Positions 1 to 64,000 of a stretch of 64,000 bases of DNA are shown in pieces. Each line of letters begins with the position of its first letter. Position 1 is the stretch's first letter. A program made the translations under genes and the position numbers. Below the pieces are notes generated by a model. The model did no database searches, was not told the origin of the DNA, and saw nothing but the letters and a program-made list of their open reading frames with translations. Origin of the DNA: Verrucomicrobiota bacterium (GTDB lineage Bacteria; Verrucomicrobiota; Verrucomicrobiia; Limisphaerales; Palsa-1400); NCBI GenBank assembly GCA_049510745.1, contig JBEKYR010000002.1:1-64000 (forward strand), written 5' to 3'.

Positions 1-1269
1 AGCGCCTCTCCCAAACTGGAGGGCACCTGCGGCACCTTGGCCAGTTCTTCCGGCGGCAGTTCATACATGTTTTTGTCCATCGGCTCGCCCGGATCTATCT
101 TGTTGAGCACCCCGTCCAGTCCCGCCATCATCAGCGCCGTGTAACACAAATACGGGTTGGCCGAGGGGTCCGGCGGCCGATATTCAATCCGCACGGTTTT
201 GGGATTCTCGCTGTAGGTCGGGATGCGGATGCAGGCGCTGCGGTTGCGCGCGCTGTAAGCCAGGTTGACCGGCGCCTCATACCCCGGCACCAGCCGCTTG
301 TAGGAGTTGGTCGTCGGGCTGCACAGGGCGCAGAGCGGCTTGGCGTGCTTGAGGATTCCTCCGATGTAATGGAGCGCCATCGGGCTTAACCCCGCGTATT
401 CCTTGCCGGCAAAGAGCGGCTTGCCTTTCTTCCACAAGCTCTGGTGGGTGTGCATGCCCGAGCCGTTGTCCCCGAAGAGCGGCTTGGGCATGAAGGTGGC
501 CGTCTTGCCGTGCTTGCGCGCCACGTTCTTGATCACATACTTGTAGATCATCATGTTGTCGGCCGTCTTGACCAGCGTGTCAAACCGAAAGTCGATCTCC
601 GCCTGCCCGGCCGTGGCCACCTCGTGGTGCTGCCGCTCGATCTTCAGGCCCAACTGCTCCATCACCAGACACATCTCGGTGCGGATGTCCTGCTGGGTGT
701 CGTTGGGGGCCACCGGGAAGTAACCCTCCTTGTGCCGGATTTTGTAGCCCAGGTTGGGCAGCTCCTCCTTGCCCGAGTTCCAGATCGCCTCCTCGGAATC
801 AATCGAATAAAACGTCCCGTTGGACTTGCTGTCGAACTGCACGTTGTCGAAGATGAAAAATTCCGCCTCCGGCCCGAAGACGGCCGCGTCGGCCAGGCCG
901 GTCGAGTCCAGGTACTTCTCCCCGCGCTGGGCGATGCCCCGCGGATCGCGGGTGTAGGCTTCCTTGGTGCCCGTCTCGGCGATGGTGGTTGTCAGCGACA
1001 GGGTCGGCACGCTGCAAAACGGGTCGATGAAGGCCGTGTCCGGATCGGGCATGGCCAGCATGTCGGAGGCCTCGATGGATTTCCAGCCCCGGATGGAGGA
1101 GCCGTCGAAGCCAATGCCGTCGGTAAAGGATTCCTCGGTCAACTCGGAGATCGGACAACTGAAATGCTGCCAGATGCCGAAGGTATCGACGAATTTCACA
1201 TCGAACATTTTGGCCCCCTCTTTGAGGGCCTTCTCTATTACGCTCTTGGGTGTTCTTGGGTGTGCTCAT
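1..1269 (-). CDS. glnA: Glutamine synthetase type I (runs off the left edge; start region frameshifted by a 10-bp tandem duplication)
   Basis: Manual minus-strand translation gives [79 protein letters not shown] at 1269 is out of frame with the body; first in-frame ATG is at 1208. Confidence 0.95.
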
Positions 1270-1311
1270 GAATTGAATGGTTGGTTTACAGTGATTTCAA
1301 CAGACAAACAG

Positions 1312-1340
1312 TCCCCGCCGGGGAAAACCCCAGCGGGGAA
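1312..1340. other. GC-rich stem-loop between glnB and glnA
   Basis: tccccgc-cggggaaaacccca-gcggggaa inverted repeat immediately after the glnB stop. Confidence 0.5.
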
Positions 1341-1344
1341 AAGC

Positions 1345-1824
<480 letters not shown>

Positions 1825-2133
1825 TTAATTGATGGCGGATTAGGCCTGAAGATTTTTAAGGGCAAAACGTGTAAAATTGTTCTTTGATTGCCCACTGTGA
1901 TTTCGGCAGGTGTTTTGTACAGCATCGGCCGGAAAACCCCTAATCCTACGTTTGTACTAAATTCGAAAATTCCCCGGGCTTCTTGGTCACCCTCTGATCA
2001 CTTAGCCCGGTTTTTTTTGCCCCGATGCGTCCCGCACGGGCGCCGCGTCATTTGCAGGCGCCGGGGAAGCGCTGATTGGACAGACGGCAAATCCCCATCG
2101 CCAATCCGGGGCGCTCGTGCCATGCTCCGGGGC

Positions 2134-3867
2134 ATGAATTTGCTGCCTTTTGACAATTTGTCGGCTTACCGGCGGCGGCGCTTTGTGCCGGAACAGATTG
2201 ACCTTGGGGAGTGGGGCCAGATTGCGCCCCTGTTCGACGCGCTTGAGGCGCAAGCCGAGCAATGCCGGACCGCCGAGGAGTTGGAACGCTGGCTGCTGGA
2301 GGCCGGGGAATTGGCCGCCGCCCTGGACGAGGAGGGGTCCCGGCGTTACATCGCCATGACCTGCCACACCGACAACGCGGAGGCTGAAAAGGCCCACCTC
2401 CACTTTCTCGAACACGTCGAGCCGGAGCTGAAACCGCGGCAGTTCAAGCTGGCGCAGATTTATCTGGGCCATCCGGCGCGGGGGCGGCTGGCGCGGGAGC
2501 GTTATTTTGTGTTCGACAGGAGCGCGCAATGGCAGGTCGAATTGTTCCGGCCGGAAAACGTGCCGCTGGAAACCGAGGAGGCCAAACTTTCGCAGCAGTA
2601 CCAAAAACTGACCGGCTCGCTCACGGTGCGCTTCCAGGGCGAGGAACAAACGCTGGCGCGGATGGGCCGTTACCTGGAGGAGCCCGACCGGGCGGTGCGG
2701 CGGGAGGCGTGGGAATTGACCGCCAACCGCCGGCTGCAAGAAGCGGAAAACATCGAGGGGATATTCGAGCGGCTGCTCCAACTGCGCGAGCAAATTGCCG
2801 CCAACGCCGGCTTTCCCAATTACCGGCAATACGCCTTCCGCGCCCGCGGCCGGTTCGATTACACGCCGGAGGATTGCGTGAAATTTCACGAGGCGATTGA
2901 GGGGGAAGTCATGCCCGCGTTGCGGCGGTTGCAGTCCGAACGGCGCGCGCGCCTGGGCCTGGAGGCGCTGCGCCCGTGGGACCTGGCGGTCGATCCCTTG
3001 AACAAGCCCCCGCTGCGTCCCTTTGAGAAGGTCGAGAGCCTGGTGGCCCACACGCAGGACATTTTCGGCCAGTTGGACGGCCGGATGGCGGAGGATTTCC
3101 GGCTGATGCGCGAAATGCGGCTGCTGGATTTGGACAATCGCAAGGGGAAGGCCCCCGGCGGCTACCAATCGACCCTGGCCGAAGCGCGGCTGCCGTTCAT
3201 TTTCATGAATGCCGTCGGCATCCAGCGCGATGTCGAGACTATTTTACACGAAGCCGGGCACGCCTTCCACGCCCTGGCCACGCGGGGGGAGGATTTGTAC
3301 GCCTATCGGTCGGCGCCGATCGAGTTTTGCGAAGTGGCCTCGATGAGCATGGAATTGCTCGGCAACCAATTCATCGAGAAGTTCTACGCGCCCGGCGACG
3401 CCCGGCGGGCGCGGCGCGATCATTTGGAGGGGATCGTGGAGATTTTCCCGTGGGTTGCGACGGTCGATGCCTTTCAGCATTGGATTTATTCGCATCCCGG
3501 CCACAGTCGGGGCGAACGGCAAAAAGCCTGGCTGGATTTGATGGACCGCTTCGGGGGCGAGGTGGACTGGAGCGGCTGCGAGAAAGCGCGCCTGAACCTG
3601 TGGCACCGGCAGCTCCACATTTTCATCCATCCGTTCTACTACGTGGAATATGGGATTGCGCAACTGGGCGCGCTGCAAGTCTGGGCCAACGCGAAAAAGA
3701 ACAAAGCGCAGGCGTTGGGGGAATATCATCGCGCGCTGGCGCTGGGCGGCTCGCGTCCGCTGCCGGAACTGTTCCAGGCGGCCGGCTGCCGCTTCGATTT
3801 CAGCCGTCAAACCCTCCAGCCGCTGGTGCAACTGGTCCGCGACGAACTGGCGGGTCTGGGCGGGTAG
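2134..3867 (+). CDS. pepF: M3 family oligoendopeptidase F
   Basis: HEAGH zinc motif, RKGKAPGGY, EVASMSME, PFYYVEYGIAQLGALQ. Confidence 0.92.
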   Translation: MNLLPFDNLSAYRRRRFVPEQIDLGEWGQIAPLFDALEAQAEQCRTAEELERWLLEAGELAAALDEEGSRRYIAMTCHTDNAEAEKAHLHFLEHVEPELKPRQFKLAQIYLGHPARGRLARERYFVFDRSAQWQVELFRPENVPLETEEAKLSQQYQKLTGSLTVRFQGEEQTLARMGRYLEEPDRAVRREAWELTANRRLQEAENIEGIFERLLQLREQIAANAGFPNYRQYAFRARGRFDYTPEDCVKFHEAIEGEVMPALRRLQSERRARLGLEALRPWDLAVDPLNKPPLRPFEKVESLVAHTQDIFGQLDGRMAEDFRLMREMRLLDLDNRKGKAPGGYQSTLAEARLPFIFMNAVGIQRDVETILHEAGHAFHALATRGEDLYAYRSAPIEFCEVASMSMELLGNQFIEKFYAPGDARRARRDHLEGIVEIFPWVATVDAFQHWIYSHPGHSRGERQKAWLDLMDRFGGEVDWSGCEKARLNLWHRQLHIFIHPFYYVEYGIAQLGALQVWANAKKNKAQALGEYHRALALGGSRPLPELFQAAGCRFDFSRQTLQPLVQLVRDELAGLGG

Positions 3868-3901
3868 CGAATCAGCACGCCACAGTCAAGAAGAGCGCGG
3901 A

Positions 3902-4171
3902 TCACGCCCGTTTTTTGGATTGCGCCCGTCGTCCCGCGCGGATCATGCGTTCAATCCGGGATTCAGTTTTTGGGGTGATCGGCTCCGGCGGCAAACTGGC
4001 CGCGATTTTGCGCCACTCCTGGCAGGCGACGGCCATTTCCTCGCGCGACAGCGCCCGCAGGCCGGCGCGAATGACATCGCTGGCATTGCCGTAAAGACCG
4101 GAGCGGAGACGCCGGTCAATGGATGTTCTCAGTTCTGGAGTCAACGAGATATTCATCGTTTTCGTTGCCAC
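3902..4171 (-). CDS. ParD-like (CopG/Arc/MetJ ribbon-helix-helix) antitoxin, no adjacent toxin
   Basis: MNISLTPELRTSIDRRLRSGLYGNASDVIRAGLRAL is the typical ParD/CC2985 N-terminus; alternative start at 4156. Confidence 0.8.
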   Translation of the reverse strand: MATKTMNISLTPELRTSIDRRLRSGLYGNASDVIRAGLRALSREEMAVACQEWRKIAASLPPEPITPKTESRIERMIRAGRRAQSKKRA

Positions 4172-4191
4172 AATGGAAGGCTACCGCGCCT

Positions 4192-4236
4192 GCCAAAAAT
4201 TGGCAATTTTTGGCCGTCGACATTTTTGGCCGTCGA
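4192..4236. promoter_or_regulatory. Palindrome plus tandem repeat upstream of the RHH gene (probable operator)
   Basis: GCCAAAAATT-ggc-AATTTTTGGC (4192-4214); ATTTTTGGCCGTCGA at 4206-4220 and 4222-4236. Confidence 0.5.
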
Positions 4237-4299
4237 AAAATCATCAATTTCTGATTTCCCCGCAACCATCAGGCTGACAACGTCTTGCAATGTGCTCGG

Positions 4300-5589
4300 C
4301 TAATTTAACGGCACGCCGCGGCGGATGTAGGTGGGGACGTCGAGGTCTTCGCCGCGGCGGATGGTCGGCTCGCTTTTTTCGAAGCGGCCCTTGAAGACGA
4401 TTTCCAAAGGCAATTCCTTTTGCAGGCGCGAGGACCTCTTGCGCGAACGCCCGGCCTGGCCGCGGAAAAGTTGCTCCTTTTTCTCGTCCGACAGCGCGGG
4501 GGGAGGGGCGATGAAACGGGAGGCGGGCCGCTCTTTGGCGGCGGGATCGAGAAATTCCAACGGGGCGGAGGCGCCGGGGTCGTACGAGGGCGGCACGGCA
4601 AGCAGGGGGGCTTGGGCGTCGGGCTGGCCGGAGGCGATGAGGGTGATGGAGAGCCGGCCGGCGAATTGTTGGTCGATGGCCGCGCCGAAAATGATGTGGG
4701 CGTTTTCGCATTGGCGCTTGAGCGGCTCCATTAATTTGTTGATTTCGCTCATCATCAGGTCCGGCCCGCCGGCGATGCTGATGAGGACCGAATCGGATTC
4801 GGTGAGGACCTGGCCGCCGTCGAGCAAAGGATGGGCCAGGAGTTTTTCCATGGCCTGCTCGGCACGCTTTTCGCCGGAGGCTTCGGCGGTGGCGAACAAA
4901 CTGGCGGCATGGCGTCCGCGGGTGACAGAACAGAGATCGGCGAAATCGACGTTGATCAAACCGGTCTGGGTCAGGAGGCGCCAGATGCCGCGCAGGCCCT
5001 CGGTCAGGAGGCTGTTGCTGATTTTAAACCCTTCCAGGACGCTGGTTTTTTCATCGAGCAATTTGAACAGCTTCTGGTTGGGCAGGCAGATGACGGCGTC
5101 GGCCGCCGCCTTGAGTTGTTGCAGGCCGCTCTGGGCCTGAAGCTGGCGGCGTCCGCCTTCGAATTCAAAGGGCAAGGTGACCAGGGCCAAAACGAGCGCG
5201 CCGCTTTCGCGCGCGACGCGGGCAATGACCGGGGCCGCGCCGGTGCCGGTGCCGCCGCCCAAGCCGGCGAGCAGGAAAATGATGTCGGCCCCGGCGCAGA
5301 AGTCGCGAACTTTTTCCAAATCGTCCTCCGCGGCGGCGCGTCCGAGATCGGGGTCGCCGCCGGCGCCCAAGCCGCGCATGCGGGTGGCGCCGAGGACGAA
5401 TTTGGCCGGGGCGGGGCAGGCGTCCAGGGACTGGGAATCGGTGTTGATGGCCAGAAAGTCCACCTCGGCGAAGGCGGCATGGGAGGCGAAGCCGGCGGCG
5501 TTGCAGCCGGCGCCGCCGATGCCAAAGACCCTGAGGGAAAGTTTCTTCCTGATGGCCGGCTGGCCGGGGATTTCAAGCGGGGTGGTCAT
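4300..5589 (-). CDS. ftsZ: Cell division protein FtsZ
   Basis: GIGGAGCNA, GGGTGTG, INVDFAD motifs; C-terminal GEDLDVPTYIRR peptide. Confidence 0.97.
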   Translation of the reverse strand: MTTPLEIPGQPAIRKKLSLRVFGIGGAGCNAAGFASHAAFAEVDFLAINTDSQSLDACPAPAKFVLGATRMRGLGAGGDPDLGRAAAEDDLEKVRDFCAGADIIFLLAGLGGGTGTGAAPVIARVARESGALVLALVTLPFEFEGGRRQLQAQSGLQQLKAAADAVICLPNQKLFKLLDEKTSVLEGFKISNSLLTEGLRGIWRLLTQTGLINVDFADLCSVTRGRHAASLFATAEASGEKRAEQAMEKLLAHPLLDGGQVLTESDSVLISIAGGPDLMMSEINKLMEPLKRQCENAHIIFGAAIDQQFAGRLSITLIASGQPDAQAPLLAVPPSYDPGASAPLEFLDPAAKERPASRFIAPPPALSDEKKEQLFRGQAGRSRKRSSRLQKELPLEIVFKGRFEKSEPTIRRGEDLDVPTYIRRGVPLN

Positions 5590-5592
5590 GGA

Positions 5593-6810
5593 TCACCTTT
5601 TGAAGATTTCGGCAAACGTCTTTTTCAGGCCGTCGGCAAAGCCGTTGGGCGACTTGCGCTTCTGCTGCAAGGAGCCGAATTTGACCAGGCCGATGGCGGT
5701 GGCGAACTCCGGCTGGTCGAGGGCGGATTTGAGGCCGCTGATGGAGTTGGTCTTGCCCAGGAAGGCGGGCAATTCAAAGACAGTCGCGGCCAGTTCGCGC
5801 ACGCCGGCAATCCGCGCCCCGCCGCCGCAGAGGAAGACGCCGGCGCGCAGGCGGTCGAGCAGACCCAGGTGGGAAAGCTCGGACTCGATCAGCTCGAAGG
5901 TTTCCTCCAGGCGCAGCACCATGATGCGGCGGAGGTGTTCGAGATTGATGATCTTGGCCGGCAAGCCCAGGGCGCCGGGGGAGGAGAGGGTCTGGCCTTT
6001 GAGGGAGGATTCGAGCAGGGCGGAGCCGTGCTCGATCTTCAATTGTTCGGCGCGGCTCAGCGGCACCTTCAATCCGTAGGCCAGATCGTTGGAAATGTGG
6101 TCGCCGCCCACCGCCAGGACGCCGGTGTGTTTGATGATCCCCTCGGCATAGACGGCGTAATTGGTGGTGCCGCCGCCGAGGTCGATGACGAGCGATCCGA
6201 GTTCCTTTTGCTCGTTGGAGAGGAGGGCGAGGGCGGAGGCCAGCCCTGTAAAGACGATTTCATCGACTTCCAGTTGGAGGCCCTTGACCACGGCGATGGA
6301 ATTCTTGAGGCGATCGACGTGCCCATGCACGACGTGGACATCCACCTCGACGCGGGCGCCGTACATGCCGACCGGATTGAGGATGCCGCTCTGGCCATCG
6401 ACATGAAAATGCTGGCGGATGGCGTGGACGACGGTGTGGTCGGCGGGAAGATTGATCGCCTTGGCGTTCTTGATCACATCCTGCACGTCCTCGGCGGCGA
6501 TTTCCCGGTCGGCGGAGACGACGGGGTGGACGCCGTGGTTGTTGAAACCGCGGAGGTGGTTTCCGGTGACGCCCAGATAGACGCTGCGAATTTCGACATT
6601 GGCCATTTGCTCGGCCTCGACGATGGCGTTGCGGACGTCTTCCTCCGCCAGGGCGGCGTCGGCGATCTCGCCTTTGCGGACGCCGCGGGAGCGGGCCTGG
6701 CCGACGCCAATGAGGTTCAAGGCGTTGGCGGCGTTAATTTCGCCGGCAACGACGCAGATTTTGGAGGTGCCGATTTCCAGGCCGACGATGATGGAGGAGG
6801 AATCAAACAT
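5593..6810 (-). CDS. ftsA: Cell division protein FtsA
   Basis: VGLEIGTSKICVV, VIDLGGGTT, GGDHISNDLA. Confidence 0.96.
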   Translation of the reverse strand: MFDSSSIIVGLEIGTSKICVVAGEINAANALNLIGVGQARSRGVRKGEIADAALAEEDVRNAIVEAEQMANVEIRSVYLGVTGNHLRGFNNHGVHPVVSADREIAAEDVQDVIKNAKAINLPADHTVVHAIRQHFHVDGQSGILNPVGMYGARVEVDVHVVHGHVDRLKNSIAVVKGLQLEVDEIVFTGLASALALLSNEQKELGSLVIDLGGGTTNYAVYAEGIIKHTGVLAVGGDHISNDLAYGLKVPLSRAEQLKIEHGSALLESSLKGQTLSSPGALGLPAKIINLEHLRRIMVLRLEETFELIESELSHLGLLDRLRAGVFLCGGGARIAGVRELAATVFELPAFLGKTNSISGLKSALDQPEFATAIGLVKFGSLQQKRKSPNGFADGLKKTFAEIFKR

Positions 6811-7768
6811 GTTTCCTTTTGGGGCGGGAAGGTTTGAGGGCATGGGGCGGCACCGGGGGCAGGGAGGCGGCGGCGACCCAGCGCACGGGCAGATTATTGG
6901 AGATGGAGAGGTCCAGCCAGGCGATGGCCTTGCCCCATTTCTGGTATTGATCGTAGATCAACCGCCAGCGGCGCAACTGGGTGGCAAAATTGTTGAACGA
7001 AAACGAAATCTCGGCCCCCTGCGTGGTGGTGACCTGCAAAACCTCCGGCACGGTGAGATTGATCCGCTCCAGTTCCACCAAGCCGGTCATGGGCGAATGA
7101 TCGAACTCGCACAACAGCCGGAGGGCGGCGCGGATTTGCGGCGCCTCGGCCGGCCGGCCCGGCAGCACGTCGGCGGCCTGGACGCCGACGAGGATGGGCA
7201 GGCGCTGGTTGACGGGCGGAGGCGCGGTGCGCCAGCGCGGGTCCAGCGGTTTCATGGTGTAACCGTCTTCGTCGAAGTCATAGACCGCCTGCTCCAGTTT
7301 GCCGCCCCGGCCGGCGGCGGTGACGATGGTTTGGGCGATTGGCTCGCGCTCGGTGACCTGGAGCCTGAGGGTGTGGGGCAAAACGCGCTCGACGGCGACA
7401 GATTGAATGAACGGCTGCAACTCCAGATCGCGTTTAACCCGCATCAAATCCAGCGCCATGAGGTTTTCGCCCGTCCTCACCATGGCCCAGCGGCGAATGG
7501 CCTCGGCTGTGAGCACCCCGTCGGTTTGGACATCAATTTCCCGGATGGCAAAGGCGTCGTTCTTGTAGATCAGGCTGTCCAGCAGCCACTGTTCACCGCG
7601 CCAGAGCACCAAGCCGATCACCCCCAGCGCGAAGACCACGCCCAGGCCGATGCCGGCGATGCGGAAACGCGCGGCGCGGGTCTGGCCGGCGCGCAATCTC
7701 ACGTCCAGCAATTCTTCCCGCTCGGCGAAGCGGCGGTTTTTCGGTTTTCGCTGGAGCCAGTGGAACAT
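6803..7768 (-). CDS. ftsQ: Cell division protein FtsQ/DivIB
   Basis: Single TM segment, POTRA-like region, VERVLPHTLRLQVTEREP; position between ddl and ftsA. Confidence 0.88.
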   Translation of the reverse strand: MFHWLQRKPKNRRFAEREELLDVRLRAGQTRAARFRIAGIGLGVVFALGVIGLVLWRGEQWLLDSLIYKNDAFAIREIDVQTDGVLTAEAIRRWAMVRTGENLMALDLMRVKRDLELQPFIQSVAVERVLPHTLRLQVTEREPIAQTIVTAAGRGGKLEQAVYDFDEDGYTMKPLDPRWRTAPPPVNQRLPILVGVQAADVLPGRPAEAPQIRAALRLLCEFDHSPMTGLVELERINLTVPEVLQVTTTQGAEISFSFNNFATQLRRWRLIYDQYQKWGKAIAWLDLSISNNLPVRWVAAASLPPVPPHALKPSRPKRKHV

Positions 7769-7769
7769 G

Positions 7770-8684
7770 TTATTTTTTCGGCGAACGTTCGAGCGCCAGA
7801 TCAATCATCCGCTGGCACAATGGCGCGTAACCCAGCCCCGCCGCGCGGGCGGCTTCCGGGAGAATGCTCAATTCGGTCATGCCCGGCAGGGTGTTGACCT
7901 CGAGCATGACCGGCTGGCCGTTGGGCCGCACCATGACATCGACCCGCGCGTAATCGCGCCCGCCGACAGCGTGGAACGCGCCGAGAGCGGCGGCCTGGAT
8001 GCGCGCGGTGGTGGCCGCATCGAAGTCCGCCGGGCAGAAATGCTCCGCCGCGCCGGGGGTGTATTTGTTGGCGTAAGTAAAGAAGCCTTGCTTGACGCGA
8101 ACCTCGGCCACCGGCAGCGCCTGGCCGGCCAGGATGCCGACGGTGGCTTCGCGGCCCACGATTTTTTCCTCCATCAATACTTCCGAATCGAAGCGCAACG
8201 CCTCGGCCAGAGCGCCCGGCCATTGCCCGATTTCATCGACCATTTGCAGGCCGACGCTGGAGCCTTGGCGGACGGGTTTGAGCACCACCGGCGGACTCCA
8301 GCCGGCGGGCCAGGGGGCCGCGGCCGAGGAAAACACCTCGAAGCGCGCGGTCGGAATGCCGGCGGCGAGGCAGCGCTTTTTGGTCAACACTTTGTCGAAC
8401 GCCACCCGGCTGGCTTCCGGGCCGCACCCGGTGTAGGGCACGCTCAGTTTCTCCAATTGCTCCTGCACGGTGCCGTCCTCGCCGTAAGAACCGTGCAGGG
8501 CGAGGAAGACGACATCGGTGCGCGGCGGCAGTTGCCAGACGGTGCTTTGCGGATCGAGTTGAGAAACGGTGTGGCCAAGGGAAGCCAGCGCTTTGGCCAC
8601 CGCCGCGCCGGAGCGCAACGACACTTCGCGCTCGGCCGACGGCCCGCCCAGCATGACGGTAACGTGGAGGGGGCGAGGATTCAT
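7770..8684 (-). CDS. ddl: D-alanine--D-alanine ligase
   Basis: GGPSAEREVSLRSG, ALHGSYGEDG, LEVNTLPGMT. Confidence 0.96.
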   Translation of the reverse strand: MNPRPLHVTVMLGGPSAEREVSLRSGAAVAKALASLGHTVSQLDPQSTVWQLPPRTDVVFLALHGSYGEDGTVQEQLEKLSVPYTGCGPEASRVAFDKVLTKKRCLAAGIPTARFEVFSSAAAPWPAGWSPPVVLKPVRQGSSVGLQMVDEIGQWPGALAEALRFDSEVLMEEKIVGREATVGILAGQALPVAEVRVKQGFFTYANKYTPGAAEHFCPADFDAATTARIQAAALGAFHAVGGRDYARVDVMVRPNGQPVMLEVNTLPGMTELSILPEAARAAGLGYAPLCQRMIDLALERSPKK

Positions 8685-9595
8685 TGGCCGATGATCTCCA
8701 CTTCTTCGCGCAGTTCGACGCCCCGCCGCTCCCTGGCCTGCGCCTTGATGAAATCGATCAACTCCAGGACATCGGCGGCCTTGGCCGAGCCGTCGTTGAC
8801 AATGAAATTGCCATGCACCGGGGAGACGACCGCTCCGCCGCGGCGCGTGCCTTTCAAGCCCAGTTCGTCAATCAATTGGCCGGCGGAAAGGGCAGGGGAG
8901 GGGTTTTTGAAAATGCAGCCGGCGCTCGGTTCCTTGGGTTGCGATTTCCAGCGGATTTCGTTGAACTCCCGCGCGCGCCTGGCGATGGCCTCTTTTGAGT
9001 CGCGGCGCCCGTGAAAGGTGGCGGCCAGCGCGATATTCGTTCGAAAGAGCGGGCAGGAGCGGTATTCGACGGGGACCTGGGCGACGGAGCGTTCCTTCAC
9101 TTTGCCCGCCTCATCCATGAAGCGCACCTGGGTGACGACGGCAAAAGTCGCGCTGCCCATCGCGCCGGCGTTCATGCGCAAGGCCCCGCCCACGCTGCCC
9201 GGGATGCCCTCCAGGAATTCCAGGCCGCCCAGCCCCAAAGTGCGCGCTTTGGCGGCCACCGCTTTGAGCTTCACGCCCGCCCCGCAACGCAGATAGGCGC
9301 CATCGACTTCGATGCGGGAGAAATTCGGATGAGCCAGGCAAATGACCACGCCCCGCACGCCGCCGTCGCGGATCAGTAAATTGGAGCCGCGCCCCAGCAC
9401 CAGGAATGGAACCCGCCCCGCGCGACAGAATTGCAGGACCCGCGCCAGGTCCTTTTCCGACGCCGGCTCGACATACACGTCGGCGCAACCGCCCACGCGC
9501 AACGTGGTCCGGTTGGCCAGCGGCTCCGCTTGGCGCACCACGCAACGCGGCAGGCGCGCCTTGAGCACAGCGAAAATTGTGTCGGGATCGGTCAT
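8681..9595 (-). CDS. murB: UDP-N-acetylenolpyruvoylglucosamine reductase
   Basis: TTLRVGG, GRGSNLL, GIPGSVGGALRMNAGA, PSAGCIFKNP, HGNFIVN. Confidence 0.96.
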   Translation of the reverse strand: MTDPDTIFAVLKARLPRCVVRQAEPLANRTTLRVGGCADVYVEPASEKDLARVLQFCRAGRVPFLVLGRGSNLLIRDGGVRGVVICLAHPNFSRIEVDGAYLRCGAGVKLKAVAAKARTLGLGGLEFLEGIPGSVGGALRMNAGAMGSATFAVVTQVRFMDEAGKVKERSVAQVPVEYRSCPLFRTNIALAATFHGRRDSKEAIARRAREFNEIRWKSQPKEPSAGCIFKNPSPALSAGQLIDELGLKGTRRGGAVVSPVHGNFIVNDGSAKAADVLELIDFIKAQARERRGVELREEVEIIGQ

Positions 9596-9599
9596 CGTT

Positions 9600-10781
9600 T
9601 CAACAGCGCAACTCCTTCACGTTGTGGGCCTTGAGCTTCAGTTCGGCGGCGCGGGAATCACCCGCCTCCGGGTTCCAATGCAGAATCCTCTCCGCCATTT
9701 CCGCCGCGGCTGTGGGCCTGTGCCAGGCGGTCAAGGCCTGCCGCATCGCCGCGCGCTTCGCGGCGTCGCGCAGCAGGTCCAGGATTTCATCGGCCAACTG
9801 GCCCGGCGTGGTCGTGTCTTGTTGCAGCAACCGCGCCGCGCCGCTTTGGGCCAGCGCGCGGGCGTTGTAATACTGGTGATCGTCCGCCGCAGTCGGATAG
9901 GGAATCAGCACCGCCGGCAACTGCCGCGCGGCCAGTTCGGCCAGGGACGACGCCCCCGCCCGGCTCACGGCCACGTCGGCCGCCGCCAAGGCCACGCCCA
10001 TGTCGTCAAAAAAGCCGTGGACCTTGGCCCGCGCGTGGTGGGCCTGGTAGGCGGCGCGGACCCGCTCGAAATCGTCCGGGCCGGTCAGGTGAAAGAACTG
10101 CAAATCGGGCGCGGCTTGCCGCAATGGCGGAACGGACCGCAAAACCAGGTCATTGACCTTCCGCGCGCCCTGGCTGCCGCCCATGACCAACAGGACGGGT
10201 GACTCCGGCGCCAGTCCCAGCGCCGCCCGCGTCTCCGCGGCGGTCAGCGGTTGGAGAATCTCCGGTCGGACCGGCATGCCCGCCACTTCAACCTGCCGGG
10301 CGCGCAATCGTTGCGCCGCGGCGGGAAAATAAACAAACGCGCCGTCCACCCACGGGGCCAGCCAGCGATTGGCCCGGCCGGGAATGCTGTTGGATTCGTG
10401 CAAAAACGTCCGCGCGCGGCTCCGTTTGCCCGCCAGCACCGGCGGCGCGCTGGTGAAGCCGCCCATGGCCAGCACCAAGGCGGGGGGCTGACGCCGGAAA
10501 TGGCGGCGCGCCAGCCGATACGATTGCCAGAATCCCCGGGCGAAACCGAAAAACCCGCCGCGGCTCCATCCGACGGCCGGCAGTTGGACAATCTCCATTC
10601 CCGTGACCGAGCGGACGGCTTGTTGATCGACCTCTTTGCGCGAGACCAGCAATGTGACGGCGCACCCGCGCTGGCGCAATTCCCCGGCGACCGCCAGTCC
10701 GGGAAAGAGATGACCGCCCGTGCCGCCGCAGGCGATGGCAGCGGAGGACGGCGGGACGCCGGGTTGGGGAAAATCAGGCAT
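9600..10781 (-). CDS. murG: Lipid I N-acetylglucosamine transferase
   Basis: GGTGGHLFPG, HESNSIPGRANR, GGSQGA, SRAGASS, DHQYYNA. Confidence 0.96.
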   Translation of the reverse strand: MPDFPQPGVPPSSAAIACGGTGGHLFPGLAVAGELRQRGCAVTLLVSRKEVDQQAVRSVTGMEIVQLPAVGWSRGGFFGFARGFWQSYRLARRHFRRQPPALVLAMGGFTSAPPVLAGKRSRARTFLHESNSIPGRANRWLAPWVDGAFVYFPAAAQRLRARQVEVAGMPVRPEILQPLTAAETRAALGLAPESPVLLVMGGSQGARKVNDLVLRSVPPLRQAAPDLQFFHLTGPDDFERVRAAYQAHHARAKVHGFFDDMGVALAAADVAVSRAGASSLAELAARQLPAVLIPYPTAADDHQYYNARALAQSGAARLLQQDTTTPGQLADEILDLLRDAAKRAAMRQALTAWHRPTAAAEMAERILHWNPEAGDSRAAELKLKAHNVKELRC

Positions 10782-11922
10782 GGCAAGGTTCCGGCATGGT
10801 TTCGAACGGGTTGCTTTTCGGTTTGACGGGTTCGGCCGCGAAGCGGGAGATGCTCAGAAGCAGGCCGACCGATACGAGCATGAGAACCAGGTTGGAGCCG
10901 CCGTAGCTGATGAACGGCAGCGGCATCCCTTTGTTGGGCAGCATGCTGGTGACGACGCCCATGTTGATGAAGGCCTGCAGTCCGATCATGGACGTGATTC
11001 CCGCGCCCAACAGCAGGCCAAAGGCATCGCTCGACCGCCGCGCGACATAGAAGCCGCACACCACCAAGGCGATGAACAGGAGCACCACCGCCAGGGTCGC
11101 GACCAGCCCCAATTCCTCTCCGATGATCGAAAAAATGAAGTCCGTGTGGTGCTCGGGAACGAAGCCCAGCTTCTGGCGTCCGTTGCCCAGGCCCAGGCCC
11201 GTCCAGCCGCCCGATCCCAGCGCGATCATGGCCTCGTAAGCCTGGTAGCCCACGCCGTCTTTGCACTCCTCCGGATGCAGCCAGGCATGGATGCGGGTCA
11301 GCCGCATCGAGTCATGCAAGAGCGAAACGGCCAGCCCGGCAACCAGCAGCATCGCGGGCGGGACAATGAACCTGAGCCGCGCGCCCGCCAGGATCAACAT
11401 CACGCCGCAGACCGCCGCTAGCAGAATGGTGCAGCCGCGGTCCGGCTCGATAAAAATCAAGGCGAGCACCGCGGCGATGATCACGCCCGGGAGCAACAGC
11501 CCTTTCCTGAACCCCGCCATTTGCCGTTGAAACCGGTCGCCGTAAGAGGCCAGAAACAGGATCAGCGCCAGCTTGGCCAGTTCCGACGGCTGGAAATGCG
11601 GCCCGGCCAGGCCGATCCAGCGATGGGCGCCGTTGCGGGCAATCCCGATGACCGGGGCGAACACCAGCGCGAGCAGCAAGAGCGAAACCCCCAGCAGCCA
11701 CGGGGCGGCCTTCTTGAGTCTGCGGTAATCCAGGGCGGCGGCGGCCAGGCACCCGATCAGGCCGATGGCGCACCAGCAGAGCTGCGACAACAGAAGGTGC
11801 GCCCCGACGGCGGCCTGGTTTTTGCCGATCTCCATGTTCATGCTCGAGCTGTAGAGCATGACCATTCCCAAGCCAATCAATACAGCCACACAAAAAATCA
11901 GAATGGTTGTCGCCCATTTCAT
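10774..11922 (-). CDS. ftsW: SEDS peptidoglycan polymerase FtsW
   Basis: NGAHRWI, FQPSELAK, PEHHTDFIF, PNKGMPLPFISYGGS. Confidence 0.95.
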   Translation of the reverse strand: MKWATTILIFCVAVLIGLGMVMLYSSSMNMEIGKNQAAVGAHLLLSQLCWCAIGLIGCLAAAALDYRRLKKAAPWLLGVSLLLLALVFAPVIGIARNGAHRWIGLAGPHFQPSELAKLALILFLASYGDRFQRQMAGFRKGLLLPGVIIAAVLALIFIEPDRGCTILLAAVCGVMLILAGARLRFIVPPAMLLVAGLAVSLLHDSMRLTRIHAWLHPEECKDGVGYQAYEAMIALGSGGWTGLGLGNGRQKLGFVPEHHTDFIFSIIGEELGLVATLAVVLLFIALVVCGFYVARRSSDAFGLLLGAGITSMIGLQAFINMGVVTSMLPNKGMPLPFISYGGSNLVLMLVSVGLLLSISRFAAEPVKPKSNPFETMPEPCHA

Positions 11923-11987
11923 CTCGGCGTGGTCAGGGCATGGACATCAGGCGGAGGGCTGCCTGATGTCCTGGATTGCGCGGCGCG

Positions 11988-12821
11988 CTAATTCGCCACG
12001 CCCGCCGGGGCGGGCGCCGGTGCGGCAGCCGTGGAAACAGGCATCGGACTGGCCGCCGGCAGCGGTTGAGCGGTGGAAGCCGACGCCGGAATCGCCTCGG
12101 TGCCTGCCGGTTTCGGAGCGGGCATCTTGAGTTTCTGGCCCACGCGAATGGAGGTGGTCTTGAGATCGTTCACAGCCATGAGCTTCTTGAAGGATGTGCC
12201 GTGGGCCCGGGCGATTTTGCCCAGGGTGTCGCCGGTTTTCACCACATAGACCGAGCCTTCGGCGGCAACGGCTTCCGGAGCCGGGGCTGCGCCGGGGGTC
12301 GCGGCCACTGCCGCAGTCGCACCGGGAATCTGCACTTTCTGGCCGATTCTGAGTTTCTTTGCGTCCACCCCGGGATTGGCATCCATCATCGCCTTCAACG
12401 AAAGATGGTTCCTCCTGGCAATGGCGCCTAGAGTGTCGCCGGCTGCGATGACGTATTCCCGGCCCTCAGCCGCGGGAGCCATCGGGGCGGCAGGGGCCAC
12501 CGCAGGCTGGGGTTGCGGCGCGACCGGCTGGATTGCCGGCTGTGGAGTGGCGGGTTGCTGGGCCACAAACTGGTTGGACAGGGCCGCGGGAGTGACCGGC
12601 GGCAGAGTTTCCGGACCGATGTTACTCGTGCTGGCGTAGCCCGGTTCGGTGGAATTGGGGGAGTTGCCGGATTCCTTGGTCGTGTCCTTGCAGCCTTGCA
12701 AGAGCATGCCGCCGATGAGGACGACGTGGACCCCCAAGATCATCAGGATTTTGAAGTAGAGGCTGGATTTACCGCGAGGAGGCGTGGTGCCCTGCGGGAC
12801 AAGTGGACTGATCGTATTCAT
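11988..12821 (-). CDS. Membrane-anchored protein with two LysM domains
   Basis: Hydrophobic segment ending LLQGC, Pro/Ala linkers, YVIAAGDTLGAIA and YVVKTGDTLGKIA LysM repeats. Confidence 0.88.
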   Translation of the reverse strand: MNTISPLVPQGTTPPRGKSSLYFKILMILGVHVVLIGGMLLQGCKDTTKESGNSPNSTEPGYASTSNIGPETLPPVTPAALSNQFVAQQPATPQPAIQPVAPQPQPAVAPAAPMAPAAEGREYVIAAGDTLGAIARRNHLSLKAMMDANPGVDAKKLRIGQKVQIPGATAAVAATPGAAPAPEAVAAEGSVYVVKTGDTLGKIARAHGTSFKKLMAVNDLKTTSIRVGQKLKMPAPKPAGTEAIPASASTAQPLPAASPMPVSTAAAPAPAPAGVAN

Positions 12822-13250
12822 AATGTGTGGGCGTTGTTGCAGTTATTATTGTGAGGAGTGTGGTTCGTTTTGTTTGCGCCGTGGTTTTCCCTCAAAAACC
12901 GCGGAGCAAAGAGCAAAATTCTTTCAAAAATCGGCATTTTCGGTCCTAGTTTCGCTAATTTCATTCTTTCAAAATCCTTATCAACATCTGTATCTTGTGG
13001 TTCCGGGGCCGTCATGCCACAACGTATTGGGCATCCAAGGCCCCGAACCCACCTGAGCAAGATTTCACCCGCCTGGGAGTTTTTGAAATTGAATCAGCAC
13101 TCGAACAAGCTGGTGAATCTGAAATTACGCCGCCTTGAAACGGGTTTCTCTCCGCTTCGGATACCGTTTGTAGCAACCTTGGCCGCGCCATGCAAGCGGG
13201 AAAATGGTGTTCCGGCAGAATTTTTTTCGGGCGGTTGTGGCGTTGGGGGT

Positions 13251-14405
13251 TCATCGGATTTTCAGGGTGCTCAGGGCGACCACGGCGCACAGAACGCACA
13301 AGATGTAGAATCGGGTCACGATCTGCGACTCATACCAGCCCAGTTTCTCGAAATGATGATGGAGCGGGGCCTTCAGAAAGACGCGGCGGCCCTCGCCATA
13401 CATGTATTTGGTATATTTGAACCAGCCGCGTTGGATGAGGACCGACCCGGCTTCGGCCACAAAAACGCCGCCGGCCAGCGCCAGCACCAGGGGTTGATGG
13501 ATCAGCACCGCCACCAGGGCCAGCACCCCGCCCAGCGCCAGGGAACCGGTGTCGCCCATGAACATCTGCGCCGGATGGCAGTTGAACCACATGAAACCGA
13601 GGCAGGCCCCAATCATCGCCGCGCAGAACACGGTCAGTTCCCCGGCGCCGCTGACGTGCGGGATTTGCAGATAGGCGGCGGAGCGGGCGTTGCCCGCCAG
13701 GTATGTCAAGACTAGAAAGACAAAGGAGACGATGGCCGTGCAGCCGATGGCCAGCCCGTCCAGCCCGTCGGTCAGATTGACGGCGTTGGAGCTGCCGACG
13801 ATGGCCAGGGCTGTCAAGACTATCCCGACGGCGACCCCGGCGGAGCCTTGCAGGACGGGATGTTTGTAGAAGGGGACCATGACCTGGCTGATGAGCAGGC
13901 TGGTGGCCGGCAGGCGCCAGAGGTAAAGGGCGATGAAGAGGGCCAGGGCGCCCTGCACCCAGAGCTTGATGAATTCCCGCACGCCCTGGCTGTTCTGGCG
14001 GGTGATCTTGGCGTAGTCGTCCAGAAAGCCCAGCCCGCACAGGACGACGACAGTCAACAATGTCAATTGAATGAGCGTGTTCCAGCGCGCCCAGAGCAGG
14101 GTCGTCACGTCCAGCACCAGCACGATCATCAGCCCGCCCATGGTGGGGGTGCCGGCCTTGCTCAGGATGCGGGCCTGCAAGCCGCCCCCGGCCTCGGCGC
14201 GGTCGGCGTAGTCCTGGACAAACTTCAATTCCTTCAGCCACCGGATCATCCGCGGTCCCAGCCACCAACTCAAAGCCAGGGCGGTGAGGGCCGCGCCGGC
14301 GCTGCGAAAAGTGATGTAGGCGAACAGGCGCAAGGGCGAGAGCGCCTGGCGCAAGGCCGAGTCTTTGGGCAGCGCGGCGGCGAGTTGGCTGAGGTAAAAG
14401 AGCAT
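13251..14405 (-). CDS. mraY: Phospho-N-acetylmuramoyl-pentapeptide transferase
   Basis: KAGTPTMGG, GFLDDY, NAVNLTDGLDGLA, FMGDTGSLALG, APLHHHFE. Confidence 0.96.
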   Translation of the reverse strand: MLFYLSQLAAALPKDSALRQALSPLRLFAYITFRSAGAALTALALSWWLGPRMIRWLKELKFVQDYADRAEAGGGLQARILSKAGTPTMGGLMIVLVLDVTTLLWARWNTLIQLTLLTVVVLCGLGFLDDYAKITRQNSQGVREFIKLWVQGALALFIALYLWRLPATSLLISQVMVPFYKHPVLQGSAGVAVGIVLTALAIVGSSNAVNLTDGLDGLAIGCTAIVSFVFLVLTYLAGNARSAAYLQIPHVSGAGELTVFCAAMIGACLGFMWFNCHPAQMFMGDTGSLALGGVLALVAVLIHQPLVLALAGGVFVAEAGSVLIQRGWFKYTKYMYGEGRRVFLKAPLHHHFEKLGWYESQIVTRFYILCVLCAVVALSTLKIR

Positions 14406-14406
14406 A

Positions 14407-15804
14407 TCAGGCGTGGTGGTTGGCGGCTGGGCCGCGCAAGACCTCGGTGATCCGCTCCAGCCCCATCGAGCGCGAGGCCTTGACCAGCACGACGTCACCG
14501 GGCCGCGCGAACTCCTTGACCGCCTGGGCCGCGCTCTCGACCTCCGCGATTTCCACCACCGTTTTAAGCCCCCTCTCCCGCGCGGCGGCGGCGATCTGGC
14601 CAGCCCGGCGGCCAATGGCAAACAACTGGTCCAGGCGCGACTCGGCGGCCCGCCGGCCGACTTCGAGATGGGCCGCGCTGGAGCAGTCGCCCAGCTCGGC
14701 CATGTCGCCCAAGACCGCCACCCGCCGTCCCACGCAAGGCAGTTCGCGCAAGGTTCGCAGCGCGGCCAGCATGGAGTCGGCGTTGGCGTTGTAACAATCG
14801 TCCAGGATGCGGATGCCGGCGGGATTGCAAAGTTGAAGGCGCATTTTGGCAGGGGCGCAGGCGAGGAGGCCGCGCTCGATCTCAGTGCGGCTCAGACCCA
14901 TTTCCGCCCCGACGGCAAAGGCCAGGAGCGCGTTGATCACCTGGTGCCGGCCCAGGAGGCGGGTGCGATATTCTCCGGAGAGTCCGGGGTAACGGCAGTC
15001 CACGAAGAAGGCCGCGCCGTTCTCGTCCAGCCGCAGGTCGCGGGCCACGCAGTCGTTATGCCGCTCCAGCCCCGCCAGGATGGTGCGGGCGCGGGTGCGC
15101 CGGGCGATGACTTCGCTCCAGGGGTCGTCGCCGTTGAGGAAGAGAACGCCATCGGTCGGCAGGACCTCGGCCAGAGTGCCTTCCTCGCGCGCGACACCCA
15201 CCAGGTCGTGGAAGAATTCAAGGTGCTCCCGGCCAATGCTGGTGAGCACCGCCATGCGCGGCGCCATCATTTGCAGCAGCGGCCGCAGCTCGCCCGGATG
15301 ATTGGTGCCCGCCTCCAGCACCGCGGCCTGGTGCGCCCGTTCCAGCCGCAGCAGGGTCAGCGGCACCCCGATGTCGTTGTTGAAGCTGGCTTCGCTCCAG
15401 AGCGTGGCCTTCTTTTGGCGCAGGACCGAGGCGATCAGCTCTTTGGTGGTCGTCTTGCCGTTGGAGCCGCCGACGGCGACAATGGGCAGGTCGAAATCGC
15501 GCCGATAGGCCGCGCCCAGGCGGCCCAGGGCGCGCCGGGTATTGTCAACAATGATTATCCCGCAGCCCTCCAGCCCCGGCGGCAGTTTCCGGCGTTCGGC
15601 CACGACGGCGGCCACGCCGCGCCGGGCCACTTCCGGCAAAAAATTGTGGCCGTCAAAGCGCTCGCCGCCGAGCGCAAAAAACAGATCGCCCGGTTCGGCC
15701 AGGCGGGAGTCGGTTGCAATGCGGGCCACCGTCCGTTCGGGCGGGCCGCCGAGAAGGTCGCCTTCCATGACTGCGGCGACAGATTTGAGCGAGCGCGGTT
15801 CCAT
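14407..15804 (-). CDS. murF: UDP-MurNAc-tripeptide--D-Ala-D-Ala ligase
   Basis: TDSR, GSNGKTTTKE, FNNDIGVPLTL, DDCYNAN, LGDMAELG, LVKASR. Confidence 0.95.
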   Translation of the reverse strand: MEPRSLKSVAAVMEGDLLGGPPERTVARIATDSRLAEPGDLFFALGGERFDGHNFLPEVARRGVAAVVAERRKLPPGLEGCGIIIVDNTRRALGRLGAAYRRDFDLPIVAVGGSNGKTTTKELIASVLRQKKATLWSEASFNNDIGVPLTLLRLERAHQAAVLEAGTNHPGELRPLLQMMAPRMAVLTSIGREHLEFFHDLVGVAREEGTLAEVLPTDGVLFLNGDDPWSEVIARRTRARTILAGLERHNDCVARDLRLDENGAAFFVDCRYPGLSGEYRTRLLGRHQVINALLAFAVGAEMGLSRTEIERGLLACAPAKMRLQLCNPAGIRILDDCYNANADSMLAALRTLRELPCVGRRVAVLGDMAELGDCSSAAHLEVGRRAAESRLDQLFAIGRRAGQIAAAARERGLKTVVEIAEVESAAQAVKEFARPGDVVLVKASRSMGLERITEVLRGPAANHHA

Positions 15805-15859
15805 GAGCTTTCAGCAAATTTCGGAAAGAACGCCCTTCCGGCGGGGCGGCTCTCCGGGT

Positions 15860-17728
15860 TTAATTGTTTTTTCCCAATCGGCCGCCCGGGCCGCCGCCGT
15901 CGGCGGCCGTCAACGTCTGGTTGACGGGCGGTTCCACTTCGATGTCCGGTTTTAAATTCAAATAGTTGGCCGCCCGCTCCGCCATGGCGTGGAAGACCGG
16001 CGCGGCGATCAGGCCGCCGTAATGGCCGTCCTTCGCTTCGTCCATCACCACCAGGATGCACAACTCGGGATGATCGGCCGGAAAAAAGCCGACAAACGAC
16101 GAAAAAAACTTCTGCACGTATTGGCCGTGCTCGACCTTATTCGCCGTGCCGGTCTTGCCCGCGACGGTGTAATGGTCCAGGCTCGCCTGCACGGCGGTGC
16201 CTTCGCGCGTGACCACTGTTTTCAGGGCGCGGACCATGTCGGCCATCGCTTCCGGCCCGGCGACCCGGCGGACGGGCTGCGGGTCGTAGTGCGCGACGAC
16301 GTGGCCGCCGGGCTCTTCGAGGCGGCTGACCAGCATGGGGCGCATGAGCACGCCGTTGTTGGCGATGGCGCACATGGCCAGGGCCATTTGCAGAGGCGTC
16401 ACGGCGATGCCCTGGCCCATCGGGATTTGGGCGATCGACACCTTGCTCCAGTCGTGCAGGGGATGAACAATGCCCGCCGCCTCGCCGGGCAGGGGCAGGC
16501 CCGTGCGCTGGCCGAAGCCGAAGTTGTGGATGTATTCCCAGAGCTTTTCTTCACCGAGCCGGATGCCGATTTTGGCCGCGCCGATGTTGGAGGACTTGGT
16601 GATGATGTTCTCGACGGTGAGCAGGCCGTAGCTCTCGTGATCATGCAAGACGCGGCCGGCGTAAAGGAAATGCCCATGCTCGCAGTCAAAGATATCGTTA
16701 AGCGTGACGGCGCGCTCGTTCAGGCCGGCGCTGACCACCACAATTTTAAAGGTCGAGCCGGGTTCGAGGATGTCCGAGATGACGCGGTCGCGCAGGGCGT
16801 CCATGGGGAAGTCGCCGGCATGGTTGGGATCGAAATTGGGCAGCGTGGCCAGGGCCAGAATCTCGCCTGTGCGCGGGCGGAGCATGAGGGCGGAGGCGCT
16901 GATGGGGGAATGCTTTTCCATGCCGATGGCCAATTCGCTCTCCAGGATGTTCTGCAGGCCGGCATCGAGGGTCAGCACGACATTGAGGCCGTCGCGCGGG
17001 GCCACGTCCTCATCGCGGTAGGCGACCAACTCGCGCTGGCGCTTGTCCATCTCCGTCTTGCGCCAGCCGGGAATGCCGCTGAGCTTGGAGTTAAAGGCCA
17101 GCTCGATGCCGTCGAAGCCGGTGAGTTCATCGTCGCCGGCCACGTAACCCAAAACATGGGCCGCCAGGCGCTGTCCGGGATAATACCGGATTTGGTCCTC
17201 GTTGGAGAAAACCGCCTTGGTGCGGAGATTGTGGTAGAAGGCCCTTTGGCGCGGGGGCAGTTTCGCCTCGTTGATGGCCGGGCAAAGCTGGGCTATGGTT
17301 TGCCTGATTTTTTCCCACGTTTCGAGCGGCACTTTGCGCTTGAGGACGACGTACCTGGAAAGGTTGGTTTTGCCGTGGTCGGCCCAAAGACGCGGGAGGA
17401 GGCGTTCAGCCAGGCGGGTTTCATCGGAGCCGAGCAAAGGGGCCAGGGCGCGGGCGACTTCCTGGCGATGGTCGCCGAGCAAGGTGGGGTCGGCGCAAAC
17501 GACCTTGGCAGGCTGGCTGGTGGCCAGCGGGATGCCGCGGCAGTCGAGAATCTGCCCGCGAACCGGTTGGCGCTGGAAGGTTCGGACCGTGTTGCCGGCC
17601 GCCAGCTTCTGGAGTTCGTCATGGCGCAAGACCTGCAAATCCACCAGGCGGAAGCCGAGCGCCGCCAGCGCGCCGCTCAGGAAAAAGGCCAGCCAGAATA
17701 ACTTTCGGTATTGCGTCGCCACATTCAT
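15860..17728 (-). CDS. ftsI: Class B penicillin-binding protein (FtsI/PBP3)
   Basis: RGQILD, EPGSTFK (SxxK), KSSNIG (SxN), GKTGTA (KTG). Confidence 0.93.
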   Translation of the reverse strand: MNVATQYRKLFWLAFFLSGALAALGFRLVDLQVLRHDELQKLAAGNTVRTFQRQPVRGQILDCRGIPLATSQPAKVVCADPTLLGDHRQEVARALAPLLGSDETRLAERLLPRLWADHGKTNLSRYVVLKRKVPLETWEKIRQTIAQLCPAINEAKLPPRQRAFYHNLRTKAVFSNEDQIRYYPGQRLAAHVLGYVAGDDELTGFDGIELAFNSKLSGIPGWRKTEMDKRQRELVAYRDEDVAPRDGLNVVLTLDAGLQNILESELAIGMEKHSPISASALMLRPRTGEILALATLPNFDPNHAGDFPMDALRDRVISDILEPGSTFKIVVVSAGLNERAVTLNDIFDCEHGHFLYAGRVLHDHESYGLLTVENIITKSSNIGAAKIGIRLGEEKLWEYIHNFGFGQRTGLPLPGEAAGIVHPLHDWSKVSIAQIPMGQGIAVTPLQMALAMCAIANNGVLMRPMLVSRLEEPGGHVVAHYDPQPVRRVAGPEAMADMVRALKTVVTREGTAVQASLDHYTVAGKTGTANKVEHGQYVQKFFSSFVGFFPADHPELCILVVMDEAKDGHYGGLIAAPVFHAMAERAANYLNLKPDIEVEPPVNQTLTAADGGGPGGRLGKNN

Positions 17729-17796
17729 TTCAAAGCATCAGCCGGCCGCCCGCGCCGTTCAGTTCCTCCCCCCAAACCACGCGAGCGGCGGCTAAA

Positions 17797-18180
17797 TCAG
17801 TTTCTGCGCCCTCCCACGCCCGCCTGGGCCTGCCGCTGGTCGGCGGCGGGTTGAACGGCCTGCTCCGGGTCGGGCGTGTCCACCAGGCGGATGACCTGGG
17901 AGAGCGCCGGCGGGCCGAGACCGAGATTCAGTTTTTTCACGCGGGCGTCCAAGGCAACGGGGGAACATAAGATGGCCAGTTGATCACGCCGCATCTTGTT
18001 TTCCCGCTCCAACTCGGCCAGACGCAACTCGCGCTCCTTGATCTGCCGGCCCAGGACATCAATCTGGTTCTTATACCAGACGTATCCCACGCCCAGGGTG
18101 ACAAAGAAGGCGCACATCGCCAACGCCATCAGGACCGGCGCCAGCCGCAGGGCAGATTCACTTTTCCGGTTTCGGGCCAT
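17797..18180 (-). CDS. ftsL: FtsL-like septum protein
   Basis: One TM segment followed by a coiled coil; lies between rsmH and ftsI. Confidence 0.65.
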   Translation of the reverse strand: MARNRKSESALRLAPVLMALAMCAFFVTLGVGYVWYKNQIDVLGRQIKERELRLAELERENKMRRDQLAILCSPVALDARVKKLNLGLGPPALSQVIRLVDTPDPEQAVQPAADQRQAQAGVGGRRN

Positions 18181-18206
18181 CCGCTTTTCTCAACTCCGTT
18201 CTTTGC

Positions 18207-19142
18207 TCAAATTTTCAGTTTCTCCAGCACCCGGCATTGGGCGCTGCGGCTGCGCGGATTGTCGCGCAACTCCGCCGGGCCGGGCACGATCGCCTTGCGC
18301 GACACCCACCGCGCCTGGGGTGGACGCGCCTGCCGCAATTCCGGCACGTCCACCTCCCCGGGCAGGTCGTAACCCCGCGACAGACGGCGGCCAAACTCCT
18401 TCACCACCCGGTCCTCCACCGAGTGGAAGGTGATGGCCGCCAGTCTGCCGCCGGGCTTCAAAATCTTCATCGCCGCTTCCAGTCCGCGGCGCAACGAGTC
18501 CAGCTCGTCATTGACCGCCACGCGCAGCGCCAGAAACACTTTCGTCGCCGGGTGCGTCTTGCGCCCGGCCCGCGGCGAGATTCTTTCCATCAACGCGGCC
18601 AATTGCCGCGTCCGCGTGAAGGGCCGTTGCTCGCGCTCGCGCGCCACTTCCCGCGCCACCCGCCGCGCTTGCTGTTCGCCGCCGTATTTCCAAAAAATCT
18701 CCGCCAACTCGTCCGCGGTCGCCTGGTTCAGCAGCATCGCCGCCGTCAGTTCCTGCCCCTGGTCCATCCGCATGTCCAACGGGCCATCCTGCTGAAAGCT
18801 GAAACCGCGCCCGGGCGCGTCCAATTGTGGTGAACTGACCCCAAGGTCCAGCAGCACCCCGTCGCAGCTTTCCGCCGCGATCCAATCGGCCATCCCGGCA
18901 AAGTCCCCCTGCCGGATCTCAAATCGGCCCGCAAACTCGGCCAGCCGCTCCCGCGCCGCTTCCACCGCCGCGGCATCCCGGTCGCATCCCACCAGGCGGC
19001 CCGTCGGCGCGCTCGCCCGCAAAATCGCCGCGGCGTGCCCGCCACCGCCGAGCGTCCCGTCGGCCACCAGGCTGCCCGGCGTCGGACGCAGGGCCGCGAG
19101 CACCTCCGCTTCCATGACCGATTTGTGAGCAAAGCCAGGCAC
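18207..19142 (-). CDS. rsmH: 16S rRNA m4C1402 methyltransferase
   Basis: DGTLGGGGH, DLGVSSPQLD, GPLDMRMD, FHSVEDR, NPRSRSA. Confidence 0.96.
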   Translation of the reverse strand: MPGFAHKSVMEAEVLAALRPTPGSLVADGTLGGGGHAAAILRASAPTGRLVGCDRDAAAVEAARERLAEFAGRFEIRQGDFAGMADWIAAESCDGVLLDLGVSSPQLDAPGRGFSFQQDGPLDMRMDQGQELTAAMLLNQATADELAEIFWKYGGEQQARRVAREVAREREQRPFTRTRQLAALMERISPRAGRKTHPATKVFLALRVAVNDELDSLRRGLEAAMKILKPGGRLAAITFHSVEDRVVKEFGRRLSRGYDLPGEVDVPELRQARPPQARWVSRKAIVPGPAELRDNPRSRSAQCRVLEKLKI

Positions 19143-19145
19143 CGA

Positions 19146-19673
19146 TCATGGTTTCCCCATCAGTTTCTCAGGCTCAACCGTTTCACTCTGAGCCGGTTTG
19201 AGCGTCTTCTTTTCCAGCCCGGCGCTTTTTTCCACCGTCACCACTTCCAGGTCGTCTTCGCTTAAATCGTTGCGCACTACGGTCACTTTGTTCAAAGCCA
19301 GTTCGGTTTGGACGGACCGCGCGCGCCCGGCGGGGCTTTTGCGCCGCAAAAGGAATTCCTTCCACCAACGCGCGGCGCGGCGCCAGATGCCTTCGGGCGA
19401 TGGCCGGTCCTCCGGCGGCTTGACCGCCACTTTGGGCGCAGTCGGGGCCGCGTCGTCGCGTTTTGGTGAAACGGCCGCTTCCACCGCCGGATGCGGTGGC
19501 TCAAACAGCGCCGTTTGGGAAGGTTCCGGGGCCGGGCGGGACGTGGTGGGGGGCGGACGTTTTGGCCCGGCAAAGTGGGGCAGCACGTTTCCGGCCGGCA
19601 GTTTGTAAGCGCCCCGGCGGTCCTTCACGCCTCCGAAGGTGTGCCCCTTGGTCAATAAACTCAACGGATTCAT
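19146..19673 (-). CDS. Pro-rich hypothetical protein between mraZ and rsmH
   Basis: 175-aa ORF tightly abutting both neighbours (1-3 bp gaps). Confidence 0.7.
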   Translation of the reverse strand: MNPLSLLTKGHTFGGVKDRRGAYKLPAGNVLPHFAGPKRPPPTTSRPAPEPSQTALFEPPHPAVEAAVSPKRDDAAPTAPKVAVKPPEDRPSPEGIWRRAARWWKEFLLRRKSPAGRARSVQTELALNKVTVVRNDLSEDDLEVVTVEKSAGLEKKTLKPAQSETVEPEKLMGKP

Positions 19674-19674
19674 G

Positions 19675-20133
19675 CTACTCCATCATTTGCAGGGCCTGCT
19701 GCAACAGCGCGTCGTCCATCCCTTCCACCTGCGTGTAACGAGCCGGGCTCCAAATCTCGAAGCGATCCAGCATCCCCACCAGCACCGCCTGGGTTTTGAT
19801 GTCCGCCGCCGCCGCCATGTCTTCGGGAATGGCAATGCGCCCGGCGCTGTCAAGTTTTGCCTGGATTAAGCGGCGGGCGATGCTGCGTTTCAAAACGGTT
19901 TTATTGGGATCGCTGTTGGCCATGGCGTCAATCTCGGCCCTCAATTTTACCCATTGCGCGGGGGGCAAAACTCGCAAGCAGGTACCAGCACGGTGCTGGG
20001 GCCAGACGACCAGCGTGAACTCGGTCGGCTCGCTCGGACGCCAGCGAAAAGGCACGGACACGCGGCGCTTGTCGTCCACACTGTGGCGATAAACCGAGCT
20101 GTAAGTGATTCCGTTTGTGGCCTCTTCGGGCAT
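19675..20133 (-). CDS. mraZ: Transcriptional regulator MraZ
   Basis: Two DxxxR repeats (HSVDDKRRVSVP, LDSAGRIAIP), VGMLDRFEIW. Confidence 0.93.
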   Translation of the reverse strand: MPEEATNGITYSSVYRHSVDDKRRVSVPFRWRPSEPTEFTLVVWPQHRAGTCLRVLPPAQWVKLRAEIDAMANSDPNKTVLKRSIARRLIQAKLDSAGRIAIPEDMAAAADIKTQAVLVGMLDRFEIWSPARYTQVEGMDDALLQQALQMME

Positions 20134-20150
20134 AATTTCTATTGCACTTT

Positions 20151-20215
20151 CTCACTGTTTACGCGATTCTCCCATTTCGACCCACAATTTACCAGAGTTT
20201 ACCACCTTATGTCAA
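20151..20215 (-). promoter_or_regulatory. dcw sigma70 promoter overlapped by MraZ boxes
   Basis: Minus strand: TTGACA (20215-20210), 18 bp, TAAATT (20191-20186); GTGGT/CTGGT/GTGGG/ATGGG repeats at exact 10-bp spacing. Confidence 0.75.
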
Positions 20216-20223
20216 GCAAGAAG

Positions 20224-20243
20224 TTATTCACATTTTATTCACA
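20224..20243 (+). promoter_or_regulatory. Two tandem DnaA boxes
   Basis: TTATTCACA at 20224-20232 and 20235-20243 (consensus TTATNCACA). Confidence 0.7.
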
Positions 20244-20488
20244 AACATGGTCATTCCCGATAAAATAAGGGGGGTATGACCGAAACGAGGGGCTTCACTC
20301 AAACTCGAAGGGGTGAGGGGTGCCAAGTTGGCTGGGGAAAGCGTCCTCCGGTGGCCGAGGCGAATCGCGCGTGAACTGCTGTTGTTTCCTCAGCGAGTCC
20401 TTAATTCCAGTCCGAATCCTTGGCGACTTTTTGGGAGCACTAATGAAAAATCACTTGGCACCTTCTGCAAGCCCAGCGCCTTGAAAGT

Positions 20489-20510
20489 CATACTGTCATA
20501 TGACAGTATG
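20489..20510. repeat. Perfect 22-bp palindrome
   Basis: CATACTGTCATATGACAGTATG equals its own reverse complement. Confidence 0.85.
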
Positions 20511-20682
20511 GTTTATCGGGCTGACTTCAAAGCCGACGCACCGATGTGCTGCGGACTGTTTCCCTGAAGACTGCATGATCCAGCCGTTGCGTCGTTCCAA
20601 GAGCCGAATTCATTCGATTCCAGCCGATTCCAGCCAACTATAGACTTGGCGTTTGACTTGGATCGCGCCACGTTTGATTCCG

Positions 20683-21744
20683 GTGCGCACGTCGGATTTT
20701 GACTATTCCTTGCCGCCGGAACTGATCGCCCAGGCGCCGGTTCCCCAGCGCGATCAGTCTCGCCTGCTGGTCTTGGATCGGGCCACAGGGCAGATTGCCC
20801 ATCGCCACTTCCGGGACTTGTTGCAGTACCTCAGCCCGGAGGATGTCCTAGTGCTCAATGACTCGAAGGTCATCCCGGCGCGCCTGCGGGGCCGCAATGC
20901 GCGGACGGGCGGCCATTTTGAAGTGCTTCTTCTGGAGGAACTTGCGGAGAACGATTGGTGGACCATGATGCGACCGGGAAAACGGGGCAGGCAGGGAACA
21001 AAGATTCAAATCCTGGACAAATATCAGCAGCCGTCGGCGCTGGAAGCCACAGTGCTGGAAATCAACGCCGAAGGCCATCGCCGCCTGCAATTTGCCGGGC
21101 CGAAGCCGGTTTTGGCGGAACTGGATGCCTTGGGGGAAGTCCCGCTGCCGCCCTACATCGAACGCCCAACGGAGCAACCGGCCGACCGCGAACGTTACCA
21201 GACGGTCTATGCCCAAGCCCCAGGCTCCGTGGCCGCGCCGACAGCCGGTTTGCACTTTACGCGGGGTTTCCTGGAAGAAATCCGCGCGCGCGGCGTAAAA
21301 ACCTGCTTTGTGACCCTGCACGTCGGTTTGGGGACTTTTGCCTCGGTCAAGGCGGAGGAAGTGTCGGGACACATCATGCACTCCGAGCGCTTCACCATTA
21401 GCGCCGCTACTGCGGAAACGATCCGTGCCGCCAAAGAATTCAACCGTCGCGTCGTGGCCGTGGGCACCACCACGTTGCGAGTCCTGGAAAGCGCCGGCGC
21501 GGGCCAACTGGCCGCCGGTGCCGGGCGGACCAACCTGTTCGTCCACCCGCCGTTTCATTTTCAAATCGTCGATGCTTTGGTGACCAACTTTCACCTGCCG
21601 CGTTCGACGCTGCTGATGCTGGCCGCCGCCTTCGCCGCGCCGGGCGACACGCGGGGCCGGCCATTGATCCTGCGGGCCTACGAGGAAGCCATCGCCCGGC
21701 GCTACCGCTTTTTCAGCTACGGCGATGCGATGCTTTTATGGTGA
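20683..21744 (+). CDS. queA: S-adenosylmethionine:tRNA ribosyltransferase-isomerase
   Basis: FDYSLPPELIAQ, PLPPYI, GSVAAPTAGLHF, TNFHLPRSTL, YRFFSYGDAM. Confidence 0.97.
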   Translation: MRTSDFDYSLPPELIAQAPVPQRDQSRLLVLDRATGQIAHRHFRDLLQYLSPEDVLVLNDSKVIPARLRGRNARTGGHFEVLLLEELAENDWWTMMRPGKRGRQGTKIQILDKYQQPSALEATVLEINAEGHRRLQFAGPKPVLAELDALGEVPLPPYIERPTEQPADRERYQTVYAQAPGSVAAPTAGLHFTRGFLEEIRARGVKTCFVTLHVGLGTFASVKAEEVSGHIMHSERFTISAATAETIRAAKEFNRRVVAVGTTTLRVLESAGAGQLAAGAGRTNLFVHPPFHFQIVDALVTNFHLPRSTLLMLAAAFAAPGDTRGRPLILRAYEEAIARRYRFFSYGDAMLLW

Positions 21745-22281
21745 GACGGGGGCGGTTTGCTCGGCGCGGCGGGCCATGAGCCACAAGGCGTCGGAGAGCC
21801 GGTTGAGGTAAATAATAATTTCCACGTTGTCGAGCTGGCCGGCCTCGCGCAACGCGCAGGCGCGCCGCTCCGCCCGCCGGCAGGCCGTCCGCGCCAGGTC
21901 CAGCGCGGCGGCGGGGAGGTTCGCGCCCGGAGTCGCCCAACCTTTGCGGGAAATGTTTTGCGATTCAATCCCGGCGACGACGGCATCGAGCCGGGCGGTC
22001 ATTTCCCCGGTCACGACGGCAAAGCCGTCCTTGACGTAACGGGGCAAATCCCCGGGTTGGGTGGCCAGTTCGCCCATGAGGATGACGAGTTCCTGTTGAA
22101 TGGCGAACAACTGCGCGCCGAGGCTGGATTGCGGGGCCGTCGCGCGCGCCAGGCCGAGAGCGGCGTTGAGTTCATCGACGGCGCCGTAGGCCTCGACCCG
22201 CGGGTGGCATTTGGAAACGCGCCGGTTGTACAGCAACCCGGTGGTGCCGTCATCTCCTGTCTTTGTGGCGATGGTGCCCAT
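21736..22281 (-). CDS. pduO: PduO-type cob(I)alamin adenosyltransferase
   Basis: IATKTGDDGTTGL, EAYGAVDELNA, ARTACRRAER, YLNRLSDAL. Confidence 0.92.
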   Translation of the reverse strand: MGTIATKTGDDGTTGLLYNRRVSKCHPRVEAYGAVDELNAALGLARATAPQSSLGAQLFAIQQELVILMGELATQPGDLPRYVKDGFAVVTGEMTARLDAVVAGIESQNISRKGWATPGANLPAAALDLARTACRRAERRACALREAGQLDNVEIIIYLNRLSDALWLMARRAEQTAPVSP

Positions 22282-22353
22282 TTGCTCATTTTTGCCGGGG
22301 CGACTAAAGATTGACGCCCGCGGCGAACTCCTGTAGTCTGGCCGAAAAGCGCC

Positions 22354-22614
22354 ATGAACATCAAATTGATTCTCAAATCTCTGGTCATAATCGCCGTGCT
22401 GGCCTTGCTGGTGATTATGGGACTGAACAACCCCACCGACGTTACGCTGAAGATGCCCAATATCTTGCCGCATCCGCAGACGCTGCCGGCGGCGCTCATG
22501 TATTTCGCTTTCTTCGGACTCGGCTTTCTGGTCGGCGCCATCCTGATGGCGGGCGGCGGAAAGAAGAGCGCCGGCGGCGGGAGCGGCGGCAAATCCAACA
22601 AGGCGCAGGCGTAA
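22354..22614 (+). CDS. LapA (DUF1049)-like small membrane protein
   Basis: Two TM helices separated by NNPTDVTL. Confidence 0.6.
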   Translation: MNIKLILKSLVIIAVLALLVIMGLNNPTDVTLKMPNILPHPQTLPAALMYFAFFGLGFLVGAILMAGGGKKSAGGGSGGKSNKAQA

Positions 22615-22654
22615 CTGAGGGCCGCCACTTGATGGCTTGCCCTTTTCCCATCAA

Positions 22655-22730
22655 AAAGATGCCGGCAGAAGCCGCCGGTTTGACCGATCACCGCTGGAGT
22701 GGCGAGGAATTGCTCTCAGCAAAAATCTAA
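22655..22730 (+). pseudogene. C-terminal relic of an IS1-like transposase
   Basis: Translates KMPAEAAGLTDHRWSGEELL, matching TPAMEAGLTDHVWSLEEII at 26470-26530. Confidence 0.6.
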
Positions 22731-22997
22731 TAGAGCATGACCCTTTTCCGCGCCCGCAAATTAACTGCAAACCTGGCGGAAACGCTTACACAACCCGCAT
22801 AACACTCGTATCTTTCGTAATATAAATGACTTGCATACGAAAATGGGTTCAAAACATGGATTTATAGTCGGAAATCGTTACACTTATGTTGCTTTCCATT
22901 CGCCCATCTAAAGAAGACGCCAATACGATTATAATGTGTTTATTACCAACACGTTCCGTAATAAAAGCCGTCATAAATTAGAGCCCATTAAATGTAT

Positions 22998-23012
22998 TGG
23001 CACGCCACTTGC
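22998..23012 (+). promoter_or_regulatory. Sigma54 -24/-12 promoter
   Basis: TGGCAC-GCCAC-TTGC upstream of the VPDSG-CTERM gene. Confidence 0.75.
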
Positions 23013-23151
23013 CTACATATCATTGTTAGTAATTATTTAGGGCCGTTGCAGTTCGGCATCTGGCTGAAGAATGACCTTGAAAATGAAACACGCGGTCAGT
23101 TTGAGTTTGATCCTAACGAGAAGACAAACGAAATAAGGAAAAAAAGAGACT

Positions 23152-23820
23152 ATGAAGAAATACTCAGCGATATTGGCCGCGCTTGCGGCAACCGCCGTGT
23201 CCATGACAGCCATGGGGGATACAATTCAATACACCCATTGGACATCAGACAACCTCGGCCTCGGCCAAGTTTACGGCACGTTGGGCGGCGTTAACGTCAC
23301 CTATTCCGGAGAGGTTGCATTCGATCAACTCAACAATACTGGCACATACTGGTACACCGATCCGAGCCAGGTGCCGGGTTCAGGCACCGAATACCTCAAC
23401 GCCGTCGTCGGCAACACCCCCTCTACCAGCGACATGATCGCAATCACGGGCGCGTCTGTTGTTGACACCTTTACTTTCAGCAGCCCGGTGACGGACCCGG
23501 TGATGCTCCTGGTGAGTTTAGGCCAATCCGGTATACATACGACTTATACTTTCAACACACCTTTCACTGTGCTGAGTGATGGCCCCGGATGGTGGGGCGG
23601 TCCTGGCACTCTGGTGCAGAGCGGCAACGCGTTGACGGGCATTGAGGGGGATGGCTCCATTGAATTCGTGGGCACCTATTCCTCGATCAGTTTCGTCGGA
23701 TCGGCACCCGAGTATTGGAACGGCTTCACGATTGGCACGCCGGTTCCCGACGGCGGCTTGACGGCTGCCCTCCTCGGCGGCGCGTTGGTCGGTTTGCAGG
23801 CGCTGCGTCGCAAGATGTAA
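23152..23820 (+). CDS. VPDSG-CTERM (PEP-CTERM-like) exosortase-targeted surface protein
   Basis: Signal peptide, Thr/Gly/Ser-rich body, C-terminal VPDGG + TM + RRK. Confidence 0.88.
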   Translation: MKKYSAILAALAATAVSMTAMGDTIQYTHWTSDNLGLGQVYGTLGGVNVTYSGEVAFDQLNNTGTYWYTDPSQVPGSGTEYLNAVVGNTPSTSDMIAITGASVVDTFTFSSPVTDPVMLLVSLGQSGIHTTYTFNTPFTVLSDGPGWWGGPGTLVQSGNALTGIEGDGSIEFVGTYSSISFVGSAPEYWNGFTIGTPVPDGGLTAALLGGALVGLQALRRKM

Positions 23821-23848
23821 AAGAGCATCGTCTGCCGTTTGTTTTCTC

Positions 23849-23879
23849 AAAGGCAGGGCCTCATCGCCCTGCCTTTTTT
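23849..23879 (+). terminator. Intrinsic terminator
   Basis: aaaggcagggc-ctcatc-gccctgccttt followed by a T-run. Confidence 0.8.
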
Positions 23880-24039
23880 GTTTCCCCTGCCGGCTGATCA
23901 AAGGCGTCTTAACAATCCATTTCCGACCCGCTGAAAACGCTTGGAATTGCGCCGTTTTTGCGTTACGGTTAGAACAGCGGTTGGAAGAGGGTCATTTTGC
24001 TTGATTTTTGGGTGTAGAACCGCTTGATTATCAACGGTT

Positions 24040-24124
24040 GCGCTTATGGTGGAATTGGCAGACACGCTACTTTGAGGTGGTAGTGGCGAAAGCCGTGCAG
24101 GTTCAAGTCCTGCTAAGCGCACCA
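24040..24124 (+). tRNA. tRNA-Leu (anticodon GAG)
   Basis: GCGCTTA/TAAGCGC acceptor stem, anticodon arm ctact-ttGAGgt-ggtag, long variable arm, GGTTCAAGTCC T-arm, encoded CCA. Confidence 0.95.
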
Positions 24125-24164
24125 ATTTTCCTGAGGAAACTGCGGCTTTTGGTATTTCCCGCAC

Positions 24165-24271
24165 AGATTCAGGCAGTCAAGCGAAACATTCAACGGTTTC
24201 CCGAAGAATTCGTTTTTCGGCTGACCAGGGACGAAGGCGAACTTTTAAGGTCACAATCTGTGACGAGTTGA
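24165..24271 (+). pseudogene. ORF6N-domain DNA-binding protein fragment
   Basis: QAVKRNIQRFPEEFVFRLTRDEGELLRSQSVTS matches the ORF6N core; no start codon or N-terminus. Confidence 0.7.
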
Positions 24272-24304
24272 CACGCATAACGCTCGGCGTTATAGTTGCC
24301 GCAG

Positions 24305-24586
24305 ATGATACGCAGCTTCGCCTGCAAGGAAACCGAGCGGCTGTTCAACGATGAACCGGCGCGGCGCTTGCCGCACCAGATTCAACGAGCGGCACGACGA
24401 AAATTGCTGCTGCTGCATCAGGCGCGGAGTCTGAATGACTTGCGCTCGCCTGACGGCAACCACTTGGAAGCCTTGAAAGACGACCGCAGAGGCCAGCACA
24501 GCATCCGCGTCAATGACCAGTGGCGAATTTGCTTCCGCTGGCAGGGCGAAGAGGCGTTGGACGTGGAAATTGTGGATTACCATTGA
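24305..24586 (+). CDS. higB: HigB/RelE-family toxin (plasmid maintenance killer type)
   Basis: MIRSFACKETERLF, GNHLEAL, SIRVNDQWRICFRW, VEIVDYH. Confidence 0.92.
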   Translation: MIRSFACKETERLFNDEPARRLPHQIQRAARRKLLLLHQARSLNDLRSPDGNHLEALKDDRRGQHSIRVNDQWRICFRWQGEEALDVEIVDYH

Positions 24587-24591
24587 ATACT

Positions 24592-24909
24592 GTGAAAACG
24601 AACAAGCTGCCTCCGATCCATCCGGGCGAAATTCTCCGCGAAGAATTTATGAAGCCGCGCGGCCTTTCACAAAACGCGCTGGCGCGGGCCTTGAACGTGC
24701 CGCCGCGCCGGATCAATGAAATCGTTTTGGAAAAGCGCGGCATCACCGCGGACACGGCGTTGCGTCTGGCCCGATACTTTGGCACGAGCGCGGAAATGTG
24801 GGCGGGCTTGCAGGCCGATTACGATTTGCGCCTGGCGCGTTACGAAAAAGCCCGAACCATTGAGCGCGAGGTTGAGCCGCTGGCTGCGTTGCGGCCCGTG
24901 ATAGCGTAA
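24592..24909 (+). CDS. higA: HigA antitoxin (XRE HTH)
   Basis: PIHPGEILREEF, RINEIV, ITADTALRLARYFGTS. Confidence 0.93.
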   Translation: MKTNKLPPIHPGEILREEFMKPRGLSQNALARALNVPPRRINEIVLEKRGITADTALRLARYFGTSAEMWAGLQADYDLRLARYEKARTIEREVEPLAALRPVIA

Positions 24910-25008
24910 ATCTTGCCGTAAAATTCAGAGGCGTCTGCCCTGACGAAAACGTCTCGCCTTCCGAAAAACGCAGTTGCCACGGTCTTTCTTTTGCCCGACG
25001 TTTCCACT

Positions 25009-25857
25009 GTGCGAATCGTAAAGAGCATCACCGCCATGCAACGTCTGGCCCGCCAGTGGCAGGGCCGGCGCGTCCCGGTCGCGTTCGTTCCGACGATGGG
25101 TTATTTGCACCGCGGCCACCTCAGCCTGGTCGAGCGCGCCCGGCGGCTCTTCGGCCCGCGCGGCAAGGTGGTGGTCAGCGTTTATGTCAATCCCACCCAA
25201 TTCGCGCCCACCGAGGACCTCGCCAAATATCCGCGCAACGTCGCCCGCGACAAAAAACTCTGCGCGCAGGCGGGCGCGGATGTGTTTTTTGTTCCCTCGG
25301 ACGCGGCCATGTACCCCGCCGGTTTCAGCACTTACGTCGTCGAGGAGGCCTTGTCGCGGAGCATGGAGGGGGCGTCGCGCCCGGCGCATTTCCGCGGCGT
25401 GACGACGGTGGTGGCCAAGCTCTTCCACATCGTCCTGCCGACGGCGGCGGTTTTCGGAGCGAAGGATTTTCAGCAGGCGGCCCTCGTCGAGAAAATGGCG
25501 CGGGAGTTGAATTTTCCGGTCAAAATCATCGTCGCGCCGACCGTGCGCGAACCGGACGGATTGGCCCTGAGTTCGCGCAACCAATATCTCTCGGAAACGC
25601 AGCGCCGGCAGGCGACCATCCTCTGGCGGGCGATTCAACACGCCAAAGCCGCGCTCGGCGCCGGCCCCGTGCCGGCCGCGCGACTCAAAGAGGAATTGCG
25701 CGCGCTGGTGGAAACGCAGCCGGAAGCGCGTCTGGATTACGTCGAGTTCTTCGATCCGAAAACGCTCGTGCCGTCCGCGCAGGTCCGGAAGGGAACCCGC
25801 ATGGCGCTGGCCGTCTTCATCGGCCGGGCGCGCCTGATTGATAACGCCGCGCTCTGA
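25009..25857 (+). CDS. panC: Pantoate--beta-alanine ligase
   Basis: FVPTMGYLHRGH, VNPTQF, FGAKDFQQ, REPDGLALSSRN, RLIDN. Confidence 0.96.
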   Translation: MRIVKSITAMQRLARQWQGRRVPVAFVPTMGYLHRGHLSLVERARRLFGPRGKVVVSVYVNPTQFAPTEDLAKYPRNVARDKKLCAQAGADVFFVPSDAAMYPAGFSTYVVEEALSRSMEGASRPAHFRGVTTVVAKLFHIVLPTAAVFGAKDFQQAALVEKMARELNFPVKIIVAPTVREPDGLALSSRNQYLSETQRRQATILWRAIQHAKAALGAGPVPAARLKEELRALVETQPEARLDYVEFFDPKTLVPSAQVRKGTRMALAVFIGRARLIDNAAL

Positions 25858-26076
25858 CTAGCGCCGCGTGCTTTTCAACCGGGCGTCATCCAGGGAAACG
25901 ATATGCAGCGGATCAATTTTGATCGAATGATCCTCCGCATCCAGGACGACGAGCACATTCTTGCCGACCGCGATGAAATCGGGGTGCGGAATCGGGATTT
26001 TGCGTCCATCCGACAACCGGATGATGAACGGACTAAAATCCGGGTGTAACCTTTTGCGAACATGGTCGAGATTCAC
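25858..26076 (-). CDS. Small hypothetical protein (PFxIRLxDGR...HPDFI type)
   Basis: GTG start, 72 aa, FSPFIIRLSDGRKIPIPHPDFIAV. Confidence 0.6.
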   Translation of the reverse strand: MNLDHVRKRLHPDFSPFIIRLSDGRKIPIPHPDFIAVGKNVLVVLDAEDHSIKIDPLHIVSLDDARLKSTRR

Positions 26077-26244
26077 CTGTCCTTTATCGTCTAAAACGCC
26101 AGGTTGGTCAAGGCCCGTCAAGGCCGGGTAGTGGGCTACTTTGAATTTTGTAATCGCCTTTTCCCCCGGCTGGCATGGTGAACTAGGGGCATGATTAAAC
26201 CAGCGAAAAAGCGCAAAGGGGATTGAAGGCACGGGCAGAGATTT

Positions 26245-26541
26245 ATGGAGCAGACCCTCCGCTTCAAGAAACGCATCATGGGAAACCCTCAGAGCGATCT
26301 CGTTTCGGCCAGCCACATTGAACGGCAGAACTTGACCGTTCGCACGTCCAACAGCCGATTTACCAGGCTCACGAATGCGTTTTCCAAGAAGATCGAAAAC
26401 CACAAATACATGATGGCCCTTTACGCCATGCACGATAATTTCTGCCGGGTTCACCAAGCGTTGCGCGTCACCCCGGCGATGGAAGCTGGCTTGACCGATC
26501 ACGTCTGGAGTTTGGAAGAAATTATTCACTTGCTTGATTAA
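26245..26541 (+). pseudogene. C-terminal part of an IS1-like DDE transposase
   Basis: GNPQSDLVSASHIERQNLTVR...RFTRLTNAFSKKIENH...NFCRVHQALRVTPAMEAGLTDHVW. Confidence 0.8.
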
Positions 26542-26579
26542 AGGTGTTGTGTTAGTATTGTGGAGTTACAAATACTAAT

Positions 26580-26933
26580 ATGAATACACGAGTTGCGCTG
26601 ATTGAAACCATAAACATGCTTAAAAACTCCCAAATGCGCTTGGAGACGATCTTGGAATCGCTTCCCAAACCCGCGCTTGGAAAGCCGCCACAACCAGATT
26701 ATAGGCAGAGGGTTGAGAGGAAGATATGGAATGTCTGGGACGCCTTGAAATCAGAGAGGGAATTCACTCCTCGAAAGGCGAAGGCCATTGCGACAAAAGA
26801 CACCACATCTGGATATGGTGGCTCAATTTCATCATATTCAGCAATTCTTTCACGGTGGCACGAGGAGGGTTATATCGAAAGGACTAAGGAAGGAAGCGGC
26901 CCAAACCCGGCATATTATAGGATTCCGAATTAA
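26580..26933 (+). CDS. Passenger protein with probable C-terminal winged HTH
   Basis: Low-GC ORF; SAILSRWHEEGYIERTKEGSGPNPAYYR helix-wing pattern. Confidence 0.55.
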   Translation: MNTRVALIETINMLKNSQMRLETILESLPKPALGKPPQPDYRQRVERKIWNVWDALKSEREFTPRKAKAIATKDTTSGYGGSISSYSAILSRWHEEGYIERTKEGSGPNPAYYRIPN

Positions 26934-26956
26934 AATACCCATAAGAAGGAGTCAAA

Positions 26957-27193
26957 ATGGAAGTGGAGAATCTACTGGATGTTGCAATTGCATACGTGGG
27001 CGGTTTCATTATCTGTGGGCTTATCGGTCTTTTTGGTTCTGATTTCATAATGCAGCTTTACGACGACGAAAGGCCATTTGAACCAGAACAAGAAAAAAGG
27101 CAGGAGAATCGAGACGCAGCAGGCAAGGTATCAACGCGTGTTGGATTATTTGCGGGCGTAGCGTGGATTCTTTACCGATTTTTTTCAAAGTAG
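26957..27193 (+). CDS. Small two-TM passenger protein
   Basis: AAGGAG RBS; two hydrophobic segments; stop codon lies inside the right TIR. Confidence 0.55.
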   Translation: MEVENLLDVAIAYVGGFIICGLIGLFGSDFIMQLYDDERPFEPEQEKRQENRDAAGKVSTRVGLFAGVAWILYRFFSK

Positions 27194-27234
27194 CCCGCTA
27201 CACAAAGCCGGTCAAGTCCCGTCCACGCCCGTCA

Positions 27235-27266
27235 CTTTGAACTTTGAACCTTGAACTTTTGAACTC
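27235..27266. repeat. Heptamer tandem repeat (ACTTTGA)n
   Basis: actttga actttga accttga acttttga ac. Confidence 0.6.
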
Positions 27267-27323
27267 GCCAAACACAGAAGGACTTGCCTCGCGGCGGGGA
27301 TGCGGCCAAGCTGGCCAAGGTTA

Positions 27324-28376
27324 ATGATGAAGCGCAGAACCACTGTTGTAATTTTGATCCTCGTTGCCCTCGCCGTTGCCCTTGGCTTCCTGGTGGCGCC
27401 GCGGCAGCGGGCGATTCTTCTGACGGGAATTGTGACGACCGATGAAGTCATCGTCAGCGCCGAAATCCAGGGCCGCCTGCAGCAACTTCTGGTGCGCGAA
27501 GGCGACGTCGTGAGCAACGGGCAATTGCTGGCGGTCATCCAGCCGCAGCAATGGGCGGCGGAAATGGAGTTTTACACCAACAACGCCCGGCAATCGTCGG
27601 CCCAGGTGACGCAGGCCCAAGCGGACCTGGAATTCCAGATCGAGCAAAGCAGCAACCTCATCCGGCAAAGCGAGGCGACCCTCGCCGCCACGCGCGATCA
27701 AGTCGCCCAAGCCGAGGCGGACCTGGACAACGCGACGCTGACCTTCAAACGCGAGGAGGGCCTTTACCAGCAGCACGTCGATTCCGCCAAGGATTACGAC
27801 CAGGCCCGCACCGCTTTCGACGGCGTCCGGGCGCGGGTGGAATCGCTGCGCAAACAAACCGTGGCGGCGGAGGCGGCGGTGGCGCTGGCCAAAGCAACCG
27901 CCGCCCAGACCGCCGCGCGCCGGGCCGCCCTGGCCGCCAGCCAGGACCAGCAGGCGGCGGCGGACGCGCAGTCGGAAAAGGCGCGGGTGCAATTGGGCTA
28001 CACCCGCATTTACGCGCCCGCCGGCGGGACCGTCGATGTCCGCGCGGCCCTGCCGGGCGAGGTGGTCAATCCCGGCCAGGGGATTGTGACGCTGATCGAT
28101 CCCGACCAATTGTGGGTGCGGGCGGACGTGGAGGAGAGTTATATTGACAGGATTCGTCTGGGCGACAAGTTCACCGTGCGGCTGCCCTCCGGGGCGGAGC
28201 GGACGGGCACGGTCTTCTATCGCGCGATCGACGCCGATTACGCGACGCAGCGGGACGTGAGCCGGACCAAGCGCGACATCAAGACGTTCGAAATCCGCCT
28301 GCGCTGCCCCAACGGCGACCGCGCGCTGGCGGTGGGGATGACGGCCTCCGTGGTGCTGGCGCTGGGAAAGCCGTGA
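27324..28376 (+). CDS. HlyD-family periplasmic adaptor of ABC efflux system
   Basis: N-terminal TM, lipoyl half-motifs (VREGDVVSNGQLLA; IYAPAGGTV), coiled coil. Confidence 0.9.
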   Translation: MMKRRTTVVILILVALAVALGFLVAPRQRAILLTGIVTTDEVIVSAEIQGRLQQLLVREGDVVSNGQLLAVIQPQQWAAEMEFYTNNARQSSAQVTQAQADLEFQIEQSSNLIRQSEATLAATRDQVAQAEADLDNATLTFKREEGLYQQHVDSAKDYDQARTAFDGVRARVESLRKQTVAAEAAVALAKATAAQTAARRAALAASQDQQAAADAQSEKARVQLGYTRIYAPAGGTVDVRAALPGEVVNPGQGIVTLIDPDQLWVRADVEESYIDRIRLGDKFTVRLPSGAERTGTVFYRAIDADYATQRDVSRTKRDIKTFEIRLRCPNGDRALAVGMTASVVLALGKP

Positions 28377-29371
28377 CCATGTTCGCCGTCGAAGTCGAGA
28401 ACCTGACGAAGCGGTTCGGCGATTTTTGTGCCGTGGACCATTTGAACTTCAAGGTCGAGAAGGGGGAAATTTTCGGGGTTCTGGGCCCAAACGGGGCGGG
28501 GAAATCGACCCTCATCCGCATGTTGACGACGTTGATCCCGCCGAGCGAAGGGACGGCGCGGATTGACGGGTTGGATGTTGTCAAGCAGGCCAACGAAGTG
28601 CGCCAGTTGATCGGCGTCATCCCGCAGGCCATGACGTCGGACCTCGATTTGACCGCCACGGAGAACATGAGCATCTTCGCCAAGCTCTACGGCATCCCGC
28701 GCGAGAAACGGCGGCGCGCGATTGGCGAGTTGCTGCGGGCGGTGGACCTGGAACAATGGGCCGACAAACCTGTCAAGATGTTTTCCGGCGGCATGAGGCG
28801 GCGGCTGGAAATCGCGCGCGGCCTGGTGCATGAGCCGAATCTGTTTTTCCTGGATGAACCGACCACCGGCCTGGACCCGGTTTCGCGCGTGGCGGTGTGG
28901 GAGATGCTGGCCAAATTAAAAAGCGCCCGCGAGCTGACCATCCTGGTTTCGACCCATTACATGGACGAGGCCGACAAATTATGCGACCGCGTGGCCATCA
29001 TCGACCATGGCAAGCTGGCGGCGCTGGATTCGCCCTTGAAATTGAAGGCGTCGATTCCGGGCAAAAACATACTCGAAGCCGGCTTTTCCAGCGTGCCGAC
29101 GGGCTGGGAGCAGACGCTGAGGGCGCTGCCCGACGTGGCCGAGGTCAAGGCGGAGGACAGCATGTTCCGCATCTCCTCGAACAACGGCGCGCGCACGACG
29201 GTGGCCTTGCTGGAAGCGGCGCGGCAGGCGGGCATCACGCTGACCTCGCTCTCGGTGCAAAGCACGACGCTGGATGACGTGTTCGTGCATTACACCGGGC
29301 ATCAGTTGCGCGACGCGCTGCAAACCTCGGTCAACTACAGCAGTTCGTTCATGTACGAACCCAAACGTTGA
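28373..29371 (+). CDS. ABC-2 type ATP-binding protein (DrrA-like)
   Basis: GPNGAGKST, FSGGMRRRL, LDEPTTGLDP. Confidence 0.93.
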   Translation: MTMFAVEVENLTKRFGDFCAVDHLNFKVEKGEIFGVLGPNGAGKSTLIRMLTTLIPPSEGTARIDGLDVVKQANEVRQLIGVIPQAMTSDLDLTATENMSIFAKLYGIPREKRRRAIGELLRAVDLEQWADKPVKMFSGGMRRRLEIARGLVHEPNLFFLDEPTTGLDPVSRVAVWEMLAKLKSARELTILVSTHYMDEADKLCDRVAIIDHGKLAALDSPLKLKASIPGKNILEAGFSSVPTGWEQTLRALPDVAEVKAEDSMFRISSNNGARTTVALLEAARQAGITLTSLSVQSTTLDDVFVHYTGHQLRDALQTSVNYSSSFMYEPKR

Positions 29372-30483
29372 TGAACCGCATTTGGGCCATCATCGAACGC
29401 GACCTGCGCCGGTTTCGGAGCAGCCCGACGCTGATGATCGTTTCGATGGTGATGCCGCTGGCGCAACTGGTGGTGCTCGGCTACGCCTTTGGGGGGAAGG
29501 TCAAGCATCTGCAAGTGGGAGTATTGGACCAGGATCACGGCGGGTCGGCGATCAAGGTGCGGGAAATGGCGCAGGCGGTGGCGGCCAACGCGCAGACGTT
29601 TGAAACGGTCAATTACGACGATCAGGCGGCGGCGCTGCGGGATTTGCGCGGCGGGAAAATCAGCGGGCTGCTGGAGATTCCGCCGGAGTTCTCGCGCAAG
29701 GTGCTGGCCGGAGACAACCCCCATATCGCGCTGGTGGAGGACAACACGGACCAATTCGCCGCCTCGGCGCTGGAGGGAACCGTCAACCAAATGCTGGCGC
29801 CTTTCAACCGGCCGCCCGTGCCGGCCCGCCTGACGGCCAACGCCACGCTCTCGGTGGTCGAGGTCTATCCTTACGTGCCCTACATTCAATACCTGTTGCC
29901 GGGGACGATTGTGCTGGCGATTTTTGTCTCGGCCATGATCGGCGGTGGCATCATCTATATAGACGACAAGGCGCGCGGGTTGCACGAGGGCTACCTGGTG
30001 ACGCCGATTCGGAAGGTGGAGTTGATCCTGGGCTTCAATCTGTCGGGAGCGGCCAAGGCCGTGCTGGCCGGGCTGGTGCTGGTGACGTTCGGCTCGATCA
30101 TCGCCGGGATACCGGACCCGTTGAACCTGGCGCGAATGGCGCGGATGATGTTGCTGGTGGTGGTGACGTCGCTGGCGCTGATCAGCCTGATGTTTCTGCT
30201 AATGGTGCGGGTGAGCGATCCGCTGGTGCCGCGGGCGATTTTCGGCGTATTGAACACCGTCCTGTTTTTCCCCAGCGGCGCGGTCTATCCGACGCAGGCC
30301 TTTCCGCCCTGGATGAGAGTCATCACGACGGTGGACCCGTTCACGTACGCCGTGCATGGGTTCAAGCAATTGGTCTTGAAGAACACCGGCTTGGGCGCCA
30401 TCACCGGCGACCTGGCCTATCTGGCCGCCTTCACCATCATCTCGATGGCGGCCGCCACGCTGTTGTTCCGACGAACCCTCTAG
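29371..30483 (+). CDS. ABC-2 type permease
   Basis: TM1, large loop, five further TMs; SGAVYP and DPFTYAV motifs. Confidence 0.9.
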   Translation: MNRIWAIIERDLRRFRSSPTLMIVSMVMPLAQLVVLGYAFGGKVKHLQVGVLDQDHGGSAIKVREMAQAVAANAQTFETVNYDDQAAALRDLRGGKISGLLEIPPEFSRKVLAGDNPHIALVEDNTDQFAASALEGTVNQMLAPFNRPPVPARLTANATLSVVEVYPYVPYIQYLLPGTIVLAIFVSAMIGGGIIYIDDKARGLHEGYLVTPIRKVELILGFNLSGAAKAVLAGLVLVTFGSIIAGIPDPLNLARMARMMLLVVVTSLALISLMFLLMVRVSDPLVPRAIFGVLNTVLFFPSGAVYPTQAFPPWMRVITTVDPFTYAVHGFKQLVLKNTGLGAITGDLAYLAAFTIISMAAATLLFRRTL

Positions 30484-31076
30484 GCGGATTCTCGCCATGG
30501 GAGATACGAGCCGTGGGCGATGCGGCCTTCAAGAACCTGAATATCTTCGCGACACTTTGAAAAGATTTGGCGGTATCTTTTCGCGGCCTCGTAACCAAGC
30601 GTCTTGCGCCCGCCGCCGGGGTCATTTTGCAGTCGGCGAGTCGCGACCAACTTCTCAAAGTATTTTTCCTTGGGATTGTGCTCGTTGCGGATTTCCTGCC
30701 AACTCCAATCCGGCGGCAGGTCGTGGCCCGCAAGAACCCAAACCTCAAGCTCCTGCCAGGCATTCTCGGCGATCATAAACTTCGGCGCGCCGAGCAGCGT
30801 GTTCAAGTGCTGTTCCAGCCCGTCAAGGGCCTGACGGCGGTCGGATTCCCCGTCGCGATCGACACAGAGCAGAAAAAGATCAACGTGCCATTTGTTGTCT
30901 TCGACAACCTGCCGCAAGAGTTGGCGGTTTAGCGCCTGGACAATCCCGCCGATCAACGGGTCAGTGAGTACTCTCACGTTCGCTGGTTTTCCCAGCTTTG
31001 CGAACATCGCCGCGATTATCGGCTGGAGGATGAATTGGTCCTTGCGAAAGTCTTCCGGAATGACGAGTACGTTCAT
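30480..31076 (-). CDS. TOPRIM-like protein (DUF4276/RloB/AriB-like)
   Basis: VLVIPED..D, LLCVDRD (DxD), QELEVW (ExE) motifs; coupled to the ATPase gene. Confidence 0.65.
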   Translation of the reverse strand: MNVLVIPEDFRKDQFILQPIIAAMFAKLGKPANVRVLTDPLIGGIVQALNRQLLRQVVEDNKWHVDLFLLCVDRDGESDRRQALDGLEQHLNTLLGAPKFMIAENAWQELEVWVLAGHDLPPDWSWQEIRNEHNPKEKYFEKLVATRRLQNDPGGGRKTLGYEAAKRYRQIFSKCREDIQVLEGRIAHGSYLPWRESA

Positions 31077-32251
31077 TTCCGCTCCTCTTCAAGCGGGAAC
31101 GGCTGCGGTTTTCCCTCCGTGAATTCCATCGCGTCTTCCATCCAGGAACTTTCGTGCAAGCGCGCGATGTCTTGATTTTTAATCACGTCCATCAAATGCG
31201 GGATGTCCGGCAGTTGCTTCACGCGGCCCTCGGACGTGCCTTTGACTCGATAGACCAGCGCGGCGTTTTCCAGGTCTTCACGGCGAATGAGGCGCAATAC
31301 TTGCGGCGAATGAGTTGTGGCGACGACTTGGATGCCCCTGTTCCGGGTGGTGCTCGCTATCAAATCCATCAGCAACGCCAGGCGGGTTGGATGGATTCCG
31401 GTATCGATTTCCTCCAGAAAGTAAAACCTGGCCGGCTTGGGACCGAGCAACGCGGCCAGCATTCCCAGGAATCTCAACGTGCCATCCGATGCGCTTTTGG
31501 CGGAAGTTTTGCGTCCCCCTTCTTCCACCAAGTACACAAGAATCTTACCTTCGGCATCAGGCACGAATTTAAAACCGACCACATCCATCGGCGTCAGTTC
31601 CTGAATCCAGTGAGACAACGCCTGCTTAAGTTCGGGTTTTTCGCAGATGGCTTGGAGGACGGAGGAAAGATTGTCCCCCCGGTCACCCAGAATCAACTGC
31701 CCCGGAACAGATGGTCTGCGCATTGATTCGGGATCCAGATCGATGAAGCGAATCGATCCCAATTTCAAGTCGTCTACCGGGGCTACTCCAGGACTAAAAG
31801 TGAGTTGCGGCTGCATGGGGAAGCCATCATAGTCCTTCATTTCCCAAACTGGCGGTATCGGTGGTTTGTCGTAGTAAATCCCTTCCTTGCGCATTTGAGG
31901 CGAACCGCCATGTAGACCGCATTGGACCGTAATCTCGTAGCGAAACGGAAAGGCGCTCACCTCGTTCATCACATACTCCACTTCGAGCTTGAACTCCTCC
32001 TCGCCGGAGAAACATATCTCCCGCGTGCCGCCGCGGATGCCGCTCCACTCGGGTTGTCCGCCCTCGCCCCATTTACCCCCGATGATCTCCGCCAAATTAT
32101 AGCCGCGGCCAACGCCGTGCAGGAAACGCAGGGCGTCGCGGATGTTGCTTTTGCCCGACGCGTTGGCGCCGACCAAAATGCTGAACGGCCCAAAGTGAAC
32201 TTCCGCCTTCCGGAAGTTTTTGAAATTCGTCAATGTTAACTTCTTTATCAT
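31073..32251 (-). CDS. ABC/SMC-like ATPase (AAA_21 type)
   Basis: LTNFKNF, GANASGKSN, ASDGTLR signature, LEEIDTGIHP, TTHSP. Confidence 0.88.
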   Translation of the reverse strand: MIKKLTLTNFKNFRKAEVHFGPFSILVGANASGKSNIRDALRFLHGVGRGYNLAEIIGGKWGEGGQPEWSGIRGGTREICFSGEEEFKLEVEYVMNEVSAFPFRYEITVQCGLHGGSPQMRKEGIYYDKPPIPPVWEMKDYDGFPMQPQLTFSPGVAPVDDLKLGSIRFIDLDPESMRRPSVPGQLILGDRGDNLSSVLQAICEKPELKQALSHWIQELTPMDVVGFKFVPDAEGKILVYLVEEGGRKTSAKSASDGTLRFLGMLAALLGPKPARFYFLEEIDTGIHPTRLALLMDLIASTTRNRGIQVVATTHSPQVLRLIRREDLENAALVYRVKGTSEGRVKQLPDIPHLMDVIKNQDIARLHESSWMEDAMEFTEGKPQPFPLEEERK

Positions 32252-32353
32252 CGCGCCTACGGCTGTTGCGGGGGCGAGTTTAGGCGATTTGCGGGCGTTT
32301 GTAAGCAGAATTTCATTCGACATTCGCGGGGGCGTCCGTTCAAGATAGGGGAG

Positions 32354-33154
32354 ATGCATTGGCCGGCGGATTATCACATCCACACGCCGCTCTGCCGGCA
32401 CGCCCAGGGCGAGCCGACGGAATACGCGGCGCGCGCCGTCGCGCTTGGACTGGACGAAATCGGTTTTTCGGACCACTCGCCCATGCGGCGCGATGATTTC
32501 GACAATTGGCGCATGCGGTTCGACCAGTTGGGGGAATACGTCGAGAAGGTGCGCCGGGCGCAAAAGGATTTTCCCGCCCTGTCCATCAAGCTGGCGCTGG
32601 AGGTCGATTATTTGCCGGGACACGAGGACTGGATTCAGGAATTGGCGCGGCTGCATCCGTGGGATTATTTTATCGGCTCGGTCCATTACGTGGCGGATTC
32701 GTGGGCGCTGGATAACCCGGACGACATGCGCAAGTGGACGGAACGCAATCCGTACGAAGTCTGGTCGGTCTATTTCGAGCGGCTGGGGCTGGCGGCGGAA
32801 TCGGACCTTTTTGAAATCATCGGCCACGCGGATTTGCCGAAGAGATTCAAAATTTACCCCAAACAGAATGTCACGCCGCTCTTCGAGCGTTTCCTGGATA
32901 AAGCCGCCAAGAGCGATGTGGCGATCGAGGTGAACACGGCCGGCCTGCGCAAGGATTGCCGGGAGATTTACCCCAGCCGCGCGTTCCTGGAACTGGCGGC
33001 GCGGCGCAAAATTCCCATCACCTTTGGGTCCGACGCGCACGCGCCGGGCGAGGTGGGAAGCGACTTTGCGGCGGCGCTGGAATTGGCCCGCGCGGCCGGC
33101 TACACGCACACTTGCCGGTTCGACCAGCGCGAGCGCACCGAGACCCGACTTTGA
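32354..33154 (+). CDS. hisJ: PHP-family histidinol phosphatase (HisJ/HisK type)
   Basis: DYHIHT, GFSDH, GSVH, GHADLPK, EVNTAG, GSDAH. Confidence 0.88.
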   Translation: MHWPADYHIHTPLCRHAQGEPTEYAARAVALGLDEIGFSDHSPMRRDDFDNWRMRFDQLGEYVEKVRRAQKDFPALSIKLALEVDYLPGHEDWIQELARLHPWDYFIGSVHYVADSWALDNPDDMRKWTERNPYEVWSVYFERLGLAAESDLFEIIGHADLPKRFKIYPKQNVTPLFERFLDKAAKSDVAIEVNTAGLRKDCREIYPSRAFLELAARRKIPITFGSDAHAPGEVGSDFAAALELARAAGYTHTCRFDQRERTETRL

Positions 33155-33173
33155 ATTCTTAGCGAAAGACGCC

Positions 33174-33800
33174 ATGAAATTCCTCTCCCTGCTCCTTGCC
33201 GCCGGTTTCCTGGCGTCCTTCGCGGGCGCGGAAACGGTTCATTTCGACTCCGCCAAACCGGGTGCGTTGCCCGAAGGTTGGCTGGCTGGAGTGACCGGTC
33301 CCGGAGCCGCGCAATGGGCGGTCGCCGCCGATCCGGTCGCGCCCGGCGCGCCCCGCGTCCTCCAGCAGTCCGGCGCGGTTCCTTCCCACAGCTATCCCTG
33401 GTGTGTGAAGAAGGATGTTTCGTTGCAGGACGGGTTTGTCGAGGTCAAATTCAAGCCGCTTTCCGGCTGGGAGGACCAGGCGGGCGGCGTCGTCTGGCGG
33501 TGGCAGGACGGCGACAATTATTACGTCGCCCGCGGCAACGCCCTCGAAGAGAACGTCATCCTTTTTCGCACCGTCAAGGGCGCCCGGCGGGAGCTGCATC
33601 GTTGCGCCGTCAAAGTCGCACCCCATCAGTGGCACACGCTGCGCGTCGATTTCAAAGGCAGCCATTTCACCGTGACGTTCGATGGCCGGAGTGTGATGGA
33701 ATGGGATGACGAAACCTTCAAAAAGGCGGGAGCCGTCGGCGTCTGGACCAAGGCCGACAGCGTGACGGCGTTTAATGACTTCCAATTCGACGGCCACTGA
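33174..33800 (+). CDS. Secreted ConA/LamG-like beta-sandwich protein (DUF1080-like)
   Basis: Signal peptide; DQAGGVVWRWQDGDNYYVAR, WHTLRVDF, GVWTKADSVTAF. Confidence 0.7.
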   Translation: MKFLSLLLAAGFLASFAGAETVHFDSAKPGALPEGWLAGVTGPGAAQWAVAADPVAPGAPRVLQQSGAVPSHSYPWCVKKDVSLQDGFVEVKFKPLSGWEDQAGGVVWRWQDGDNYYVARGNALEENVILFRTVKGARRELHRCAVKVAPHQWHTLRVDFKGSHFTVTFDGRSVMEWDDETFKKAGAVGVWTKADSVTAFNDFQFDGH

Positions 33801-33900
33801 CAAAGAAAGATTTGCGGTTTACAATTTGCGGGATTGGCTTTAGTCAATGTCGCGCGTTTCGGCTCGGAATAAAAAGTGCGAAGACATTCCAAACTGAATC

Positions 33901-36900
33901 ATGACAACCGCAGACAAGCCCGCGCCAACCGCGCCCCCGCCCCCACCCAAGCGCAAGGTCCCCAATGTGCGCCTGTCTTCCCGCCTGGCTGACGCCGCCC
34001 GCCTGGACGCCCCGGAGGCGTTGCGCCTGCTGGAAACCGGCCCGGAAGGTTTGACGGAAGCGGTCGCGGCGGAGCGCCTGGAGCAAGTCGGCCCGAACGA
34101 AGTCTCCCAGGAAAAACATAACGTCTGGACGGGCCGCCTCTGGCACGCCGTGCGCAATCCGCTGGTCATTCTGCTCACGGTGCTGGCCATCATCAGCTTT
34201 TCCACCGCCCAGGAAACCAGCGATTTCCTCGGCGCCTGGCTCATGGTGGCGATGGTCATCCTCGGCGTGGCGCTGCGCTTCATCCAGGAATCCAAGGCGG
34301 ACTCCGCCGCCGCCAAGTTGAAGGCGATGATCAAGGTCACGGCCACCGTGGTGCGCGACGGCCAGGCCGCGGAGGTCCCCTTGCAGTGCCTGGTGCCGGG
34401 CGACATCGTGAAATTGTCCGCCGGCGATATGATTCCGGCGGATGTGCGCATTCTGACGGCCAAAGATTTGTTCATCATCCAGGCGACGTTGACGGGGGAA
34501 TCGTTGCCGGTGGAAAAGTTCGACACGCGGGAAACGCGGGAGAACATTTCGCCGCTGGAATTTGCCAATCTCTGCTTTTTGGGAACGAGCGTGGAAAGCG
34601 GCGCCGCGCAGGCGCTGGTAGTGGAGACCGGTCCCCGCACTTACCTGGGCGGCATCGCCAGCAGCATGACGACGCAGTTGGTCGAGACGAACTTCGACAA
34701 AGGGATCAAGCGGTTCACGTATCTGATGCTGACGTTCATGCTGATCATGGTTCCGGCGGTCTTCTTTATCAACGCCTTGAGCAAATCGCCCTCGCAGGTG
34801 GCCGACGATGACCTTGTCAAACTCCCTTCGCTGGCTGGCAAACTGGCGGCAAAAGCCGACCCTGTCTCCGCCTTTGTGAGCGAGCAATTGGACGCCGGCA
34901 CCAAGGCTTGCCTGGCGGCCTACCAGGTTTCACCCACCAATAGTGAGGCGCTGGCCGGGATGCTCGTTTCCAACCTGAACCTGATTGTTTCCGGTCCCTC
35001 CATCTATGATCAGAAACGTTTCCAAAATGTCCCGCTGCAGCCGGAAACGAAGTCACGCCTGAAAAACCCGCGCCGCCATGATTTCAGGCTCAACCGGCTG
35101 CTGCTGGAGGACGCTTACCCGGCGGAACTGAAGAAAAGCGGCAAGCATGATTGGGCTGGGGCGTTTCTGTTCGCGCTGGCGGTGGCGGTTGGATTGACGC
35201 CGGAAATGCTGCCGATGATTGTCTCCGTCTGCCTGTCCAAGGGGGCGCTGGCCATGGCGAAGAAAAAAGTCATCGTCAAGCGGCTCAATTCCATCCAGAA
35301 CTTCGGGGCCATGGACGTGCTTTGCACGGACAAGACCGGCACGCTGACCCGCGATCACGTCATCCTGGAAATTCATTGCGACGTTTTCAAAAAGGAGAGC
35401 GACCCCGTTTTGCTGGAGGCCTACCTCATCAGCCATTTCCAGACCGGGCTGAAAAACGTCCTGGATCGCGCGGTGTTGAGCCATCCGGAGGCGCAGCAAA
35501 AACTGTGCATAGACAATTACAGGAAGGTGGACGAAATCCCGTTCGATTTTTCGCGCAAGATGATGTCGGTCATCGTCGAAACGCCGGAGCATGAATACCA
35601 GATTTTGACCAAAGGCGCGCCGGAGGCGGTTTTTGCCCGTTGCACGCAGTTTGAAAGCGAGGGCGAAATTCTGCCCATGGAACCCATTTTGATCGGCGAT
35701 CTCATCCAGGAATACAATGATCTGAGCGCCGACGGATTTCGCGTTCTGGCCGTGGCCTCGCGGAAGCTGGACAAACGGCCCGCTTACTCCAAAGCCGATG
35801 AATCCGAACTCATTCTCAAGGGATACATCGCCTTCCTCGACCCCCCCAAGGAGTCGGCCGGCCAGGCCATCGCCGCCTTGCAGCACAACGGGGTCAGTGT
35901 GAAAGTGCTGACCGGTGACAACGATCTGGTGACGCGCAAAGTCTGCAAAGACGTGGGGCTGGACACGGGCGAAGTGCTGCTCGGCAACGCGGTGGAAGGT
36001 ATGAGCGACGAGCAGCTTTGCCGGGCGGTGGAAACGACGCAGGTTTTCGCGCGGCTTTCCCCAACCCACAAGCAGCGCATCGTCGAGGCCCTGCGCCACA
36101 ACGGCCACGTCGTCGGGTTCATGGGCGACGGCATCAATGACGCTCCCGCCTTGCGCGCCGCCGATGTCGGCCTGTCGGTGGACAACGCGGTGGACATCGC
36201 CAAGGAATCGGCGGACATGATCCTGCTGGAAAAGAACCTGATGGTGCTCGAAGAAGGGGTGCTGGAAGGGCGGAAGGTGTTCATCAACATTCTCAAATAT
36301 ATCCGCATGGGGGCCAGTTCCAACTTTGGCAACATGTTCAGCGTGCTCGGAGCGAGCGCCTTTCTGCCCTATCAGCCCATGCTGCCGATTCAGATTTTGA
36401 CGAACAATCTGCTCTATGATTTTTCGCAGGTCGCCATTCCGACCGACAACGTCAACGTCAACCTCATCGCCAAGCCGCAGCCGTGGGACATGGGTGAGAT
36501 TGCGCGGTTTATTTTATTCATTGGACCGGTCAGTTCGATCTTCGATTACACGACGTTTTTTGTGATGTTGTATCTTTTCCAATGCTGGGCGCCGGCGGGG
36601 GCGGCCCTGTTTCACACCGGCTGGTTTGTGGAATCGCTCATGACCCAGACCCTGATTATTCACGTCATTCGCACACGGCAGATTCCGTTCCTCCAGGCGC
36701 GGGCCAGCACGGCGCTGACGATCACGACGGTGGTCATCATGGCGATCGGGGCGTGGCTGCCCTATTCGCCGCTGGCGCCGATGCTGCAATTCGTGCCGTT
36801 GCCGGCCCTTTTCTGGCCGATTCTATTTTTGACGCTGCTCTGTTACGTGGTACTGACCCAATTGGTCAAGATGTGGCTGATTCGCCGGAGGTGGCTCTGA
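33901..36900 (+). CDS. mgtA: Mg2+-importing P-type ATPase with extra extracytoplasmic insert
   Basis: TGES, GLTPEMLP, DKTGTLT, GDGINDAP, KYIRMGASSNFGN, NLLYD. Confidence 0.93.
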   Translation: MTTADKPAPTAPPPPPKRKVPNVRLSSRLADAARLDAPEALRLLETGPEGLTEAVAAERLEQVGPNEVSQEKHNVWTGRLWHAVRNPLVILLTVLAIISFSTAQETSDFLGAWLMVAMVILGVALRFIQESKADSAAAKLKAMIKVTATVVRDGQAAEVPLQCLVPGDIVKLSAGDMIPADVRILTAKDLFIIQATLTGESLPVEKFDTRETRENISPLEFANLCFLGTSVESGAAQALVVETGPRTYLGGIASSMTTQLVETNFDKGIKRFTYLMLTFMLIMVPAVFFINALSKSPSQVADDDLVKLPSLAGKLAAKADPVSAFVSEQLDAGTKACLAAYQVSPTNSEALAGMLVSNLNLIVSGPSIYDQKRFQNVPLQPETKSRLKNPRRHDFRLNRLLLEDAYPAELKKSGKHDWAGAFLFALAVAVGLTPEMLPMIVSVCLSKGALAMAKKKVIVKRLNSIQNFGAMDVLCTDKTGTLTRDHVILEIHCDVFKKESDPVLLEAYLISHFQTGLKNVLDRAVLSHPEAQQKLCIDNYRKVDEIPFDFSRKMMSVIVETPEHEYQILTKGAPEAVFARCTQFESEGEILPMEPILIGDLIQEYNDLSADGFRVLAVASRKLDKRPAYSKADESELILKGYIAFLDPPKESAGQAIAALQHNGVSVKVLTGDNDLVTRKVCKDVGLDTGEVLLGNAVEGMSDEQLCRAVETTQVFARLSPTHKQRIVEALRHNGHVVGFMGDGINDAPALRAADVGLSVDNAVDIAKESADMILLEKNLMVLEEGVLEGRKVFINILKYIRMGASSNFGNMFSVLGASAFLPYQPMLPIQILTNNLLYDFSQVAIPTDNVNVNLIAKPQPWDMGEIARFILFIGPVSSIFDYTTFFVMLYLFQCWAPAGAALFHTGWFVESLMTQTLIIHVIRTRQIPFLQARASTALTITTVVIMAIGAWLPYSPLAPMLQFVPLPALFWPILFLTLLCYVVLTQLVKMWLIRRRWL

Positions 36901-37591
36901 TCCGCCGGGCGGGCGCCGCCGGCTTCAACAACGCCCACTGCAAGCTCAATCCCGGCGCCACTCCGCTCAGGTTCCGCAAATCCACCGGCTTGGCGATGTA
37001 GGCCGCCGCGCCCAGCCGTTTGCTGGTCTGGATGTCGCGGTCGCGGTTCGAAGCGGTCAGGACGACGACAGGAATCGAGGCGGTGCGGGGGTCGGATTTG
37101 ACCCGGCGCAACACCTCCAGCCCGCCCAGCCCCGGCAAACCCAAGTCAAGTAAAATGAGCTGGGGCCGCCGGGTGGGCGGGCGCCCGGCGTAGGCGCCCG
37201 TGCGAAAGAGAAAATCCACGGCGTCCAATCCGTTGCGGATGACCTGCACGCGGTTGGTGATGAATTGGAGGGCCTCCATGGCCAACTCGATGTCGTTCGG
37301 GTTGTCCTCCACGAAGAGAATGTCCACCAATTCCCCGCCCCCGATGCCGGCGCTTCCCGATCCGCCCGGCGGCGCCTGGTAGGCGAAAAGGGTGGCCACG
37401 GAGATTTCGAGGGCGCGGGCCAGCTTTTCGATGCTCTGCAGGGAAACGTTGCGCGCTCCGCGTTCGATATCACAAACATAGGTGCGGTGCAAACCCGCCC
37501 TTCCGGCTAATTCCTCCTGCGAGATGCCCAGGCGGCCTCTCCAGGCTTTGACCGACGTCCCAAACGGTTTTTTTACATCAACTCTTTCCAC
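36866..37591 (-). CDS. XRE HTH + response-regulator receiver fusion
   Basis: SQEELAGRAGLHRTYVCDIERGARNVSL then ILFVEDN..LILLDLGLP..VVLT..KP. Confidence 0.85.
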   Translation of the reverse strand: MERVDVKKPFGTSVKAWRGRLGISQEELAGRAGLHRTYVCDIERGARNVSLQSIEKLARALEISVATLFAYQAPPGGSGSAGIGGGELVDILFVEDNPNDIELAMEALQFITNRVQVIRNGLDAVDFLFRTGAYAGRPPTRRPQLILLDLGLPGLGGLEVLRRVKSDPRTASIPVVVLTASNRDRDIQTSKRLGAAAYIAKPVDLRNLSGVAPGLSLQWALLKPAAPARRIRATSGESATS

Positions 37592-37877
37592 AAGCGTGTC
37601 CTTTGCTCCCAGATGATAACAACCCTCACAACAGACTATGAGTGACGGCTCGTTAAAATTGTCCCGACGCTTTGTTTCGCCCCTGAAGATTCATCGTTCC
37701 CCCGGGGACCCAGATAAACTCAACTCGATCATCTGACAACAGAAACGTTACGATAAAGCGAGCGGGAAATCCAGAAAAAAATTCGCTCTTTTCCTGCCGC
37801 CCGCGCGCGGCAAGGCCAGGGCCGGTGCCGGCGGTCGCGGCTCGACAGCGTCCGGGCCTGGCGATAGAATCCAGAAG

Positions 37878-38102
37878 ATGGAAAGCGCTCAAGATGAAGC
37901 ATCGGCCCTGCCGCGCCAATGGCTGGAGGAATTTGAAGCCGCCGCCCGCCGTCCCCTGGAAACGCGCTTTCGTTATTCCTTTATTCACACCTACAAACCG
38001 GTGTTGGACGACGCCCCGTATCGCGCCTTTGACACCATGGAAGACTACCGCCGCTGGTGCGAGGCCAACCTTCCCGACTGGCTCGGCTATGGCCGCGTTT
38101 GA
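37878..38102 (+). CDS. Small hypothetical protein, partner of the nucleotidyltransferase
   Basis: 74 aa, overlaps the start of the next gene. Confidence 0.65.
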   Translation: MESAQDEASALPRQWLEEFEAAARRPLETRFRYSFIHTYKPVLDDAPYRAFDTMEDYRRWCEANLPDWLGYGRV

Positions 38103-38559
38103 TTACCGCCAAGCCGAGGAAATCCGTGATGTCTTCCGCGCCCATCACGTTCGCTACCTTTTTCTCGGCAAGTCGGGGGCCATTCTGTTGGGCTATCCCG
38201 ACACGACGCAGGACGCCGACCTTTTTGTCCAACGGTCGGCTGAAAACGGAAACGCTCTGGTGGGCGCGCTCCGCCAGTTGGGTTTTGCCCTGACAGATCA
38301 ACAGGCTGGCGAAATCATGCGCGGCAAGGATTTCGTCCAGTTGAAGAACGGCCCGTTCGATTTGGACCTGGTGTTTGCTCCCGATGGAATTGAGCGATTT
38401 GAGGATGCCTGGCGCCGGCGGGTCGATGTGGAAGGATTTCCCGTCTGCCACATCGACGACATAATCGCCAGCAAGGCGGCAAGCAACCGGCAGAAGGACC
38501 GTGAGTCCCTGCCCCGCCTGCGTTCGTTCCGCGAGTATTGGATCAAATCGCGGAAATGA
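38089..38559 (+). CDS. Nucleotidyltransferase-fold protein
   Basis: LFLGKSGAILLGYPDTTQDADLF (TxDxD), C-terminal SKAASNRQKDRE. Confidence 0.7.
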   Translation: MAAFDYRQAEEIRDVFRAHHVRYLFLGKSGAILLGYPDTTQDADLFVQRSAENGNALVGALRQLGFALTDQQAGEIMRGKDFVQLKNGPFDLDLVFAPDGIERFEDAWRRRVDVEGFPVCHIDDIIASKAASNRQKDRESLPRLRSFREYWIKSRK

Positions 38560-38782
38560 GGCCGGAAATTGACTTGCGTTTCGGGGCGGGGGGAGTATGG
38601 TAGCGGTTGCCTGGACCCCGCTTTGTGCGGTGTTCATTGAGGCTGAGAAAAGAAAGTTAACACAGGAACCTAACCTTTAACCTCCGTTGCCCGGCAACGC
38701 GGTCAGGTAGGCAATGGAGTCTTCGTAGGCGCCGCCGGCGCGCGCGCCCGCAAGTCTCCCGCAGTTTGTCAAGACGCTATAT

Positions 38783-40462
<1,680 letters not shown>

Positions 40463-40540
40463 TTTGACGCGGGAAAACGCCGGTTCGCTTCGACGCGGGC
40501 CGGCGCCCGGTCCGCGCTTGGGGAAAGCGCGTTTCCCTGG

Positions 40541-41707
40541 ATGAAAACCCTGCACCTCTACCTGACCCGCCAAATGCTGGCGACGTTGGGCATGACGGTG
40601 TTCGTGGTGACGTTTGTTCTGCTGCTGGGCAACGTCATCAAGGAAATCCTCAACCTGCTGGTCAACCGCCAGGCCACACTGAGCCTGGCCCTGCACGGCA
40701 TCCTGCTGCTGATACCCTACGTTCTGGCCTTCTCGCTGCCCATCGGGATGCTCACGGCGGCCTTGCTGGTTTTTGGGCGGTTCAGCGCGGACCAGGAATT
40801 GATGGCGGCGCGCGCCAGCGGGATCAGCCTGGTCAGCCTGATCACGCCGATCCTGCTGCTGAGCGTGGCGGTCAGCGGCTTGTGCGCGTGGCTCAACTTC
40901 GACATCGCCCCGGCCAGCCGGATGGCTTACAAGGAACTGCTCTTCCGCGCCTCGGCCAAAAATCCGTCCGACATCCTGCGCCCCGGCGAGCCGGTGCCGT
41001 TGGGCAATTACACCATTTTGGTCGGCAAAAAGGACGGAACCAACCTGGAAAACGTCATCGTCACCAAATGGACGCGCACGGGCGAACTGAAGGAATGGCT
41101 GCAAGGCCCAACCGGAACGCTGTTCTCCGATCCGGCCCGCAAACAAATCATTCTGACGGTGCATTCGGCCCAAGGCTGGTTCCACGAAACCAACGGGTGG
41201 GAGCCGAAATTGTCCGGGGGCGACCCGCAAATCCCGCTGGAAATCGAGTCGCAGGCGCAGACGATGCTGGCGGTGCCGCCCAGTGACATGACCTTCCACC
41301 AATTGCGCGCGGAGCTGGAACGATTGCAGCGGCCCCTGGCCAACCCCGCGCCGCCGGCCCGCCCGCAGAGCGGGGCCGTGAAAGGCGAGCGCGAGGTCCG
41401 GCAAATTGTCGAAGACATAACCACGCCGGTGATGGTGTACATGCACCGCGAAGTGGCGTTTTCGTTTGCGTGCATTGGTTTTACGCTGGTGGGGATTCCG
41501 CTGGGCATCCGGGCGCACCGGCGCGAGACCAGCGCGGGGGTGGCCATCGCGCTGGTGTTGATGCTCATTTATTACAGCTTCGTGGTGCTGGCCCAGGCGT
41601 GGGTCGGCCATCCCGAACGCGCCCCGTACCTGATCGTCTGGCTGCCGAACTTCATTTTCCAGGCGGTGGGCGCGGTGCTGCTCTGGCGGGCAAACCGGCG
41701 CGGGTGA
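40541..41707 (+). CDS. lptF: LptF/LptG family LPS export permease
   Basis: GRFSADQELMAARASGIS, LVGIPLG, WLPN. Confidence 0.85.
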   Translation: MKTLHLYLTRQMLATLGMTVFVVTFVLLLGNVIKEILNLLVNRQATLSLALHGILLLIPYVLAFSLPIGMLTAALLVFGRFSADQELMAARASGISLVSLITPILLLSVAVSGLCAWLNFDIAPASRMAYKELLFRASAKNPSDILRPGEPVPLGNYTILVGKKDGTNLENVIVTKWTRTGELKEWLQGPTGTLFSDPARKQIILTVHSAQGWFHETNGWEPKLSGGDPQIPLEIESQAQTMLAVPPSDMTFHQLRAELERLQRPLANPAPPARPQSGAVKGEREVRQIVEDITTPVMVYMHREVAFSFACIGFTLVGIPLGIRAHRRETSAGVAIALVLMLIYYSFVVLAQAWVGHPERAPYLIVWLPNFIFQAVGAVLLWRANRRG

Positions 41708-41724
41708 GATTATTGAAAATATAA

Positions 41725-41945
41725 GAATGAGTGAATCAGTGAATGAGTGAGTGGAGCAGGGAAGGCGGATGGACCGATGGCCAAGGGTGCGGGCCACAGA
41801 TGAACACGGATGAACGCAGCGCGGCAGCCGCAACCCAGACCTGCCCAGAGGAAATTGACTCGCGCAGAGGCGCAGAGGGCGCAGAGGAATATCAAGAAGA
41901 AAAGCGATTCATGATTTTCTCTGCGCCTCTGCGGCTCTGCGCGAG
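41725..41945. repeat. Composite short-repeat / REP-like region
   Basis: GAAT(G/C)AGT x3; cacagatgaacacggatgaacgcag; long hairpin ctcgcgcagaggcgcagagggcgcagagg ... ttctctgcgcctctgcggctctgcgcgag. Confidence 0.7.
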
Positions 41946-42266
41946 AAAATCTCGTTGGAAATGCGCGATTTTTCACTATAGTGGTGCATGCTTTTCCCGA
42001 GACTTCGCTCGGGAAACGAGGCTTCGCAGCCGGCATCCTGCGACCGGCTTGTTTTCGTTGCGACCAACATGTTGGTCTTAGTTTTTGGATAGCAGAACAG
42101 ATTGACTAAAAGACCATGCGCTTGAACTCGACTTTGGTCGCGCCGGCTTGATGGAATTGGCAAGGGTTTTCCCAGTGGCGGCAAGGAACGACCTAGTGGC
42201 GGGCGACCCTCGCAGAAGGTATAAAGGCACTTGCGTGTCTCACCAACCCGCGGGTGCGGATTGGGC

Positions 42267-42308
42267 GGAGTCTGGATACGCTCAATATCCGGACTCCGTT
42301 TTGTTTTT
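42267..42308 (+). terminator. Terminator-like hairpin
   Basis: cggagtctggata-cgctcaa-tatccggactccg followed by TTTTGTTTTT. Confidence 0.55.
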
Positions 42309-42410
42309 ACGGGTTGGAAGCGAATCAGTGAGTGGAGCAAGGAATGCTATCGCATACACCCATCAATTGGTAGCAGGCGGGGCGTTCGTGCCAAAAAACT
42401 ACTGATAAGG

Positions 42411-43013
42411 CTACCCTTTTGTGAATGGCTTCGCATCTTCGTCCTGAGTCAAGCGGCTGAACTGCGGGCCAATCGCCCTGTAATACTTCCGTTGCCGTCC
42501 GGTGTAAGGCTGCTTCACCGCAGGCTCAACATCTCGCAGGACTAATTGAGCGATGCGCACGCCGGGAAACAAATCGAGTGGCATCGTTCCAACATTCGAT
42601 AGTTCCAGAGTTACCACGCCGCTGAAACCGGGCTCAATGCACGTAGCCGTAGCAATTTGAAGCCCCACTCGAGACCAGGATGAGCGCCCTTCAACTTGCC
42701 CTTCCAAATCCGAGGGCATCTGGAGATATTCAAATGTGCAACCTAACGCTAACTGGCCAGGATGCAGCACAAACTTATGTCCAAATCTCACTACTCGTCG
42801 CTCCTGAAGGCTGCGCAACTGAATATCCGACAGCACGAACGGGTTGAGCGATTCCCCCATGTGCATGCGGAAAACTATGAATTGATTGCCAAGACGCAGA
42901 TCAACTGAAATGTCTCCAAACTGCTTCGGTGACAAAATCGGCGTAATCACGAGCTGCTTTGCATCAGTTTCCCGCAACCTCGATTCAATTCTCTCTTTGC
43001 TGAGTGTGCTCAT
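42411..43013 (-). CDS. dcd: dCTP deaminase (trimeric dUTPase-like fold)
   Basis: SVDLRLG, FVLHPGQ, EGRSSWSRVGL, IEPGFSGVVTLELSN, PGVRIAQL. Confidence 0.9.
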   Translation of the reverse strand: MSTLSKERIESRLRETDAKQLVITPILSPKQFGDISVDLRLGNQFIVFRMHMGESLNPFVLSDIQLRSLQERRVVRFGHKFVLHPGQLALGCTFEYLQMPSDLEGQVEGRSSWSRVGLQIATATCIEPGFSGVVTLELSNVGTMPLDLFPGVRIAQLVLRDVEPAVKQPYTGRQRKYYRAIGPQFSRLTQDEDAKPFTKG

Positions 43014-44478
43014 GTTCGGAGATAGATTTGATCTCTGGCCCGAATTTCGTCTGGACGTAGCTCACCTCGATGGCTTTGAGAACCAATCGAAACAGATCAT
43101 CAAAATTACTCGGCGTTCCCCAACTGGGGTTTTCCTCCAGGCGCAAGCAACTGTACGCCCAAGCGGCGTTCCAAATGTCAGCTATCGCAGCCGGTGCCAT
43201 ATCCGGCCACGTCCCTGTCTCGTTCGGAGGGATTCCCTGCTTTAACCTCAGCACGAGCTCGTGGATGACTCCCAAGTTTTGCTTGAGTTGATACGGAGCT
43301 TGTGATTCCGTCGGAAGGAACGTTAACACTTCCTCTTGAACAGCAGGCCAGTTCTGCTGGATCACCTTGTACGCCTCGAGCGTGCGGATGTCGGCGTTTA
43401 TTTCCAGGACATCGTCATTCTCGGAAGCCAAATCCCGCACTTTCTGTAGAAAGCGAACATATGGGAGAATCAAGGCACGGTATTCTGAATTACCGGCGAA
43501 ACAATCCTCTTCAACCAAATCCTTGGTGACTACTTCTGATATCGTGCGTAACCGCATGCGCCAAGGAGGATAACGACCACAGGCACACGGATTGGCATCG
43601 AGCTTGAATCGAACAGAAAACTCGCCGAGACAAGCAAGAGCCGCCGGCCCCAACAAATGCGCGCCAACAAAGTCGCTGATTAATTCTTTGAAACCGGAAC
43701 GAGTCAATTCCATCGTCTCCTTCATCGTTTCAGAGACGTACTGGTCCCGGTAAATTTTTTTTAACAACTCCTCCTGAGGACTCCTGTTGGCGTTCTCATA
43801 GTTCATCTTGATTCTATGTTGGATGACGTCCTTCGCCTGTGCCCAAAGGCCATCAAACTCAGCAGTCAGCCAGTCAGTAGCAAGAATGTGCCCAACTTCG
43901 TGTCCCCAGTTGACATGCATCAATACGTTCATTCGTTCAACACGCGGAAACGAAATGCAATAGATGCGGCACTTACCGCTTTCACCGACAGCCTGCTCCC
44001 AATCAGAAAGCGGCATCCACTTACCCAAAGAGGCAAAGCAGGCTCTCAAAGTCTCGACGAACGCCCCCTTGATGCTATAGTTATAAGACCATTGCGGCCG
44101 CAAAATAAAGCAGCACTCCTTAGGAGTATGCTGTTTAAGAAATGCCTCGGTTGCCTGGACCATACTCCACGGCGTTTGCTCAATTCGAGAACGTTCGGCA
44201 AAGCGGAGGTGCTCTCCCATGCTCCGTAAGATGGCGTAAATATAAGGGAGTTTCTGTACGGGGGCGGAATCGAGTCTTACGCCTACCAACGCGGCCGTGC
44301 GGCCTATTAGCTGGCAGAAAGTGACAGCAGTTTCCGTAGGGTAATCCTCCGCCTCCTCTAGCCTCGCTGCCAATTGCTCCAAGCTACTGGCGTGGCGAAA
44401 CAACTCTCGTCTGAGGGTCGCACTACGCCAATCCTCGTTTTGGTCGGCGGGTTTACCATCTTTAGAAGTACTGGCCAT
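42985..44478 (-). CDS. 497-aa HExxH zincin-like protein
   Basis: GHEVGH, ELISD, YPPWRMR; lower GC; overlaps the dcd start. Confidence 0.7.
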   Translation of the reverse strand: MASTSKDGKPADQNEDWRSATLRRELFRHASSLEQLAARLEEAEDYPTETAVTFCQLIGRTAALVGVRLDSAPVQKLPYIYAILRSMGEHLRFAERSRIEQTPWSMVQATEAFLKQHTPKECCFILRPQWSYNYSIKGAFVETLRACFASLGKWMPLSDWEQAVGESGKCRIYCISFPRVERMNVLMHVNWGHEVGHILATDWLTAEFDGLWAQAKDVIQHRIKMNYENANRSPQEELLKKIYRDQYVSETMKETMELTRSGFKELISDFVGAHLLGPAALACLGEFSVRFKLDANPCACGRYPPWRMRLRTISEVVTKDLVEEDCFAGNSEYRALILPYVRFLQKVRDLASENDDVLEINADIRTLEAYKVIQQNWPAVQEEVLTFLPTESQAPYQLKQNLGVIHELVLRLKQGIPPNETGTWPDMAPAAIADIWNAAWAYSCLRLEENPSWGTPSNFDDLFRLVLKAIEVSYVQTKFGPEIKSISEHEHTQQREN

Positions 44479-44507
44479 TTGCCAAAGAAAGAGAACGCTC
44501 GCTCCGA

Positions 44508-44996
44508 CTAGGTTGAGTTCGCCACGAAAAGTTCATTATCTCTCGGTAAGCCGTTATCCGTGAGCTGCATCAGAAGACGTTGAGATAGCTCCGATAAGAG
44601 TGCGGATGCAAGTTGCAGCTTATCCGAGGGTAAAACACCCTTGCCTTTTGATCCGCCCCTAATCAAGAACTGGTATAATCTGCGGAGGAATTCCACGACC
44701 TCGTTTTCCCGCTCTAGACCTGCCTCACGCATCCGTCGCTCGATGCCAATTAATGCCGCATAAAAAGTGGGCCGCACCTCCGTCGCCTGAACCGCCAAGT
44801 TGCCAATACTTCCAGCACCATTAGAACTACCGGCAGTCCAATCTACCTGATTCAAGAATCCCCCAGCCCATACAAGAAGCTCGCGGTCGGTCGAAGTCGT
44901 CGGCTGTCCTTTGCTTAGTTTGCTTAACACGGTAGCGGCAGAGTCAAGTCTGCTGCTCACTTCAAAAAGACGAGATGATTCAATTAAATCTGCCAT
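44508..44996 (-). CDS. Alpha-helical hypothetical protein, first gene of the dcd operon
   Basis: AAGGAG RBS before ATG at 44996; 162 aa. Confidence 0.7.
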   Translation of the reverse strand: MADLIESSRLFEVSSRLDSAATVLSKLSKGQPTTSTDRELLVWAGGFLNQVDWTAGSSNGAGSIGNLAVQATEVRPTFYAALIGIERRMREAGLERENEVVEFLRRLYQFLIRGGSKGKGVLPSDKLQLASALLSELSQRLLMQLTDNGLPRDNELFVANST

Positions 44997-45256
44997 AGTC
45001 GCTCCTTCCACGCTCAGATATTAACCTCATTTCTCTAGTCCGTCACTTCTAATGCACCCGACATACTTTGCCATAGCCGGTGCCCGTTCATCACCAGATG
45101 CGGCTTCCGTGCTCATGCTTGGGCGGATTTAAGCATTGATTTCGTGAGAAATCGGACTTCAGGGCCACAATACATAGTGTTAATCTAATGTCAAGCCCCA
45201 ATTTGTGGGGTTTTTGCTCTATTGCAGCAAATGCTGCCAGATGCGAGGAGGGCTTG

Positions 45257-45375
45257 TCAAGCCGCCGCTACAACACGCAATGGCACAACCTTCGCCGCCG
45301 CCCTATTCTGCCGAGTCGCTTTTGCCGCTTTCACGGCCTCCGGTGTGACGCCGAACCGCTTTTCCGATTCGATTT
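45257..45375 (-). pseudogene. Possible C-terminal relic of a tyrosine integrase
   Basis: ESEKRFGVTPEAVKAAKATRQNRAAAKVVPLRVVAAA* resembles integrase tails; no catalytic residues remain. Confidence 0.35.
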
Positions 45376-45742
45376 GGCTGGTCGAGTTCGGGTCAAACTG
45401 TGCTGCGCTGGCCGCCATATCACCCCATTCGACCCGCCTTGTCGCTGCTGGGTACCTGAGGAAGACGCTCTGCTGGGCTCGATGCTGGACGAGGTGTCAG
45501 CCAGACCAGAATGGCGCTCAGATAAGGGATAAAGCTCGCCAAATCGTTTATCGATAGGATCTTATGATGGGCGTGAAGCTCGATCAACAAAACTGTGAAT
45601 ATCGCCGCAGAACAATCTCCGCCGACGCCGCCGGCGAGTGCGACCAGAACGGCCGCACTCCCCAAAAAAGTCGCCAAGGATTCGGGTTTTTCGCGCAAGG
45701 GAAGGTTTGACTTGGCGGGTCGGTAAACTTAGAGTGAAATGC

Positions 45743-46786
45743 ATGTTGGCTGCTGAAACCAGTCGGGTTGCCGTCCCCATCAGTTCACCGCCGCCGCAAA
45801 CCTCGGGCTGGAAAGAGATTGCGGAAGCGGTGGAACCGTTTCTGCAAAGCGTGGCCCGGCGTCTGGAGGCGCAAACGGCGGAGTTCGAGCCGCAAATCGC
45901 CGATTTCGCCCGGTATGCCCTGACCGCCCAGGGCAAGCAGCTTCGCCCCATCCTGGTCTCGCTTTGCGGCGAGGCGGTCGGGAGGCTCAATGAATCGCAT
46001 CTGACGGTGGCGGTGATCATTGAAATGATCCACCTGGCGACGCTGGTGCATGACGACGTGATCGACGAGGGGCAGTTGCGGCGGGGCCGGCTGACGCTGG
46101 CGGCCAATTGGGGCAATGAGATTTCCGTGCTGCTGGGCGACTGCCTGTTCGCGCACGCGCTCAAACTGTCGGCCAGCTTCCCCACGCCCGAGATTTGCCG
46201 GGCGGTGTCGGCGGCGACCAACACGGTTTGCGCCGGGGAGATACTGCAAAGCCGTTCGCGGGGGGATTTTGGCGTGACGCGCGGGCAGTATTTCAAGATG
46301 CTGGCGATGAAGACGGGGGAATTGTTCGCGTTGTCCTGCGATCTGGGGGCGCACTTGAGCGAGGCGACATCCGCGCGGCGCCAGGCCCTCCGGCAATACG
46401 GGCTGGCTCTGGGCACGGCTTACCAACTTTACGATGACTGCCTGGATGTGCTCGGCTCGGAGGCCGCCGCCGGCAAAACACTCGGCGCGGACCTGGCCAA
46501 GGGGAAAATGACGCTGCCCATCCTGGTGGTGCGCGACCGCGCCAGCGCGGAGGACCAGTTGCGGTTGCGCCTTTGGCTGGCCAACTGGGAACCGGGCTTC
46601 CTGGCGGGTGTGGTGGAATTGATCGTCAAGTACGACGCTTTTACCGAGTCGCGGGCCATCCTGCAGCAATACCTTGTGGCGGCCCGGCAGGCGTTGACGA
46701 CGTTGCCGCCGTCGGAGGGCCGGGCGGGGCTGATGGGCTTGACACACTTTCTTGCGGAACAAACCGAGGCCCTGGGGGTTTACTAG
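45743..46786 (+). CDS. Polyprenyl diphosphate synthase
   Basis: GKQLRP, HDDVID..RRG, KTGELF, QLYDDCLD. Confidence 0.92.
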   Translation: MLAAETSRVAVPISSPPPQTSGWKEIAEAVEPFLQSVARRLEAQTAEFEPQIADFARYALTAQGKQLRPILVSLCGEAVGRLNESHLTVAVIIEMIHLATLVHDDVIDEGQLRRGRLTLAANWGNEISVLLGDCLFAHALKLSASFPTPEICRAVSAATNTVCAGEILQSRSRGDFGVTRGQYFKMLAMKTGELFALSCDLGAHLSEATSARRQALRQYGLALGTAYQLYDDCLDVLGSEAAAGKTLGADLAKGKMTLPILVVRDRASAEDQLRLRLWLANWEPGFLAGVVELIVKYDAFTESRAILQQYLVAARQALTTLPPSEGRAGLMGLTHFLAEQTEALGVY

Positions 46787-46813
46787 AGACTGGGTCGATT
46801 TAAAGGCACTTCA

Positions 46814-47461
46814 TTGCATGCGAAAGCGCCATTGGCAAAAGCTGTGACACTGCCGCCGGAGCCGGAGCCGGAAGCCGGTTCCGAAGGCGACGAGGTCGGC
46901 GACCTTGCGTTGGTGCGCCGCGCCCAAGAGCAGGACGTGGGCGCGTACGACGAATTGGTGCGGCGCTACCAGGAGCGCCTTTACGCCACGGTCTATCACA
47001 TGACCTCCAATCACGAGGACGCCAACGACCTGGTGCAGGAAACGTTTATCAAGGCATACCGGGCGTTGAAATCGTTCAAGGGCGATTCGAGCTTTTACAC
47101 GTGGATTTACCGGATCGCGGTCAACAAGACCATCAACTTCCTCAAGCAGCGCAAGAACCGCATCCACATGAGCCTGAACGACGTGGATTTCAACGCGGAA
47201 AACGATCCGGATCTGGTCGCGCTGGTGTCGGAGCGGACGCCGCGAAGGGACTTGAATTTGAGCGAATTGCAGGAGAAATTGAACGGCGCGATGCAGAAAC
47301 TGTCAGAACATCACAGAATGGTTGTGACGTTGCACGACATCCAGGGGTTGTCCCATGAGGAAATCGGGACGATCATGGACTGCAACGTGGGCACCGTTCG
47401 CTCGCGGCTGTTTTACGCCCGGCAGCAATTACAGGCCTATCTCTGCGATTATTTGAAGTAG
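46814..47461 (+). CDS. ECF sigma factor (RpoE-like)
   Basis: DLVQETFIKAY, FYTWIYRIAVN, GTVRSRLFYAR; start codon uncertain. Confidence 0.92.
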   Translation: MHAKAPLAKAVTLPPEPEPEAGSEGDEVGDLALVRRAQEQDVGAYDELVRRYQERLYATVYHMTSNHEDANDLVQETFIKAYRALKSFKGDSSFYTWIYRIAVNKTINFLKQRKNRIHMSLNDVDFNAENDPDLVALVSERTPRRDLNLSELQEKLNGAMQKLSEHHRMVVTLHDIQGLSHEEIGTIMDCNVGTVRSRLFYARQQLQAYLCDYLK

Positions 47462-47483
47462 CGCGAAAAGTTCGATTGGCAGC

Positions 47484-47951
47484 ATGAATACCAACCCGGA
47501 GAGTTTTGAGGCAGTGCGCAAACTCATGGCGGTCAAGCGCCACGAAGCGCCGCCGCCCGGTTATTTCAACACGTTATCGGGAAAGATCGTGTCGCGCATT
47601 GAGCGCGGGGAAGGGCAACTGAATTTTTGGGAACGGCTCTCGACCAGCTTCACATTGCGGCCGGCGTTTGCCTACGCCTTTGCCGTGGCCGCGTTTGGCG
47701 CGTTCACGGCCAGCGTGTTTTATTCCGGCAAAGCCTCGATCCAGGAGCCGCTGGCCCAGGAAGGGCCGGCGACGGCCTGGGCGACGGCCGCCCCGCACGC
47801 GGCGTTTGCGAGCCAGATGGAATCGACCCCGCCGCTGCACGTGCCCAATTGGCTGGGCAACACCAATCCCGGCGCGCCGCCGCAAAGCCTGCCGTCCTTA
47901 TTCGCCCCGCAGGGCCGCGCCGTCCCGGTGTCCTACCAGACGGGGAACTGA
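47484..47951 (+). CDS. Putative membrane anti-sigma factor
   Basis: Follows the ECF gene; KRHEAPPPGYF N-terminus and a single TM segment. Confidence 0.6.
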   Translation: MNTNPESFEAVRKLMAVKRHEAPPPGYFNTLSGKIVSRIERGEGQLNFWERLSTSFTLRPAFAYAFAVAAFGAFTASVFYSGKASIQEPLAQEGPATAWATAAPHAAFASQMESTPPLHVPNWLGNTNPGAPPQSLPSLFAPQGRAVPVSYQTGN

Positions 47952-48027
47952 TATTCCTGAATTTTGAGCGAGCGCCAACTGCTGAACCGCAGTCTGAGTG
48001 CGCTGCAACTTCAGCGATTTTAAACTG

Positions 48028-50028
48028 TTAAATTTGCGAGCCGGGCGGCGCAGATTTTGGCAGCAGCCTTGAAATGATGGCGAGCAGCACCACCACGACC
48101 AACGCCAAAACTGCCCAAAACAGCACACCGCCTTTGCCCGGTACCTGGTTCTCGCGCCACGAAGATTTTTGGAGTTGTTCTTCCGCACCGAGCGTGGCCG
48201 CCGTTTTGTCCGTCGCCAGCAATTCATTTGCGACCAGACTCAGATCGTAACGCGGCGCGGCCGCGCGCGCATTGCCATAATAGAGAAATGGCTCGTCGTT
48301 CAGCCCGGCTTTGAACAGCAGGCGCGTGGCCAAATAGAAGAGCCGGAAATTTTCCAGTTCGACGGGCGGGTTGTCGCCGTTTTCGGTTTCCAAGAATAAT
48401 GTGTCGCTCCGCGGCGGGTTGTCGAGCGTCAAGATGAACTCCCTGCCTGCCCGGCCCGGAGTTTGAATCCACGACGCCTGGCCCAAGGTGCGCCGGTAGG
48501 GCGCGCCGCGCTCATCGGCCAGCTCTTCCTCAAGGGTCATCTCGCGCCGGAACAGCGGCGTTCGCGCGGCGCAGACCAGACGCAGGACGGGCAGCGCCGG
48601 ACGCGGGAGTTTGATCCTCCATCGGCTGAGTCTCGGATTTTTGGAATCGCCGGCCGCCGCGATCACCGGGGTCAGCGCGCGGCTGATGGACGTGCGCTCA
48701 ATAATGTAGGAAACCTGCCGGCCGCCGCGCAGCAGGCGCAAGTCCTGAAAATCCCGCTGGGCGCGGGAAAGCACGTCGGGGTCGAGTTCGAGCTGCTGCG
48801 CGCCGGCGCGCGTGAGGTTGACCGTTTTGCGGAATTTCCACGCCGACACGTCGAGCGCGACTCCGGTCGCCTGGACATCGGGCAAAACTTCGGGCGGACG
48901 ATAGCTTGGATTGTCCGCCAACGGGGAAAGTTCGATAAGCGAGGGCGCAATGCTTTTCAGATTCGCGCCGAGGGCGGCAAGGTCGAAGTGCGGCGTGGCG
49001 CACTGAGAATTGCCCGTCAGCAAATGGTGCGCGCCGGCCTGCCGCGCCAGAAACACAAGATAGACCGGTCGCCGCTCGCCGCCCACGGCGGTGATGGGCA
49101 GCGGCGGGCTGTCGTGGTTGCGAATGAGCAGCAGCAATTCGCGCGAACGAACCTGGCTTTCCACCGGCACGAAAAGCTGAGCGGCAGCCGGCTGGCCTTC
49201 AACGGCCACCCGATAAATGACGCCGCCGGCCAAAGTTTGTTCGCGAATCGAATCCTCGGAAATTTGCGGCGCGGTCACCGTAACTTCGCGCGTGAACAAC
49301 GGTTCAGGCGTTTCGAGATGGAGCGTCGCCAGATTTAAATTCGCCGCGCCGAGATTGAGCGTCAGGCGGGTTTCTCCGGGGCTTTCCTGTCGGTCGGTGA
49401 TGGTCACGGGCAGAGATTCGCCCGGCACAGGCTGGCTGGCGGCCGCGTGGACGCGCGCGCCCGTGAACGGAATCGGCTCGGATCGCTGGTCGTCCACAGT
49501 CAGCCGCAGCCAGGGCAAGGTTCCCGCCCGAATGTCAAGATGAAGCTGGCTGGCGCCGTTCGGCTGGCGGAAGATCGGTTTTCCCCGCGCCAGGATTTCC
49601 CAGCGGTTTCCGTCGGCGGAAGTTTCGATTTGAACGGACTTGATGAAGCTGGTTGCCGGACTTTCCAGCGTGACGCCGTCGAGCGGTTGCGCCTGTCCGG
49701 TTTCAAGCGTGAGAACGGTCGCGCGGGCGTTGAGGGAAACCTGAAATGACTTCGGGTTCTGCGCAATTTTTGGCGCCGCGGTTGGCCGTTCAATCAAGTA
49801 AGGCATCTCCTTGCCGGCGTCGTCGTAAAGGCGCAAATCTTCCAGCGCGGGCCGCGCGGCATTGAGCGTCGCGACGGGCAGACTCAATTTGATCAGGCCG
49901 GGGGCCGGCGCGTCGAACTGTTGCTCGTGTTGCCAGTCGCTTGGCAAAGCGGCCGCGCCGGCAGCCGCGCCGCACACCAGCGCGAGAACGGAAAACACCA
50001 TGGCCGCGCGACTATTGGCCAGGTTCAT
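48028..50028 (-). CDS. DUF3999-like exported protein with duplicated domain and C-terminal TM anchor
   Basis: Signal peptide; two repeats (DLRLYDD..PYLIER and DLRLLR..SYIIER); FWAVLALVVVVL anchor. Confidence 0.65.
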   Translation of the reverse strand: MNLANSRAAMVFSVLALVCGAAAGAAALPSDWQHEQQFDAPAPGLIKLSLPVATLNAARPALEDLRLYDDAGKEMPYLIERPTAAPKIAQNPKSFQVSLNARATVLTLETGQAQPLDGVTLESPATSFIKSVQIETSADGNRWEILARGKPIFRQPNGASQLHLDIRAGTLPWLRLTVDDQRSEPIPFTGARVHAAASQPVPGESLPVTITDRQESPGETRLTLNLGAANLNLATLHLETPEPLFTREVTVTAPQISEDSIREQTLAGGVIYRVAVEGQPAAAQLFVPVESQVRSRELLLLIRNHDSPPLPITAVGGERRPVYLVFLARQAGAHHLLTGNSQCATPHFDLAALGANLKSIAPSLIELSPLADNPSYRPPEVLPDVQATGVALDVSAWKFRKTVNLTRAGAQQLELDPDVLSRAQRDFQDLRLLRGGRQVSYIIERTSISRALTPVIAAAGDSKNPRLSRWRIKLPRPALPVLRLVCAARTPLFRREMTLEEELADERGAPYRRTLGQASWIQTPGRAGREFILTLDNPPRSDTLFLETENGDNPPVELENFRLFYLATRLLFKAGLNDEPFLYYGNARAAAPRYDLSLVANELLATDKTAATLGAEEQLQKSSWRENQVPGKGGVLFWAVLALVVVVLLAIISRLLPKSAPPGSQI

Positions 50029-53000
50029 TTTTGGGTTCCTCGTTCTGCGCGGCCGCGGTGAAGAAGCGTTGATAGGCGAACGACGCGAGCATGGCAATGA
50101 TCGCCACGCCGATGAACGCGCCGATGCGATAGAGCTGGCCGAGCCGGGCAAGGTCGTGGAAGAAAAGTTTGAGCAGTGTCACGCTCAACAAGCCGAGCGC
50201 GGCGTAACGCGGCGCGGGTATTTTTTTCCGGATGCCGATGACCAGCAGCGCCAGGGCGAACAACGCCCACGCAATGGAATAAGTCATGTCGCGCGCAAAA
50301 CTTCCGCTGAATTCAAAGGTGAGCGTCGAACCGGGCGCGCTGAAAAAATCGGCAATTTCGATGTTCAGCAACAGGAAAGCCAGCACGGTTCCGAGCGCGG
50401 CCAGCATCGGCGGCGCGCTGAAACCGGACACCAAATGGCGCGGCGGCGCCAGCAGCCGGGCGCCGGCGAACAAACAGACCGTCACGATGCCGTAAGCGTA
50501 GAGGTACCAGTTCAAAACCGGCGTGGCGGAGCGCGGATGATAGGCCAGCACGGCGGGATTTAACGCCAGCCGAATGAACGCGGCCATGAGCAAGCCGACG
50601 CCGGTCAGGCGCAGACCCGGATGCGGCACGCGATGAAACAGCCAGAGCAACGCCGCGCCTTCCAGCGCCCAGCCGATGGTAATCCATTGGCGATCGAATT
50701 GGATCGGGAAAATGAGCGTGATGAAAAACAGCGCCACGCCGCCGAACCAGGCGACCTGAGTCAGGCGGGCGGCGCTGGTCGCGGGAATTTTCTTCAGAAC
50801 CATCACCAAACTCAACAGACTTGGAATCACAAACGCCGCGGGGAGCAAACCCATCACCTGATTTGGATAGGCGCGGGCCACCAGGCGATGGATCAGGAAA
50901 AATTGCGGCGGGCCGGACAGAGCGGCGGCGGCCCAGGGAACTACTTTGCCGCTGAACTGCCGCAGGAACAAAAATGGAAAGAGCGCAAATGCGCCAAAAA
51001 AAACGAGATACCAGGTCAGCGGTTGCGGGGCGCGGGCCGGATCGAATTCCTTGAAATGCCAGGCGCATTCCAGCGCGGTCACGCACGCCAGGCCGAGGGC
51101 CGGCATCCATTCGAGCGAAAATAATTTTGTCACGCCGAGCAACAGCACGACCAGCAACAGGGCCAGGCCGAAGACCGGCGACGGATTCACCAGCGGCAGC
51201 CGCAGCGTTGCCATGATGAGCAGCAAAAACGGCAGCACGATGGAACAGGCGGGCAGAATCGCGGCCAAATCTCCCGGCGCGGCCAGATCGTTGCTGAATT
51301 GGAATCCGCTCTTCAGCGCCTCGGGTTGGAATTTCCTCACCAGCCAGATGCCGGCGGCGACGAAGAAAACCGCGAAGGCGCCGAGCAGAAAAAATGGAAG
51401 GGGCAGACCGGTCAGGTCGGACGGGATTTTGAAAATGAGCGCGCCGGTGGCGGCGAGGGTGAGCAGCAACACCGCCAGAACCGGCAGCAACGTGGCCGTG
51501 AGCACAGCGAGCGCGATGGCGAGCAAATCAACGAGCAAAATGAACGGCCAGACGAGAAAGGAAACTTCCGCGAGTTTGAAAACCGGCACGAGCACCAGCG
51601 CGAGCGTGAGAATGGGGAAGAGGTGGTTTGCCCAATTTTGAGCGGCCGCGCCGGGCCGGCGCTGGAGCAGCGCAGGCAAAGCGGAATGGAGAACGGCAAA
51701 GATGAAATAAAACGCCAGCGCGGCGTTGAGCAGTTCGTTTGACAAAGAATTCGCCGTCCACAACGCGAGCAGGCCGAAGACGGCGAAGCCGGAAACAGAT
51801 TGGGCGGGAGAAACATTCTCATCGGCCAGCGTGAGCGCGACGACCATGAGATCAATCAGGAAAACAAAACCGAACATCAGCCACGGCCGTTGCGCGAGCG
51901 GCTCAAAGCCAAGAAACCATGCCGTGAAGGCGTAAGCCACGGCGACCAGGCCCAGCACGGAGCCGGAAAACCACCGGCTGCTTTGCCCGCGGCGCTTCGC
52001 CCACCAGGCGGCCAGAAGATAGAGCGCGTTGAAGCCCAGCAGCACGGCGAGAGCGATCAGGATTTTGTTTCCGTCAAAATATTTTTCGCTGACGAAGAAT
52101 TTTTCCGCCCAGCCGATTTGCATCAAAGCAGTGCCGGCGGCGGCCAGCGCGGTGAGGAAAAACCAGCGGCGATGCAGCGCGACGACGATCAGGCCGGCGT
52201 CGAGAAGGGCGATGTAGCCGAACAAGCCGCCCGGATTGTCCACGCCGGTCGAGAGCAAGATGGGCGTGAGAAAACCGCCGAGCATGCCGAGAATGGCAAC
52301 GACAAGCGCGTTGAGTCGGACCGCGAGCAGGAAAGCGGTCGTGGTGATGAGCGCCATCAGCAGAAACGTCGGGAGCGCTCCAAAAAACTCAAAGTGATAA
52401 ATCGAACGGCAGGCGAACGTCACCGCGTAGAGAATCACGACGCCCGTCGCGCACAAGGTCTGCGAAAGCGCGGGATAATTCCTCCGCGACATCACCAGGC
52501 CGCCCACGAGCAGGCCCAGGCCGGTGACGAACCCAATGGCCACGCGCAGTTCCGGCGGGACGAGATTGTTGTCGAACGAGTATTTGACAAAGAACGCAAC
52601 GCCGAGGAACAGCGCCAGCCCGCCCAACCACGCAAACAGCTTCACGCCCATGAATTGTTCCCAGTTGATGGCGGGCGCCGTTTTGCCCGGCAGCCGCGGA
52701 GACTCCGGCGCTGTTTCCAGCGGAACAACGATGGGGGCGGGGCGCGGTAGAGAAGTTGGCGGCGTGGCGAGGGGAATTTTTTCGAGGGGCGGCGCGGGCG
52801 GGGGCTTGGCGGATATTGCGGGCGCGCGCTCCGGTTGCTTTTGCAGCGCAATGTTCAACACCTCCGCTGTCGTCGGCTCCGGAGGCGGCGCCGGTCCGGG
52901 CTCTTTTTTGAATCGGCGCAGTTCTGCCTCCAGGTAACCGAGCCGGTGGGAAAGCTCGTCAAAGCGGCGCTCGGCATTAAATGCGCGGACAATGAGCCAG

Positions 53001-53059
53001 ATGAATAGAAAAACTGGAACTCCGAGAACGAGGATGACGATGATAGGTATCCATTCCAT
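50012..53059 (-). CDS. DUF2339 polytopic membrane protein
   Basis: WEQFMGVKLFAWLGGLALFLGVAFFVKYSF, LGGFLTPILLSTG, KLFFHDL..YRIGAF. Confidence 0.8.
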   Translation of the reverse strand: MEWIPIIVILVLGVPVFLFIWLIVRAFNAERRFDELSHRLGYLEAELRRFKKEPGPAPPPEPTTAEVLNIALQKQPERAPAISAKPPPAPPLEKIPLATPPTSLPRPAPIVVPLETAPESPRLPGKTAPAINWEQFMGVKLFAWLGGLALFLGVAFFVKYSFDNNLVPPELRVAIGFVTGLGLLVGGLVMSRRNYPALSQTLCATGVVILYAVTFACRSIYHFEFFGALPTFLLMALITTTAFLLAVRLNALVVAILGMLGGFLTPILLSTGVDNPGGLFGYIALLDAGLIVVALHRRWFFLTALAAAGTALMQIGWAEKFFVSEKYFDGNKILIALAVLLGFNALYLLAAWWAKRRGQSSRWFSGSVLGLVAVAYAFTAWFLGFEPLAQRPWLMFGFVFLIDLMVVALTLADENVSPAQSVSGFAVFGLLALWTANSLSNELLNAALAFYFIFAVLHSALPALLQRRPGAAAQNWANHLFPILTLALVLVPVFKLAEVSFLVWPFILLVDLLAIALAVLTATLLPVLAVLLLTLAATGALIFKIPSDLTGLPLPFFLLGAFAVFFVAAGIWLVRKFQPEALKSGFQFSNDLAAPGDLAAILPACSIVLPFLLLIMATLRLPLVNPSPVFGLALLLVVLLLGVTKLFSLEWMPALGLACVTALECAWHFKEFDPARAPQPLTWYLVFFGAFALFPFLFLRQFSGKVVPWAAAALSGPPQFFLIHRLVARAYPNQVMGLLPAAFVIPSLLSLVMVLKKIPATSAARLTQVAWFGGVALFFITLIFPIQFDRQWITIGWALEGAALLWLFHRVPHPGLRLTGVGLLMAAFIRLALNPAVLAYHPRSATPVLNWYLYAYGIVTVCLFAGARLLAPPRHLVSGFSAPPMLAALGTVLAFLLLNIEIADFFSAPGSTLTFEFSGSFARDMTYSIAWALFALALLVIGIRKKIPAPRYAALGLLSVTLLKLFFHDLARLGQLYRIGAFIGVAIIAMLASFAYQRFFTAAAQNEEPKNEPGQ

Positions 53060-53527
53060 AACGTTCTTTGGCGCGGACACTGCGACTTCGCCAAGGAGCG
53101 CAGTCTGCATCGCTCCCGGCGCTCTGGCAAGAAGAACTTTGCCCGGACCGGCCTCAACTCCGCTGTTGGCTTAAGCGTGCGTTCGGTTTATCTTCCGCAG
53201 CGCCATGACACCGACATCGCCACAGTTTTGGAAGTGCCATAAAAGTTGGCGGGAGCGATTCGTAGCGCGGGACCGTGCTTTGCAGGGACTCCACATTGAT
53301 GAAATCACTGGCGGTGCGATATGTTGTGGTGATGTAACCTACTTTAACGACGTTAAAGTGAATCGTTGCACTTGGCTGTAATTCATGTTTTACTAGCTAT
53401 GACGGTAACGATAACGATGTCATAAAAGTGGTTATTATTGCATGTTTTATGGACTTTATCGATGTTTTTGTGCGGTTTTTGCAATAGTCTATTCGGCTGG
53501 ACGTTAACGATAACGTGAGTGAAGCGA

Positions 53528-55411
53528 ATGTTTGTTTATCCAAAAAAGTATGATGTAATCGTGGTTGGGGCTGGTCATGCCGGCGTTGAGGCCGCTCTGG
53601 CGGCAGCCAAGATGGGCGGTTCGACGCTGTTGCTGACCATTAACGCCGATACCATCGGCCAAATGTCCTGTAATCCGGCAATCGGCGGACTGGCCAAAGG
53701 TCATTTGGCGCGAGAGATCGATGCGCTTGGCGGAGAAATGGGGAAAGCGACTGACATGACCGGGTTGCAGTTTCGGATGCTGAACACAAAGAAAGGGCCG
53801 TCAGTCTGGGCGCCGCGCGCTCAATGCGATAAGAAGGCCTATCAGTTTCGGCTGAAATGGATTTGCGAACGGGAGCCGAATTTGGATGTGAAGCAGGGCC
53901 AGGTTGCGAAGATACTTCACAAGGACGGTGCCGCCTTTGGAATCGAAACGACGCTCGACGTTCAGTATCACGGCAAGACGGTCGTCATCACAACGGGCAC
54001 GTTTTTGCGGGGGTTGATGCATATCGGGTCGAACCAGCAATCGGGTGGCCGGGCTGGGGAGGCGGCGGCGATGGGACTTTCGGGGTCGCTAAAGGAATTG
54101 GGGCTTGAATTGGGTCGGCTCAAGACCGGCACGCCCCCCCGGCTGCTGCGTCGAAGCATTGATTTTTCAAAGACCGAGATTCAGCCGGGTGACGAGCCGG
54201 TTCCCTATTTCACCTATTGGAAGGACGATTTGTTCCACGTGGAACATTCCGGGCGGTACCCTTCCGGCTCCATCCTCGAGCGGATTAACGGCCAGTTGCC
54301 TTGTTATATCACTTATACCACAGACGCCACCGCCCAGATCATCCGCGCTAATCTCCACAAATCTCCGATGTATTCGGGCGTCATTGAAGGGGTCGGCCCG
54401 CGTTACTGTCCGTCCATCGAGGACAAGATTGTGAAGTTCCCGGATAAAGAGCGACAGCAGATTTTCCTGGAACCGGAGGGGATTGCGACCGACGAAATCT
54501 ACGTCAATGGCTTCTCGACTTGCCTGCCATTCGAGGTCCAGGTCCAAATGGTCCGAACCATTATCGGTTGCGAACAAGCCGAGATCATGCGGCCGGCTTA
54601 CGCAGTTGAATATGATTTTGCGTTCCCGACACAACTCCAGCCTTCGCTCGAAACCAAAGTCTGCCGCAACCTTTTTCTGGCGGGTCAGATAAACGGCACT
54701 TCAGGTTACGAAGAGGCCGGCGCACAAGGGATCATCGCCGGCATCAATGCCATGCGTCGCATCCAGGACCGTGAACCCATTATCGTTCGCCGGAACGAAG
54801 CTTACATTGGCGTGTTGATTGACGACCTGGTTACGAAGGGAACCATTGAGCCGTATCGGATGTTCACCTCGCGGGCGGAATACCGCCTCCTGTTGCGCCA
54901 GGACAACGCCGATCTGCGCCTCTCCCAACTCGGCTACGACATCGGCCTTTTGCCACTACGCAACTTCCAGAAGTTCCAAACCAAAAAGGCGGCCATCGAA
55001 AGCGAACTTGCCCGGCTCGAAAAGACGCGGGCCGGTTCGGAATCTCTTGCGCAAATGCTGCGCCGGCCGGAAGTGACGTACGCGGACCTGCCGGACCGAA
55101 ACGCGGGGCTGCCGTTGGAAGTCATCCAACAAGTTGAGATAGCGGTAAAGTATGAAGGCTACATTGCCCGCCAGGAAATCGAAGTTGCCAAACTCAAGGG
55201 ACTTGAAGACAAACAAATCCCGCGCTGGCTCGACTACGCCAAAGTGCCGAGCCTCCGAACCGAAGCCCGCCAGAAGCTCTCCAAAATCCAGCCCGCGACC
55301 CTCGGCCAAGCATCGAGGATATCCGGGGTGTCCCCATCCGATGTCGGAATCCTGATGATTTGGATGAGGCAAGGAGCGCCACCGCCTCCAGAACCCGTCG
55401 AGCAGGAGTAG
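53528..55411 (+). CDS. mnmG: tRNA uridine 5-carboxymethylaminomethyl modification enzyme MnmG/GidA
   Basis: VGAGHAG, MSCNPAIGG, KTGTPPR, GPRYCPSIEDK, AGQINGTSGYEEA, YRMFTSRAEYRL. Confidence 0.97.
   Translation: MFVYPKKYDVIVVGAGHAGVEAALAAAKMGGSTLLLTINADTIGQMSCNPAIGGLAKGHLAREIDALGGEMGKATDMTGLQFRMLNTKKGPSVWAPRAQCDKKAYQFRLKWICEREPNLDVKQGQVAKILHKDGAAFGIETTLDVQYHGKTVVITTGTFLRGLMHIGSNQQSGGRAGEAAAMGLSGSLKELGLELGRLKTGTPPRLLRRSIDFSKTEIQPGDEPVPYFTYWKDDLFHVEHSGRYPSGSILERINGQLPCYITYTTDATAQIIRANLHKSPMYSGVIEGVGPRYCPSIEDKIVKFPDKERQQIFLEPEGIATDEIYVNGFSTCLPFEVQVQMVRTIIGCEQAEIMRPAYAVEYDFAFPTQLQPSLETKVCRNLFLAGQINGTSGYEEAGAQGIIAGINAMRRIQDREPIIVRRNEAYIGVLIDDLVTKGTIEPYRMFTSRAEYRLLLRQDNADLRLSQLGYDIGLLPLRNFQKFQTKKAAIESELARLEKTRAGSESLAQMLRRPEVTYADLPDRNAGLPLEVIQQVEIAVKYEGYIARQEIEVAKLKGLEDKQIPRWLDYAKVPSLRTEARQKLSKIQPATLGQASRISGVSPSDVGILMIWMRQGAPPPPEPVEQE
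54231..54246. other. parS centromere site inside mnmG
   Basis: TGTTCCACGTGGAACA, a perfect palindrome matching the chromosomal parS consensus. Confidence 0.85.
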
Positions 55412-55529
55412 CGGGAGTGCCATTGTGGCACTAGAGTGTGACAACATGTCCCATTTACCAGCATTTAGGCTTGAAGCAGTTGTTACATAAGTGGCTTTCA
55501 ATAAACGACATATAACTTTTCATAGCATC

Positions 55530-55545
55530 TGGCACCAACATTGCT
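55530..55545 (+). promoter_or_regulatory. Sigma54 -24/-12 promoter of the dnaK operon
   Basis: TGGCAC-CAACA-TTGCT, ending 26 bp before the dnaK ATG. Confidence 0.75.
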
Positions 55546-55571
55546 CATGAAAAGGGGACAACTGATTTTTT

Positions 55572-57521
55572 ATGTCTAAGGTAATTGGAATTGATCTCGG
55601 AACCACTAATTCTTGCATGGCCGTTATGGAAGGCGGCGAACCGGTGGTATTGGAAAACTCGGAAGGCAAACGCACGACTCCTTCTATCGTCGCCTTCACC
55701 AAGACCGGCGAACGCCTGGTCGGCGACGCCGCCAAGCGCCAGGCGGTGACGAATTCCCGCAACACGGTCTATTCGATCAAACGCTTCATGGGCCGCAAAT
55801 ACGGCGAAGTCCAGGAAGAGTTGAAGCGGGTCCCTTACAAAGTGGTATCCGGCCCCAACGGCGACGCCGCGGTGGAAGTTGAGGTGGACGGCAAGCCCAA
55901 GCAATTCAGCCCGCCGGAAATCTCGGCGATGATCCTGACCAAGCTCAAGACCGACGCCGAGATGCGCCTGGGGGAAAAGATCACCCAGGCCGTCATCACG
56001 GTGCCCGCCTATTTCAACGACTCGCAGCGCCAGGCAACCAAGGACGCCGGCCGCATCGCCGGCCTGGAAGTGCTGCGCATCATCAACGAGCCGACGGCGG
56101 CCTCGCTGGCCTACGGACTTGACAAGAAGAAAAACGAGGAGATCGCCGTCTATGACTTGGGCGGCGGCACCTTCGACATCTCCGTGCTGGAAATCGGCGA
56201 CGGCGTTTTCGAGGTCAAAGCCACCAACGGCGACACCCATCTGGGCGGCGACGACTGGGACAACCGCATCATGGACTGGATTCTGGACGAGTTCAAACGC
56301 GAGCACGGCATGGACCTGCGCAAACAGCCCGACGCCCTCCAGCGCATCAAGGAGGAATCGGAAAAGGCCAAGATCGCCCTTTCCAGCGCCCAAACTTACG
56401 AGATCAATCTCCCCTTCATCACGGCCGACGCCTCCGGCCCCAAACACGTCAGCGCCAAATTGACGCGCGCCAAGATGGAACAGTTGTGCGACGACCTTTT
56501 CGAGCGCACCATCGGCCCTGTCAAGAATTGCTTGAAGGACTCCGGCCTGACCGGCGACAAGATGGACGAGTTGGTGCTCGTCGGCGGCATGACCCGCATG
56601 CCCCGGGTGGTGGAAACCGCCCACGGCCTGGTCAACAAACCCCCGCACCAGGGCGTCAACCCGGATGAAGTCGTGGCCGTCGGCGCCGCCATCCAGGCGG
56701 GCGTCCTCAAAGGCGAAGTCAAGGACGTGCTGCTGCTGGACGTGACGCCGTTGTCGCTGGGCATCGAGACCCTGGGGGGCGTTTTCACCAAGTTGATCGA
56801 CCGGAACACGACGATTCCGACGCGGAAATCGGAAATCTTCTCGACAGCATCGGACAACCAGCCCGGGGTCGAGATTCACGTCTTGCAGGGGGAGCGGCAG
56901 TTTTCGCGCGACAACAAGACGATCGGCAAATTTCATTTGACAGATATTCCGCCCGCCCCGCGGGGCGTGCCGCAGGTCGAGGTGACCTTTGATATTGACG
57001 CCAACGGCATTTTGCACGTCAGCGCCAAGGACCTCGGCACGGGCAAGGAACAGAAGATCACCATCACCGCCAGCAGCGGCCTGTCCAAGGACGAGATCGA
57101 GAAGATGCGCAAGGACGCCGAGAGCCACGCGGAAGAAGACAAACAGAAGCGGGAAGAAGTCGAGGCCCGCAACGAGGGCGACAACGCGGTCTATCGCAGC
57201 GAAAAAATGCTCAAGGACAACGCCGCGAAAATCTCCGCCCCGCAAAAGGAGAAGATTGAAGAAGCGGTCAAGGCCGCGCAAGAGGCGTTGAAAGGGACGG
57301 ACACGTCCGCCATCCGCGCCGCGACCGAGAAACTCAACGAGGCCTGGCAGGCAGCCTCCGCCGACATGTATCGCGCCGCCTCCGAGGCGGCCAAGTCCCG
57401 CTCCGGCCCCGGCCCGGCGGGTCCGAAGCCGCCGCCCGGTGGCCAGCAAGAACCCGGCCCCGGCCAGGGAAAGGAAGAAGGCCCGATTATTGACGCGGAA
57501 GTGGTGGACGAGAAGAAGTGA
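55572..57521 (+). CDS. dnaK: Chaperone DnaK
   Basis: [32 protein letters not shown]. Confidence 0.98.
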
Positions 57522-57656
57522 CGATACGGGCCGTCTGCCTGGATCGATTGCCGGCCGCCGGCGCGGCGGCCGCGCCTTGAAGATTTTCCCGCCTGTGAGT
57601 GCGGCGGGATTTTGATTCGAAGAGAATAAAAACAAAACAAAAAGGAAAACATAGTT

Positions 57657-57950
57657 ATGGCCATTAACGTCAAACCTCTCGGCGACAGGATTCTTGTCGA
57701 ACCCGCCGAAGAACGCGAAGTCAAGAAGGGCGGCATCATCATCCCCGATACCGCCAAGGAAAAACCCACCGAAGGCATCGTCGTCGCCCTCGGCACGGGC
57801 AAAACCGACGACAACGGAAAGAAAGTTCCGTTTGAAGTCAAAAAGGGCGACCGGGTGCTCGTCAGCAAATACGGCGGCACGGAAATCAAACTCAACGACA
57901 AGGACTACAAAATCCTGAGCACGGATGACATCCTCGCCATCATTGAATAG
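57657..57950 (+). CDS. groES: Co-chaperonin GroES
   Basis: [22 protein letters not shown]. Confidence 0.97.
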
Positions 57951-57981
57951 CCCCAAACGCTTTATCCACTCTAAATTCTAA

Positions 57982-59646
<1,665 letters not shown>

Positions 59647-59680
59647 GCCGTTAATCTCCCAGGGAGAACAGGGGAACCGA

Positions 59681-59718
59681 GCGAGGCTGGCCTTTGGGCC
59701 GGCCTCGCATTTTATTTA
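59681..59718 (+). terminator. Intrinsic terminator after groEL
   Basis: gcgaggctggcc-tttg-ggccggcctcgc followed by atttttattt. Confidence 0.75.
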
Positions 59719-59779
59719 TGCCGGACGCCCTGTGCGTGCTGAACGCATGAAAGGCTTGATTTTGGTTGCTGGCGGCAAC

Positions 59780-59930
59780 ATCCTTCTTGGCAAATGAAAT
59801 GCGAGGCTGTTGCGGTAGTCGCAATATCGCTTGAGCCAGGCGCAGTAACTGTGCTGTGCTGCGAATGCAAGATGGTTGCCCCGTATCACTTCCGTAGTGA
59901 CGGCGCACCGCTTCGTCGGCATTCGCGTGG
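59780..59930 (-). pseudogene. Degraded N-terminus of an integron-type tyrosine integrase
   Basis: Two frames join as NADEAVRR / TEVIRGNHLAFAAQHSYCAWLKRYCDY, resembling the integrase N-terminal SAM-like domain. Confidence 0.5.
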
Positions 59931-59984
59931 CCATTTTGATACACGAACCGCCAGTTGTATATTAATTCTTAACCCGATTCACCT

Positions 59985-60380
59985 ATGATCGCCAAAGACT
60001 ACCAGGAAGTTTATGAAGCGGTGTCCGCGATGATCCAAAATCTGTTTCTTCAAGGTGTAAGAGGCGTAGCCACATTTGGTGAGGTGACCAGCGACGCTGA
60101 ATCCTTTGCACTATCCATACAAACGGCATGTCATCAAGACCGGGTAGAAGAATTGATAAGAGCGAATCCGGGAAAAGCCGCAACATTTCTGACCGTGTTA
60201 GATCAGATTCGTACCGAATTAGATCCCATAGTCAAAAAAACTGGTGCAGAAATGACGGACATTTCCAGAATATGCGTGATTTCAGGCGAGGCAGTGCTTT
60301 ATGCAGTGAAAGCGAGGCGTCGGCGGCGAGAAGGTTTCAGCGGTGCATATTTACCGTACCCTAAGGACGATCGAGTATGA
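59985..60380 (+). CDS. Low-GC hypothetical protein
   Basis: 131-aa ORF, ATGA-coupled to the next gene. Confidence 0.6.
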   Translation: MIAKDYQEVYEAVSAMIQNLFLQGVRGVATFGEVTSDAESFALSIQTACHQDRVEELIRANPGKAATFLTVLDQIRTELDPIVKKTGAEMTDISRICVISGEAVLYAVKARRRRREGFSGAYLPYPKDDRV

Positions 60381-60781
60381 CGGCGCTTGAAGCTATTCCT
60401 AAGATCAGCGAGTTGCTGGCTCGACTCATTAAGCTCTCGAAGAACAGAGAGACAGGGGCGCTTGTTCAACAGATACAGGAGCACCAGCTTGTTATACATA
60501 GAGCATTGGTGGACGCGGACGCGAAGATCCGTGACCTTGAGCGTCAGCTTGAGGCAGAAAAGTTTGAGGAAAAGAGGATTCATAGATTGATTACGTTTAG
60601 ACGTGGAAAGAACACAGGTGGGAAGTGGGTGGCTTTTTGTTCCAAGTGCAATATGCCCGCCGGGCAAGGACAGAACATTTTAGGAAAGGTCGTTTGTATG
60701 GTGGTGTGTTCTGGACATTGCGGGTGGCAAGTTCCGATTCCAGAGACATTACAGCAAGTCATAAAGGAGCTTGAAGGATGA
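60377..60781 (+). CDS. Hypothetical protein with coiled coil and C-terminal Zn-ribbon
   Basis: CSKC and CSGHC Cys pairs after a coiled coil. Confidence 0.65.
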   Translation: MTALEAIPKISELLARLIKLSKNRETGALVQQIQEHQLVIHRALVDADAKIRDLERQLEAEKFEEKRIHRLITFRRGKNTGGKWVAFCSKCNMPAGQGQNILGKVVCMVVCSGHCGWQVPIPETLQQVIKELEG

Positions 60782-60831
60782 CCGTGAGGTTTAAGAAGCC
60801 GCTGCAGCTAACGTTGGTTGGCCGCTTTAGT

Positions 60832-62152
60832 TCACTGCATCACTGCCCGATAAAATCGCGCTGGTTGGCCGACACCGGCAGGGTCAATCAGCGAATACGG
60901 GCTGACCGACAAATTGGTCACGGAAAGCAGATTTATCCAGTTGGGATTGTCTAAATTGGTGCTGTATTCGACCACGAAATTGTTTCCCAATGTGCCAGAC
61001 AGATTCAATTGCGGACAACCTGCCGAAAATTGCAATGTCAACATTGGTGGCACAACTGGCGGAAGCAACAAACGAAACACAGTTCCATAACCATCAACGC
61101 CGGAATTCTCGGACGGTCCGTAGAAATCGCTTCCGCCGAAATGCGTCGTTCCGTAGAAATTGCCGTCATTTCCGAGGATCAGAGTGCCGCCTGGCTCCTG
61201 CCCGTTGGTTCCATTGAATGAAACCAACGTGGTCAAAGCGCCTTTAGGCGTCACTTGGAAAACCGTTCCATACGTTCCTAACGACCCGCTCGTAAAGCCA
61301 ACGCCGCCGCCGCCCGTCGTACCATAGAATTTTCCGTCATTGCCAAGTGTCAGTCCATTCGGATACAACCCGTTGGTCCCGTCGAATGAAACTAACGTGG
61401 TCAAAGCGCCTTTAGGCGTCACTTGGAAAACCGTCCCGTAACCAAGGCCGGCTTGGACCGACCCAAAACCGTCGCCGCCGTATGTTGTCGTTCCGTAGAA
61501 ATTGCCGTCATTTCCCGGCGTCAGAGCGGCTTCCGGACACACGCCGTTTGACCCATTGGCATTGAATACAGCCAGCGTGGTCAACGTGCCGTTGGACGTC
61601 GCTTTGAAAACCGTTCCACAACCGGCGGGGGACGCCGCCGTCTTCCGTCGTGCCGTAGAAATTCCCATCATTGCCCAGCGTCAGCGCGCCCTCAGGCTGC
61701 TCCGCGTTGATGCCATTGAACGAAGCCAATGTGATCAATGTGCCGTTTGTCGTCACTTTGAAAAACGTGCCACCGTCATCATTTTCCCCGTATGGCGTTG
61801 TTCCGTAGAAATTGCCGTCATTGCCCAGGGTCAGAGGGGCGTCTGGCTGTGCTCCGTTGGTTACGTTGAACGAAACCAATGTGGTCAAAGCGCCGTTGGT
61901 CGTCACTTGGAAAACCGTTCCCTCGTTATCGCTGCCGCCTTCTTCCGTTGTTCCGTAGAAATTGCCATCATTCCCCAACGTGAGTCCATTCGGATGGGAG
62001 GCGCCATTGAATGAATAGATGGTTTGTATGCTCTGAGCGCCAACCAGGGACGCCGATGCGATGAACAGAAGCGCGATTACGAATTTGAAAGGCAATTTTA
62101 CCGCATCGGAGCGATAGGGATGAAACGACTTTGCCGAAGCGCTCATAGACAC
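60832..62152 (-). pseudogene. GloVer (Gloeobacter/Verrucomicrobia) repeat surface protein, frameshifted
   Basis: Repeats LTLGNDGNFYGTT..GG..GTVF.VT..G.LTTLVSF across two frames; break at the G5 run 61627-61631; C-terminal RFYRA domain. Confidence 0.8.
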
Positions 62153-62260
62153 GAATGATTGCGCACAGAACCGCTTGTGTCGAGCAGGAAAGGTGAATGT
62201 AGGGCAACCGGAGAATTCTGCGGCAGCTCATCGGCGGTCGTGGTCGGGCGATTTAACGGC

Positions 62261-62968
62261 TCACCGCTTCTCGTTGTAACTCCTTTGACTGTATTTCGCG
62301 GCGCGAAGTTCTTCGGTGAGATTCTGCAACTCAGCGGCGATCTCCAGCGGTTCCCATTCGATCGCAAACTCCTCCCGCGCGGCCTGGCACATCGCCGTTT
62401 CCCAACTCTCCCGCGCCAAGCCGAGGGGCGGGGGCTGCACTGAGCCTTGCACCAGCAATCCGTGGCGCGTCCGGCGTTGCGCCGCGCCCGCTATCTTGCG
62501 TCCGTGCCACAGCACGTCGTCCTTCTCCGCCCCGGCGAAACATTGTCCTGGTATTTCTTTTTGACTCCCCGGAGACAAAACCGCGGCCACGTTCATTTTC
62601 GCGAAGGCGGCGCGCACCCATTGGTGGACCCGTTGATAGCTTTCCACCGCCTTGAGCCGATGCCAGAAGTGGCCCGCCGGAAAAACCAGGCTGTAGGTCC
62701 AATCGGCGTCGTGCGGCACCAATCCGCCGCCGGTGGGCCGCCGCACCAGCGGGCGCAACAGCGTCAGCTTTTCAACGTCCGCGTATTTTTGCGCGTAACC
62801 GAACGTCGCGGCGGATTCCTTCCAGCCGTAAAATCGCAGGACGGGCCGGCCCAGCTCCGGCGCGGATTCCAGCAGGGCCTCGTCCAGCGCCATGTTGTAA
62901 TCGGCGGCGTTTTTGCCTTGCCGCAACAAGTGCCAGACGGCGGCTGTGGGTTTTTCGTCCGTCGCCAT
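62261..62968 (-). CDS. Lipoate-protein ligase A / octanoyltransferase family
   Basis: NMALDEALL, LRFYGW, VRRPTGGG, RKIAGAAQ. Confidence 0.88.
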   Translation of the reverse strand: MATDEKPTAAVWHLLRQGKNAADYNMALDEALLESAPELGRPVLRFYGWKESAATFGYAQKYADVEKLTLLRPLVRRPTGGGLVPHDADWTYSLVFPAGHFWHRLKAVESYQRVHQWVRAAFAKMNVAAVLSPGSQKEIPGQCFAGAEKDDVLWHGRKIAGAAQRRTRHGLLVQGSVQPPPLGLARESWETAMCQAAREEFAIEWEPLEIAAELQNLTEELRAAKYSQRSYNEKR

Positions 62969-62969
62969 T

Positions 62970-63674
62970 CTAAATCCGCGCCAGCATCTTCTGGCGCTGC
63001 TCCGGCGTCAGTTTGGGGTCCAAAACTTTGCGGCCGGCGGGACAGTCCGCGTTGATCTCGCAACCGGCGCAATCCGGGCTGCGCGCGAAACAGCGCCGCC
63101 GTCCGTGCCAGATCAGCCAATGGCTCAAGAGCGTCCAATTCTCTTGCGGCGCCAGCGCCTGCAAGTCGGCTTCGATCTTCTCCGGCCCGGTGTGCGCGCT
63201 CAAACCCAGCCGGGCGGACAAACGCGCCACGTGCGTATCGACCACGATCCCGGCGTTGATCTGAAAGGCGTTGCCCAGCACGACGTTGGCCGTCTTGCGT
63301 CCGACTCCGCCCAACTCAGTCAACTCTTCCATCGTGCGCGGCACGGCGCCGCCGTGTTTCTCGACCAATGTGCGGCAGGCGGCTTGAATATTCTTGGCCT
63401 TGTTGCGGTAAAGGCCGATGCGCCGAATATCCCCTTCCAATTGCGCGAGAGGCGCGCCGGCATAATCCGCCGCGCTCCGGTATTTTTTGAAAAGCTCGGG
63501 CGTCACGAGGTTGACCTGGCGGTCGGTGCATTGCGCGGAAAGGATGGTGGCGATGAGCAATTCCAAGGGGCTGGAATAATCCAACTCGCAATGCGCCTGC
63601 GGATACGCGGCCTTGAGGCGGGCCATGATCCGTTGCGCGCGCAGCCGGCGGTTTTCAAGAGTTTCGCGGGCCAT
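62970..63674 (-). CDS. nth: Endonuclease III
   Basis: LSAQCTD, LGGVGRKTANVV (HhH), VDTHV, C-x6-C-x2-C-x5-C. Confidence 0.96.
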   Translation of the reverse strand: MARETLENRRLRAQRIMARLKAAYPQAHCELDYSSPLELLIATILSAQCTDRQVNLVTPELFKKYRSAADYAGAPLAQLEGDIRRIGLYRNKAKNIQAACRTLVEKHGGAVPRTMEELTELGGVGRKTANVVLGNAFQINAGIVVDTHVARLSARLGLSAHTGPEKIEADLQALAPQENWTLLSHWLIWHGRRRCFARSPDCAGCEINADCPAGRKVLDPKLTPEQRQKMLARI

Positions 63675-63675
63675 G

Positions 63676-63966
63676 CTAAAACAATCCCTTAGTGTTGATG
63701 AAGAGACTAAAGATGCCCGCCTGCGCGGCGACGTATAAAAACTGCGCCCTCACCGCCATCGAAAAGTGCGGATGCGTCCAGATGGAGTGCGACACATCGG
63801 GTGTCGTATCGTCCAGGTGATAATCATCCGGGGGTTTGATGTCCGAGATGTAAGCGAAGTAAAACGCCACCGCGAGAACCAGCGCCACGACGGCTACGAT
63901 GATGTAAGGGATATAAAACAGAATAAATCCCGTGCGGAACAGCCCCAACAACGGCGAGGACTTCAT
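63676..63966 (-). pseudogene. Internal fragment of a FucP-like MFS sugar permease
   Basis: IPYIIVAVVALVLA..HPHF..AQFLYVAAQAGIFSLFIN, a central-loop/TM7 segment without the rest of the protein. Confidence 0.6.
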
Positions 63967-64000
63967 AACCCTGTCGAGTGCAACTGGTGAGGGCGTAATC

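Follow-up and report, generated by a model that had tools for sequence, protein, structure and literature searches.

What is a gene for dCTP deaminase, a textbook housekeeping enzyme, doing directly behind a gene for a predicted zinc peptidase in the genome of a Verrucomicrobiota bacterium, and does the pair, together with a third small gene upstream, belong to an undescribed system of phage defence? We addressed this question in positions 1 to 64,000 of contig JBEKYR010000002.1 (assembly GCA_049510745.1), a 64,000-nt stretch hereafter called the window, and in related loci from other genomes, metagenomes and plasmids.

A compact and mobile three-gene unit

Three minus-strand open reading frames make up the 2.6 kb unit: orfA (44508..44996, 162 aa), orfB (42985..44478, 497 aa) and dcd (42411..43013, 200 aa; products hereafter A, B and Dcd), with a 29 bp gap between orfA and orfB (44479-44507) and a 29 bp overlap between orfB and dcd (42985-43013). 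This co-oriented and tightly packed layout agrees with the original prediction, as does the position between two genes that match the LptF/LptG family (lptF/lptG, 40541..41707, plus strand) and the polyprenyl synthetase family (polyprenyl synthase, 45743..46786, plus strand), both of which lie outside the cassette and are not neighbours in the relatives checked. The drop in GC relative to the flanks was likewise recovered, with 51.4% over the cassette span vs. 60.3% genome-wide (equally low in 20 of 2131 equal-sized segments of the genome) and a GC3 of 0.50-0.58 vs. 0.79-0.85 in rpsA, lptF, ispB, rpoE and mgtA (mnmG, 0.67). Low GC and the limits of the alignment to a related locus (L093; 68.5% nucleotide identity, confined to 42415-45032, with different flanks) place the extent of the mobile cassette at 42411..45032 (minus strand), and its junction with lptF is not an assembly artefact, since a 99.8% identical metagenome contig (L089) spans 39068-45058. 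Nor are the reading frames a product of chance, because six orfB residues are invariant (see below) and pN between the window and L093 is low (0.19 for A, 0.20 for B and 0.08 for Dcd) despite saturated synonymous sites. A sigma-70-type promoter-like site ~170 nt upstream of orfA (TTGACA-16-TATTGT, 45167..45194, minus strand, 10/12 consensus matches) is to be read as a consensus match only, because four such sites occur in the region vs. 2.4 expected by chance. No tRNA gene, true Rfam RNA or bounding terminal repeat was found at the cassette.

The co-occurrence of B homologues with dcd, proposed at the outset as a check, was borne out: dcd lies immediately 3' of orfB in 26 of 29 GTDB loci (two others stop at a contig edge, one lacks dcd), and a small ORF precedes orfB in 28. 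Of 75 testable metagenome loci, 73 have orfB ahead of a cassette-type dcd (64 of 66 once dereplicated); in the other two, a transposase gene precedes a dcd truncated at its 5' end, and this dcd type was seen without B only in such IS-broken copies. Phylum samples added 15 distant loci, 11 of which keep the linkage. Median intergenic gaps are -4 nt. B and Dcd are fused in two loci (L026, L029), one genome (G928) and six 50%-cluster representatives, and A and B in one protein (P0131); longer fusions of A or B were not found, which is weak evidence. The single-chain B-Dcd proteins fit complex formation and do not show cleavage; A may bind B, and B and Dcd may act as a complex.

Overall, orfA-orfB-dcd is a conserved, mobile and co-inherited three-gene unit of sporadic distribution and uncommon in every phylum sampled, detected (seeds included) in 3 of 401 genomes of its own phylum and in 1/401 and 5-6/331 genomes of four other phyla, with further copies on plasmids and one viral contig. 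A tblastn search with the window B retrieved no plasmid or phage record, distant B and Dcd queries did match plasmids, and viral contigs scanned with B yielded a single match, 17 residues long and with no dcd.

A putative, unnamed gluzincin-like peptidase behind a small helical protein

B carries the motifs GHEVGH (HExxH, 193-197), ELISD (E265/D269) and YPPWRMR (Y303-P-x4-R309), as originally read, and all 53 aligned rows keep H193, E194, H197, E265, D269 and R309. The gluzincin signature, HExxH with a distal Glu as third ligand, is thus present in its sequence, with the motif residues on consecutive long helices (model of pLDDT 94). A gluzincin/M48-like arrangement, as originally assigned, is suggested by these motifs and by weak structural matches over the motif region to ZMPSTE24 (213 residues aligned, Z 6.6, rmsd 10.6) and neprilysin (150 aligned, Z 4.9, rmsd 4.0), but not by family models: B falls below all Pfam cut-offs, including that of Peptidase M48 (PF01435), and is matched by no model in Pfam, NCBIfam or PADLOC. 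PF01435 was matched by 5 of 100 family members, at E 0.0035 or weaker, and U49 Lit (PF10463) neither by the window B nor in the 25 of 36 families listed for 100 members. In the Atlas, the named clusters closest to B are those of U49 (Lit) and M48 peptidases, at a score of 0.78 that offers no more than a lead.

Zincin fold matches were weak overall (Z 4.8-6.6) and VIA-align lists were dominated by helical bundles; two B profiles, searched against PDB sequences, reached at best E 0.4, and Foldseek against the PDB and viral models gave nothing at E 0.001, the weak rows including an AR9 zincin (probability 0.63). B has HExxH and a downstream ExxxD in common with M48 and other gluzincins and with Lit, and its [H/Y]P-x4-R may correspond as well, but it differs from M48 and the gluzincins in an extra N-terminal three-helix bundle, a long helical hairpin that separates H197 from E265, and a conserved C-terminal PPNE domain. 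The M48 motif is HP-x4-R, as in distant members of the B family; the near clade, in contrast, has Tyr in place of His (YP-x4-R). The family is large (2352 clusters at 50% identity) and is presumably proteolytic.

A evolves quickly and is an all-helical bundle; its C-terminal tail reads NNGLP in the near clade, and no catalytic residue is conserved. None of 53 rows has a membrane helix, structure comparison found no toxin fold, Pfam, NCBIfam and PADLOC returned no match, and an Atlas search returned nothing usable. A might be an inhibitor or a sensor of B. Resemblances of A to CheA P1 (Z 7.0) and of the N-terminal bundle of B to the PezA/epsilon antitoxins (Z 7.2 and 5.7) were set aside as common helical arrangements.

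A dedicated deaminase with an altered feedback loop

The third product belongs to the trimeric, dUTPase-fold dCTP deaminases and retains the catalytic motifs GRSSWSR, TLE and PGVRIAQL, as predicted, and scores well above family cut-offs (TIGR02274, 146.1 bits vs. 92.8; PF22769, 110.5 vs. 27). S111, R115 and E137 are invariant in 53 of 53 rows and align with Ser111, Arg115 and Glu138 of E. coli Dcd, which we take to be its catalytic residues; A123 is invariant as well. That all three are kept speaks for an active enzyme rather than one that only binds its ligand. Cassette Dcd resembles the trimeric enzymes of housekeeping type, both Dcd and Dcd:dUTPase (E. coli 1xs1, M. tuberculosis 2qxx; TIGR02274), in fold, in equivalents of S111/R115/E138 and A124 and in its C-terminal lid.

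It differs from them in Trp at position 113, in its own branch, in being linked or fused to B, in not being vertically inherited, and in the allosteric HVTA loop. The E. coli-type loop for dTTP feedback is absent, its counterpart being one residue shorter and without His121 in 50 of 50 matched rows (3 of the 53 rows could not be matched); this His is also missing from some other host Dcds, and one distant cassette Dcd (L292) retains it. The E. coli H121A mutant is reportedly inactive, so a His-less cassette Dcd could be slow or dead. The loop moves when dTTP binds (PMC4827122). The Trp of GRSSW was dropped as a marker of cassette Dcds, as phage Dcds carry it too, albeit in a scan whose pattern favoured this Trp.

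In a quick tree, 44 cassette Dcds grouped on one side of a branch (support 92), and neither A nor B lay in any of 18 regions with the further dcd-like matches seen in 15 of 29 hosts, which together indicate a dedicated Dcd. The original prediction would have been undermined by a sole, vertically conserved dcd or by B homologues away from dcd. The window dcd is indeed the only canonical dcd of its genome, but it is absent from both same-genus genomes, and its product was matched in 8 of 60 relatives (some genomes being incomplete), one of them (G023) with a cassette copy and seven with other Dcd types. With B homologues neighbouring dcd as well, the prediction survives on both counts.

Defence context and known systems

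Several copies lie in or beside defence loci: inside DISARM (L032), between DruE and a type IIG restriction-modification (RM) gene (L018), after BREX pglZ-brxL (L017), near DruA (L026), close to RM genes (L010) and, on plasmids, flanked by a multiubiquitin-E1/E2 operon on one side and Septu or SIR2 genes on the other. Defence neighbours were counted in 9 of 29 loci (5 with strong, long matches) vs. 0-1 of 13 control loci, a statistically weak enrichment over a small control (Fisher p 0.04-0.30). Most copies, the window's included, sit among housekeeping genes, and the window itself is no defence island. The proposal of a defence operon is upheld in part, as a conserved mobile unit with some defence neighbours.

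No named system was recognised, in line with the original prediction: PADLOC 2023 returned no family for A, B or Dcd at E up to 1, and none for four distant B proteins. We found no description of the unit in the open literature searched, and tables supplementing large defence-prediction studies might contain one; excerpts of PMC10733785 and PMC12697855 contribute nothing on it.

Kongming (KomABC) comprises an adenosine deaminase, HAM1 and Sir2. These are different enzymes, likened to the cassette by function only, as a nucleotide-metabolism deaminase put to use in immunity and a model for a signalling role of Dcd. AvcD/AvcID is a defensive dCTP deaminase. The published definition of the defensive dCTP deaminase (Tal et al., bioRxiv 10.1101/2021.04.26.441389), a kinase at the N terminus plus a zinc-dependent deaminase at the C terminus in one chain of >350 aa (576 aa in the described protein), agrees with the contrast drawn originally: the cassette has a 200-aa dUTPase-fold trimer, no kinase, and a co-encoded small protein and zincin. 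Both are accessory, patchy and near defence genes, and have in common predicted dCTP deamination as an anti-phage weapon.

Argonaute-linked relatives

In four loci a small protein and zincin pair follows an Argonaute operon, without dcd; three of these (L293, L294, L296) follow PD-(D/E)XK nuclease-Argonaute operons, with a zincin profile match of 98% (E 1e-13). The small proteins of the Argonaute loci have no detectable homology to A. A related pair without dcd was also seen at L034. Because such pairs exist without dcd, Dcd is not a required substrate of B. The order of nuclease and pAgo is that of PliAgo-type D-R operons in the excerpt available of Lisitskaya et al. (2022, PMC9360449), which names a nuclease, a regulator and a sigma factor and, within that excerpt, no peptidase. 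Likened by layout only, the loci found here end in a small ORF and a B homologue and, unlike the cassette, have no dcd; members of the orfB family may account for as yet unnamed genes that close Argonaute operons.

A proposed switch and its alternatives

It is tempting to speculate that the cassette is an anti-phage switch in which A restrains the protease B and released B turns Dcd on, a tentative reading of the sequences whose chances we put at not quite even. A would hold the zinc-peptidase-like B shut until infection releases it, either when a labile A disappears upon host shut-off or when a phage protein displaces it; B would then switch on the attached deaminase, dCTP would be drained, dUTP and dUMP would pile up, and phage DNA synthesis would stall. 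We infer the trigger, the direction of control (protease gating Dcd, or Dcd triggering the protease) and the anti-phage role. Depletion of dCTP as a defence has precedent (Tal et al., bioRxiv 10.1101/2021.04.26.441389). If this switch is real, dCTP-based immunity arose twice, from unrelated folds; a housekeeping enzyme was recruited via an altered feedback loop and a tie to a protease switch, in a gene that gets annotated as housekeeping; and a zincin family missed by Pfam, NCBIfam and PADLOC gains a function class.

A broader view, somewhat unlikely as we see it, is that the small helical protein and the new gluzincin family form a portable plug-and-protease module wired to different immune partners (a rewired trimeric Dcd in this cassette, Argonaute operons in other loci), with the Dcd of the cassette reading or making, in the infected cell, a deoxyuridine nucleotide signal that fires the protease; immunity that senses nucleotides and acts through a protease in this way would be new in kind. 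Reverse wiring in the cassette itself, in which Dcd acts as the sensor or produces the signal while A and B kill, we consider unlikely. Here the Dcd trimer would read rising dCTP or dUTP in the infected cell and open the attached protease to cut A or a host protein, as in Lit-like abortive infection. The dcd-less pairs behind Argonaute operons are as expected of a portable output module, B-Dcd fusions would tie ligand binding to the protease, and the Atlas lead to Lit and M48 points the same way. However, the invariant catalytic Glu of Dcd is more than a binder needs, A has neither membrane helix nor toxin fold, and homology to A was not detectable in the small proteins of the Argonaute loci.

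Quite unlikely, in our judgement, is a selfish toxin-antitoxin or anti-plasmid unit, with B-Dcd as toxin and A as labile antitoxin, that benefits by stabilising its carrier element. Sporadic spread, plasmid carriage, a small upstream gene with translational coupling, and IS-broken and decayed copies would all suit it, but many copies on chromosomes have housekeeping genes on both sides and no remaining element to stabilise, and others are inserted into defence operons, although addiction and defence are not exclusive.

Phages with modified cytosine evade RM, DISARM and BREX, and copies beside or inside such loci would suit a remodelled Dcd pocket that deaminates 5-methyl- or 5-hydroxymethyl-dCTP, with A and B as regulators. 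Also in its favour, the altered loop is the one that must move to let in a 5-methyl group (PMC4827122). We regard this attack on phage nucleotides as very unlikely; against it, a shorter loop goes with a tighter pocket in dUTPases (PMC4827122), and a phage-only substrate would call for little regulation.

Just as improbable is accessory metabolism, a protease-regulated Dcd supplying dUMP for thymidylate synthesis where dcd or dut is missing, which would fit the sole canonical dcd here, the failure to find a trimeric or dimeric dUTPase in this 94% complete genome, the score above the TIGR02274 cut-off and the 13 of 29 hosts without a second match, but not the absence of recurrent thymidylate or salvage neighbours, the restriction of B-less copies to IS-broken ones, the 52 of 60 relatives in which the window Dcd is unmatched or the 15 of 29 hosts that have another dcd-like gene.

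Organization and borders of the cassette

Three minus-strand ORFs lie between lptF/lptG and a polyprenyl synthase gene of the window, namely orfA (44508..44996, 162 aa), orfB (42985..44478, 497 aa) and dcd (42411..43013, 200 aa), with a 29-bp gap after the first and a 29-bp overlap after the second, and all motifs quoted in the original prediction are present. The lower GC noted there is equally apparent: the span has 51.4% GC, a value as low as that of 20 of 2131 equal-sized genome windows, and GC3 is 0.50–0.58 in the cassette genes vs. about 0.8 in most flanking genes. A promoter-like site (consensus match only) lies ~170 nt upstream. The left junction is corroborated by a second contig (99.8% identical), and the alignment of another cassette copy (L093, 68.5% identity) is confined to 42415–45032, the flanks being different and one of them resembling, by eye, an integrase remnant. 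Comparison of the window copy with L093 indicates purifying selection on A, B and Dcd alike.

Elsewhere in the window, dispersed intergenic repeats and a hairpin with 28-nt arms occupy 41718–41953 and 42161–42347, with many partial copies across the genome; Rfam microRNA matches to these regions all score below gathering thresholds. About 9 kb from the cassette, a 700-aa AAA_21 ATPase and an adjoining 214-aa ORF (31076–33803, minus strand) are possibly a defense pair, and an ORF at 37825–38559 (plus strand) has a C-terminal part that resembles minimal nucleotidyltransferases by eye (no Pfam match at 1e-5).

Linkage, spread and inheritance

The coupling of the HExxH gene to dcd extends to its homologs: dcd is next after B in 26 of 29 GTDB loci (two others reach a contig end, and L034 lacks dcd), and a co-oriented small ORF lies 5′ of B in 28. 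Conversely, Dcd recruited 230 metagenome loci; of the 80 best, 75 had at least 100 nt upstream, and B preceded dcd in 73 of these (64/66 at 95% dereplication), both exceptions being truncated dcd genes with a transposase gene upstream. A was scored in 44 of 46 testable metagenome loci, with a divergent small ORF in the remaining two. Of 102 viral loci, the 80 best include a single one with B. B is rare in phylum samples (3/401, 1/401, 6/331, 5/331 and 5/331, seeds counted); across the last four, dcd was next in 11 of 15 non-seed loci (one fusion, one decayed) and not in four. B and Dcd are fused in L026, L029, G928 and six cluster representatives. Cassette hosts include Planctomycetota, Acidobacteriota, Desulfobacterota, Myxococcota, Ignavibacteriota, Spirochaetota, Proteobacteria and one methanogen, and distant triads are carried on rhizobial plasmids.

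A separate housekeeping dcd, for which the original prediction proposed a search, is missing in canonical form, the cassette copy being the only canonical dcd of the host genome beside three divergent Dcd-fold genes. The cassette dcd is nevertheless not vertically inherited: any match occurs in 8 of 60 relatives and a cassette copy in one alone (G023). The host of the window copy probably belongs to the verrucomicrobia. Among 29 cassette hosts, 15 have a further dcd-like match, 13 a single match and one none.

The three proteins

Dcd scores above the cut-offs of TIGR02274 and PF22769 and can be aligned with the Dcd structures of E. coli and M. tuberculosis; its lid is encoded within dcd itself. 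Residues S111, R115, A123 and E137, which we take to have the catalytic roles of the E. coli enzyme, are unchanged in 53 of 53 cassette copies (65 complete triads, dereplicated, minus the IS-replaced L019 and plus the window copy; fusions are excluded, as are three loci lacking a complete A). One structural study describes how the HVTA loop of E. coli Dcd shifts into the central channel upon binding of dTTP, the feedback inhibitor (PMC4827122). The equivalent loop of cassette Dcds has no His and is shortened by one residue (50 of 50 matched rows); one distant cassette Dcd keeps this His, and some non-cassette Dcds naturally miss it too. The E. coli H121A mutant is reportedly inactive. The altered loop may abolish feedback, shift the substrate or make the enzyme partner-dependent. 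A quick tree built from 77 Dcds places the 44 cassette copies on one side of a branch, opposite 17 other host and 16 phage sequences (SH-aLRT 92, below the starred level). GRSSW occurs in many phage Dcds on viral contigs L170–L248; the loop His is retained in most and missing from several, and none of the 79 has orfB beside it.

B is not named by the Pfam, NCBIfam or PADLOC libraries, and its profile recruited 2352 representatives at 50% identity. The HExxH, E265, D269 and R309 are all invariant, the latter lying in YP-x4-R in the window protein but in HP-x4-R in distant members. The structure model (pLDDT 94) comprises an N-terminal three-helix bundle, a small sheet, the HExxH helix, a long hairpin, the Glu helix and a C-terminal domain. 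Gluzincins are the sole non-bundle structural matches to the motif region, all weak (ZMPSTE24: Z 6.6, rmsd 10.6, 213 aligned; neprilysin: Z 4.9, rmsd 4.0, 150 aligned), and among Pfam families, marginal matches are most often to M48 (5 of 100 members). We regard B as a new gluzincin-like family of its own, separate from M48 and U49, and as a predicted peptidase that is probably active. The operon at L297:2651–10230 encodes a 637-aa protein that weakly matches the zincin profile, beside genes of TIR-SLOG, astacin-like, lipase and amidase type.

A is modeled as a helical bundle (pLDDT 82) with no specific match in a fold search and no predicted membrane helix. It is the most variable cassette protein (mean pairwise identity 0.27 vs. 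0.34 and 0.53 for the other two), and in 49 of 53 rows a Pro is present in the short tail past its last helix. In a single record (P0131), A is fused to the B N-terminus (E 5e-9), the position of a pro-domain.

Defense neighbors

The cassette lies between drmMI and drmABC in L032, between DruE and a type IIG RM gene in L018, directly after pglZ-brxL in L017, near DruA in L026 and near RM genes in L010, with weaker defense-type neighbors in L011, L013, L023 and L030. These assignments draw on Pfam and on PADLOC scans of 50 neighbor proteins, selected mostly by Pfam results. The control was taken from the surroundings of 13 other dcd genes in these hosts (126 proteins, after exclusion of three dUTPase-like regions and two very short ones), and yielded partial generic matches and one longer PD-Lambda-2_B match. 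The resulting enrichment (nine or five of 29 cassette loci vs. none or one of 13, p-values 0.04–0.30) is no more than suggestive, and in the window the neighbors are housekeeping genes. In the plasmid triads, an E1-E2 ubiquitin-like operon lies on one side and Septu or SIR2 genes on the other. Triads adjoin multiubiquitin and ThiF/E1-E2 operons in unrelated hosts (rhizobial plasmids L251–L253 and L011), and on the plasmids an IrrE/HTH pair lies upstream and dcd is followed variously by Septu, SIR2 or CoiA.

A candidate nucleotide-depletion switch

The original prediction did not recognize the cassette as a named system; no PADLOC 2023 system model fits it, and searches covering the main text of openly available papers yielded no description. 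We tentatively infer, at every step, a defense switch, put just short of an even chance, in which A would restrain B, B and Dcd would form a complex, infection would release B, and released B would activate Dcd and so deplete dCTP. Kinase-deaminase enzymes unrelated to Dcd deplete dCTP in this way (preprint by Tal et al.). The cassette would be nucleotide-depletion defense by an unrelated enzyme fold with a protease module, and there is a real chance that it represents a new kind of system.

An unlikely but live alternative is the reverse, with Dcd triggering a killer protease. Four loci combine a small ORF, a B homolog (98% profile match, E 1e-13) and an Argonaute-like gene without dcd. Three share the order PD-(D/E)XK nuclease, long Argonaute-like protein, small ORF, zincin (L293:5442–10336, with an HNH gene after the zincin; L294:2272–7244; L296:5229–10213), and in L295:2313–6150 the Argonaute-like gene is on the opposite strand. 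Integrases are near all four; one Argonaute has a Pfam Piwi match and the other three resemble it by BLAST, and the small ORFs have no detectable homology to A. The layout recalls PliAgo-type operons, for which the consulted passages (PMC9360449) mention no peptidase. The small-protein and zincin pair therefore looks portable, which keeps a Dcd-triggered protease in play. A selfish toxin-antitoxin unit appears improbable, and a modified-dCTP target or a metabolic role, on a par with each other, slightly more so.

Other nucleotide-related genes of the host genome

Neither a trimeric nor a dimeric dUTPase was detected in the assembly, which is 94% complete; dUTP might therefore persist in this host, and uracil loading is possible. 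At L004 (contig 15, 24412–27780), a divergent protein of the Dcd fold, hydrophobic at its C-terminus, is encoded downstream of a papain-like peptidase, between a thymidylate-synthase-like gene (by eye; no Pfam match) and a P-loop kinase, which looks like a second nucleotide-centered conflict cluster. The same genome encodes a two-domain, 426-aa Dcd-like protein (L002, contig 48), a 422-aa protein with a weakly Dcd-like N-terminal part (L005, contig 69) and, on contig 12 (27698–29542), an open frame of 615 codons whose first half contains a zinc deaminase domain and is followed by a long C-terminal part.
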